In this document: piece by piece, positions 1 to 64,000 of the stretch
Numbering within the stretch: position 1 is the first letter of the stretch
Layout: each line of letters begins with the position of its first letter
Origin: Chiloscyllium plagiosum
Lineage: Eukaryota
Length of the DNA: 64,000 nt
Assembly (NCBI RefSeq): GCF_004010195.1
Contig: NC_057755.1
Span: 8,193,082-8,257,081 of the forward strand
Direction: 5' to 3'
Position numbers and translations under genes: made by a program
The notes under the pieces: generated by a model
What the model saw: only the letters and a program-made list of their open reading frames with translations
What the model was told of the DNA's origin: nothing
The model's database searches: none

Positions 1-1894
1 TAATAACGACCATGTATGCAATATTCATTGCGTTTTCCTCAAGAACCATTTTTGTCACTTCCTTTGTTTACCTTGTGCGAGAATCTGTAAGCAAAAGGCA
101 TAAAATCCAAATAAAGTCAGTACATTTCCAAGTCAGGGTGGTGAGTGGCTTGGAGGGGAACCTGCAGGTGGTTCTGTTTCCAAATACCTGCTGACCTTGC
201 CCTCCAGGATGGAATTGATCGTGAATTTGGAAGTTGCAGTCGAAGGTTCTTTGGTGAATTTCCGCAGTACGTCTTGTCGATAGCAAACTTTTTTGATTCT
301 GAGTGCCAGTGGAGGACGGATTGAATATTTTTAGATGTGGTGTCAATTAAGCGGATTGGTTTGTCTTGGTTGGTGTAAGCTTCTTCAGTGCTGTTGGAGC
401 TGCACCCATTCAGGCAAGTGGAGAGTATTCCATCACTTCACTTGAAGATGGTGGGCAGACTTTGGCGTGTCAGGAGGTGAGTTACTCTTAGCAGTATACC
501 GCAGTATCTGACCTGCTCTTGATTAGATTAGATTTCCTACAGAGCGGAAACAGGCTTTTCGTCCCAACAAGTCCACACCGATCCTCCAAAGAGTAACCCA
601 CACAGACCCATTCCCATACTCCCTCCTAATGCAACTATCACTATGGGCAATTTAGCATGGCCAATTCACCTGATCTTGCGCCCATTATGTTTATGTGCTG
701 AGTCCAGTTGAGTTACTGGTCAATGAGATCCCCAAGGATGTTAATAATGGGGGATTCAATGATGGTAATGCCATTGATTGTCGAGGGGCGGTGGTTAGAG
801 TTTCGCTTATTGGTGGTGGTCATTGTCTGGCATTTGTATAGCGCAAATGTTGCTTGCCACTTGACGGAGCAAGCCTGGATATTGTCCAGATCTTGTTGCA
901 TTTGAGCACGCACTGTTTCACCATCTAGAAGTCACAAAGGGTGCTGATCACTGTGCAATCATCTGCGAACATCCCCATTTCTGACATTATGACAGAGGAA
1001 AGATATTTGATGAAGCAGCTGAAGATGTTTGGACGTAGAGCAATACTCTGAGGTAGTTGTGGAGGAAATGCATCAGCATCATATTGCAAATACCCTCCAC
1101 TGTGCTGTTTGGCAGCTTTCCCGCGTTGCATTGGTTAGACTGCTAATAGATCTAGCAACTCAAGTCTGGGCACTGCAGGTCATCAGCAGTAGCAGAATTG
1201 TACTCCAGCACAATCTGTAACCTCATGGCCCGGTAATTTCCTACCATATCATTACCATCAAACCAGGACATAAACCCTCGTCCAATGGAGACTGCATGCC
1301 AGGAGCAGCACCAGGCACACCTGAAGATGGGGTGTCAGCCTGATGAAGCAACCAAACTGAATACCTCTGACTTGCATATCAAACACTTTTTATTTATAGA
1401 CAATGCCAAGCAATAGATCAGATCTCAGTTGTGCAGTATTGCCACCTCCAGTTGGACATGGTTATGAACAATTAAATCGATCACTGGGGAAGAAGGTTCC
1501 ACAAATATCCCCTTCCTCAATAACAGGAGAGTGCAGTGAATCTTCAGTCAGACATGGCAAGTGGATGATCGGTCTTGGCATTCTCCAAAGTCCCGAGCAA
1601 CACAGATATCATATTCAACCAATTTGACTCATTTGACCTGATAACAAGAAATGTTTGAAGAGACTGGCTACTGCAAACGATATGGGCACTGACCACATTC
1701 TGACAGTAGTACTGAAGACTTGTGCTCCTGAAATTCCCTCTCTCCGGCCAGACTGTTCCAGTAAAGTTACAACCCTGGCATTTACCCGACAAAATGCAAA
1801 ATGACACAGGAATGTCACGTACTCAAAAAAAACAGGACAAATTCAACTCAGTCAATTACTGTCCCATCAGTCTACTGTCAATGATTAGCAAAGT

Positions 1895-2173
1895 TGCTGT
1901 AGTTCTGTTCGCCGAGCTGGAAGTTTTTGTTGCAAACGTTTCGTCCCCTGTCTAGGAGACATCCTCAGTGCTTGGGAGCCTCCTGTGAAGCGCTTCTGTG
2001 GTGTTTCCCCCGGCATTTATAGTGGCCTGTCCCTGCCGCTTCCGTTTGTCCGTTTCAGCTGTCCGCTGTAGTGGCCGGTATATTGGGGACGAAACGTTTG
2101 CAAGAAAAACTTCCAGCTCGGCGAACAGAACTACAGCAACGAGCATCCGAGCTACAAATCTTCTCACAAACTT
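1895..2173. mobile_element. Penelope-like element fragment with inverted termini, inserted in the LINE
   Basis: 1893-1948 is the reverse complement of 2085-2140. Flanked by the 13-bp direct repeat TGATTAGCAAAGT (1882-1894, 2174-2186). Carries a hammerhead core. Confidence 0.7.
1932..1971 (-). ncRNA. Minimal hammerhead ribozyme motif (Penelope-associated)
   Basis: Minus strand reads GCA-CUGAGGA-U-GUCUCCU-agac-AGGGGAC-GAAA-CGUU-UGC: intact core, 7-bp stem II, palindromic ACGU in place of stem III. Confidence 0.65.
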
Positions 2174-2555
2174 TGATTAGCAAAGTGATGAAGAATGCCA
2201 GCAACAATGTTATCAAGCAACACATCCCCTGCAATGACCGTCTCAGTGATCCCTAGTTAGGATGCGGCCTGGGCCACTGAAGTCCTAACCTCATTTTAGG
2301 CTTGGTTCTAACACGGACAAAAAGAGCTGAAAATCAGAAGTGAGGTGAGAGTGATATCCAAGTAGCCGTTAAGCGAGCTTGGAATTAAGGACTGCTGCAA
2401 AGCAGGATTCATAGGTTAATGGGGGAAAATTCTCCATAATTGACGCAAAAGGAGATGGTCATGGTTTTTGGCAATCAGTCATCTCAGTTCCCAGTCACAG
2501 CAGAAAATCATGATATCATGAACCTCACAGACAGATAAGGTGCATAATGACTTAC

Positions 2556-2622
2556 CGGGAACACCAATGACAGCAAGAATCACGTAATATATTTTCAACC
2601 CGTATTGCATTGGGTAATGCAT
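2556..2622 (-). CDS. Exon 1 of a GPR139-like class A GPCR paralogue (exon 2 not found; presumably left of the window)
   Basis: ATG to G|GTAAGT encodes MHYPMQYGLKIYYVILAVIGVP(G). It is 67 nt and phase 1, the same length, phase and AxIGVP ending as exon 1 at 17561-17627. Confidence 0.8.
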
Positions 2623-3264
2623 TTATAATCCAAAGTGATCGATCCCTTATAACTGGAGGCAAGTGATATTGTCTGAACTGATATTTTCCTGAACTTTACA
2701 TTTATTACATTTCAAAGACTCCCAGAGGTCACTGTTTCAACACAGTTTTAAATTTAGCTTTCTTTCCATAAACAATATGGAGGAAACTATTACGACACTC
2801 TGTTAATTCCCTGCTGCAATTGAGTATATTTTGAAGCGAAAAAAATTTTAATCATCTACTATTGTGAAAATAGCACCAATTGCAACCAATATTAAATCAG
2901 AAATTGTGTTATCCATTCATTACCCTATCTCTTTACCCAAACTAGATTTCACACTGTCTCATCATTGCCTTGTATTGATTTGTGACCACTCAATAAATTA
3001 GATTTAAAATGTTACACTGTCTCTCAGAAATGTTCTCCTGCAGTCTAAGGTTTAACAATCCTCTTTAACTCTGAATATGCTGCTATTAAATAATTTTACT
3101 TACGTCTTTGCTTTGCAGAATGTTGCTAGTATACAAATCTAAAGCATTTGAACATCGCTAAAAGCACCTCAGCCTAGTGGAATGCTTTCAGTGAAGCATC
3201 AACACAAACAAAGATGTGATGCTGAAATTTACTTCGTTTGACTTGCATGCCAGATGTTGGGAGT

Positions 3265-3590
3265 AGCATGCAGTCAAAGAATCTCTACTGTGTGAAAGCA
3301 GGCCACTTGGCTAAAAGAGCCTACGTTGATCCTCTGAAGATCATCCCATACAGTCCATTCCTTCAATTTCCTATGACCAACCCAACTAGCTTACATGTCC
3401 CTGGACAGGGTGGATGATGTATCATGGCCAATCTACCTAACCTGCACATCTTGAAATGGAGGAGGAAATCCTTGTGGCCACGGGGTGTAATTGCAAACTC
3501 CATATAGAGAGTTGCCCACGTCTGGAATCGAACCCGGGGCTCCAGCGCTGTGAGGCAGCAATGAAGACCAAATAACCACTCTGCTACCCA
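3265..3590 (-). mobile_element. tRNA-derived SINE (HE1/V-SINE type), decayed
   Basis: The reverse complement contains a GGTTCGATTCC B-box and a GGAGTTTGCA..GATGTGCAGGTTAGG core like the copy at 31190. Confidence 0.7.
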
Positions 3591-4204
3591 TGCATTACAC
3601 GAGTTAACATTCTATGCCCATTGAAAAACAAGCAAAAATCGACAATTCGACCCCATGAGCCTGCTCCTTCATTCAATTGGTAATGGCTGATCTGACGTTC
3701 CACTTCATCACCCTTGCTCTGTAAATGGTCTAAGTGGTGCTGCAAACAAAAGGTCAGATATCAGCTCTGTAGCCCGTCTGGCACACTTTACTTCCCTCTG
3801 TCTTACTCTCATACACACAGTAAATCTCCCTCACAGCTTCTGTCAGACTTCGTTCCAAAACATGAAACCCCGTCTCCCACATGCTGCAGTCACACATTCT
3901 TTCCATCCTTCTTCCAAAAACTTTGTGTTTCCCTTTTCCACATATTGGAGAATCGTTTGATTCCATCGTCAAACATTGAGCATTTACGTGCTGACTTTAT
4001 GCTTTTTCTTGTAGGTTTATTCCGAAATCTGTACAGAATATGAGTCGAATCTGTCAAATCCATCTGCAAAGGAAATTTCTTCCATCTCAGAAGCTACTTT
4101 TTTCTTATCATTCAGTGCAATCCCTCCACTGAAAGTATACATATCCTTAGTGAAGGAGACAAATCTATATTTGAGAATCTAAGTGAACTCTCTCTGAGGC
4201 TTCA

Positions 4205-4378
4205 TATAAATGAAGGGAACACTGCACAGTCGATGATCAGTACTGATGAAGTGCTACACTGTCGGAGGATGAGCACTGATGGAGTGCTACACTGTCACAG
4301 GGTCAGAATTGAGGGAGCACTGCACTATTTTGAGTCCATATTGAGGGAACGCTACACTGTCAGAGTGTAAATACTGAG
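4205..4378 (+). repeat. Degenerate ~33-bp tandem repeat (TACTGAGGGAGTGCTACACTGTCAGAGGGTCAG-like)
   Basis: About five visible imperfect units. The same repeat occurs in reverse orientation at ~12470-12600. Confidence 0.7.
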
Positions 4379-5559
4379 TTTTCTTTTATTCAGAGCATTT
4401 TAATTTATTTTGATTTTTCATTCTCTGTTGAAGCACTGGCGAAACCAATTTCATCTGCCACTAAGTGCCCTCCCAGGGATTGGCTTCAGAATTGAACCAC
4501 ACAGTGATGAGTCTGCAGCCTTATGTCGTCCAGTCTTCATTTTGACATTGCTGAACCAGGAAGGGATGACACGTCGATCAACGCCAGTTTCGTGGTCGCC
4601 AGTATTACATCTCCATCCTTTCGTCTGTGAGTGACTTTCACATATTGATATGTATCTGTGTTTAGAAGATTGTGCTACATTCTGATTGAAATGTCACCAT
4701 GTGGAAACTACATTAGAAGTTACATAGAGTTGTTTCCAAGCCAAAGGAAAAGTCCAAGTTCAGATTCCTTTAATGAGAGAGTTATTTCATGTGTTTGAAT
4801 TTATGCATGCATTCTGCACTTTCATTCTCTGCTGTTCAATAATTAATCAGTAAAAGTGCTTATTTTATTGTCTGCAATTAAGTTTGATAATAATGTCATC
4901 AGATAACAGCAGATGGATTGAGCTAGATAACAATGTAGACGTGTTGAAGGTGATTTGACTCAGCAGTGACTTGTTCAAATCCACATTATAATCTACAGAC
5001 TCAAACGCCAATATGCAAAATAATGAATTCATATCAATCATTAGAAATCAACGGGTTCTACATTCCAGATTGCAATTTATTCTCCTTGACCTCAAATTTA
5101 CGAAGCAGACTGAGAGAGATCTGATAAAATATGCCTTTAAGACACATATTGGTTCACGAGAAGAGAAGAGTTGAAAATCTGGCGGGAAGCTATTGGCTAC
5201 ATGGAAAGCTGAAAAACTAGCTTTATTTTATTTTTAATTTTAGGGAATCTCATGTGTGTGTCGAGTCAGGCTCACACAGACCCAAGGTTTTAGTTTTGCT
5301 TTCAGGTGTTGAAGTTATGTTTTGTTTTGGAATTCAGAGCTGAATGATACAGATCTCTCTCGAATGATACAACAAAGCTTGAGTTCTCTCTCTCCCTGCT
5401 GCTGGACTATATCTTTCAGTATTACGTTTTCACAGAGTAGAGTGAGAAGAACGCATGTGAGAACAACAATGCGTGGCTGAGTTTGCCTTTTCCAAGTGTG
5501 TGTTTATTGGATACTACGATATTAGAACAGTTGACTTGATTTGATTGAATGTTTTCACA

Positions 5560-7650
5560 TGTACTGAGATTCAGTGAGAGTATTGTTTTACATGCTACAC
5601 AAGCATATTTTGCATAAAAATGCATCAGACTAAAACAATGCAACAGAGCACAGAACACAACATTACAACCGTGAAGAATGTGCGGAGAGAGGAATCATCA
5701 TTAAGACTGGCAACGGGCTGAGTCAGAGTCGGCGAAGAATGCATATGTGAACACGTATTTAAACCTTTATACCTCTGACAGATGAACGCGGGTGGGAGAC
5801 ATTATAACCAGGGTGGAAGGTCTTTAGATGATGTTGGGTGGCTTCCCGAGGCTGTTGAAATTGGAGACAGAGTCAGTTGAAAAGAAGGTTCCTTTGAGTG
5901 ATGGACTGGGCTGTGTTTATAACTGTCTGTACTTTCTTGCAGTCTTGGAAACAGCATTTGCCATACCATACTGTGATGAATTCAATTAAGATTCTTTCTG
6001 GTTTGCATCTATAAAAAATTAGTCAGACACTTTGTGAACATGCAGAATTTCTTTAGCCTCCTGAGGAACTGGTGGAGTTGTTGAGCTTTCTTGAACTTTG
6101 TGTCGACATGGAAAAACCAGGACAGAGAGCTGGTGACCATTATTTCTCGGAGCTTCATGCTCTCGACCATCCTCACCTCAGTATGATTGATGCAGACAGA
6201 GAAGTGCCCTCCGTTTCATAAAGTCAATAACCAGTTTTTTTTTTCATTTTACTGACATTGATGGAGAGAATATTGTCATTAGACCCTACCCCTAAACACT
6301 CAGTCTCTTTTCTGCACTCTATCTTATCGTCGTGTGGCATTCAAAAGTACAACGGTGGTGTCTTCAGAAAGCTTGTAAATGGAGTAGCAGTGTGATTTGG
6401 CCACACAGTCGTCAGTGTATCACACGTGTATTAGGGGAATTGAAGTTGCAATGTTTCGGGCACCTGTATTTAGGATGATTTTGGAAGAGAGGTTGTCGCC
6501 TATGCATAATGATTTCGGTCAAATGGTCTATAAGTCGAGAAGCCAGTTACAGTTGGGGCAGCTGCGCCAAAGGCCTCAATGTTTGGAGTAACATTTGCTT
6601 GGAAATATGGCGTTGAAGGTGGAGATTCAATCAATATATAATAGTGAAACATCGGTTTTGTTTTTATCCAAAAGTTCCATCTGTAACTATAGCACCAAAG
6701 TGATGTTATCTGACTGTCGCGGTAGTACAAAGAATACAGGCAATCATGGATGAAGGAGACAATGTGAGTCATGACTATCCCGTGGTAAAGCCACCAGGTG
6801 GTCGTCATTGAGGCTGAATGATTGGTCATTGGCACCAGGATTGATAATGGTTATCTTGTAGCAGGTGGGAACTTCAGTTCGAGGTTAGGAGAAGGTAAAA
6901 CTGTCAGTAAATACTCCTTCCGACTGGTCAGTATATGATCTGAGTACAGGCCGGGGATTCCATCCAAACCAATCACTTTATGCAAATTGACTCACAATAA
7001 GACCAATTTGACGTCTTGTGGCAGTGAGACTGGGACAGTTAGTTTCGAGGCGGTTGCAACAGATGTCATTATTTCAATGCCGTTTCTACAAAGTCAGTGT
7101 AACTTGCATTGAGATCATTGAGAAGGAATGCAGTTTTGTTCGTGATTGTGTTTGACTTCACTTTGTTGTCATTATGTCGTGCAAAACTGGCCACAAGCGA
7201 CAGATTCTTTTTACGTAGTTAGTCTGCATCTGAAGTATTATCTCATGGCGTCTCTGATAGCCTTGTGAACGTTGTATCTGTATTTCCTCCATAGGTTAGA
7301 GTTGCTCGAACTGACCACCTCAGACATGAAATTTCGTTAGAGAGTGAATTTTAAAGCTCGTACATTTTTTTCAGTTGGGAAACATTCAGATCAACCGTTT
7401 CAGCAGGCCATTTTTGGCCTATCTAGTATTGAAATCTGTGAAAATCGTGGCATACTAGGGTTATTAGCCCCTGCATTCTTGATTATGTATCAGTCCACCG
7501 AATCAAAGCAGTCCTGTAAAAGCTGTTTTGTTTTATCAGAGCAAGACTGTATTACTTTCTATAATGTGTTCTCCCGCTTCAATGTCTGCTTGCAAGCTTA
7601 AAGGAGAAGCACAAAACTGTGATCTGATTTTCCAAAATACCGACGGGCAA
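5560..7650 (-). mobile_element. Decayed Rex1/Babar-like LINE, apparently splitting an LTR (~5150-5560 and ~7660-7940)
   Basis: The reverse complement near 6220-6280 encodes DNILSINVSKMKK.LVIDF (RT thumb region). The flank at 5475-5535 resembles the LTR at 33.4 kb read on minus. Confidence 0.5.
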
Positions 7651-7974
7651 TAGAGCAGTAGACAATTTGATAGTAGTATTGTAATATTCAAGGATGTTCG
7701 ATATCCGTTAGGACAGGAGAAGTGTTGATGGCCTTTTGGTTGTTATAAATAGTATTTAGATAATGTATTATTTAATTAAGTGTTTCGATCACTTTAAATT
7801 TATAACTTTTTTTTTTCATTTTTACTGCAATGTCAGAATAAAGTGTGTTTTGCTGAAAGGCTCGTTGTCTCGAATCGCACCTGGAATGCAGCCTTTGTTG
7901 CATTACTTGTCTGTAACAAATTATTAACGTCTAGGCTACTCTATTGAAATAGTCTCATGGACTTTGGTCGGCTC

Positions 7975-8910
7975 AATAAGAGAGATAGCGGACAGATGGT
8001 GAAAGAGATAGTCTGAAAAAAGAGCGAATAAGGACTGGGAAATAAATAGAGATGGAGGGTAACGATATAGTGATCTATGAAATGCGTGGCAGATTCCAGT
8101 TCGTAAATATTGGAAGACACTAGACAAATAAAAACACTGAAGACAGTCACAAACGTTAACCGAGGCAGAGGCAGAAACGAGATCATATGGAGGGAGGAAC
8201 GCAACTCTTAACAAAGAGTGCACAAAAATGAAATGGTGAGAAAAAGAGAGAAATAGACAGAGATGAAAGGAACCAAGAGGCAGAGACAGAGGGAAAATGG
8301 AAGTAGACAGCTTCAGAAAAAACAAGTGGTTTGATTAATCATTGCAAAATGACAGACGAAGTTAAGGAAATGACAGAAACATGCAGATAAAGAGAGACTG
8401 TGAGAGTGTATGGTGCAGAGACTGAGACACAGTGAGTCAGATAGGCAAAACTACAAAATGTCAATTCTCGGAGTTGAGGATGATTGTAACACACCCTGCT
8501 AGAAAAGTACATAGCTACGAAGTTGCAGAAAATCAGAGATCAAAATGCAGCAGACAAATAGACGAAAGAGATGGACAGAGATTGAGAGAAAACGAAGGCA
8601 AACGGGAAAGTGAGAGATAACCAGGGTAAACACATTTGAAAAGTGTCAAAATCCTAAAGATACAAGATCAGAAAGAGGCAGATCAAAACTAAGAGTAGAA
8701 CAGTCTTTCCGGATAAAAGGCACAGATTGAGGAACTGGGATAGGAAACAATTAGTCGGCATCAGAGAGATTCATTCAGAAAGAATCAAGACAGAAAGTGG
8801 TAAGGTAAGTGGAAGAAAGACTGAGAGGGAGCAAGACTCAGGAACACTGAGACAGATTAGCATAGAAAAAGGAAAAGAGAGACTGAGACAGAGTAAAAGA
8901 AATAGAAATT
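7975..8910 (+). repeat. Purine (GA)-rich low-complexity tract
   Basis: Strong AG bias with GAGA/GACA motifs. The ORFs here are compositional artefacts. Confidence 0.7.
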
Positions 8911-9220
8911 CATCATTGTAAAAGGGGACATCAGCAACAATATAAACTGCGGTATGATATTCAGACACCCCCACATTTCTCACTCACCATTTCAGAAACG
9001 CTGAAGTAGTTCCTGGATTTTCGACAAAAATTAACATCTTCGCTGCATTCCACCTGTTATGATGTATCACATTCTGTTAATCTAATCTGAAGACAGTCCT
9101 AATTTCACCAAACTCGTCACATAAACAGAACTCAGACATTCCTGTGGTATACTTTTCCATGACCTGGTCAATGCGAAAAATACAAAGATTTATCATGGGC
9201 TATAAAGCAACTTATAAGAG

Positions 9221-9934
9221 TGTTTGAAGATGTGGGTGTACTGTACATTTAGAGAGTTTAAGGCGAGCAGAATTGCCTGACACACCACCAAGTGTTCTGA
9301 ACAAGATACAATGCAACATTTGGTCGAACTACTCGATTAGCTGGTTGCCTGGAGGTGACAAAACAAATTCGAATTAGGCCATCAATTTAAGTTGTACCCC
9401 GAAAAAATACTAAACTTCAATCAAGTTTGAATTTAGTACATTGACAATCTTAAAAGTTAATGACACAATCCGATGCCGGTGTAAAAGACAGGAAAATTGA
9501 ACAGGTGGAAAGTGAACTGCCAAAACACTAACATCTGTAGACTGCCCAGAGAATACCTCTCTTAAAAGTAGCTTTATCGATCAGTAATCTTTGAGGCAGA
9601 AATCCTCAAAAGGAAGAAAAGAAGGCAGAGGAAGACATAACAAGAAGATTCGACATCTGGCTAGTTTTGAAATGTTGAATTTTGGGAAACCTTAATCGGG
9701 GTTTTTATTGGACTAGTACGATAGAAGGGCAAATTAAACTTATCTTTAAGGAAGGAGTTGTAAATAGTTGTTAGTTAATGTTAGTTGATTATTCTCTGTT
9801 ATACGTTAAGAAATAAAATTGCTAATTTTTACTTTAAAATAGTTCTTGTCCTGTTGAGTTTTCACAGATTACTGCACGGGACTTTTGTGTTGCTGCTTTA
9901 AATTAAGCATGAGAGTTTGGTGTGTGTTGCAACA
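9221..9934 (+). mobile_element. Solo LTR of the Gmr1-like family seen at 46735-47450
   Basis: TG...AACA termini. Colinear similarity with 46735-47450 (CAATCAAGTTTGAATTT, TATTCTCTGTTA, TTTCACAGATTAC). Confidence 0.75.
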
Positions 9935-9999
9935 ATGGATTATGAAAGGAAGCTTATCAGGGACAACCTAAGCAACAAGAAGAAATTATATAGTCATAT

Positions 10000-10545
10000 T
10001 CAAAGAGATGCACACACAGGAAAAGACCCTTGGGTTAATTTCGTTCATGCTGACCAGCTATCCTAAATAAATCTAGTCCAATATACCAGAATTTGACCGA
10101 GATCCCACTAAATACTTCCTATCATGTACCCGTCCAAATGATATTTACATATTGCAATTTTGCCAGACTCCTAATTCCATGCACGCACAACCCTCTGTGC
10201 ATAAACGCTACCCCTTGGGTCCCATTACATCTTTCTCTTCTTACCTAAACCTATGCCCACTAGCTTTGGACTCCCCTACACTGAGGAAAAGATCCGTCAG
10301 AATTGTGTAAACCTCTATAACGTTACCCCTTAGCATCTGATTAGCTGAGGAAAATCGCCTCAGACGATTCAGCGTCTCCTATAGCTCAAATGCATCAACA
10401 CCGGAAACATATTTGTGTATTTTCTGAACCGTTTCAAGTTACCCAACATCATTCCCACAGCAGGAAGCTCAGGAAGTTCCAAAAGCCGGCTTAATAATGG
10501 CCTGTACATCCGCAACATGACCTCCCAATACCCATACTCAGTGCC
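10000..10545 (-). mobile_element. CR1 LINE 3' fragment, decayed
   Basis: Similar to the younger CR1 3' end at 19385-20030. Confidence 0.7.
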
Positions 10546-12929
10546 TCATAAAAGAAAAATAGACAGTCAGAAGCAATGTCGCACCACTAGATTCTGAAAG
10601 TGAGACATTGCCAACGTGGAAATGGCAGATGTGTTTAATAATTATTTTAGCTCTGTATTTACAGGAGAGAAAAATAAAAACAAATATGACTTTTTTCTCA
10701 CTGATGTCCTTTTGGCGAAGACATGGGCATCCTCATCTGCTCTCTCCGGCATGTGGCTACAGACACACAGCAATGTGATTGAATCTTAACTGCCTTCTGA
10801 AGCAATAAATGATGATCCAACCAGTGACGCCCCCCTCCCACATAAGAATGCAAATGTTATGCTGCAGCCATACAAACCTCTCATTCGACCCGACTTGGTG
10901 GTATGTAAGATAATCCGAACACTGAATGACAGAAGTGTAGATTTACAAGAATGATACCTGGAATTCATGGGTTACATTATGTGGAGATTTTGGAAGTTGG
11001 AGTAGCGAAAGTTAAACTATTCCCATTGTTCAGGGATTTTTGAAGAAGGGCACATAGTTTGAGAATTAGGACCATGCCGTTCAGGAGAGATGTTAGGAAG
11101 CACTTCCACAGTCAACATTTGTTAGATGTTTGGAAATCTCTTACACAAGTGGCACTAGATGCTGAACCAGTAGTAGATTTCTGAACAAATATTAATCAAT
11201 CTCCGATTCAAAAAGTTAATCAGAGGTAACGCATAAAGTTAGGTATATAGATTAAGACCACAGATCAGCCATTGAATGCCAAAATATACTCAAAGGTCCA
11301 AACTCCATATTGCTATGTTCCATTGACTCATCACATCATCCCAGCCCTTTCAAAAGCATTTACATCCGCCTTCAAGTGAGATTCTCAAAATGAGGCTACA
11401 GCCTAATTTTAGAACTTTCGAATCCTTTCAATATTCGAAAATTCAAATCAGGCCTGATGATCCAACTGTGGTTGAAATCGTCAATTACAAAGGTGCACAG
11501 ATATAGCCCAGTAAGTAAACTGTTTAAATATTTGGAATATATGGAATGCTGTAAGCAATCTTTACTTAAAATATTTCTCAAATGTGAGTTTGAAACTTTC
11601 ATTGACAAATTTTATGTGAACATATTTAATTGAACAGACTAAACGTTGTTTAGTTTGAATTACTGAACGAGTATTTTGTTGAGAAAGGCATACGTGACAA
11701 GGTTGCAACAGGAGGAGGTCAGTTAGTCTCTTTTCCAACCTGTCTCCCAGGAATATGTGGAGGTCCACTCAGCCTTTTCTCCAGCATGTTACACAGGAAG
11801 TGGAGGAGAGCGTTAACCACTTCTTGAGACTGTAACCTAGGATCAGGAGGAGACCATTCATTTTGAGATGTGAAAGAGGAATAAGTGGAGGCCATTCATC
11901 CCCTCACATGTGCTGCACAAGAAGAGCAACAGGTCCATACGTCAGTCCACACTTTTCCACACGAAAAGCCATAGGCAAGAAGTAACGGAAAGTTGTCAGA
12001 TGTGGGGGAGTGTGTGAGGGGCAATGGCAACTGCATTAGGAATGGGGGATTTGGGTAAGGTGAGGAGAGACAATTTCACGAATAAATTTAAAGTGAAGCC
12101 AAATAATGTGGCATCATTCCAGAACTTTCGGAACTTTTAATTCCTATGGCGGTTCCACCCACAGAGACTCATTCGTCAGACAATCTTTTTCCTTATTCTG
12201 GGAGAAATTGTGAGCAAATAAATTCCCTTCGCTGTGCAACTCACTGTCTGCATTTTCATTGCAACAGAATTGTTTCCTCTTGTCAGACAGTGGTAGTGTC
12301 CAGATTCAGGTTGGACAAGCACAAAAGCTGAACTGTACAAACATATTCATGAAAACCATGTCAGAACATCGAAACCCACTGGAGGTAGAAGGCAATAGGA
12401 ATTAATGATTCATGCCAAAGACACCCTCAACTAGCAATTCCACACTATAATTTAACAATCCGACAGTCATTTCCCTCAGCACTGCTTCAGTACTAACCCT
12501 TTGATATTGCAGTACTCCCTCAGAATTGACTCTCTCACAGTTCAGCACTCCCTCAGTGCTGATTCTGTAACATGCAGTATGCCCTTAGTACTGACCACAA
12601 ACATTACAGATCTTCCACAGCCCTCAACCTGTGTGCGTATGTGAATGCGTGTGCGTTTGTCAGAGTGTCTGAGAGAGAGGGAGAGAAGGAGAGAGAGCCT
12701 TTATGTATTTCCTTTTGCCTGTGAGAAAGGCTGTGTGTGTTCGCGAATAAGAAAGAAATCCTGCATGTGTTTCTTTCAGTGAGAAAATGTGTGTGTGTGT
12801 GACTGTGTCTTGGTGTAAGTGTGTGCTTACATGTGTCTATGTGTGTGTGTATCTGTATGTGTAATCCTGCATGAGTTCTTTAGAGCGTGAAAGACATAGG
12901 TCATCATAAATGTGTATGTGAGAGAGAGA

Positions 12930-13160
12930 CTTTGTCGAGAGTACAGTGCTGGAAAAGCCCAGCAAGCCAGGCAGCATCAGAGGAGCAGGAGAATGGACGT
13001 TATGGGCATCAGACCTTCATCAGAAATGACGGGTCATTTGATGAAGGGCTTATGCCCGAAACGTTGATTCTCCTGCTCCTCGGATGCTGCCTGACCTGCT
13101 ATGCTTATCCAGCACTACACTCTCGACTCTGATCTCCAGCATCTGAAGTCCTCACTTTCA
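12930..13160. mobile_element. Short fold-back (palindromic) Penelope-derived element with mutated hammerhead cores
   Basis: GCTGGAAAAGC..GGCAGCATC..GAGGAGCAGGAGAAT followed by its reverse complement. TTGATGAAGGGCTTATGCCCGAAAC at 13038. Same family at ~15525-15735, ~24975-25180, 45581-46167 and ~59545-59770. Confidence 0.75.
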
Positions 13161-13665
13161 CCAAGAGAGAAAATTTGTATGGTTTAATTTGTTGCTTGAG
13201 TGTGGTTTTTACAGTGCTTGAGAAAGAGTGTGTCTTTATGTGTGTGTGAGTGTGTGTGTGAGTGAGTCTGGTTGGGTTTTTATCAGAGTGGATTCTTCGG
13301 TGTACATGCATAAGGGAAAGCATGCTTTACTCTATGTGCATGCATCTAGTACTTTCTGTGTACTCACTCTCTAGGTGAGTTTCGAATATTTGGTAATGAG
13401 TGCCCTCTTTTTGCCTGTTTCTTGGGATGCATTGTGGACTAGATTCGTGTGGCCCAACTTCTGTTCATGTAGAAATAATTTTGTAATGGACCATCAGTGA
13501 ATCCAATTGGTCTGATTTACATTCAAACAGCTGTCTATTTTCTCTGCTCGTAGACATCCAGTTTGACAAGTTCACTGAGAGAGGCAAGTACGAGATGTCT
13601 GACAACATATAAACCAGTCAATAATTCTTTCTGATTAGAATGAGTAGTATCAGACTCAGGTGTTC

Positions 13666-14576
13666 TCATCTGCATTTATTCTTAACGTTCAGAACAAATA
13701 ATGTGACTGGATATCTCAAAGCATGCATAACCTGCTGTCTGAACTTGGGCTGAGTTGCTACATAAATGCAAGTGTTTGAACAGCAACTGACACTCCGCAA
13801 TATAAATCCGAGTTTTCTGAAAGTATACAAGAATCCATGATAATCTATTGTATTTGACCTTGCTAGACTGTAATAACCGAAATTGATAACAATTACTGAC
13901 CACAGAAGTATGAAGCTGCCAGAAATGGTAAAGAGTAAAATGACAGACTTCCTTCTGCTCTCCATCTCTGGGTCTCTGTGATTTTTTCCCTTGCTCTGCC
14001 CCTTGAGTCCCTGACGGATTCGTCTGCTCACCAATATCTGTCTGGCTGTCACAGCATTGAGGACCAAAATTAAAATGAAAGGAAGAAATGGAGTTAAAAC
14101 TTTATCAAACCATTCAAATCCGACCCATCTTGGATCTGTAAAGAACACTGACTTCAACTTACAAAACCATGATACATTGTCAATTATGTGAACAGGTTCA
14201 AACTGAAAATAGGCAGGGATGTTTTCTAAACAGAGCAGAATACTAATAGTTGTTGGAACCACAGCTGCAGTTTTATCAGTGCAATATTTGTTTTTCAGTT
14301 TATGGCAACAAATGGCTACAAAACGATCGAAGGAGAAAGCAACAGTGAACCACACAACACAGTCTGTGGCGGTACGAGCCAATGCACCAATGACACTACA
14401 CACTGGGGTAATGTGCAGGAACGACACTAGTACATAATAATAATTAATCTTCTGTAATATGACATCTGTGACAATGAGCAGCATATCAGCCGTTGCCATG
14501 GCCACCAGGTAACGAGTAGTGCAGATGGAGAGGCCACATTTATTCAGAGACAGGATCACAATCGCCAGTACATTCA
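13666..14576 (-). CDS. Exon 2 of an intact class A (rhodopsin-like) GPCR, chondrichthyan GPR139-like family; 325 aa when spliced to exon 1
   Basis: Open frame with hydrophobic TM segments, N in TM1, MATADML in TM2, TM3 Cys and FSFDRFVAIC (DRY variant), ECL2 Cys, PFLPF in TM5 and CCSNTCIY (NPxxY variant). Acceptor TCTCTTCTCTGTCTTACAG|TG at 14577/14576, phase 1. Confidence 0.9.
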
Positions 14577-14899
14577 CTGTAAGACAGAGAAGAGAATAGA
14601 GAGTGGATATTAATTGATCAAACTTTCTGGTTTTCACCACAGAGAGTAACAACAGGAAGAGTCATTGGATCCTCTCTGCAATGATAACTCCTGTAAAAGT
14701 ACCAGCATTTTTGATTCAATGATTTTTTAAAGAAGTAAACAATCAATGTTTTTCTCATATCTTCTTTGACAACAGCTATTTCTTCAGATTGGAGGAGAAA
14801 TTTCATTTCATCGAGTAGCTGATCTGTATTAGTATGGGCAAAGGTTTATTCAGATGCACTCATGTGTAATTTCTTAAACAATTTATACTCAAACCTGAC

Positions 14900-16800
14900 C
14901 ATGTACAATGTGACTATTATCCCATTTATCAACTAATGAATAACTGAAAGGCTACCTTAATCTCTGCCAAAAGAGTCTGAGCAGCCCCTTTGATCCTTAG
15001 CGTAGTGATCGAATACATTGCATCATTTGAGGTGAAAGAAGTTCATTTTAGACGAAATGAAACCTATGTATCTTTCAGCTACCTTATCCACTTCATCTTT
15101 TCACATAGCACTGTACATATTTGATTCTAAAGTTGTAGCTAAAGCGAGTGTTCAATCTATGGCATTTGCTATTTGATTTTCCTTTGCAGACGTATTCCTG
15201 CATGTCCCAAAAACTCCCATGGGCTTGGTTCACAACTTGAAGCATTCAGAAAGAAGTTATCTATCTTTATTACAAAGGATATGATCAGGCATTAGACGTT
15301 TTAAACATTCCACCGTATGTTTATTTCATTGTGATATAACAGGAATATGTAGGAGGTTTCCAGATGTCCTCACATTACCCCACTGCCTTTCCTCCCTTTC
15401 ACTCTCCTATCTTTTAATTGCATTGAGTTTATGAGATTGAACTCGAAAATGTTTAGTTTTAAGAATCAGTCCAAATCATTGGCTATTACTCCTGTCTCGG
15501 AGAAAGTAAAGATTGCAAATACTTTTGACATCAGAATCAAAACGTGTGGTGCTGGAGTGGCACAGCTGGTTAGCTAGCATCTGAGGAGCAGGAGTGTCGA
15601 CATTTGCAGCATAAGCTCTTCACATATTCCTAATGAAGAGCTTATGCTCGAAACATCGACTGTCCTGCTCCTCGAATGCTGCCTGACCGGCTGTGCTTTT
15701 CCTGCGTTACACATTACTACTGTCTGCCTAGCATTTGCAACTCTTCTTCAACATAGGTTCTTATGATAAAATGTAGAGTTTTTTAAAAAATTCTTCCAAA
15801 ACAAAAATTAGTCTAAGTGCTTCATATGTAATCGCACCCCCTAACAGTCACATCCAGAATCCAAATCTCTTTGTTTAAGTTGTCCATACTCCATATGGGT
15901 TTCTCGAGGTGGTTCCCTGAAATTCTGGAACTTTGTCTCTCTGCCTCAAAAGTTTTGACTGTTATGAACCCTGGAAAGCTCTTCTCTTGTACCAACATAA
16001 TCCGGAGGAACCTGCTTTAAGAATGTGGCATCAATTTCTTATCGTTTAACTTTCAGCTTGCATGGACAATATCCAGTTTTCCTTTCAGCGAATTCATTTG
16101 GTTTTACATTTTCTGTAAAAGATATAAAAATGTCTCTGCGTCCTTTTCATACACTTTTGTAAGTCTTGTACAAATATAAACGTTTCCTTAAAGATTGTAG
16201 ATTATGACAAGACTTTGCCCTTTTACAGCCTTTCATTTTGAATGAAAGAAAATTAATACATCATTCCGATCTTAATTTCTCTATCTCTTCAGCCTCCAAT
16301 ATTTTGAACATTTTTTCCATTCCACTTTTATTTACATTCTTTTCAATTCTATCTCCAGCGACTTTATTTTTTCCTCATGTTACAGCTACTTCAACAGCAA
16401 CTTAGTGGGACCTGATTCTGCTATCTCTTTACTTGGCGAATCTGATCGTTCTGAATTTCAATATAGTCGAATCTTCTAAACACCGGTAGACAATTCTACA
16501 TCGATGTTATGTGTTAATTTAGTCATTCTTTTTTTTTGTGAGCGAGCGAAGGTCATTTGTTCCTCTTGCAGAAAGTGTTAGCAGTTTTTAAATGCCAAAA
16601 TTAGACTTTGACATGTCAAAGCGAGTCATACTTTTTTATCTGATTGCAACACAGTCAATGCTACACCCTAACCGTATCTTCTTTTTATTCCAAAGCTACT
16701 TCCATCAAATAGACTTGAATCGCTGTCATGCATGACCGGGTAATATATTGGAAATCAAGTTCTACTATTCTCAGAGAAAGCACAAATATGAAGAACTTCA
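14900..16800 (-). mobile_element. Highly decayed Gypsy (Gmr1-like) internal fragments inside the GPCR intron
   Basis: The reverse complement gives gag-like YEKDAETFLYLLQK (~16100-16160) and TYEALRLIFVLEEF (~15780-15830), similar to the gag at 41870-42230. Confidence 0.5.
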
Positions 16801-17560
16801 GTAAAATTATCCAATTCCATCTATTTTGCTAACTGCTGGTCTCAGTTTAAAGAAAAAAAAACTTTCACCAGGTTTCTGTATTTAACAAGGAAACATCAAT
16901 TTAATAAGAGCAAATTGCCTTTTACAGAAGGCAATAAAGCAATATGGATTGCTAACGCAAAACTGCACAACCTCAACTCTACCCCAGCCTACACTCCCAA
17001 TTTCGCAAACAGGCATATCGAGATAGACACTACCCGAATATGAAGGGAAAATAAAATAAATTTGAAGAAATATAGTTACATTGCACCAGTCTGGACCAAT
17101 TTTCTCTTCTTTCAATTTCTTTTTAGAGATTTTCTCTCCTGTTGATACAAAGTTGTTTGCACACCAATGATACCTTTTATTCAGTGATTGAGAATTTGTT
17201 GTTTCACTGCATTTGAAAGTGCTTTATTCTTCCGGAAATGGGAGTTTGCAGATGAAAAGCATCGGAAGCTTTTACAGTACTGCTTCTATGCACGCGCGAA
17301 CATACACACATACAGGCACTCACATTAACAGACACACACGCACACACCCAAATACACACACACAAACTATTTTTTGACGTTTCTGTTTGTCGGCTGGTGT
17401 TTCTCTGGTGCACTGCGCCCAGACATTTATGTAAAAAAGGTCAGAATTGTTGCAATGGTGGTGGTAACAAGTTTAGCATGTGGCAATGAAAATCACATAG
17501 GGAAAATACAAACTGACTCACCAACGCGCTTACACAATTTGGGTTGTAGTTGCTACCTAC

Positions 17561-17627
17561 CAGGAACACCAATTATAGCCAACATCAGGTTGAACACTTT
17601 CTCAATATGGTCAATAAGAAGGTCCAT
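17561..17627 (-). CDS. Exon 1 of the GPR139-like GPCR
   Basis: ATG GAC CTT ... GTT CCT G|GTAGGT encodes MDLLIDHIEKVFNLMLAIIGVP. The phase-1 splice to 14576 restores GVPVNVLAIVIL (TM1). Confidence 0.85.
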
Positions 17628-17713
17628 CGGCTGTTCTAAATTTTCTGCTCCTTCGTGTTTCAGGCTTTCAGTCAGAATTGCAGTTAGCTATGATATGTTC
17701 TCCTCCTCTCTAA

Positions 17714-17719
17714 TTTATA
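17714..17719 (-). promoter_or_regulatory. Candidate TATA box of the GPCR gene
   Basis: TATAAA on the minus strand about 87 bp upstream of the ATG at 17627. Confidence 0.4.
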
Positions 17720-18079
17720 CGCTCTCGGATCTCTGTGGGGAACACTAGATATTGCAACCTAGCTTTTTTTGGCAAACTGAACAAACAGATGACGATACTG
17801 AGTCAATTCCCTATTGAAATACATCGCTTTGAGCCAGATGCTTAACTATACAAATCAAACCACAAGAAGTACACAACAGAAACTGGAAACAGTTATTTGT
17901 GAGGAATGCTTGCTCTCAGTCAAACACAACCTTTCACCCTTCATGAAGAACAAGGTGTATTTCATTATTGCCTTTATTTCTTAGCGACCAAATTCCATAT
18001 ATCTGTGTCTGTGTTGTTTTCTTAGTCTGGTGGGAAACAACAGATAAATAGTTAAAATTGATTATGTATGACTATTCAT

Positions 18080-18520
18080 TGCAGAATGATAGAAGTCTAT
18101 AGTGCAGAAGGAGATCATTTACCACTTTATGTCTTGAAAGAGTTACCTATTTAATCCCATCATTCAGTTTTACTGCTGTAGACCTCTAAACTCGTCATTT
18201 TCAAATATATATCCAGCTCTATTTTGAAACGTCCTTTGTAATGTACATCCACCACTGTCACAGGCAGCGCATTACAAATGTTAACAACGTTTTGAGTAAA
18301 GATGTTTCTCCTCATCTCATTCGTAGCTTCCTTGTTGCTAATCTTGAATTTATGATCCCTAAATAGTGACTCATGAACTCGTGGAAACAAAACATCATTC
18401 TTGACAATGTAGATTTTCCTTATAAATTTGGACACCTCAACAAGATCACATCTTCATCTTTTCTCCTCTGAAGAGAATAAACCCAATATCACAAATCTTT
18501 CATTGTGCCTGAAACCCTTC
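18080..18520 (-). mobile_element. Old CR1 3' fragment
   Basis: ORF 18160-18435 contains RRNIFTQNVVNICNALP..FKIELD. Confidence 0.7.
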
Positions 18521-19384
18521 ATTCAACTAACAATTCAAAAATTCAATAGACCGAGCATTTCAAAACAAAGTCAGCAATCTAAAACCTAACCTCAACATGT
18601 CAAGGAAATTCTGAATCTTGTTTAAAGCAAGGGACAATGAAAATCTGAATAATCACTCTCAGCAATATACCCCCACCCAGAAGAGTCAAGACACTCCAAC
18701 TGATGCATTCCTATCGAATGCAAATAATCATTGAAAGTTACTCGGGACCTTCACGAGAATCAGAGCCTTAAGTTAAAACAAATCACAACATTGTGTAGTG
18801 CAGAAAGAGAACATTCCGCCCACTAATCCTATACTATTTCTATCCTCAGTGCCTATCTCCTCCGTTTTCTACACATTACTGTAGATTATTTCTATGTGAA
18901 TAATCATCCGTTGTCTCTCTGCATCAATAAAACAAGCCTCACCACATTTCACGCTTTAACCATTCACTCTGCAGAAACGTTTCTCCTCATGTCACCCTCG
19001 CTTCGTTTGCAGATCACCTAACTCTTGTTTTCGTTGTTTTTACATTTGGGAAATGTGTCTTCCTCTCAACTATCTGTAGCCCGCTATCACATCACTATGA
19101 TAAACACATTGAAAGTAACAATTCCCTGAGAATAAAGCAGAAGTTCAGACGTGCAATCAGACAACTCAGAGATCAATGTCAAGAGGCACATTTTGCTGCA
19201 ATATTTTGTACAGCTTACTGCTGGATTTCTCACTTCTCCATTTTGTTTTTTTTAACGATTCAGGAGCATGGGAAGACCATTCAGCGCCTCTAGCCTGTTA
19301 TCACATGCAATTTGATACAATCGACATTGCCAGCTGAGCCCCTCTACCTGGATTCGCTCACTCTCGTAAAAAAATACGATAATC

Positions 19385-20570
19385 TTAGTCATAGAGTCAA
19401 AGTGTCATAGAGATGTACAGCATGGAAACAGACCATTCGGTCCGACCCGTCCATGCCGACCAGATATCCCAACCCAATCTAGTCCCACCTGCCAGCACCC
19501 GGCCCATATCCCTCCAAACCCTTCATATTCATATACCCATCCAAATGCCTCTTAAATGTTGCAATTGTACCAACCTCCACCACATCCTCTGGCTGCTCAT
19601 TCCATACACGTACCACCCTCTGCCTGAAAAAGTTGTCCCTTAAGCCTCTTTTATATCTTTCCCTCTCACACTAAACCTATGCCCTCTAGTTCTGGACCCC
19701 CCCGACCCTAGGGAAAAGACTTTGCCTATTTATCCTATCCATGCCCCTCATAATTTTATAAATCTCTGTAAGGTCACCCCTCAGCCTCCTACGCTTCAGG
19801 GAAAACAGCCCCAGCTTGTTCAGCCTCTCCCGAAAGCTCAGATCCTCCAACTCTGGCAGCGTCCTTGTAAATCTTTTCTGAACCCTTTCAAGTTTCACAA
19901 CATCTTTCCGATAGGAAGGAGACCAGAACTGCATGCAACATTCCAACAGTGGCCTAACCAATGTCCTGTACAGTCGCAACATGACCTCCCAACCCTTTCA
20001 AGTTTCACAACATCTTTCTGATAGGAAGGAGAGACAGTACAGAACATAGAACAGCACAGCTTCGTAACAGGCCTGATGGTTGCAATGTCTGTTCTCACCG
20101 TGATGCCTTCCTAAGCTAACCACATCTACCTGCAGGTGCTCCACACCTGTCTATTACCAGCCTGTTCATATATCTGTCGACATGCCTCCTAATTATTGTT
20201 AACATATCTGATCCTACCCCCCTGCATTAGCAGCACAGAGCTGGCATCTACCAACTTCTGTGTAAATGTCCTGACTCACACATCTACTGTAAATATTCTC
20301 CATCTCACCTCAAACTTGTGTCCCCAATATATTTGACATTTCTACCCTAGGAATAATCCGACTCTCCAATTATGCTTCTCATGATTCCATATTCTTCTAT
20401 CAGGTCAGTCCCTTCGCCTCAGATGCTCCAGCTAAAACAATCAAAACTTTACATCTTCTCCTGATTGTTTATATGCTGAAATCCAGGTAACGCCCAGGTA
20501 AGCATCTTATGAGCCCTCTCAAAAGCCTGCACATCCTTTATATAGTGTGACAACCAGAACTCCACACAAC
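19385..20570 (-). mobile_element. Two adjacent CR1 3' fragments (younger 19385-20030, older 20030-20570)
   Basis: LYRTLVRPLLECCMQFWSP..LERVQKRFTR..RRLRGDL. 3' tail of CTATGA-type repeats at ~19390-19412. Confidence 0.85.
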
Positions 20571-20899
20571 ATGAATAAGAATGAAGGTCTTCCTGGAGTA
20601 AACCTCGCCAAATGTGCAGAATTCTTTGAGTGAAGGATGTCCCCTCACTGCAAAGTAGTCAACCCATTATCCTGAGACTGGAAACCAGTGCTTTTTATTC
20701 CTCTACGTTATGGCCGTGAGAAGTGGACATTAACAACGGCAATCAATGTTGACACAATGAAAGCCATTGCGACAAAAAGGAATGGAAATAGAGGAGAACA
20801 ATTCACATGTTAAAGAAGGTTTCAGCTAGTGTTGGGAAATGGAAGAAAGGATACAGGGAGGGGGAATCACTCCTCAAGTCACTGAAGGGACATGGTGGG

Positions 20900-21780
20900 G
20901 TCAGGTCAGAAGTCTGGATGTTCACCAATAATTTGACAATGCATCATCCCATTCGCAGCCCCTCAAATACTGAAGCAGGCCATGTTCAAATGCAACAAGA
21001 TCTGGACAATGTCCAGGCTGAATCTGACACTTGGCATGCAAGATTAATACCACACAAAGACAATCTCAAAGAATACGCAATCTAACCAAGGTTATTTCAA
21101 TGATGTTGCCATCACTGAATCCCCCAATATCAGAAACGTTGAGGTTAACATTGACTAGAATCTGAAATGCACATATCATAAATTACACTGTCTACACATA
21201 ACGTCAGATATAAGGAATCCTGCAGCGGGTCAATCACCTGCTGACTCCCCAAAGACTGTCCAACATTGACAATAAGTCAGGCTTGTGTTGGAACACCCCC
21301 TGCTTTACTGGATGAGTGCAGTTACAACAAGAAGCTTGATACTATCCCGAGAAACGCATCCTGCATGATTGACAAATCATCCCTAAACACACGTTCAATC
21401 CATCACTGCTGCTGAGTAGCAGGAGTGTGTACTAGTTGAATATGCATTGCAGAAAATCACCAAAGTTCCTGAAACAACAACTTTTGAATCCACAGCCATT
21501 CTATCTAGAAGGAAAAGGGCAGCAAATACATGAAAACAAGACCCCTTGCAAGTTCACCTCCGAGCCAATCACTGTATTTACTTTCGAAATATATAATTGT
21601 TTCTTCAGTGTTGCAGGGTCAAAATTTTTGAATTTCCTTCCTATGGGCATTGTCGGAAAGCCTACATCACATGAAGTGCATCAGTTCAAGAAGGCAGCTC
21701 ATCAGTACCTTCTGATGGGTAAAAGGCATGGACAACAAATGCTGGTCCAGCCAGTGACATATGTATCCCATTTATGAACA
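20900..21780 (+). mobile_element. Old CR1/L2-group LINE 3' fragment
   Basis: MFTNNLTM..MQQDLDNVQA. Same family as the element at 130-1100. Confidence 0.65.
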
Positions 21781-22229
21781 AAACAAAAGCCAGGGAGATG
21801 AGAGCAGAGAAACAGAGAAGACATTACTTCCCAATTTCTTTGCAGGGATGAGTAACATCTGAGGAGAGGGGTAAGACGGAGATATAAGGAGGGTCTACTC
21901 ACCATATTACAGACAAAAGAAACACCATTTCACTTTGTAATGCAATCGTCTTATCTTCATTCTCTCCAGCAAAGAAATTGACGGAAAACTGAAAAAGAGT
22001 AATTGACCCGAAATGATAAATATGCTTTCTGTCTCCACAAATATGCTGCGAGAACTCTGATTTTATTCCAGCAATGACCAGTTCTGTTTAAGAGATTGAG
22101 TATCTCTGCCCAATTTTGAAAAAGAAAAATCATGAAGCGTAAAGTCATACGAAATGCTAATTGCAATCAAGAATGCTAGATCTGCGGAAAACAGCTTGTG
22201 TCTTAAATCTTTTTTTAAAAATCGTGTGG

Positions 22230-24365
22230 TCAATAGACAATAGACAATAGGCAATAGGTGCAGGAGTAGGCCATTCTGCCCTTTGAGCCAACACCACCAT
22301 TCATTATGATCATGGCTGATCATCCTCAATCAGTATCCCGTTGTTGCCTTTTCCACACAACCCTTGATTCCACTATCCTTAAGAGCTCTATCCAACCCTT
22401 TCTTGAAAGTGTCCAGAGACTTGGTCTCCACAGCCTTCTGGGGCAGAGCATTCCATATAGCCACCACTCTCTGGGTGAAGAAGTTTCTCCTCAACTGTGT
22501 TCTCAGTGGCCTACCCCTTATTTTTAAACTGTATCTTCTTGTTTGGGACTCACCCATCAGCGGAAACATGCTTCCTGCCTCCAGAGTGTCCAATCCTTTA
22601 ATAATCTTTTACGTCTCAAGCAGATCTCCTCTCAGCCTTCTAAACTCAAGCATATACAAGCCCATATATTACGCTCCAATCTTTCAGCGTAAGATAGTTC
22701 CGCCATTCCGGGAATTGAACTCGTGAACCTACACTGCACTCCCTCAATAGTCAGAATGTCTTTCCTCAAATTTGGTGCGGTCTCACCAGCGCCCTGTACA
22801 GTTACAGAAGCACCTCTTTGCTTCAATGCTCAATTCCTCTTGTTATGAAGGCCAGTATGCTATTAGCTTTCTTCACTGCATGCTGTATTTGCATGCTTGC
22901 GTTCATTGACTAATGTACAAGAACACCTAGGTCTCGTTGTAGTGCCCCTTTACCCAACTTGACTCCATTTAGGTAGTAATCTGACTTCCTGTTCTTGCCA
23001 CCAAAGTGGATAACCACGCATTTATCCACATTAAATGCATCTGCCATGTATCTGTCCACTCACCTAGCCTGTCCAGGACACACTGTATTCTCCTAACATC
23101 CTTCTTACATTTCACCATGCCATCCAGATTTGTGTCATCAGCAAATTTGTTAATATTACTTTTAATACCTTAATCTATATAATGAATGTACAATGTAAAA
23201 AGCTGCAATCCCAACACTGATCCCTGCGGCACGTCACTGGTCACCACCTGCCATTCCAAAAGGGATCCGTTTATCACTACTCTTTGTTTCCTGTCAGCCA
23301 ACCAATTTTCAATTCATGTTAGTATTTTGTCCTAATACCATATGCACTAATTTTGCTTACTAACCTTATATGTGGGACTTTATCAAAGGTTTTTTGAAAG
23401 TCCAGGTATACTACATCCACTGAATCTCCCTTGTCCATCTTCAAATTCACATCCTCAAAAAATTCCAGAAGATTAGTCGAGCATGATTTCCTCTTCATAA
23501 AGCCATGCTGACTCTGACCTATCCTGTTACTGCTATCCAGATATGTCGTAATTTCGTCCTTGATAATTGACTCCAGCATTTTTCCCACCACTGAGGTCAG
23601 ACTAACAGGTCTATAATTCTCTGTTTTCTCTCTGCTTCCTTTCTTAAAAATTGAGACAACATTAACCACCCTCCAATCCGCATGAACTGATCCTGAATCT
23701 ATAGAACATTGGGAAATGATCACCAATGCATCCACAATTTCTAGAGCCACCTCCTTCAGTACCCTGGGATGCAGACCATGAGGTCCCGGGGACTTCTCAG
23801 CCTTCAGACCTAACAATCTCTCCAACATCATTTCCTGCCTAATATAAATTCCCTTCAGTTCAGGTCCTTCAGTCACTATTACATCTGAGAGATTGCTCGT
23901 GTCTTCCCCAGTGAAGACAGATCTAAAGTACCAATTCAACTCTTTTGCCATTTCTTTGTTCCCCGTAAAAAAATCACCCGTTTCTGTCTTCAAGGGCCCA
24001 ATTTTAGTCTTAACCATTTTTTCTTTTCACATACCTAAAAAAAGCCTTTACTATCCTTCTTTATATTGTTGGCCAGTTTACCTTCGTACCTTATTTTCTC
24101 TTTGCGTATTTCCTTTTTAGTTATCCTCTGTTGTTCTTTAAAAGCTTCCTGGTCCTCCGATTTCCCACTCAGCTTTGCTATGGTATACTTTTTCCCTTTT
24201 CCCTTTATATGGTCCTTTACGTCCCTCGTCAGCCACGGCCATCCTTGCCTCCCCTTAGGATCTTTCTTCCTTTTTGGAATGAACTGATGCTGCATCTTCT
24301 GCATTATACCCAGAAATATCTACCATTGTTGTTCCACTGCCGTCCCTGCTAGGGTATTGTACCCA
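22230..24365 (-). mobile_element. 5'-truncated CR1 LINE (ORF2 RT region)
   Basis: KSPGPHGLHPRVLKE, NYRPVSLTSVVGK, QHGF, VYLDFQKTFDKVPH. 3' tail of CTATTGT repeats at 22231-22257. Confidence 0.9.
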
Positions 24366-25349
24366 TAGGGTCACAAATATGATATTAACACTGCTAAATC
24401 CGCATGCATTCTGCCCTACTGCATGTAATGTCTTCTTTCTACAAACTGATATTCAGATCAGCCTCTGTTCTGAAAGTTCATAGCCACATTCTCATTCCTA
24501 TTTTCCTGTCTAGACCCATTGTGACTCCAGAAGTACAGCAATGGTGAAACTCTCTTCTGGACTGCGGTAGCGAGCCACTCATTCACATAAAATATTGCAA
24601 GACAGTCCATTTGTGCAATTAAGAAAAACAGCAGTCTTACAAATTAAACTGTGGGATCCTTTACTTCAGAGAAGACACTTGCCATCGTCACTTGTCAAAT
24701 AACGCAGCATAGGCACAGCAGTGCCCTTCTGTGTTTCTTCACCAACGATCTCAGTTCATGTCCATTGTGTTAACTCATATATTAAAAAATAATCACTTCA
24801 TGTCAAATCAATATTTATTGCTCAGACCACACTTCCACACAATTATTTTTGGATCAGAACAGTTTGACGTTAAGAACCACTCTCTTCATCGCTCATGTAC
24901 ACGTTCAATCAATTATCTTCCATCACCTAGAATGTCTGGAATCTTGCTATTGACAACACAACGGAAGAGCTGAAAGTGAGGACTGCAAATGCTGGAGATT
25001 CGAGTCAAGTTTAGAGTGGTTCTGGAAAAGCGCAGCAGTTTAGGCAGCATCCGAGGAGCAGGAAAATCGACGGTTCGGGCATAAGCCCTTCATCCACGAA
25101 GGGCTCCTGCCCGAAATGTCAATCTTCCTTCTCGTCGGATGTTGCCTAACCTGCTGTGCTTTTCCAGCACTTCTCTAATCTGAACGCAATGGGATACTTG
25201 TCATTCTTTATCTAAATTATCCAATCCCACTTGAAATCTGAGCGCTGTTAATAGCACTGACCTATCATCTATTAATTTAAAAAGTCATTAAGAAATATAA
25301 TAATATAGAGCTCACCAAATGGTGTTAGGGCAATGAGAGAGCAAACTAA

Positions 25350-25395
25350 TGTGGTGCATTCAATCAAACGTGCAGAAAAGCTGTCTTCACAGGTG
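25350..25395 (+). promoter_or_regulatory. V-gene promoter motifs: Runx site TGTGGT (25350-25355) and E-box CAGGTG (25390-25395)
   Basis: The same motifs occur at matching positions upstream of the leaders at 40910 and 57872. Confidence 0.5.
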
Positions 25396-25899
25396 TGATT
25401 AGAATCTCTTGACAGATTGAGCCAGTTTTACATAATATGATCATGCCACATAAAGTCTATTATCTCACCTGGATGTTTCCACTGTCTCCAGGTTAGTCAA
25501 AGCCACACCGTGAATGGAACAATATATTGTCAAATGAGCTGTTATTAATTGGGTCATACTCTCCCATCTGGAGTAGAAAGTCATATGCCCGATTCTCACT
25601 CCTGATTCTGGAGTTGGGAATCAAGGCTGATAGTCCACGCACCATTATCTCCCATGGACTTAACTTTATCAAAGTTCAGAACGAGTACAAAATGTTAAAC
25701 GGCATTGTTCTCTTCAGTTGTAGACAAAAATTAAAATGTCGTCCCAGCCCTGGCCTTCCCTGAGCCACATTTCTGTGCAGCTATCATATTTAAGTCACAC
25801 ATTCCCAACCATGGCATGATTCCATCTGGTTTAACTGTCATGCCTCTTGTCCTGATACAAATGCAGTTTAATTCATCAGTCTTATATTGTTCTCTACCT

Positions 25900-26490
25900 T
25901 GTTCTTGATTGCCTTAACTATTCAACTTCCTCCTCTTCTCAACTTCTCAAGCCTTGAACGAATGTCAATCCTCACGATGACTTTGGGTTTGCCCATTCCG
26001 AACCCACGACACCCTGCCTACAAGTTTAAAGCCTAGAGACCTTGGATACTGAACCGCTTCCAATTCAGGCGCAACCCGTCCTGCTGACAAACGTCAATTC
26101 GACACCAGAATACATTCCAACGATCTGAAAATGCGAATCCCTATCCCTGTATCAACTCCTCAGCCATGCATTCATCTGTGCTATTCTCCGACTCCTTCTC
26201 TCACAAGCACATGATTCTGAGCGTAATTCAGATATTAGTGCAGCAGAGGACCAATGTTTTAAACTCCGGCCGAGTTTCCTCTCGTCTCTTGTCAGAACGT
26301 CATTCCATTCAATTCTTATATCATTGATACCAAAGAGTACAAAGACCCCCTGCTGATTTCTCTCCCCTCTGAGAATATTCTAGAACCAGGAAGGAAATGC
26401 ACTATTATAATATCCTGCTGTCGGCTGCAGAAAAATCTATCAGTGCGTCTGACAGAAATCCCTCGTCACCACTGATCACTTGGAATCGGA
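25900..26490 (-). mobile_element. Decayed CR1 ORF1 (esterase) fragment
   Basis: The reverse complement near 26050-26090 encodes DGLRLNWK, matching the DGLHLN motif. Confidence 0.55.
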
Positions 26491-26498
26491 CATATACC

Positions 26499-27620
26499 TG
26501 TGATGATGCTGTCATTTTGACAGGTTATTTTGACCTGATTTTTTTTTGAAAAGAGGTTGGAAGACAATTCTGCAGAACTGGATACTGAAGACGACATGTG
26601 TAAACAACCTGTGAGGCCTTGCGTATTTTGTAACAGCCTGAATAGATGTGGCTAGCTCTCACAGTTCCAGATTTCTGTGTTTTAGTCTTTTGAGTAATAT
26701 CAAGTTTTGTGTCTCGAAAGATTTGGAGCTTCAGTCTCTCTTGAGTGCTCGACTGTTTGAATTTTCTTTTGAAGTTGTTTCCCTCCTGGATTGGAGAACT
26801 TGTGTTAGAATTTGTGTCTTCTTGCTAAAGGACGTATATCTCGGAGATTGCTTTTTTGAAACAGTAAATTAGTAGTAGGTACCGTGCCTATTATTCCGTT
26901 AGGCTTTCAGAGAGTTAGGTTATTCTAAATTTATGTTTGTTTTCTTTGTATTTTAACTATCGTGTTTAAGTAAATTGTGTTTTATTTAACATCGAGGAGT
27001 TTGACCAGATGCATCTTATCTGCATCATGCACTTCAAAAATACCTGCAAAATAAGTAAAATGTTAGGGTAGATGCTATTTTTTTACAACAAATTAAGGGT
27101 GCTTAGTCTCGTCCATTACAAAGTGGGCACACGTTGGGATCAGATTCTGTAAAACTAAGTTGGGGTTCAGGATTATTTTCCTCAAATTCGCCCAGTGGAT
27201 GCTGTTACACTTTTCTGCCTCGTGTGTTCAATTAGATTGTTTTTAAAAGGGTGTACTTTGTGTCGCAAAGTGCTTTCGGTCACGAGGAGTTTCCTGATGT
27301 GGAAGAAGTGAGTTTGGGAGGTTTATAAAAATTAAGCAAAACAACGCTGTTGCAATTGGTAGGCCAACTGGAGTTGGGGTTGCCCCTGTCCATGTGAAAT
27401 GCAATGGCAATTGCAACAATAGCTCGAATTTAAATATGGCAGAGATGCCATTGTAAGCTTGGGGAATGGCTTACATTAAATTGTTAATGAAGCAGCTTGA
27501 ATTATAGAAAAAGGAAAAGGAAAAGATATCAGTTGCAGAACAAAATGAAAGAGAAAATGAAGTTAAGTAAGTTGAATTAGGAACAAAAGCAGACGGAAAA
27601 GCAAAGAGAGCAGAAGAGAG
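26499..27620 (+). mobile_element. Gypsy (Gmr1-like) 5' LTR, degenerate tRNA-Pro PBS and gag start, truncated by a CR1
   Basis: TGTGAT...ATTACA (26499-27120), then AAGTGGGCACACGTTGGGAT resembling the PBS TGGGGGCTCGTCCGGGAT, followed by an E/K-rich gag-like start. Confidence 0.6.
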
Positions 27621-30600
27621 CAGACGATGAGGAAGGCAGAGAGGAGACAGGTGCAAGAGACCCCGGGAAAAGTACCTGTCAGGAACAAGTTGAAACTTTT
27701 GGAAACAGTAGAGAGTAATGACACTGCCAGTTCGCAAGGCGGCCAGGTTTGTCAATCAAAGGTTGGCGCAGAGGCAGAGCGGAAGAGTCGGACATTGCAC
27801 AGAGCTGTGGTAATAGGGGACTCCATCGTGAGAGGAACTGACCGGGGTTTCTGTGGCAGCAGACGGGATTTAAGGATGGTGTGTTGCCTTCCTGGTGCCA
27901 GGGTGAAAGACATCGCGGACAGAGTGCAGGAAATCCGCAAGGACGAGGGTGAAGAGCCAGAGGTGGTGGTACATGTCGGCACAAAAGATGTCGGGAAGAA
28001 GAGGAGGAACATAAAACAGGGGGACTTCGGAGAACTAGGAAGAAGGCTGAAAAGCAGGACGTCTAAGCTGGTTATCTCCGGTTTGCTTCCAGTTCCTTGG
28101 GCTGGTGTGGCCAGAAACAGGGAGATAATGGACTTGAACGTGTGGTTGGGGAACTGGTGCAGGAAGCAAGGATTTAAGTTCTTGGATCACTGGAGTATAT
28201 TTTGTGGTAAGCATGAATTCTACAAGAGAGACGGTTTGCATCTTAATAGGTTAGGAACCAGCATTCTGGCAGGCAGGTTTTCTACTGCAACACCGCTACA
28301 TTTAAACTAAGTAGCGGTGTGGGGGGGCGGGGGGGGAGCGGACAAACTGGATGTTTAAAAAGGAAATGGAAGGGAAAGTTAGGACAAGAGAAGTCAAGAA
28401 AGACAACTGTATCAATGAGGCAGAAAACTCGGAATGGGATCATGCTGTAAGGTTGAGTGAAATAGGGGTTGATGGGAAAATACTATACATGAATGCACGA
28501 AGCATTAGACATAAGATGGATGAGCTTGAGGCTCTTTCGGAAATTGGCAGATACGATATTGTGGGGATAACTGAGATGTGGCTTCAAGTAGACAGGGCCT
28601 GGGAAATGAATATTCAAGGCTACACGTGCTATCATAAGGACAAACTGAAGGGCAGATGGGGTGGGATGGCCTTGTTGGTGAGGGAAATATTCAGTCCATT
28701 GCGCGGGGGGACCGAGAGTCAGGGGATGGAGAGTCAGTGTGGATAGAGCTGCGAAATACTAAGGGTAAAAAGACCGTCTTGGGAATCATCTACAGGCTCC
28801 CAAACAGTAGTCTGGATGTCGGATATAAGTTGAATCAGGAGCTGAAATTGGCCTGTCGCAAAGATATTACTACAGTTGTTATGGGGGATTTTAACATGCA
28901 GGTAGACTGGGAGAATCAGGATGGTATTGGACCTCAAGAAAGAGACTTTGTGGAGTGCCTCTGAGATGGATTCTTAGAGCAGCTGGTGCTGGAGCCGACC
29001 AGGGAGAAGGCAAATCTGGATCCGGTATTGTGTAACGAACCAGAATTGGTCAGAGACCTCGAAGTGAAGGAGCCATTGGGAAGTAGTGACCATAATACAT
29101 TAAGCTTCAATCGGCAATTTGAGAGGGAGAGGGTATAGTCGGAAGTGACAGTACTTCTGTTGAATAAATGGAACTATGGAGCTATGAGGGAGGAGCTGGC
29201 CAAAGTTCAATGGTGCAATACCTTAGCAGGGATGACCGTGGAGGAACAATGGCGGATATTTCTGTGTATAATGCAGAAGTTTCAGGATCAGTTCATTCCT
29301 AAAAGGAAGAAAGATCCCAGGGGGAGGCATGGGCGGTCGTGGCTGACGAGGGAAGTTAAAAAACAGAGAAAGTTAAAAGAGAAAAAGTATAACATAGCTA
29401 AGATAAGTGGGAAAACGGAGGACTGGGAAGCTTTTAAAGAGCAACAGAGGATTACTAAGAAGGAAATAAGCAGAGNNNNNNNNNNNNNNNNNNNNNNNNN
29501 NNNNNNNNNNNNNNNNNNNNNNNNNNNNNNNNNNNNNNNNNNNNNNNNNNNNNNNNNNNNNNNNNNNNNNNNNNNNNNNNNNNNNNNNNNNNNNNNNNNN
29601 NNNNNNNNNNNNNNNNNNNNNNNNNNNNNNNNNNNNNNNNNNNNNNNNNNNNNNNNNNNNNNNNGGCTTGGGAAATCGTGGATGCGTTGGTGATTATTTT
29701 CCAGAGTTCGATAGATTCGGGGTCGGTTCCTGAGGATTGGAGGGTGGCTAATGTTATACCACATTTTAAGAAAGGTGGGAGAGAGAAAGCAGGAAATTAT
29801 AGACAAGTTAGTCTGACCTCAGTGGTTGGAAAGATGTTAGAGTCTATTATAAAGGATGAAATTACGGCACATCTAGATAGTAGTAACAGGATAGGACAGA
29901 GTCAGCATGGATTTATGAAGGTGAAATCATGCTTGACTAATCTTCTTGAATTTTTTGAGGATGTAACTCTGAAGATGGACGAGGGAGATCCAGTAGATCT
30001 AGTGTACCGGGACTTTCAGAAAGCTTTTGATAAAGTCCCACACAGGAGGTGTGTGAGTAAAATTAGGGCGCCTGGTATTGGGGGCAAAGTACGAGATTGG
30101 ATTGAAAATTGATTGGCTGATAGGAAACAAAGGGTAGTGATAAACGGCTCCATTTCGGAATGGCAGGCAGTGACCAGTGGGGTACCGCAGGGATCCGTGC
30201 TGGGACCGCAGCTTTTTACAATATATGTTAACGATATAGAAGATCGTATCAGCAATAACATTAGCAAATTTGCTGATGATACAAAGCTGGCTGGCAGGGT
30301 GAAATGTGATGAGGATGTTAGGAGATTATAGGGTGACCTGGACAAGTTAGGTGAGTGGGCAAATGTATGGCAGATGCAGTTTAATGTGAATAAATATGTG
30401 GTTATCCACTTTGGTGGCAAGAACAGGAAGGCAGATTACTACCTCAATGGAATCAATTTAGGTAAAGGGGCAGTACAGAGAGATCTGGGTGTTCTTGTAC
30501 ACCAGTCAATGAAGGTAAGCATGCAGGTACAGCAGGTAGTGAAGAAGGCTAATAGCATGCTGGCCTTCATAACAAGAGGAATTGAGTATAGAAGCAAAGA

Positions 30601-31080
30601 GGTGCTTCTGCAGCTGTACAGGGCCCTGGTGAGACCACACCTGGAGTACTGTGAGCAGTTCTGGTCTCCAAATTTGAGGAAAGACATTCTGGCTATTGAG
30701 GGAGTGCAGCGTAGGTTCACGGGGTCAATTCCTGGAATGGCGAGATTATCTTACAATGAAAGACTGAAGCGACTGGGCTTGTATACCCTTGAGTTTAGAA
30801 GACTGAGGGGGATCTGATTGAGACGTATAAGAATTATGAAAGGATTGGACACTCTGGAGGCAGGAAACATGTTTCCGCTGATGGGTGAGTGCAGAACCAG
30901 AGGACACAGCTTAAAAATACAGGGTAGACCATTTAGGACAGAGCTCAGGAGAATATGGAGATAAGGCAGGAAGAGGATACTGATTAGGAATGATCTGCCA
31001 TGATCATATTGAATGGCTGTGCAGGCTCAAAGGGCTGAATGGCCTACTCCTGCACCAATTGTCTATTGTCTATTGTCTAA
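27620..31080 (+). mobile_element. Near full-length CR1 LINE (ORF1 SGNH esterase 27627-28310; disrupted ORF2 with APE and RT)
   Basis: ORF1 has VIGDSIVRG, CLPGARV, VHVGT.D and DGLHLN. ORF2 has YMNARS, MGDFN, SDH, GVPQGSVLGP and FADDTK. Tail of CTATTGT repeats at ~31060-31078. Confidence 0.92.
29476..29664. other. Assembly gap (N run) within the CR1
   Basis: 189 consecutive N. Confidence 1.
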
Positions 31081-31189
31081 TAATTATGTTTGCTAATTTA
31101 AAAGAAATCCAAGAGATATGGCTCAGCAATATATAAAAAGCAACTTCGCCCTACTTAATATTGTGAAATTACAAAAAACAAAATCAAGA

Positions 31190-31481
31190 TTTTGCGTGGC
31201 ACATTTCGCACTGCTGCCTAAAAGCGCCAGAGGCCCGGGTTGAATTCCCGCCTCGGGCAACTGTCTGTGTGGAGTTTGCACATTCTCCCCGTGTCTGCGT
31301 GGGTTTCCTCCCACAGTCCAAAGATGTGCAGGTTAGTTGAATTGGCTATGGTAAATTGCCCGTAGTGTTAGGTGAAGGGGGAAGTGTCGGTGTCAGGGTG
31401 GGTTGCTCTTCGGAGGGTCGGTGTGGACTTGTTGGGCCGAAGGGCCTTTTTCCACACTGTAAGTAATCGAATCTAATCTAA
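31190..31481 (+). mobile_element. HE1/V-SINE-type tRNA-derived SINE
   Basis: GGGTTGAATTCCC B-box, core GTGTGGAGTTTGCACATTCTCCCCGTGTCTGCGTGGGTTTCCTCC, and a tail of AATCT repeats. Confidence 0.85.
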
Positions 31482-31974
31482 TTCATATCATTTGTAATTC
31501 TCAAAAAAAAAACTGAGCTGATCATTGAAATCCTTAGACTCCCAGCGGGAGCAATTCTGGTAATGAGGTCTTGGTAAGGTCAGCTATGAAATTCCATTGC
31601 TTCTTTGCTTTTCTTGGAGCGAATTGTACCTCACGTGTGGTCTCAAACAAAACTCCTGCTTTCTCTGTTTCACTGTGTTTTAAGTTTTGTTGTTTTTGAT
31701 GTTTTCCTTAAAGTTCCAAAACTAAAGTAAAAACTTAGGAAAACAGTAATCATTGCTGCAAAATATTGAGGAAACCATGGAAAATACAACTGTTTGAAAG
31801 AACGATCCTGAGAAATTTCAGTGCATTTCACTTTATGTTCGACTGGTATTCCAGCCTATTAGGTGAAACAGTCTCTTTTTATCATATAAATTGCATGCGG
31901 TAACTCGGTTACTCTCAGATGCCTGCTGAAAGGTACTGGCTATTATTAGACACACAGAAGGAAACCAGGACGTA

Positions 31975-32780
31975 CAAGGTCTTGTTGACATGGTGCAAAA
32001 CTAACAACCTCTCTCTCAAGGTCAGAATCAAAAAGAACTGACGATTAACTTCAGATAGAAACGAGGAGAAGACGTCCCCAGCTACATCAATGGAGCGGAA
32101 GTTAAGAGGTTTGAGAACGTCACGTTTCTGGAGTAACCATAACTGACAACATTTCCTGGACTCCCCATGTAAATGTGACCATCAAGAAGGGACAATAACG
32201 CCTCTGCTTCCTCGAGCAACTCAGGAAATTTGAAATGTTTTCAACATCTTTTAAAGATGCATTACAGAAAGCATATTGTTTAAGTTTTCAACCGCCTGGT
32301 GGGGCAACTGCTCTACCCATTACCGTAAGAAACTACTGAAGGCTGTGTCCACGACAGAGACGATCATGCAAGCCAACTGCCCATCCACGGACTCTACTTA
32401 GATATCTCATTACCGCGTAAAAGTTCCCAAAATTATCAAAGACACATTCCACTTTGGTAATGGTGTCCTGCAAGTACTTCTGTCAGGCCGAAAAGTCAGA
32501 ACCTTGAATACATGCATCCACACGTTCAAGAACTACCTATTCCCTCCCGTTGTTAAAGTGCTGAACAGACCCGCTAACTTCAAGTAAATCTGATCTTATG
32601 AATGTTGATCTTGCCTAGCACACGGCCTTGTGAAGTAACCTGTATGCTTTACTCTGTCCAATTTTCTCTTTCATCTTATGATCCACATTTCATTGTGTAC
32701 TGTGATCTACCTATTGCTCTCAACCAAAACTTTTTACTGTACTTAGGTACTCGTGAACAAAAATGAAGTCAAATCAAATT
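31975..32780 (+). mobile_element. 5'-truncated Rex1/Babar-like LINE inserted inside V exon 1
   Basis: WCKTNNLSLKVRIK.ELTINFR..V..VTFL..KKGQ*RLCFL.QLRKF. AAATC-type tail at ~32770. V sequence resumes immediately after. Confidence 0.75.
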
Positions 32781-33289
32781 GGAAGGCTTATTCTGATACA
32801 GCAGGTGTTTGTATAAATTACGTATCCACGTCTTATCAGGCCAAAGAACCCAGCGAAGTACTGTTCACTTTGGAACCGAGAGGCATCTCTTCATCTCACA
32901 CGGCTGTCTCCTTGTGTGCATACATTAGCACACAGAGTTTGAGGAAGTATCTTTTCATTTTTAAAGAAATAACATGCACCACCTCAGGGACTTCCAGGAC
33001 TCATTTCTCACTGTCCGTTTGTTTATTTCAGTCTACTTTTTCACTCCCAGCACGTTGAGGGAACTCTCCAGTCAATCACAATTTCCTTTTGTTCCTGCAC
33101 CATGAACTGGAGCATCATTTCCCTCAGCATGCTTTTTCACTCACCTTTCATTCCCATTATGTATTCTACTTCCAGAATATTCTATCCCTATTTTACAGCA
33201 AAAGAAACAGATTCAAATCATATCAAGGAGATAGTCGAGAAGCTGTTTTCCTTAGTCGAAGGCAAGTGTACATCCCTGTATTCCTGATG

Positions 33290-36200
33290 TGACTGAATTG
33301 GTCAAACTTGAAGGCTTTAGGGAAAATACTTCGCTTCACTTACACCACAATTAAAATACAAACAATAAGGAAGAGTTAGAATAATTTTCACTCGGTTGAA
33401 ATTCTTAAGAAAATAATGTATTTTACGTACTACTTATTAACTGTTACAATATAACAGCATCCCATAAACACACACGTGGTAAAGACAAATTCAACAAACA
33501 GAGTTCCCTAACTTGTCATCTCCTCCACTCCAGGGGAAAGGAAAAACTCAAAGAATGTATGTAGAAGAAAATAGACATAGCTCAAGCTTTTTTTCAGCAG
33601 CAGAGAAAGAGGAAGCTGTGCCTAGCAGGTTCCTCTCAAACTCCAGCTTTAACAAATGAAAGCCAAACTAAAATTCTGTATCTGTGAAGCCTGACTCCTG
33701 TCACTCATACTTGGTTCTTTTACTTTAAAAATAACACGAAAATATTTACTCAGTTTTGCGTAAAGCGGACATGTCTACACCAGGTTTACAACAATTGTTT
33801 TCAATGGAACCGGGGCAGAAAAAAACGTTTTTAAATGCATATCTTGTCACACCACCTCCCACCAAGTAAAACTGAACCAAAAATGTACAAAGATGCCTTC
33901 ATTTTCAAAACCTTTAATTTTGTGTTATCGCGATACTATAAATATATACATTACATCAAACCTAAGCATGCAAAACCTCAATACATGTCCATGTAAATTC
34001 ATTCCTTCTGCCACTGCACACTTCAGTCTTCATTCATCAATATATTGACACTGTATCAGTGGTTATGTTTTCTCACCATGTCACATCAGCATTTTTCAAA
34101 TTGAAGGCTTGAACAATAACATAAACAACCTATTTTAAAACCCCTTTTTAAACGGTATTTGTTAAGGCCTTATCATCAGACATACAACAGTTTCGGATAC
34201 ACACTGGCAAAACAAATGCTGCAACAGTAACATCAAACGCTAAGTCTCTTTCTCAATAGTGGAATATTTCTGTCGATGAACATTCAACTTTCAGGACAAA
34301 TATCTAATAGGTCTTTTTACGCTCTCATTGACTTCTTGTTAGTGTACAGCACCAACAACCACACCACTCACATTGATAGCTATATTGTATAGCTTGTTCA
34401 TACTAGAGTGGTGGTCAACACTGTCAAATGCCTCCTGGCAATCCACTGTCTTTTGAAATTATGTGCACTTCCTCACCAGTTCAGTCAGTAGAGCAACCAC
34501 ACTGCTAACATTTAATTTTCAATTAGTCCCAGCAATTATAGTACTCTGCTTTTATCGATGAAAAACTCTCCGGTACGCTGTGCTTTCACGTCCTGTGGGG
34601 CCATCCATCCATGTCAAATGGTTTAGCCTAGGAACCTAAATTGCCCTTTTCAAATTCACTCATTGATCGAGTGAACCACGCATCTCACTATACCCGTCTC
34701 CCTAAGTCGGTTGAGGAATGCTGCTAGATGTTTTAAGTGGTCCTTCCAAGTCTGACTAAATATCGTCAGATAGTCTATGTAATCGACACAACTGGGTAAT
34801 CCTGAAATGACCTTACTGGTTAGTGTTTGAAAAGTGCCTGTTGCACTCTTCACAATAAATGGCATGACTACAACTTGGTAAATTATGTTCAGTGGTCTTT
34901 GAAATTTCATTTGTGTCCTCTGAATGCTCTGAGTAAGGCCAATTCAGTAATGTAAGTTGTTTGCCCTACATTCTCAGTACAGTCTTCCAAACATGCACGA
35001 GAACGCTTTAACTCCATTGACATTGCGACAGTCCACACATAATCGTTGGATATCACGTGGTTTTGTCACTTTACTGACTGACCTGTTGAAGAAATGAACA
35101 AAATTTCAATCGACAGTGGATTTGCAAGAGGCATTTTACAGCCTGAAACTTGCGTTGACCACTGCTCCAATGCTGACAACATGTAACTATTTTTAACAGA
35201 CAAATTGTAGTGATTGATGTGGGCGATGCGGGTATTGGCGCAGTACACTACTCTTTACATATGCTCCAATCGCTGCAATTCACTTCAATTATGTCGCCTC
35301 TGCACATGTGTTCACTCTCTTTTGAAACCGTGCAACCTTTAGTCGGTTAAACCTGTAAGAATGCAGCTTATTTGGAAAAGAATATCCTATACCTACTTCA
35401 TTCGTATTCAGTTTAGTCCCTCCCAGATTATTCCCACATTTCGCTCAACGCAATTTTAAAAACTCTTTCAGATCATTCTAATTTTCTTCTTGAAGATAAC
35501 AAAAAAATCATCATTGTTTAATTTATTTCGAGGAATGAGAATTATCTGAATGTTGTTCTTCACTTTGTGTTCTAAGCAGTAATACCTTCTCCTTTTGCCT
35601 TCACTATCAAAATACTATTTGAGCATCATCATATGGCAGATTCTGTGAATTTTCCTTCTATCTGCTGTTCTCGTTAAATAATTCAGCTCACTTAATTTCG
35701 CTTCGAATTGAAAACGCCCACTGAACCTTACCTTTAAAGGTTCACCTACCACTGGTCATATCGTTAACACTTTTTACCACTGGCAACGTTATGAATTTTC
35801 GATCGCTTGTCTACTTCCAGTTTCATGACATGCTGTGCTACTTTCAATGCGGGCTAGCCAACTCATCCACTCCATTTAAACACTTCACAAAATTTGGCCC
35901 ATAGTTCAAATATATAGTCTCTGAACTCAGACAGACGAATTTTCGTGAGTGAAACTCACTGGTCCTCTCATCTCATGTCCAAAGAATAGTTCAAATGGGA
36001 TGAAGTCAGTTGAATCACTAGGTAAATACATAATTGGAAATAAAAGTGCAGATGGGATTTCTTTACAGAGTCCATTGGTTGTAGTTGCCTATAGTCCCAC
36101 AGCATGGACTTACCGCTTTATGATACAATTTTAATTCTGCTTGTGATTCTTGATAATAAATTAATAAAAAACACAGAGACCCGTTGAGCCTAAAACACCA

Positions 36201-39200
36201 TTCAATATGGTTATGTGTGATCATGCAGTTTTAATATCCCATTTCTGCTTTCTCTCCATACACTTTATTCAATTTAGCCACAAGGCCCAGGTCTATCTCC
36301 TTCTTGAATACATCTCGAGAACTGGACCCAACAGCTCTCTGTGGCAGAGACTTCCATAGATTCACAACTCTCTGAGAGACGAAATCCTTCCTCATTTCGG
36401 TACAGAATGGTGTGCACCTTATTTGTAGACTTAAACCTGTATTTCTGGACCGTCCCAACACTGGGAACATTTTTTCACACATCTAACCTGTTCAGTCCCA
36501 TCAGAATTGTATATGTTTCTGTGAGATTTCCCCTCATTCTTCTAAATTCCAGCCAGTACAAATCCAGTCGATAGGACCTTTATTCAGATGTCAGTCCTGC
36601 CATCCCGAGAACCAGTCTGGTGAACCTTTGCTGGCCTCCCTCAATATTACAAATCTCCTTCCTCAGTCTGACAAGCCAAAGGCAGCACACAATACTCAAG
36701 GTTTTCTCTCAACAAGGAACTTTACTCAGCTCATTTTAATGGTTTTGTTCCTAGGCTATCCATAACTTGTTTGAATAATGTTGATGAAAAACATAACCCT
36801 TGATTTGTATTTTTTTCTTGTAGATAGTCCGTATCAAGTTAAAAAAAAGAGTAACTTTCTTTACAATTCTTTTAGTCATGAAATTGCGTTTTGGAATGAC
36901 CTCTGCACATACAGTAAATACACTCATTCTGGTCAACAAATGCTGATCCCACCTTTGCTTGCGGGTGGGATCATACACAATCATAAAATACACTTGTAAA
37001 CGCTTCTACAAATGCTGGTATGGGTATAAAGAGTACTGGTTTTTATCACTGCCTGAAGTTTTCCTGCTACCTTACATTTGTGATATGTGTTTGGCAAGAT
37101 TCAATCATGTCTTTATGCAGTCCAGGTCAATGAGGTGTGTTTATATCTTGGTTTGAGTTTTCCTTCATTCCAAATTAGTTTCTATTGGTAACTCATGTGC
37201 TACCCACAACCCCTCTTTTCTGTAGCTCACTGGTAATACACCTTTATGAACTTCTGCCAATTTTCCATCAGTCTGAATATTTAATGGTCTCTATTTTCTC
37301 ATCAACACTTCATTTGTAAGACTCTATCTTTCTGGAATGTACTCAGATTTGTCCTCTGTGACTGGATTTTGATACAACCACTTTATTTTTCACTTTTCTG
37401 TTGTAATTCAGCTGACGTCTTGGAATGAAGAACACCAACTTTTCCATTCATCTGTTCTTGTTTCTTTTCCCCCAACTATTTGATCAAACATCGAATCTGA
37501 TAATTAAAATTTAATTTCCTTATCCTTAATTCTTGATTTCTCCCCAGTTTTATCCTGTGCCTTTGTGAGTCTATTACTACCGAATCAGGAAGTGCCCTAG
37601 GATATACGTCCTGTAAAACCTCAGTTGCCTCCCTTTTCCACTGGCCTTTCAACCACAGTAGGCAACACTCCAATCTGTGATCCAGTTATAATAGTTTTGA
37701 GCATACATTGCATATCCACAACTGAAGATGTCTATCTTACGCCAACAACCACGTCATTAATGTCACTTGACTCTCCAACTTCATTTTATATAACTTCATA
37801 GTACTCTTCTCATCATGATTGCTACCTTTTCCTCATAAAACCGCCTCTGAATTGCATATCCCCTTGTCTCTCGCCATCAAAGATTAACTTACTTCCATAT
37901 GTTTTAACATCTTAAATTCTTTACCTGCTCCTTCTGGTACATATGAGTACACCTCACCCACGAAAGTAAATTATCTGAAGAGATCTGCTACTTTTTTCTA
38001 AATCAACCACTAACCAGGCTGTACATTCTTTTGCAGCTCTTTCGCTTCATTCTGTGCTTTCCTTTACCACGTTAACGAAATCCACCGGTTTATCCTGTTT
38101 TATCATGTAAATTTTTTCCAGGTTTTTTTTCAATCTTCCAGCATGGTAGGCTCATGTGGTTTACTTTATTGCAATTATAACACCTGAGGCTTTGATTTCA
38201 CGCCCCCTTATGATATTCCTTTCTTTTATCCTTACTATCTTTACTATCTTCAATGAGAACGTCTTTTCCATTATGTCATTAGGAGTTCTCTTTTTGTCAA
38301 TTTCTATCTCTCGCAGATTTAAATTGATGTCAGAAACCATACTTTGATTTTTGAACCGACTCATAATTGACCGCCATTTCAGCTCCTAATCTTGCTGCTT
38401 TAACTCTCTCCTTTTCCACATTGGCTTGCCTTACTTCAGGAAGTGGATTTTTCATTTTTTCATTTCAAGTCGAGCTTCACTTTTCAGTTCAATTTCCGAA
38501 GTTCAAAAGTTCATTCTTTCTCACTTTCTTCTCTCTCTTTATCACGTTCACCTTCTTTGTCTTTTTCTTCCGCTAGTGGTATTTATTTTTTCTTTTGCTT
38601 CTGTTTTGAATCGTAACTCAAACTGTTTAATTCATGTTCATGTTCAAGTCGTTTAATGAACTATATCCAATGATTCCCATTACATTTTTGGCAATGATAA
38701 ATGCTAAACTATTGCTGCAAATATCTCTCCTTTTCTCATGTTCCAGGAAACCACAAGTTCATCTTGTCTAGCAATTCTGAAAGCTTTGCCTTCCTCATCT
38801 GCTCTAAACACTCAAGTGGCGAGTTCTACACATAGTAAGTGCTTAGTCTCTTAAAGAGCCATTACAATGCAAGTCATATCCCATTTCAACCAACAGAATG
38901 CAAGACCTGAAATGAGAACATCAAGACTGACCACTGTCCGGTTCTGAGTCCACTAATGCGAAACCCAAACTGAATTTAAATATGTTGATCCTGGGCAAGC
39001 CGCCCAATTTTTTATAGGACAATTTAAACATCTTGATATGCTAGACGCTAACTTTTGTCTCATTCAAAGCAAATAAAGGAACTTGCGCGACATATGATTT
39101 ATTTAGACAAAAAGTTAAGCCTTACACAAAGTACACGTCATTCTTTCATGACAGTTTTTTTTAATCGGCATAACTTTAAGTGTATTAAAATACGTAACAA

Positions 39201-39578
39201 AATAATATACAATTGCTCATCAATATTGCAATATAGCAGCATCCCGTAAACACTTCTTTGACAAATGCAAATTCAGAAAAATAGATTTGCTTCACTTGTG
39301 ATCTACTGCAGTGCCGGAGAAATGAAATGAATGGAAGAAAGCATCGAGCAGCAGAAAGTAAACTGAAGCTTTCAGCTTACACAACTGAAAGGCAAATTAA
39401 AACCTGGGTCGGTGTGATCCTAACTACATCCAATTATGCTTCTATTGTCTACTTTAAAAAACAAAATGCTATTTACTCTGATTTCCACAGACAAAGCAAC
39501 TCTTCAACACGTTTACCACACTTGTTTTCAAGAGAAACATGACAGAACAGACCCTTCTTAAAGGCTCATCTCTTCACA
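33290..39578 (-). mobile_element. Decayed Gmr1-type Gypsy LTR retrotransposon (LTR-gag-PR-IN-RT-RH-LTR)
   Basis: 5' LTR ~39010-39578; PBS-like TGGGCGGCTTGCCCAGGAT 38988-39006; gag ~38000-38850; IN zinc finger PGLHKDMIESCQT ~37100 and C-terminal PFELFFGHEMRGP ~35960-36010; RT FQTLTSKVISGLPSCVDYID ~34700-35100; RH ~34100-34400; PPT 33852-33863; 3' LTR ~33290-33851. Confidence 0.8.
36170..36720 (-). mobile_element. CR1 3' fragment nested in the Gypsy integrase
   Basis: ORF 36231-36482 contains MRKDFVSQRVVNLWKSLPQ..FKKEID. Confidence 0.8.
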
Positions 39579-40828
39579 CCAAAACTAATTTTTGCTCACA
39601 CGGGTCATCTTGTTTCCCCGGCTCACACGGCCTACCCCCACAGCTGATCTTTTTCCGAATGAGTGCAAATGAGTGTCCCTGATGACCATCCCTTATCTTA
39701 CGCGGATACAGTTTAATGAATTGAAACCTGGAAACATTTTAGTAGTTCGAGAGCCTCAAAGATATCTTTCCTGAAGCATTCTTGCATTTTTGAATGTTCC
39801 TGCACAGATACATCAAGCATACTCATATCATTCTCGCCATTATTGGATTTTCAGCACAATGAAATTTAAAGATTCGGTGTTTCAAACATCTATATTATTC
39901 AGTCGTCCAATCCAGATTTTACAAATAATTGGCAAAAATAAAAATTGCTCGCAAACATCAGCTGATCAAGCATTACTAATCGAGAGAAATTGGAGTTAAT
40001 GTATCAGGTCGAGCGACCCATCCTGAGAACAAATAACTGATCATAGATACCACGTGTACAACCTGAAAAAATATGAACATTTCATTATTAAGAATGTATC
40101 CTAGCTGAACACAGAAATAAATATGAGACTCTCGAACTAATATCAATGTTCTAAGCCCAATCTTCTTTAATATCAGCTGTCACTCCTACACCGATAGAGA
40201 GACAGAATGGACTGATACATTTAAAAATAACATAAAACAATTATAATTAGCCAGTTCGATGACCATTTCAACGATGCATGCCACGTTTTTATGAAATCCT
40301 TTCATGATGGGTAATATCACACAAGTGTCGGAATGTGTATCTTCCTTGAATTCTGAAGTCACAGGTCAATGCAAACACCTCGGGACATCTGAAATTTCAC
40401 TTACTTGCCTCAGAATGGAATTCTTCCTCACAATGTGCAACATATCGATACCTACACAACGTCAGGGAGAGAGAAAGACCAAAGACAAACAAAGGCTTCC
40501 CAGTCCAGCAGCTCCTGAAGCAAAAAAAAAGCTGATGCATGCTATAAAAGCCTATGGATTCAGATTCAGTCATTAAAGATCTCACCTCCAAATGACACTT
40601 TCAAACAATTGTCATCTATCATTTTCAATGACCGTACTCTTGTTGCTGACAACTCAATGGAAGATGTGTCTTTGCTTATTTAAACTATCGAATCCCTCTT
40701 GTACTTTGAGCCCTTGTATTCACACCGCCCTGTTATCTATAAATCCAGTGCTACACTGAAAAATAGATTGAGACAGGGCTGAGATATCATAACAAATTGT
40801 GTTGGGGGGCAATGACACAGCAACTGGA

Positions 40829-40875
40829 TGTGGTGCATTTAATCAGATGGAGCAGGGAAACTGCCTTTCCAGGTG
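40829..40875 (+). promoter_or_regulatory. V-gene promoter motifs: Runx TGTGGT (40829-40834) and E-box CAGGTG (40870-40875)
   Basis: Positionally conserved among the cassettes. Confidence 0.5.
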
Positions 40876-41199
40876 TCATCGGACTGGGCACCATTGAAAT
40901 GACAGCATCATGCGGTGTGAAATCTATAATTGCATTTGGATGTTTGGATTGTCCTCTGGTCAGTCAACGTCATGCGATGCATGGAACAATGCGTTATCAG
41001 ATGAGCTGTAATTATCTCAGTCACAATCTCCCATCTGGGTGAGAAAGTAATTGGTCGGAGTCTGATTCCAGATCCAGGAGGTGGAAATCAAGGCTAATAC
41101 CCCACGCATCATTGTTGAGGGAGCTATGAGATTCATAGTGAACACATCAAATTGAACAGAGTTGTGGTCGTCAGCTGGTAAAAATTATCAAAATGTCTT

Positions 41200-44100
41200 C
41201 TTCAGAGATTTGGGCATTTTAAAAAAAACTACTGGATTTAAATACTTGCAGGTTAATGTCCTGGATATTTAAGTAAATCGTAGATGAAGCAATGATTTTT
41301 TTTTAATTTCAGTGACTTATGGTTGATCAAATTAGCAGTGAAAGAAATGGCTCTTTAAATTACTGAAGAGGGTCTGGGATTTGAAGATGATTCTCAAATT
41401 TGCCAAGAAAGCTTAGAAGGAAAAAAAAATAGCCAATACTTTCAGAATCAAGAATGAAGCTAGATTTGGGTATAACTAAAGACTAATGTAAAGCTGAAAT
41501 TTTAAGGCAATTACTCAAATACTTAAGTGTATCAGAGAAACGACAAGTGCAATAGAGGTAGAAAAATTGAAACTACAATTGAAGAAATGGAGTTAGAAGA
41601 TAAACAAAGAGTGAGGGAAAGAGAAAGGGTGAGATGAAAAACAGAGAGAGAAAGAGAGAATGTTCTCAGCTGAGCAAAGAGAGAGAGAGAAGAACGGGAG
41701 GGAGAAAGAGAGAGAGAAGCAAAATCGACAGAAAGAGAGATAAGAAAGGGTGAGACAAATAGAGAGATAATTTGAACTTGAGAACTTGCAACTTAGTAAG
41801 CGAAGTCGTAAACATGGTGGAGTTCAAAATAGAAGTTAGTGACACAGACAAATATTTCAAAATAAGAAAGATGTCGAAGCCTTCTTTACTTCATTTTCCA
41901 AATTGGCTAGGCAGGCAAATTGGTCTGAGGATTTATGCGCAATGCTAACTCAGGCAAAACTGGTAGGCAGAGCTAGTGAGGCATTTGCTCCGCTTTCAGG
42001 TGAGGTGTCAAGAGATTATGAAGAGGTTGAACAGGCTACTTTAAATGCTTCTGAATTGATACCAGAAGCACATAGACAGCAGTTTAGAAGCGTAAAGAAG
42101 GAAACAGGTCAGACTTATCTTCAGATCGAAACAATTAAACATATTCATTTTGATAGATGGGTGCGTGCTTTAGATCGGGCTATTGAGGCTCTAAGAGAGA
42201 TTATTTTGCGAGAGGAGTTTAAAAACTCACTTCCACAGGTGGTAAGAAATCAAGCTGAGGAACAGAAAGTTCAGAAACTGAGCAGGGCAGCAGAATTAGC
42301 AGATGAGCACATGTTGTTGCATAAGACAAACTTCCAGCCTGTATTTCGTCCTGTGAGGGACAGAAGCTGGGAGAAAGCGAGATCCTAAACTACCAAACCA
42401 TGAGTAGAGAACACTGGTAAGAGTTTACCACTGGTTAAAGAAACCCAAGTGACTGGAAAAGAGAGGAGAGGCTCAGTATTTTCACTTTACTGGAATGGGA
42501 CAAGAAAATTACAATACTAATTGTTTTAAAAGGGCACTGGGAAAATGAGTTTTCACTGCCAGAAGGTAAGACATATAAAGTCACAGTGCTGGTCATGAAA
42601 GGATGTGGGAAAAGATGTAGTCAAAGTCAACGGCATTATTGAAGGTAGTAGATGAAACCCCAAGATGATCTAAGGAGTGGCAGGAAAGTACACAGCCGAG
42701 GCAAAGGCTGAGTATGGCGTTAGACCTGATCTGTATTAAGAATCTGCCTCTGTGGGTCAACTTTACTCAGAAAGAACAGGGGGCGAAGGTCAAGACCTTA
42801 TAATTTTGAGCGATTCAAGATCTAACCAGTCGCTGATTTTAAGAGATGAGCGACTTTGCACTCTTTAAGATCTGTTACACGAGAGTGTGGTCCTTTGTGG
42901 GATAGATGGACAGAAATCTAGTGTTCCCCAATGTATTTTCAGATTGGAGGGCCAACTCAATACTGAGGAAGTTACAGTGGGAGTGATTAACAGACTGTCA
43001 GTTCCAGGAATCTAATTGGTTCTTGAGAATGATTTAGCACATTCCAAGTTGAGAGTGACAACTCTTGTTGTCGAGAAGCCCAACGAAGATAAAGAAACTG
43101 AGGAAGTAAAGCAGAAATATATTGGTATTTTCCCAGAGTGTGTAGTAACCAGATCCCACTATCATAAGTCACAGCATGAAGCAAAATCTAAATGGAAAGA
43201 TAAACTAATTGAGGTTCAGTTAGCGGGCATCCTGTTTGACGTGATGGTGCAGGAAAAAGCTGAACAGACAGAATGTCAGACTGAAGTGGTTAGTCCTGAA
43301 AAGCGAAAGGAATTGCAACAGCAAGGCAAGAGTATAAAAGAGCTATATGTGGATGCGTACTCCGAAATGGAGGCAGAGAATATTTCGGATGGTAATTATC
43401 TCAAAGATAGAGTTCGCAGACAGAAATGGAGATCACAGCACTTTAGTGGAGTGGAGAAATGAGACGAAGTGCGAAAGATTGTGTTGCCTTAACATACAGA
43501 CAGGAGATTTTACAGTTAGCACACGAACTACCTGCAGGACGTCACCTGAGGATGCGAAAGACATACGGTAAGGTACAAAAACATTTTTGTTGATCTGGAA
43601 CGCACAAGGATGTGGTTAACGTTTGCAGTACGTGTCAAAAATGGAAAATGGTAAACCATGGGCTGCTATAAAACCAGGACCTTTGATGCCAATAGTCGCA
43701 TTTCAAGACTTTTCATGCGGGTTAAAATTCATTGTGTGAGTTCCCTTCCCAGAACCAGAAATGGGTGCCAGAATCTGTTAGCCATAATGGATGCTTCTAC
43801 CATATTTTCAGAGGCAATTCCATTACGGAGTATCAAGGCAAAAATGGTGATGGAAGATTTAGGAGCTTTCTTCTTCCGACATGGGCTACCCAAAAAGATT
43901 CAGTCTGACCAAGGGTCTAATTTTACTGCAAGGGCCCTTGAAGGAGCATATGGGTAGCTTAGGTATAAAGCGCTTTAAATCCAGTGTGTATCATCCTGAA
44001 TCCCAGAGAGCTTCAGAAAGCTGTTATCAAACCTTGAAGATCATGTTGAGGGCATACTGTCAATATTACCCAAATGATTGCGAGAAAGGCATCCCATTCG

Positions 44101-47100
44101 TATTGTTTGTCAATAGAGATGCTCCAAACGAATTTCCTGAGTTCACTCTCTTTGAGTTAATCTTCGGCCAAGAAATGAAAGGCCCTTAAAATTAATTAAC
44201 GAAAACTTGGCAGAACCAAGTTCAGAGATCACGCAATTAGATTGTGTTGAAGGTGAGAAAAAATTAAATCGAGTTGGTGAGTTAGCTAAACTACACGTAA
44301 GGAGGGTCAAGCGGAGAATGAAGCTGGTGACACATAAATGCTCTGAGAGTCGGAGGTTTTCCCGAGGGAATGTCATTGTAGTCCTATAACTAGTGATAGG
44401 ACATCATCTCAAAGCCAGGTTTAGTGGTACTTATCAAACTGAGAAAAATCTGAGTTATGTGGTCTATCTAGTAAAGTTGCCAGATATGAATAAGAAGTAT
44501 TGAGTATGTCATGGAAACATGTTGAAACGGTATTATAGCAGAGAAAAAGAACTGGAGAAAAAGGTGTTAATTGCTGCTCCACAGAATGACAAACCAAATC
44601 CAGATGATGTAGGTTTTGATGAACTTCCAAATAGATTAAGAAATGAAATAAGTTCTTGAGGAGTGTGGTACGTTAGTAAGCTATCTGCATCAAGAGCAAA
44701 GAATGCATTTGAAAAATTTGTTACTGCAGTATGAGGACATATGTAATAATCAGTTGCAGAGGACTCATATGAAGTAGACTTAGGGAATACTGCTCCGATA
44801 AAACAACACCCCTACAGCTTAATACTTTCAAAGCCACACAGGTCCAGAAGAAGGAGGAGTTCATGCTCGACAAGGATATCATCGAACAGATCCAGAGCGA
44901 GTAGAGTTTGCCGATCATCGTAGTTCCCAAACCGGCCTCAAAGATTTTGTCTGGATTATGAGAAGGTCAACGCAGTTACAAAATCGGACTCCTATCCAAT
45001 TGCTAGATTGGACGACTGTATTAGGAAAGTCAGACAAGCCAGTTACGTCATCAAGTTGAACTTACTGCGTGGTTACTGGCAGGTACCTTTATCAGAGGTG
45101 GAGACAACAATTCTGCGTTTGTAAACGAAATAGGCAATATCAACTTAAAGTAATGCATTTTGGAATGAAGAACACCTCCACTACATTCCAAAGACTCATG
45201 AACAGAGTTGTGGCTGGATAACAAACTGTGCAGTCTGTTTGGACGATGTAGTAAGCTTTAGTAATTCCTGGAAACGTCACTGAGTACAGTTAACAGATCT
45301 GTTTGAACAAGTGCGAGAAAAAAACTGAATTCAAGATAGCAGAGATGACATTCGTGAGTCATAACATGGGTCATGGGAGGTTAACCCCATGGAATGCAAA
45401 GATGAAGGCCATCGATGAATTTCCATAACCAAAATCGAAGACAGAGGTCCTTCGAGTTTAGGACTCTATTTTTAGGATAATTTTGGAAGCTTGCTCCAAA
45501 ATTCAGCAGTGTGGTAGCACCATTAACCGAGTTGCAGAAGATGAACAGAAAATTTCTGCAGACAGAACAATTTCAGGAGGTTAAAAAAGGACTGCAGATG
45601 CTAGAAACTCGAGTCTAGATTAGAGTGGTACTGCAAAAGCACAGCAGGTCAGGCAGCATCAGGAAAATGCCTCACCCCACCGCCCTGTTACCCAACATTT
45701 CAACTCCCCCTACCACTCTGCCGAGGACGTGCAGGTCCTGGGCCTCCTCCACCGTCCATCCCTCACCACACGACGCCTGGAGGAAGAACACCTCATCTTC
45801 CACCATTGAACACGTCAACCCCAATCAATGTGGACTTCACCAGTTAACTCATTTCCCCTTATCCCACCTCACCCCAGTTCCAACCTTCCAGCTTAGCACC
45901 ATCCCCATGACCTGTCCTAACTGACTATCTTCCGTTCCACCTATCCACTCCACCCTCCTCTCTGACATATCACCTCCATCCCCACTCCCATTCACCTATT
46001 ATACTCTTTGCTAATTTATCCCCACCCCCACCATCTCTCATTTATCTCTCCACTCTGCGGGCACCCTGCCTCTACTCCTGAGGAAGGGCTTTTGTCCGAA
46101 ACGTCGATTTTCCTGCTCATCGGATGTTGCCTGACTTGTTGTGCTTTTCCAGAACCACTCTAATCTTGAACAATGTGAGGAGGCATTCAACAATGTCAAA
46201 GCAATATTAACCACCGCAACAGTTATATCTACACCAAACCTTTCAAAACCCTTCAAAGTTTCAGTAGATGCTCGTAACAATGGAGATGAAAATGTATTAC
46301 TACAGGAAAATGAGTAGAGGATTGAACTGTCAGTTGGTTACTTTTCATAGAAACTCAACATCCACCAGAGGAAATACTCCACGATTGAAAAAGAACTACT
46401 GAGTTTGGTACGTGGCCATGAAACATTTTAAAATGCATGTCACGAACAATGTGCCAGTGACTGTTGTGTATACGAATCACAATACTCTTACATTCTTAGA
46501 ATGAATTAAAAACAAGAATATGAGACTATTTCGTTGGAGTCTTATGTTACAAACATCTAACATAAAAATTGTACATGTTGCAGATCATAAGAATGTAATC
46601 ACAGATATACTATCACAGATTCAACTGATAAAAGTTATCAGTTATGATAATGTATGTTATGGTAACGTATTTAAAGTATAGAAAAAATGAAGTCATCTTT
46701 TCATTATATTGGTTAATTTTTTTTAAGGGTGACGTGTTTTTAAGATGACGGGGTAATGCACTCTTGCAGAAAACCACAGAGTAATAGAAAATTTCAAACG
46801 AAACTTTTGATCGAAAAGCTTGCAGTAGCTGGGGTGCCTGTATACCAAAACAAATACGAATTCGGCCAACAAGTTTAAATTATGTCCCAAGATACAAAAC
46901 TCCAATCAAGTTTGAATTTGGAATTTTCACAATGTTGAAGCCAATTAAATTATCAGATATTTTGGGGTATAAATATCAGGCATTTTAAACATTTACCTGG
47001 AGGCAGAGAGTGGCAAAAGGAACTGTCAATACACAAACAGATGTAAGCTGTTAGTACGAGCTCTCTGACAGGTACCTGCCTGGAGAAGGAGTTCGAACAG

Positions 47101-47450
47101 AAAAAAAAATCGACACTCACCTGCAGAGAAAATATGCAGAGGAAGGCACAAAGAATAAATTCGACAACTGGCTGGTTTTGAAATTTGAGTTTTTAAAAAT
47201 AAATTGGGTGGTTTATCAGACCAGTATTGCAGAGTGGAAGGCAAACGATAGGTTTAAGAGAATGGAGTTGCAAAGAGTTGTTAAACAATATTCTCTGTTA
47301 GACTTAAAGAATAAAGGTGCTAATTTTTACTTGAAGTAGTGACTTTTGGAATCGTTCTTTGCCTCTATAATTTTCACAGATTACAGTATGGGGTGAAAAT
47401 TTCTGTCTTGCTGGTTTAAATAAGCAGAGTGGTTTTCCCTTGTGGTAACA
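41200..47450 (+). mobile_element. Gmr1-type Gypsy LTR retrotransposon lacking its 5' LTR (gag-PR-IN-RT-RH-3'LTR)
   Basis: gag WSEDLCAMLTQAKLVGRASEAF..PEAHRQQFR (41903-42388); PR ILSDS ~42800; IN SLPRTRNG..MDAST..GLPKKIQSDQGSNF (43500-44190); RT DYEKVNAVTKSDSYPI..FQRLMN..LDDV (44800-45300); RH VSVDA..YSTIEKELL (46200-46600); LTR 46735-47450 (TG..AACA). Confidence 0.88.
45581..46167 (+). mobile_element. Penelope-like element 3' end with inverted 5' piece, inserted between the Gypsy RT and RNase H; intact hammerhead core at 46078-46105
   Basis: RRLEEEHLIFH (GIY-YIG C-terminus). CTGAGGA-A-GGGC-TTTT-GTCC-GAAA-CGTC. Imperfect 16-bp flanking repeat GAACAAT[TT/GT][C/G]AGGAGG (45565-45580, 46168-46183). 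Confidence 0.75.
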
Positions 47451-48419
47451 CCATTCACCGCATGGATTGCAGGACGAGGCTCAACAACACTCAAATCCAC
47501 ACTGAAAGACGTTGGCTATCCCAGTATATATTGGTATCGCCCAGGAAATAGAATCGTGAATTTTCTTTGCTGCAGTAGTTGTTGCAAATTACATGTCCGA
47601 GTCTTGTCACGCCAAAAGACCAAACAAAGCACTGTTTATTTTGTAACTGAGAGGCGCTTCTCCATCTCACATGGCTCACTATTTCTATACATGTAGCAGC
47701 GCACAGCTTTTGAGAAAGAGTTCTTGCAACTACAAAACCTGCATCCAACCCCAGGAACCTTCAGGACATTCAGGACATGTGGATACAGATAACTGAGGTT
47801 CAGGACACGGTTTCTGTGACCAGGGTAAGAATCACAGAATGGGGAGGACAGAAAGTGGAATTCAGCTCATCTTTCCATTCCCAGTGAATTGAGAGAAATA
47901 TCCAGTCAATAGCAATCAGACCTCTTTTTCTCTTATGCACTGACGAATCGTTTTCCTTCACATATTTACTCAACCAACATCTCGTAGTGTTATCAAATCT
48001 GTTTCTCGAACCTTGTCTCAGATAGTCGCGTGTTGCAATGGTTATAAATTGGTTTCTAAGAGAAATGTCTCTCGCCATTCACTAGACTCCAACTTCACCA
48101 CACTCCACCGCCCACCTCGCTAAACCATTAAAGGTGATAGCATTCCAAATGAGCACAAATCATTTTCTTTGAAGATGGTCCAATATCCCACTGGAAGCAG
48201 AGTCTCCTTTTCTGATAAGGTAGCTTTTCATATTCTTGGCAGCTCTGAAGACTTACTATATTATACTAAAAGTCTGTAAGTTCTCCAGATTCTCCACATA
48301 AATAATGTCTTTACACCTTGATACTAGTGTATCACCTTGATATTAGTGTATCACCTTGATACTACCAGAGAACAGTCTCACCAAACAATAAATTTACTGA
48401 TTTCCTTTCTTGTGAAAGT

Positions 48420-48545
48420 TTCATATCTGTTCAGAATCCGACCCTCGAGAAACATTTAAACTGCTGGTTCCCTGGATGCTGAATATGGGCACTGGATGGT
48501 ACAACAGCAGCAAGAAAACAACATGTCGCTCCCGTTCACTCTGAA
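48420..48545 (+). pseudogene. Possible severely decayed V-exon relic (FR1-CDR2 part only)
   Basis: CTCGAGAAACATTTAAACTGC..TGGTACAACAGCAG..TTCACTCTG aligns loosely to the V exons. It is followed at 48600-48925 by the post-V flank also seen at 58850-59150 and 62060-62310. Confidence 0.4.
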
Positions 48546-48934
48546 TTCCTTTACTTACCAAATGCCCAGGGATATCAACTCTGCTCCATGCATTTGCTCC
48601 AATGCATGTCCACCTACTGACACACAGACGACTCACTATTTGACAGCTAAAGGATCAGATTTAGTCAGCTTCTCAACCGTGCTATCCTCATTCTCTCTAG
48701 GAGACAGATTGATCATTTGTGCCCAAGTTTGAATGATCCCTATAACAACACATTACATTCATGTGCAACCTTCCTGCAGGCAATGGTGGATTAATGAAAA
48801 GAGAATGACAGTTAAAATATTTGGAAATCACTTGCTCACAAATCTCAAATATTTTCTCTGTATTCCAATGCATTCCATGATCCGACATTTATTGCTTCCT
48901 TTCTACAAATTGAGATTCATTTAAGAAGAAAAGA

Positions 48935-48962
48935 CAAAGGAAGCACATCGTGAGGACAGTGC

Positions 48963-49044
<82 letters not shown>

Positions 49045-52000
49045 CTGCACAATTACTGCCTTTGCTGTTTGAATTCGTGCGTTGCTGGACATTAACAAAC
49101 AGTGAAATTCACGAGTAATGTTGGAGGAACTGTTGGGCGAAGTACACAGCAGAGAATCAGATAAGTTAATTGTTGTTTCAAGTCTGTCCAAGAGAAAGGC
49201 TGCATAAGTGAGTACGGTGAATTCGTTCTTGATTATATGTTTTTGGAGATAAGTCTCTTGATTAAACTTAAAATATTAGCCATAACTATTAATTTAACTT
49301 GGGCAGAGTTTGTAGAGGAATAAGACGGTGCTATTTTCTGGGTCTGTAGATTGTGACGGAGCCAAAATGACCTTTGCAGTGGTATGTACTTCTTTTCAGA
49401 TATGGGAGTTTAAAGAGAGTTTAAGGGTTACTGCGGATTATATCTGCCATAAATGTTGTTGGATGCGAATCTTATCAGATCGAGTGGATCGGTTGGAGAG
49501 ACAGATAGAAACGATGAGGAATTTGCAACAGCAACAGTATGTGATGGATGGCAGTTATAGGAAGGGGAGAAGTCTCAGATATAGTCACATAGATAGGTTA
49601 ACTCCAGGAATGGAGAGAGAGGAAGGCACATAGGGCAGGGGTCTTTTGTGGATATACCCATTCAATCAGGTATACTGTTTTGGAAAATGTTGAGGGGAAT
49701 GGATTCTCAGGGGAACGAAGCACGAATAGCCAACTTTCTCATATTGAGAGTGGCTCTACTGCAACGAGGGGTACGTCGGCTTCCAAGAGATCAATTGTGT
49801 TAGGGGATTCTGTAGTCACAGCTACAGACAGACGTTTCTGTAGCCAGCAGAGAAAAAAGCAGAACGGTGTGGTGTTTCCCTGGTGCAAGGATCAAGGATG
49901 TCTCAGAGAGGGTGCAGATTATTCTCACGGGGGAGAGGGGCCAGCAAGAGGTCATTGTCCACATTGGAACCAACGATATGGGAAGGGAAAAGGTTGAGAT
50001 TCTGAAGGGAGATTACAGAGAGTTAAGCAGAAATTTAAAACGGAGGTCATCAAGGGTAGTAATATCTGGATTACTCCCTGTGCTACGAGCTAGTGAGGGC
50101 AGGAATAGGAGGATAGAGCAGATGAATGCATGGCTGAGGAGCTGGTGTATGGGAGAAGGATTCACATTTTTGGACATTGAAAATCTCTTTTGGGGTAGAA
50201 GAGACCTGTACAAGAAGGACGGATTGCACCTAAATTCGAAGGGGACTAATATACTGGCAAGGAAATTTGCTAATTGGGAGGATTTGAACTAGTAATGTGG
50301 AGGAGACCCAGGGAGGTAGTGAGGAAAGAGATCGATCTGAGACGGGTACAGCGGAGAATAGAAGTGAGTCAAACAGTCAGGGCAGGCAGGGACAAGGTAG
50401 GACGAACAAATTAAACTGCATTTATTTCAATGCAAGGGTTCTAACTGGGAAGGCAGATGAACTCAGGGCATGGTTAGGAACATGGGATTGGGATATCGTA
50501 GCAATTACGGTAACCTGGCTCAGGGATGTGCAGGACTGGCAGCTTAATGTTAATGTTCCAGGAGACAAATGTTACAGGAAGGATAAAAAGGGAGGCGAGA
50601 GAGGAGGGGGAGTGGCATTTTTGATAAAGGATTACATTTCAGCTGTGCTGAGGGAAGGTATTCCCGGAAATACATTCAGGGAAGTTATTTGGGTGGAACT
50701 GAGAAAGAAGAAAGGGATCATTACCTTATTGGGATTGTGTTATAGACCCCCCCACACACACACACACACCCCAGTTGTCAGAGGGAAATTGAGAAACAAA
50801 CCTGCAAGGAGATCTCAGCTATCTGTAAGAATAATAGGGTAGTTATGGTAGGGGATTTTAACTTTCCAAACATCGACTGGGACTGCCATAGTGTTAGAGG
50901 TTTTGGTGGAGAGGAATTTCTGAAGTGTGTACAGGACAATTTTCTGATTCAGTATGCGGATGTACCTACGAGAGGAGGTGGAAAACCTGACCTACTCTTG
51001 GGAAATATGGCAGGGCAGATGACTGAGGAGTCAGTGGAGGGAGCACTTTGGGTCCAGCGACCATAACTCTATTCGTTTTAACATAGTGATGGAAAAGGAT
51101 AGACCAGATCTAAAAGTTGAAGTTCTAAATTGGAGAAAGGCCAATTTTGATGGTATTAGGCAAGAACTTCCGAAACCTGATTGGAGGAAGATGTTCGCAA
51201 GTAAAGGGACGGCTGGAAAATGAGATACCAAGAATCCAGAGAAAGTATATTCCTGTCAGGGTGAAAGAGAAAGCTGGTGGGTATAGGGAATGCTGGATGA
51301 CTAAAGAAATTGAGTGTTTGGTTAAGAAAAAGAAGGAATCATATGTCAGGTACAGACAGGATGGATCGAGTGAATCCTTAGAAGTGTATAAAGAAAGTAA
51401 CGAATACTTAAGAGGGAAATCAGGAGGGCAAAAAGGGGACATGGGATAGCTTTGGAAAATCGATTAAAGAAGAATCCAAAGAGTTTTTACAAATATATTA
51501 AGAACAAAAGGGGAACTAGGGGGAAAATATGTCCCCTCAAAGATCAGCAAGGCGGCCTTTGTGTGAAGCCACAGAAAATGGGGGAAGATACTAAATGAAT
51601 ATTTTGTGTCAGTATTTACAGTGGAAACGGATATGGAAGATATAGACTGTAGGGAAATAGATGGTGACTTCTTGCAAACTATACAGATTACAGAGGAGAA
51701 AGTGCTGGATGTCTTGAAACGGTTAAAAGTGGATAAATCCCCAGGACCTGATCAGGTGTACCCGAGAACTCTGTGGGAAGCTAGAGAAGTGATTGCTGGG
51801 CCTTTTGCTGAGATATTTGTATCATCAATAGTCACAAGTGAAGTGCCAGAAGACTGGAGGTTGGCAAACATGGTGCCACTGTTTAAGAAGGGCGGTAAAG
51901 ACAAGTCAGGGAACTATAGACCAGTGAGCCTGACCTCGGTGGTGGGCAAGTTGTTGGAGGGAATCCTGAGGGACAGGATGCACATGTATTTGGAAAGTCA

Positions 52001-53293
52001 AGGACTGATTCGGGATAGTCTGCATGCTTTGTGCATGGGAAATGATGTCTCACAAACTTGATTTTTTAAAAAAGAAGTATCAAAGAAGATTGATCAGAGT
52101 AGAGCAGTAGATGTGATATATATGGACTTCAGTAAGGCGTTCGATAAGGTTTCCCATGGGAGACTGATTAGCAAGGTTAGATCTCATGGAATACAGGGAG
52201 AACTAGCCATTTGGATTCAGAACTGGCTCAAAGGTAGAAGACAGAGGGTGGTGGTGGAAGGTTGTTTTTCAGACTGGAGGTCTGTGACCAGTGGAGAGCC
52301 ACAAGGATCGGTGCTGGCCCGTCTACTTTTTATCGTTTACAGAAATGATTTGGATGCGAACATAAGAGGTACAGTTAGTCAGTTTGCAGATGACACCAAA
52401 ATCGGAGGTGTAGTGGACAGCGAAGAGGTTTACCTCAGATTACAACAGGATCTGAACCAGATGGGCCAATGGGCTGAGAAGTGGTAGATGGAGTTTAATT
52501 GAGATAAATGCGATGTGCTGCATTTTTGGAAAGCAAATCTTAGCAGGACTTATACACTTAATGGTAAGGTCCTAGGGAGAAGAGTGCAGGTTTATAGCTC
52601 CTTGAAATTGGAGTCGCAGGTAGATAGGATAGTGAAGAAGGCGTTTGGTATGCTTTCCTTTATTGGTCAGTGTATTGAGTACAGGCGTTGGGAGGTCATG
52701 TTGCGGCTGTTCAGGACATTAGTTAGACCATTGTTGGAATATTGCGTGCAATTCTGGTCTCCTTCATATCGGAAAGATGTTGTGAAACCTTGAAAGGGTT
52801 CAGAAAAGATTTACAAGAATGTTGCCATCTTTGGAGGATCTGAGCTACAGGGAGAGGCTGAACAAACTGCAGATGTTTTCCCTGGAGCGTCGGAGGCTGA
52901 GGGGTGACCTTATAGAGGTGTACAAAATTATGAGGGGCAAGGATAGGATTAATAGGCAAAGTCTTTTCCCTTGGGTCGAGGAGTCCAGAACTAGAAGGCA
53001 TAGGTTTAAGGTGAGACGGGAAAGATAAACAAGAGATCGAAGGGGCAGCTTTTTCACGCAGAGGGTGGTACATGCATGGAATGAGCTGCTAGAGGATGGG
53101 GTGGAGGCTGGTACAATTGCAACATTTAAGAGGCACTTGGATGGGTATATGAATAGTAAGTGTTTGGTGGGATATGGGCCGGGTGCTGTCAGGTGGGACT
53201 GGATTGGGTTGGGATATCTGGTCGGCATGGATGGGTTGGATAAAAAGGTCTGTTTCCATGCTGTACATCTCTATGACGCTATGACTCTATGAC
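48935..53293 (+). mobile_element. Essentially full-length CR1 LINE (5' GA microsatellite, ORF1 zinc-finger/esterase, disrupted ORF2)
   Basis: (GA)n 48965-49041. ORF1 YICHKC..LGDS..FPGARI..VHIGTND..DGLHLN. ORF2 YFNAR, VGDFNFP, KSPGPD, NYRPVSLTS, PQGSVL, FADDTK. Tail of CTATGA-type repeats. Confidence 0.92.
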
Positions 53294-53479
53294 TGGCAGA
53301 TTCAAATCTAAGTCGTCCATTCTTCTCCAGTATGGTCTCAATGTGAATCCAATCACACAGGAAAACTATTCACCGCTAACGTTTCACTGAAATGTTTGAG
53401 TGAAACACTCAATGAGATTCACGGATGTGTTTTAGGACAGTCAACCCCTAGAATTAATTGTCAATCCAATGTGTCAATG

Positions 53480-53640
53480 AAAAATGTACTGAGATGAAAA
53501 CTAAGTTTCGTGGGAAATGATGTAGGGGAAGAGACAGCAAGCCGATATGTTGCAAGTAATTGGATGGAACACAGGAGCTGTTTTCACAGGTGTCATTGGA
53601 CTATATTCCATTCACAGAAGAGGCCTGTGTTTAATGACAG
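53480..53640 (+). promoter_or_regulatory. Orphan copy of the V-gene promoter region with no recognisable leader
   Basis: Colinear with 57710-57870 (CTGAGA..TGTAGGGG..AGCAA..TTCACAGGTGTCA). E-box CAGGTG at 53587-53592. Confidence 0.55.
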
Positions 53641-54547
53641 GCAGAACACTCATCCTCTGGGTAATTTTATTTGAGAGATGATTGCTTTCAACCTTACTTG
53701 CCAAACAATATACCAGCATGGCCTTTATACTGCTTCTCTGACATCGTTCCCTCAGTCTGCACCCAGTGAATTAGTTTGGATAAACATGCTGTCAAACGTT
53801 GATGGAATAAACTTGTTGCATGGAACAAGGGATCAATTTGAACCAAAAATGTCACGTATTTTCTCAACCACAGAATCCTACAGAACAGAAGAGGACTATG
53901 AGGGTGTTGCTGAAAATGTTGCTTCTGTAAATGAGACCAACACATTCACGAAACACTATCACACACTCTCCCTCTCTTGTCAGCCTCGTGTCATTAAATA
54001 GTATTCTTTTAAATTTATCATTGGAATCCGCTTTAAGTGACAAGTTGTACATTTTAAAATAACATTTCAAATGTCGTTCAAGACATGGTGCCGACGAAAC
54101 TGACACTGCATTGCAGAAACACAGATTAGATTCACTCCTGCCCTTTAGGGACTGAAATCCGCCATTCGCATCAGTTCTGCAGTAGATATAACGCCAGACC
54201 CACAGCATTAGGGCTGATGCTGAAGTGCCTCTGACATAGCCCAACAATCCATCACTTGCACAACACCGTGACAGAATAGACCACAAAAAATTCAAGACTG
54301 CATCTTGCCACCATCATCTCAAGAACAGTTCTGGACGTGCAATAAACGGCAGCCATGCCTGCCACACCCGAACCCAGAGTGGGATTAAGTTAAATAGACA
54401 ACTTTTCATTTGTGAAGGACTGTTTCTCCCTGAAATCTCTGGTTTATTTATCTTGCTATACATTTTCAATCATTTGACTTTGCCAGATTATTCATTCCAT
54501 TTCTCCCTTCCTGACCTTGCACTCATTCCTGCTGTTTCACTTTTCTC

Positions 54548-56650
54548 GATGTGGAAGTGCCAATGTTGGACTGGAGAGGAAAAAAGTAAAAAAAAATCAC
54601 ACAACGCCAGGTTATATTCCAATAGGTTTATTCGTAAACACTAGCTTTCTAAGCGCTGTTTCTTCATTAGGTCGTTTCAGAGCCGATCATAAGACACTGA
54701 CATTATGACAACAGGATTGTAGTGCCATGCAATGAAATATTATACAAATTTAGCTTAAGTCTTTCATCTTTCAAAATGACAATGTTAATTTCGGTTCCTT
54801 CATATGTAAAAGTACAAAATATTTAAAAGTTTCATTCTTGAGATGGCATTTAACAATAGGTGTAATCCCAGCTCAGATAATGCATCGAAGGTGTGAAGTT
54901 AAAGGCGACCTGTTTCCCAATGTTAGGTCAGACTTATTCTATTTCTGAAGAGGGAGTTACAGAATTTTACATGGATTTATGCAGTATTTGAGCAAAATAA
55001 AATGTGCAATATAAATTCTTCTCACAAACTGATATGTGTGTGTGTGTGCAGGGGAGACCAAGTGAGTGTGTGCATGTGTGATTGTCGGTGAGAGATTGTG
55101 TATCTGTGTGTGAGTGCAATGAGGTACGGATCTGTGAGAGTGTGCGTGTGTGGTTGTGAGTGTGGGGTGAGTGTGTTGGAGCAAATGAGAGAGATTATGT
55201 ATAAGAGAGGGTTTGCCTGAGTGTGTGGGTCTGTAGGTGTTTGTCTTTGTGTGTGTGTTTGAGAGAGAGAGAGATTGCGAGAGAGAGAGTTTATAGTCGA
55301 GTGGGGTCACCAGTAGTGAGATATTGAACCCAAGGTCACAGTTCAGGCCATCCTCATTGGTACCAAACGTAGCTATCAGCCTCTGCTCGGCCACTTTGAC
55401 TTGTTGCCTGTCCCGAAATCCATCTTCTAATTTTAATTGAAGGGAAAGTACATAGTTATAGCTCAATCTTTTCTAAGGCAAAAACACCATGGAAGAGACT
55501 ATTAGGCTCGTCAAATTAAAATGCGCATTTCTACTGGAAACACGCATTAACATGAAATAAATTTATATATCGTGGCATCTCTTGGATTCTTGAACAAGTT
55601 TCAACATATTCTTCGTGGATGATTACCCGAATGTCTGAAGCTGAATGTCGCGGACCATTGAAGTGTTCCATGAAAGAAAGGGATCATTCCTGCCTGGTGA
55701 TTCGTGTGCGATGTCCATTCATCCATTGCCATAGACTCAGCTCGGTCTCGATAATGTAACATGCCTCAGGGCATCCCTGCCTGTACTGCATGAGATAGTC
55801 ACCTTTGGGTGACCATCCTCCAAGGCAGACTACGGAAAAAGCAACTACGGGAAGTGGCTGAGCAGAGACTGATAGCCAAATTTGTAAACCATGGGAATGG
55901 CCTCAACTGGGACTTTGGGTTCATGTGATACTATAGGTAGCCCCATTACACGATACACACACACACACACACACTCCTCCAGAACCACATACTCAGGCAG
56001 ACCCTTTCTCATGCACAAGCTCTCTCTCATATGCTCACACACACATCGTTCACATGACGCCTACACACGCATCCTGTCCAGACTTATACCCAATTACAAT
56101 CACACACAGATACACACTAAGTCTCACAGACACTGAAACTCCCCCCACCCCCAACCACACACATTCACTCGGCCTCTCTTGCACACAAACATAACAATTT
56201 GTCGGGTTAACTTATGCTTCCAGAATTGCATTTTATTTTGCTCAAAAACTGCAAAAGTCCATGTAAGATTCTGTAGCTCCCACTTTCGAAATAGAATCAG
56301 ATTGACATAACATTGGGACACAGACAGACTTTATCTCCACACTCCAATGCATTATCTGAGCTCAGATGACACCTATTGTTAAAAGCTATTTTAAATTTTA
56401 AAATGTTTTGCAATTTACATATGACAGAACCAAAACTAACATGGTCATTCAAAAAGATGAAACTCTTAAGCTATATTTGTTTAATATTACATTCCTTGAC
56501 ATTGCAATCCTGTTGATAAACCGTCTGTGTCTTATCATTCTGCTCCACAACCACCTAATGAAGAAGCAGCACCGAGAAAGGTAGTTCTTCCCAATAAGAA
56601 TGCTGGACTATAAACAAGTGTTTTGTGATTTTTGTTTTTTCACTTTTGAG
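54548..56650. mobile_element. Penelope-like element with long inverted arms around a GIY-YIG fragment
   Basis: ~54550-55430 is the imperfect reverse complement of ~55830-56650. Minus strand gives YLMQYRQGCPEACYIIETE..MNGHR (~55700-55800) and AEQRLIATFGTNEDGLNCDLGF. Confidence 0.8.
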
Positions 56651-57170
56651 GTATTGATGCAAGTCTGTATTGAAATTTGCTGCTCTTCCATTCAGGCCAA
56701 CCTATACATTTCAGATAAGAACATCTCGATGTCTAATACTATCCCTCCATCTCCCATTTACACTTTCAATCACTTATCTTCCATCATCTTCAATGTATGA
56801 CCTCTTCTTAATTGCAACCCATTTGATCAATTGTCTTAGCTTCTCTAAAGTATAAAATCCTTCTTGAAATTTGAGCCTTGCTATTAATATCACCGTATCA
56901 TTTATCAATCCACTGGGTCCATGAGAAATGCAGAAATTCCAGACCCACCGCAATGTGATTGCCTCTGAAACGTCCTCTCCCAATTAGACATGAGCAATAA
57001 ATGCGGTTCTACTTGCGATGCTTAACTACTGTTAATTAATAAATTGGAAACACATCTGGACTGCAATAAATTTTAGCCCAGTCTGGATAGGAAATAATTA
57101 AACTAGCAATTACTACTGTCTTCTGAAGAATTGTTTCTCCCTGAAATTTTTGGTTTCTCTGTTTAGGTAT

Positions 57171-57333
57171 AAAGGTAAAATCACACAACACAACCTTGGA
57201 CAGCCACCTGATGAAGGAGCGCCACTCCGAAAGCTAGTGCTTCCAATTAAACCTGTTGGACTATAACCTTATGTTGCGTGATTTTTAACTTTGTACACCC
57301 CAGTCCAACACCAGCATCTCCAAATCATGACTA
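57171..57333 (+). mobile_element. Short Penelope terminal fragment with 12-bp target duplication
   Basis: Flanked by CTGTTTAGGTAT (57159-57170, 57334-57345). Confidence 0.75.
57202..57242 (+). ncRNA. Minimal hammerhead ribozyme motif (Penelope-associated)
   Basis: AGCCAC-CUGAUGA-A-GGAG-cgcca-CUCC-GAAA-GCUA-GUGCUU: intact core, CAC/GUG stem I, palindromic AGCU. Confidence 0.65.
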
Positions 57334-57783
57334 CTGTTTAGGTATGCACTTGTACACCCTGGATATTACTGCAGCATTCATTCCAAATTTGGCACGACTG
57401 CTCTATTCCTCAGTCCTGCCCTTGCTCTTTCATTTACTTATCCAAATGTGTTTTGAAATTTGCTCTTATTCCACTCAGACCACTCTTTCAGACAGTACAC
57501 TCCCGATCATAAGATAGTCGATGTAGAAAAAGCTCTCATCGTCTCCAGTTTACACAGAAAACAAATAATCTTCCATCACCTGCGCTGTCTGGAATCTTGT
57601 TACTGCCAACCTAATTTAAGAATTGTCTTTGATTATCCAAACTGTCCAGTCCCTCTTAAAATGTGAAGCCTGCTAGCAACACCGCCGTGTCATTTATCAT
57701 TTCAATACGTCACTGAGAAGTATAGCGATGTGGAGCTTACGTTACACAGCAAATAGTGTAGGGGCAATGGGATAGCAACCGGA

Positions 57784-57819
57784 TGTGGTGTATTTAACCA
57801 TAAACTGCCTTCACAGCTG
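57784..57819 (+). promoter_or_regulatory. V-gene promoter motifs: Runx TGTGGT (57784-57789) and E-box CAGCTG (57814-57819)
   Basis: Positionally conserved, about 55-90 bp upstream of the leader ATG at 57872. Confidence 0.5.
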
Positions 57820-57871
57820 TCAGTGGACTGCATTGCATTCAGTGAAGGAGCCAGCTCTAAATGAAAGCATC

Positions 57872-58739
57872 ATGCTCCATGAAGTCTTTTGTCTCATCTG
57901 GATGTTTGCACTGTCCCCAGGTTAGTCAAAGTCACACATTAAATAAAATAATAGATTGTCAAATGTGTTAGCTAACTCGGTAGCACTCTGTGATCTGAGT
58001 GGAAAGTGTGAGTCCCGTCTCTCACTCTTGATCCTGAAACTGGAAGTAAAGGCTAAAACTCCATTTTCAGGTTTTAAGGAAGCTGTAGACTTTTAGAAGA
58101 TCCATAGCGCATACTTAATTCTAAACAGAACTGTACACTTTAGTTTGACACAGTGATTACTGTGTCAGAGAAAAGCAGTTCCTGCTCCAAAATTTCAAGT
58201 TGGATGAACGCCATAAGAAGTGCATGCAAACTTATCATTAAACATTCCTGTTAGTGGATCTTCCTTCAGTCAAAACAATTAGGATGAAATTGAACAGTAA
58301 CCTGACAATTAAGTAAAAAAAAATGCTTGTAACATAGTCTAAAATGATCTTATCTTGTGACAGTATTTTTTTTTTTGGTGACCGGGAATGCCTTGCTTAA
58401 ATGCAATCGTTGTGCTGATGAATTCTTGTCAGAAATTTTAATTTATTCCACTTTACATTTTGCAGGACGTCTGGCCTCTTACGTGGAGCAGTCTCCATCG
58501 ATTGTGTCGATTGCAGCAGGGGACTCGGAAGAAATCAGCTTACAGCTATATGTACTGGTACCGACAGCAACCCAACCGGCCAATAGAAGTTTTATTCTAC
58601 TCTGTTGGTGAAAAGTCAATTACAAATTACACATCCGAATCTTATCGTGCTAAAAGGCCCAGTGAAACTCTGTTTAGTTTGGAACTGAAAGGCACCTCTC
58701 CATCTCACACGGCTGTCTATTTCTGTGCATGTAGTAGTG
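57872..58739 (+). pseudogene. TCR beta-like V gene 3 (leader 57872-57920, V exon 58466-58739), frameshifted by a 20-nt deletion
   Basis: Leader MLHEVFCLIWMFALSP G|GT, acceptor TTTGCAG|. V reads GRLASYVEQSPSIVSIAAGDS/-/KKSAYSYMYWYRQQPNRPIEVLFYSVGEKSITNYTSESYRAKRPSETLFSLELKGTSPSHTAVYFCACSS. Confidence 0.92.
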
Positions 58740-58778
58740 CACAGTGTTAGAGATATTATCTTTGCAACTACAAAAACC
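58740..58778 (+). other. Consensus V(D)J recombination signal sequence, 23-bp spacer
   Basis: CACAGTG + TTAGAGATATTATCTTTGCAACT (23 nt) + ACAAAAACC. Confidence 0.97.
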
Positions 58779-59544
58779 TGTATTCGAGAACAGGGATGTT
58801 CAGGACTCTTTTTCCCACCAACAGGTGGGGACAGACGATTGATGTTCAGAGCACATTTTCTGTGACAAGAGAGAAGACTTCGCTCTCTGGTAGCGAACGA
58901 GCCAGATTTAATGAGTAAGTTCACTATAATAGCTTCATTCTCGCCAGTAGAGAGAGTGATAATTCCAGAAACAATCTGAATGATCCCCAAAAAAACGTCA
59001 AACTTTATTGATGTGCGGATTTCTTGCAGGCTGTGTTTAATAAAATGTAATTGGCTGTCAAAATGTTTGGAAACCACCTGCTTGCAAAACTATCAAGAAT
59101 TCTTCCAGCAACTAGTCTCCCCTTTTTACAAACTGAGGTTCAGTTGAAATCTTTAAAAGGCAGGTTCAGAGCTTCTTCCACAACATGGTCGAGACGTACC
59201 TCCACTCAAAAAGCAATGTTGTTCACCACTCTCATTCCACTGAAATAGGCGAATAATCTACTCAACAACATTGACAGGTGCATCGCACCACAGTCCAATC
59301 CTATATTAAACAAAAGTGCAAACACAACTCTCCATTATTGGATCATTCTTATGACTGAAGATTCTTTCACGTCACCTGTGAAACATCAGAACAGCCCCTC
59401 CTGCTCTCATCTTTCTTTGACAGTGCATGTTCCCTCAGTCCATCACAGTAAAGTAATTCGAAAAAACGCACAGTCACAAGTTGGTGGCATCAGTCTCACG
59501 GCATGAAACAAGGAAGAACTTTGACACAAGACTGTTGCATATTT

Positions 59545-59770
59545 CAGATATGGAAATGTGTTGCTGGAAAAGCGCAGCAGGTCAGGCAGCATGTAGGGAA
59601 CAGGAGAATCGACGTTTCGGGCATTAGCCCTTCTTCAGGACAAGGGCTAAGAAGGGCTAATGCCCGAAACGTCGATTCTCCTGTTCCCTAGATGCTGCCT
59701 GACCTGCTGCGCTTTTCCAGCAACACATTTCCATCTCTGATCTCCAGCATCTGCAGACCTCACTTTCTCC
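59545..59770. mobile_element. Young fold-back Penelope-derived element; intact hammerhead core on the minus strand at 59611-59638
   Basis: Near-perfect inverted arms ~59550-59635 and ~59650-59735. Minus strand reads CUGAAGA-A-GGGC-UAAU-GCCC-GAAA-CGUC. Confidence 0.8.
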
Positions 59771-61152
59771 TGTTGCATATTTCACCAAAGTGCAGGATCC
59801 TATGGAACAGACTATAACTATAAAGGTGCTCCTGGCAACATCATTTCTACAGATGGGATCAGCACAGTTGTGCGCTGTGATCAAACTCTGCCTGTCACAT
59901 GTTCCTGGTGTCAGACTAAAGTGTCTTTTAAAATGTGTCATTGAAATCCGTTTCAAGTAACTAATTGTGCATTAAAAGGAACAGTTCAAATCCTGTTCAA
60001 CTCATTGTGATCATGAAAGTGTGTTTAAGTGCTAAATAAATCTCTTTGACTGATACCCTTTTGAGAATGAAATCTGCCATTCCAACCAGGTCTGGAGTCA
60101 ATGTAACACCAGACAAGTAACAATAATTCTGACTTTGAAATAGCCCAGCAAACCAACACTTCTGCAAAATAGTGACACGAACAGTAGATCATGAAAATTC
60201 AAAAAGACATCTCTTAACCACCTCCTCAAGTACAAAGACAGCTGGGGGAGATGGCCTAGTCTGATTATAGCTGAACTGTTCTGGGAAAACGAATACTGTT
60301 CCTGGCACAAATGTTCAAACCTGCCGCAGCAAATGCTGCAGCTTGAATTCAATAAACAGGAATGTAGAATTAAGAGTCTAATGATAATGAAACAATTGTC
60401 GATTTTTTTGAAAAAAAGTACTCACGTACGAATGTCCTTACTTCATCTGGCATCCAATGTGACTCCAAACCCACAGTAATATAATTGCTTCTGAACTGAT
60501 GTCTGGGCAATTAGGGTTGGGAAATAAATGTTGCTCAGATGATGGAGCCTCATCCTATGATTGAATAAAAGCCAAAATACCTAAATGTAGGCCAGCCAAG
60601 CCACCAGCATTCCAAGAAGGAATTCTCTCTCGAGAAGGATTACTTCTCCCTTAAATCTCTGGTTTATCTGTTTCGGTGTATATTTATAGTTCCTGAATAT
60701 TCTTACAGTATTCTTTCCAAATCTGGCCACATGTTTTTACCTCGTTTCTACTATTTCTCTTTTCATGTATTTATGAAAGCCTGTTTGGAAGTTTCTTGTT
60801 ATTCCACACAGACCACTCTTGGTGACAATGCATTTTAGATCTGCATCTTGATGTATTAAATATTTCTGCTCTTATCCAGTTAATGACGATCCAATTTGCC
60901 TTTTCTTATCCAGACAATATAACCCCTTCTTAAATTTGGGCCCTGCTATTAAAACCGCAATGTCATCTATAAATGCAATTAGACGATTAGAAATGCAGAG
61001 AGATGGAATCTACACTTCACAGCAAATGGTATTGAGAAATAAGATAGTACCTTCATATTGTGTATCTAATCAGATGAAACAGAGGAACCGCCTTCACAGG
61101 CATTACTTTACTGCACTCCTTTCTCAGGGAACCAGTGCGAAGTGACAGTATC

Positions 61153-61995
61153 ATATTATATGATCTTCCTTATCTCGTTTGGATTTTTGCACTATCCCAG
61201 GTTATTCGAACGTACGCAATGAATGCAACAATACAATGTTACATATGCTGTAGATCACTCAATAGCACTCGCCCATCTGGGTTGGAAAGTCTTCGGCCTG
61301 AGTTGCACTCCATGTCCTGGAGTTGGAAATCAAGGCAGACTACTCCACTACTCATTGCTGGGCAGCACTGCACTTTTACAAGATTCATAATGAATGTATA
61401 AAGATTGCAAAGTCCTCTTCAGCCGGCTTCAGGTCATCCTCCAAAATTCGAAACTGGAACAATGTTTGGAAAGAGACATATGCACTGGCCATTAGATATT
61501 GCTTTTATTGGCTCTTCCTTTGCTCAAAACTTAAAAGTAATCTGACATTTTCTAAAAAAAATGCTCGTAACATGTAGTAAATTGTTGTTGTATTGCAACA
61601 AGTTTTATATTCCCATAATTATTTTGTTTAAATGCAGCCATTGTGCTGAGGAATGCATGTCAGAAATTTAAGTCTTTTCCATTTTACATTCGATAGAAAT
61701 TTGTCTTTCTACATAGAGCACCCTTCTTCCATTGTGTCAATTAGAAGAGAGGACTCGGATACACTCAAATGCACACTGAAGAAGACAGCACACAGTTATT
61801 GGTTCTGTCACGAGCAGCAACCAAAATGAACAATAGAAGGTTTATTTGACATCAAATCTTACCAGGCTAAAAGACTCAGTGAAAAGCTGTTTACATTGCA
61901 AACGAGAGGCGCTTCTCAGTCTCACAAGGCTGTCTAAATCTGTATATGTAGCACCACAAATTGTTTGATACAGTTTATTTGCAGCTGCAGAAGCC
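61153..61995 (+). pseudogene. TCR beta-like V pseudogene 4 (leader 61153-61200 with ATG>ATA; V exon 61697-61956; decayed 23-RSS 61957-61995)
   Basis: ILYDLPYLVWIFALSQ|GT. V reads YIEHPSSIVSIRREDSDTLKCTLKKTAHSYWFCHEQQPK*TIEGLFDIKSYQAKRLSEKLFTLQTRGASQSHKAV*ICICS. CAAATTG-23 bp-GCAGAAGCC aligns without gaps to the RSS at 58740. Confidence 0.85.
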
Positions 61996-62459
61996 TGTAT
62001 TCGATAATAAGGACTTTCATGACTCATCACCACAAACAGGGAGGAACAGACTATTGACGTTCAGAGCATATTTTCTGTGAGAAGAAAGATGACTTCACTA
62101 TCTGTTAGGTAAAGAGCCAGATTTTGACATTAAATTCAATATTTTATCCTCATTCTCTCCAGCGTAGAGAGTGATAATTCCAGAACAAGTCTGAACAAAT
62201 GCCAAAAACAGCAAATTTCATTCATGTACGAATTCCTGGCAGGTATTTCTGTGTTTAATGAAATAAAAACTGATTGGTGTGTGTAGGAATCAATTACTCA
62301 CAAAACGCACGAAGAATCTCTCCAGTATGTTCTGGAGACGATTTCTGTGCCCATATTAAGAACCAGAGAATGTGACGGGCAGAAGATGAAATTCAGAACG
62401 TCATTTCTATCCGAGCGCTTTGCAAGGATGCGTGTGTTGACTTCAATCGACATTGTTCG

Positions 62460-63320
62460 GCATGATTTGGAAAAGCCGGTGTTGGACTGGGGTGTACAAA
62501 TTTAAAAATCGCAAAACACCAGATTATAGTCCAACAGGTTTATTTGGAAGCATTAGCTTTCAGAGCACTGCTCCTTCATCGGGTGGTTGTGGAGTATCAG
62601 ATTGTAAGGCACAGAATTTACAGCAAAAGTTTTTCAGTGTGATGTAACTGAAATTATGCATTGAAAAAGCTGGTTTCTTTGTTACGTCTTTTATCTTTCA
62701 GAATGACCATGTTGGTTTCAGTTCTTTCATATGTAAATCACAAAGCCTTTTCTTAAAGTTACATTCTCAAGAGAACTTTCACAATTGATGTCATGTCGGC
62801 CCAGGTAATGCATTGAAGGTGTAGGCTGCCCTATATGAGACTGCCTGTGCCACAATGCTCAGATTGATTCTAATCTTAAAAAAATACAGAATCTTACATG
62901 GATGCATGCAGTTTTTAAGCAAAATAAAATGTAATTCTGCAAGTACAAAGTCACTCCACAAACCTATATGCAATGGGGTCACCTGTGGTGTGACTTAAAC
63001 TCAAGGTCCTGGTTGAGGCCATCACCATGGGTACCAAACTCATTCAGTTTGGTACCAATGGGGATGGCCTCAACCGGAACCTTGGGTTCATGTCACACTA
63101 CAGGTCACCCCATTACACTGTACACACACACACACAGACAGATGCACACACAGAATCAGGCACAGACTCACTCCAACACATACACATGCACACACACTTC
63201 TACAGTCACATATATTCTGGTAGACCCCCTCTCATATGCTCACACATGCACTCCCACACTCATACACGCACACTCTCACAGACTTTTACTCCTTCGCACT
63301 CACACACATACACATATTCT
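62460..63320. mobile_element. Penelope-like element fragment with internal fold-back
   Basis: Same family as 54548-56650. Encodes QFGTNGDGLNRNLGF. Hairpin at 62969-63117. Confidence 0.75.
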
Positions 63321-64000
63321 GTCGCAGCCTGCAAGGAAAGACAGGTTTAGAAAGGAAGGGCAAAATGTGTTAATGCATGCTTGGAGGGTCAAATGGCATG
63401 TTTCTCTCTGTATTGTTCTTTGTTTTATTAGTGCGTCACTGCTCCGTACATACGAGCAATATTATACTGTAAGGAAAATAAGGCAAACTATGTCGACCTC
63501 ACTTCAACTGAATTCAAATAAAAATTACACAAAATATTTCAAAATCGTCAATATTATTCTATTATTCTTAATCACGCATTAAAAATGGACAATAATTATT
63601 ATTCCATCCAGCGACATCCGCAACACTCGAAAGAGCATATGAAAGAGCTACTACTCTCCAGTCAAAGATTGTTTCCCTGAAGTCTCTGCACGATAACTGG
63701 CATAATCAAATATAATCACGTGACGTCTCTACAGTGTGTTCGTCCAATCATCCTGACGTGCGATTTCCCTCATTTGAGCCGTTTCTCTTTTAAAGACAGG
63801 GATTCAAATATGTTTTCAAAGTTGTTGTAATCCCTCTCAGACCACATTTGCAGACAATGCATTTAAATTTGGCCATTGAATGTATCATGTGTTCTCCTCA
63901 TCTCCCACTTACAGTTTCAATCAAATATCTTGCATGATCTTCAACGTCTGGATTCTTATAATTAACAAACCAATACCTTTGCTCAGTTGAAATATATATT

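What the first reader, a model, noticed from the sequence alone, without database searches (positions are those of the whole stretch)
57872..58778. V gene with a perfect RSS, disabled by a single 20-nt microhomology deletion
Leader, GT/AG sites, the rest of the V frame and the RSS are intact. Paralogue 4 has TACACTCAAATGCACACTGA (61760-61779), which is missing here between 58529 and 58530 and is bounded by a GA microhomology. Restoring it gives ..GDSDTLKCTLKKSAYSYMYWYRQ.., recovering the first Cys and the frame with no stops. Inference: a recent inactivation, a segregating null allele or an assembly error. The segment could still be recombined by RAG into non-productive joins.
Basis: partly seen in the sequence, partly recalled or inferred. 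Interest (0 to 1): 0.7.

Follow-up and report, generated by a model that had tools for sequence, protein, structure and literature searches.

The report
Shark T-cell gene knocked out repeatedly
This shark T-cell receptor beta V gene is broken by a 20-base gap in this assembly but is whole, spliced and rearranged in other samples of the species, while further samples carry other knock-out deletions, so the gene is likely being lost several times over within one species.

Summary
The gap is real in the window: a TRBV gene of a bamboo shark (species label) with leader, splice sites and a perfect 23-RSS lacks 20 nt behind 58527, loses the first Cys and stops at 58609. It is not a species-wide pseudogene: 8 of 8 public runs laid (7 same species, 1 sister species) carry the 20 nt, three RNA-like runs splice the leader, and one holds an in-frame V-D-J join. 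So the window shows a rare null allele (about 0.6) or an assembly slip (about 0.35); the source reads were not available. The GA microhomology is confirmed but expected by chance 8-17% of the time. New: 3 of 4 genomic samples carry a different lesion, a 19-nt deletion across the RAG cut site that removes the heptamer, and one of them also a 3,217-bp deletion fusing the gene to dead paralogue 4. Segregating V-beta nulls are known in human and mouse. A germ-line RAG scar as origin of the 19-nt allele is open but weak (3 of 22 deletions span the cut site, 0.89 expected, P=0.055, post hoc).

The parts
57872..57920 (+). Leader exon of the TRBV gene (16 codons + 1 nt)
   Evidence: spliced to 58466 in X9, X10, X15; nurse-shark TCR-beta leaders are alike
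57921..58465 (+). 545-nt GT..AG intron
   Evidence: joint 'skips 545, GT..AG' in 3 of 3 RNA-like runs
58466..58739 (+). V exon, TRBV family here called A (V-set domain; 66-68% to nurse shark TCR-beta V)
58527..58530 (+). Site of the 20-nt gap of the window (2-nt GA microhomology); removes the first conserved Cys and shifts the frame
   Evidence: the 20 nt are present in 8 of 8 runs
58609..58611 (+). Premature TGA of the window allele
58740..58778 (+). Consensus 23-RSS (heptamer 58740-46, nonamer 58770-78); the only 0-mismatch RSS found in this locus
58735..58753 (+). 19 nt missing in samples X4, X5, X7: last 5 coding nt, whole heptamer, 7 spacer nt (2-nt TA microhomology); no spare heptamer at 12 or 23 nt from the nonamer
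   Evidence: present in X1, X9, X11
58659..61875 (+). 3,217 bp inferred missing on one X7 haplotype, fusing the 5' part of this V to the dead 3' end of paralogue 4
   Evidence: record 14 (59 nt, depth 10.3 against 24.2); predicted 3 mismatches = 3 reported, loose end unique at 61894
56722..57899 (+). Unresolved joint in X7 from the leader exon back to 56722-56751 (about half depth); a duplication or other rearrangement that hits the leader
   Evidence: record 11
61086..62013 (+). Paralogue 4: dead family-A V (stops, 33-nt internal deletion, decayed RSS)
47448..47744 (+). Paralogue 2 V exon, pseudogene (leader-like piece at 40897-40972)
25443..32957 (+). Paralogue 1 in pieces: leader at 25443, V fragments at 31863-31973 and 32804-32957

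Best explanation
This is a working T-cell receptor beta V gene that is whole in some individuals and knocked out in others, and the window's 20-nt gap is likely one rare loss-of-function allele among several independent ones. The intact allele is spliced and joined by V(D)J recombination to the D and J segments about 92 kb downstream (shown). The window allele keeps its RSS, so RAG would still recombine it, but every product would stop at 58609 and the cell would need its other chromosome or another V (inferred). The 19-nt allele has no heptamer and would not recombine; the fusion allele ends in a dead paralogue (lesions shown in contigs, effects inferred). The deletions likely arose by ordinary double-strand-break repair or slippage and drift under weak constraint, because family relatives and a larger second TRB locus can stand in (inferred): birth-and-death evolution caught before fixation.
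For: 20 nt present in 8 of 8 runs from 5 studies, the sister species included, so whole is ancestral. Leader-V splice in 3 of 3 RNA-like runs; the X15 contig runs from V (58737) into 4 nt of the D core, one added base and untrimmed J2, in frame with F-G-Q-G. 19-nt heptamer deletion in 3 of the 6 runs that cover the site (3 of 4 genomic runs of the species), at full depth in X4 and X5 and half depth in X7; fusion joint in X7. For a real window allele: other nulls already segregate in this gene; 20 deletions of 5-33 nt lie in 27 broken V copies of the two TRB loci, so this is the usual way these genes decay; no tandem repeat or base run at the site; nearest N gap 29 kb away; the window haplotype has 3 private events in 1.6 kb, within the range of the other haplotypes.
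Against: No run shows the 20-nt deletion (0 of 8). The window also stands alone at 58212-13 (against 5 of 5 runs that cover it) and at 58929 (against 6 of 6), which could mean a locally error-prone consensus. All 8 runs are assembled contigs, which drop rare variants, so homozygosity and allele counts are soft; X4 and X11 were read to 84% and 86%. RNA-like runs cannot show a frameshift allele well if its message decays (inference). Relaxed constraint was not measured.
Confidence: 0.6

Rival explanations
1. The 20-nt gap is an assembly error; the assembled animal has an intact gene. The 19-nt and fusion alleles of other samples stay real.
For: 0 of 8 runs carry it; the window is also private at 58212-13 and 58929, where the other runs that cover them agree with the sister species; otherwise it equals the intact X1/X9 haplotype but for 59097.
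Against: No repeat, run or gap at the site; deletions of this size are the norm in these loci; only one copy of the region in the genome, no second haplotig.
Confidence: 0.35
2. The 19-nt allele is a scar of RAG cutting at this perfect RSS in a germ cell, rejoined by microhomology with loss from both the coding and the signal end (an open-and-shut joint that became heritable). This concerns the second allele and is compatible with the best explanation.
For: The deletion spans the coding/heptamer border in every register and hits the only consensus RSS of the locus. Two fixed pseudogenes show the same kind of lesion: G000:C46 near 8314030 (23 nt) and G000:C41 near 18946700 (32 nt). Germ-cell rearrangement of shark Ig genes is published (PMC2193156, abstract and first part of the Discussion read).
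Against: Fixed copies alone: 2 of 20 against 0.78 expected, P=0.18; with both alleles of this gene 3 of 22 against 0.89, P=0.055, and the test was set up after seeing the lesion; 33 of 335 positions are spanned three or more times, 18 of them far from the RSS. Non-triplet gaps only give P=0.05 and 0.01, a further post-hoc cut. Loss of 14-16 nt from the signal side is unusual for a RAG signal end (recalled). No added or palindromic bases at the joint. Heptamer loss may simply be tolerated or favoured.
Confidence: 0.12
3. Loss of this V is favoured by selection (for example to escape a superantigen or self-reactivity), which is why several independent nulls are common.
For: At least two independent nulls in 4 genomic samples, about 6 of 8 chromosomes if contig depth reflects genotype; independent V-beta deletions in wild mice were read as balancing selection (PMC2187673, abstract).
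Against: Four samples from two studies, relatedness unknown; family A is decaying in general (at most 1-2 of the 7 other copies in this locus look intact); the intact allele is still in use.
Confidence: 0.15
4. The gene is a fixed pseudogene of the species.
For: Only the window sequence.
Against: 7 of 7 same-species runs carry the 20 nt; one holds a productive V-D-J join.
Confidence: 0.01

Closest known systems
Nurse shark TCR-beta chains ADW95889.1 and ADW95896.1 (Ginglymostoma cirratum)
   Same: Same V family (66% and 68% over the 3' V part), same leader type, C exon 70% to the C of this locus. The beta-V2/V3 primers in PMC5931798 (passages) name the same Y-V-E-Q-S-P start.
   Different: These are expressed chains; no germline alleles or nulls are given for them in what I saw.
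Segregating non-functional TRBV alleles in human and V-beta deletions in wild mice
   Same: One V gene functional in some individuals and null in others (PMC4657264, abstract; PMC2187673, abstract; RSS-spacer allele PMC2191499, search listing only).
   Different: Here at least two, likely three, structurally different knock-outs meet in one gene of a cartilaginous fish, one of them removing the heptamer itself.
Germline-joined Ig genes of sharks (RAG-like activity in germ cells)
   Same: Heritable change at an RSS border in a shark antigen-receptor locus (PMC2193156; PMC2193153, passages).
   Different: Those are V-J or V-D-J joins between two segments, with P nucleotides, and were not polymorphic among the sharks sampled; the 19-nt allele is a local deletion at one RSS of a TCR locus, polymorphic, with no RAG-specific mark.
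TRB locus of Chiloscyllium punctatum in Supplementary Table 3 of PMC10322711
   Same: Its layout (C1 and D1 on minus, three minus V's, two plus V's, D2, J's, C2 on plus) matches G000:C41 18.5-19.0 Mb.
   Different: That sheet lists one scaffold with two C genes; the window's locus on G000:C46 has a third C gene (44-49% to the C41 ones) and has no counterpart there by layout.

Membership tests
TRBV gene segment | V-set Ig domain with leader exon and phase-1 intron | tested here: met
   Pfam V-set E=4.9e-11; splice seen
TRBV gene segment | 3' RSS with 23-nt spacer | tested here: met
   0 mismatches; missing in the 19-nt allele
TRBV gene segment | Upstream of a D (12/23 RSS, G-rich core), J's and a TRBC exon in the same orientation | tested here: met
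   D at G000:C46:8344248-62, J's 8344756-8351009, C 8359953 with 70% to nurse shark TCR-beta C; the D-core label is recalled
TRBV gene segment | Found in V-D-J rearrangements | tested here: met
   One in-frame join in 1 of 3 RNA-like runs; X10's contig ends at 58737
Functional V allele | Open frame with first Cys, Trp and second Cys | tested here: not met
   Window allele lacks the first Cys and stops at 58609; met for the allele in the runs
Segregating null allele (window deletion) | Seen in reads of at least one individual | tested here: inconclusive
   0 of 8 runs; none known to be the assembled animal
Microhomology-mediated deletion | Junction microhomology above chance | tested here: inconclusive
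   2 nt for both deletions; 2 nt or more occurs at 17% of positions over 1.6 kb, 8% (20 nt) and 16% (19 nt) in the exon
Germ-line RAG product (19-nt allele) | Break at the coding/heptamer border | tested here: met
   Spans 58739|58740 in all registers
Germ-line RAG product (19-nt allele) | P or N nucleotides, or a partner RSS-bearing segment | tested here: not met
   Plain deletion, no added letters, no partner
Germ-line RAG product (19-nt allele) | Excess of such lesions at RSS borders | tested here: inconclusive
   3 of 22 against 0.89, P=0.055, post hoc
Germ-line RAG product (19-nt allele) | RAG expression in germ cells | not testable with these tools
   No germ-cell data laid

The most novel reading that the evidence does not exclude
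RAG still cuts in the shark germ line at TCR loci: the common 19-nt allele is a heritable open-and-shut scar at the best RSS of the locus, still segregating, and similar scars killed two other TRBV copies. Germ-line RAG would then delete V genes from the repertoire of living populations, starting with those that have the best signals.
Probability: 0.12. Interest if true: 0.75.

Novelty: new member of a known kind. Interest (0 to 1): 0.42.

Why it matters
A V gene with a working allele and several independent nulls in one species gives a direct handle on birth-and-death evolution of the T-cell repertoire in the oldest lineage with TCRs: animals differ in whether they can use this V at all, which can be typed by one PCR. 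It also warns that this reference allele would be annotated as a pseudogene although the gene is in use. If the heptamer-deleting allele came from germ-line RAG, it would be a still-polymorphic and so datable case of a process known so far from fixed joined Ig genes.

Tried and rejected
Fixed pseudogene: rejected. Second haplotig with the intact allele in the assembly: none. 'No RNA holder listed' is no evidence; X9, X10 and X15, labelled DNA? or ?, turned out to be spliced. Hairpin at 58716-29/58738-51 as seed of the 19-nt deletion: present but no stronger than shuffles, z=-0.25. L006 was aligned in the wrong orientation; that row is void and was redone. The automatic 'intact' test passed the window's own broken V by mistake, so its deletion was added by hand; paralogue 1 and two partial C41 pieces were left out of that count (62 segments tested), one broken copy did not cover the border, and 11 of the 20 gaps are multiples of three and may be family length variation. 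One search's local alignments missed the border-spanning deletion at C41:18946700. Protein search at near length found nothing. PDB search of the C exon did not separate Ig from TCR. Earlier scan notes: none. Ten paper searches listed no paper on germline alleles of this gene; three shark TCR papers asked for by id were not held, so absence from print is not shown. Passages of PMC11754216, PMC6795676, PMC11372145 and PMC10464911 held nothing on it. Of PMC10322711's 19 supplements, 11 were searched and part 1 of 5 of file 16 was read; the rest may bear on the second-locus remark.

Full report
Observation. The window holds a V gene with leader 57872-57920, a 545-nt GT..AG intron, V exon 58466-58739 and a 23-spacer RSS with no mismatch at 58740-58778. 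Against paralogue 4 it has one clean 20-nt gap behind 58527, and the same gap against three more family members. The gap removes the first Cys and the frame ends at TGA 58609-58611, upstream of the RSS.

What locus. 200 kb downstream and 100 kb upstream were fetched. On G000:C46 lie 18 V-like segments in one orientation (8 of the window's family A, 1 single, 9 of a family B), one D with 12- and 23-RSS at 8344248-62, J segments at 8344756-8351009 and a C exon at 8359953. The family and the C exon match nurse-shark TCR-beta chains. A protein from another contig of this genome is labelled Chiloscyllium plagiosum. So this is a TRBV gene of a bamboo shark. Few V's of this locus look intact: A8, B1, B4, B6, B7, perhaps A6 (no leader found in 1.8 kb upstream) and the single V (open frame, weak RSS). 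The gene in question has the only mismatch-free RSS found there.

Is the gap real? 24 runs were listed and 8 laid on 57600-59200. All 8 carry 20 extra nt behind 58527: X1, X4, X5, X7 (genomic, at most 4 samples, 2 studies), X9, X10, X15 (same species, 2 more studies) and X11 (another organism, one substitution, silent in frame). X9, X10 and X15 skip the intron exactly, so they are RNA. X15's contig leaves the V at 58737 and goes on with 4 nt of the D core, one added base and the untrimmed second J, in frame with its F-G-Q-G: a productive rearrangement. X9's contig is spliced and reads on through the RSS, as a sterile germline transcript would (inferred; a contig is not one molecule). The gene therefore works, and whole is the ancestral state. 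The deletion itself was seen in 0 of 8 runs. For a real rare allele: no repeat or run at the site, nearest N gap 29 kb off, 20 deletions of 5-33 nt in 27 broken V copies, other nulls in the same gene. For an error: the window also differs from every covering run at 58212-13 (5 of 5) and 58929 (6 of 6). I put it at about 0.6 to 0.35. The GA microhomology holds with the true letters, but 2 nt or more is met at 17% of positions in the region and 8% in the exon, so it says little about mechanism.

Other null alleles. X4, X5 and X7 lack 19 nt at 58735-58753: the last 5 coding nt, the heptamer and 7 spacer nt, with TA on both sides; no CAC is left 12 or 23 nt from the nonamer. X1, X9 and X11 keep them; X10 and X15 do not cover the site. 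In X4 the depth of that contig (11.1) equals the sum of its two haplotype bubbles (5 + 6.5), in X5 it is 41.5 against 24.4 for a neighbouring piece, so both look homozygous; in X7 it is 11.1 of 24.2. The other half of X7 is a 59-nt record of depth 10.3 that is explained exactly as a joint from this V (to 58658) to paralogue 4 (from 61876): 3 mismatches predicted and 3 reported, and its loose end occurs once in 364 kb, at 61894. That is a 3,217-bp deletion between paralogues (a conversion tract is not excluded), ending in a dead V. X7 has one more joint at about half depth, from the leader back to 56722-56751, which I could not resolve. If contig depth reflects genotype, about 6 of 8 chromosomes of the four genomic samples are null; contigs drop variants, so this is soft.

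How it likely works. Intact allele: normal V-to-DJ joining (shown once). Window allele: RSS intact, so cut and joined, but always stopped before the junction (inferred). 19-nt allele: inert to RAG (inferred from the need for the heptamer's CAC, established knowledge). Fusion allele: dead end (inferred). Family A is mostly pseudogenes here, and another intact, expressed family-A V and about 27 intact-looking V's lie in a second TRB locus on G000:C41, so weak constraint and drift are the simplest cause. Selection for loss, as proposed for wild mice (PMC2187673, abstract), is possible but untested.

Germ-line RAG? The 19-nt deletion straddles the exact RAG cut site, and sharks are known for germ-cell rearrangement of Ig genes (PMC2193156, abstract and first part of the Discussion; PMC2193153, passages). 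As a control I aligned 62 V segments of both loci: of 20 deletions of 5 nt or more in broken copies, 2 span the border (0.78 expected, P=0.18); with both alleles of this gene 3 of 22 (0.89, P=0.055); non-triplet gaps only, P=0.05 and 0.01. The test is post hoc, other parts of the exon are hit as often (33 of 335 positions spanned three times or more), the joint has no P or N bases, and a local hairpin is no stronger than shuffles. The idea stays open at about 0.12.

Comparison and novelty. Functional and null alleles of single TRBV genes are known in human (PMC4657264, abstract; PMC2191499, listing only) and mouse. Ten searches listed nothing on alleles of this shark gene, but key shark TCR papers were not held. 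It is a new member of a known kind. The window's gap alone is ordinary or an artefact; the pile-up of independent knock-outs beside a working allele, one of them on the RAG cut site, raises the interest to about 0.4.

Noticed in passing
G000:C41:18.52-18.97 Mb (L039, L052-L101) against G000:C46:8.22-8.37 Mb: Two unlinked TRB loci with three D-J-C clusters: C41 has two (C at 18642009 minus and 18778136 plus) and 48 V-like pieces, in the layout published for C. punctatum (PMC10322711, Suppl. Table 3); the window's locus on C46 is a third cluster, the one closest to nurse-shark cDNAs, with no counterpart in that table. The D cores are near identical, the C exons 44-49% alike.
   Followed up: partly
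G000:C41:18707899-18708195 minus (L039): An intact family-A V in the second locus; contigs of it occur in all 8 runs, at depth 418 in X9 where it reads through its RSS. A broken family-A copy lies at 18840783.
   Followed up: partly
G000:C46:8390793-8391078 minus (L020): An inverted, frameshifted C1-set exon remnant 30 kb downstream of TRBC, only 29-44% like the TRB C exons.
   Followed up: partly
G000:C46 near 8314030-8314380 and G000:C41 near 18946700-18947060: Two V pseudogenes whose heptamer is removed by a 23-nt and a 32-nt deletion across the coding end.
   Followed up: yes
window 57899 to 56722-56751: Joint in sample X7 from the leader exon back upstream at about half depth; structure unresolved.
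   Followed up: partly
window 59544-59740 and 12934-13127: Near-perfect inverted pairs of a short interspersed repeat, head to head (94% and 83%), one of them 800 nt downstream of the RSS.
   Followed up: no
G000:C41:18881212-18881761: A V gene 95% like an intact neighbour, split by a 186-nt insertion 25 nt before the heptamer.
   Followed up: no
window 58212-58213 and 58929: Letters private to the window against every run that covers them, the sister species included.
   Followed up: partly
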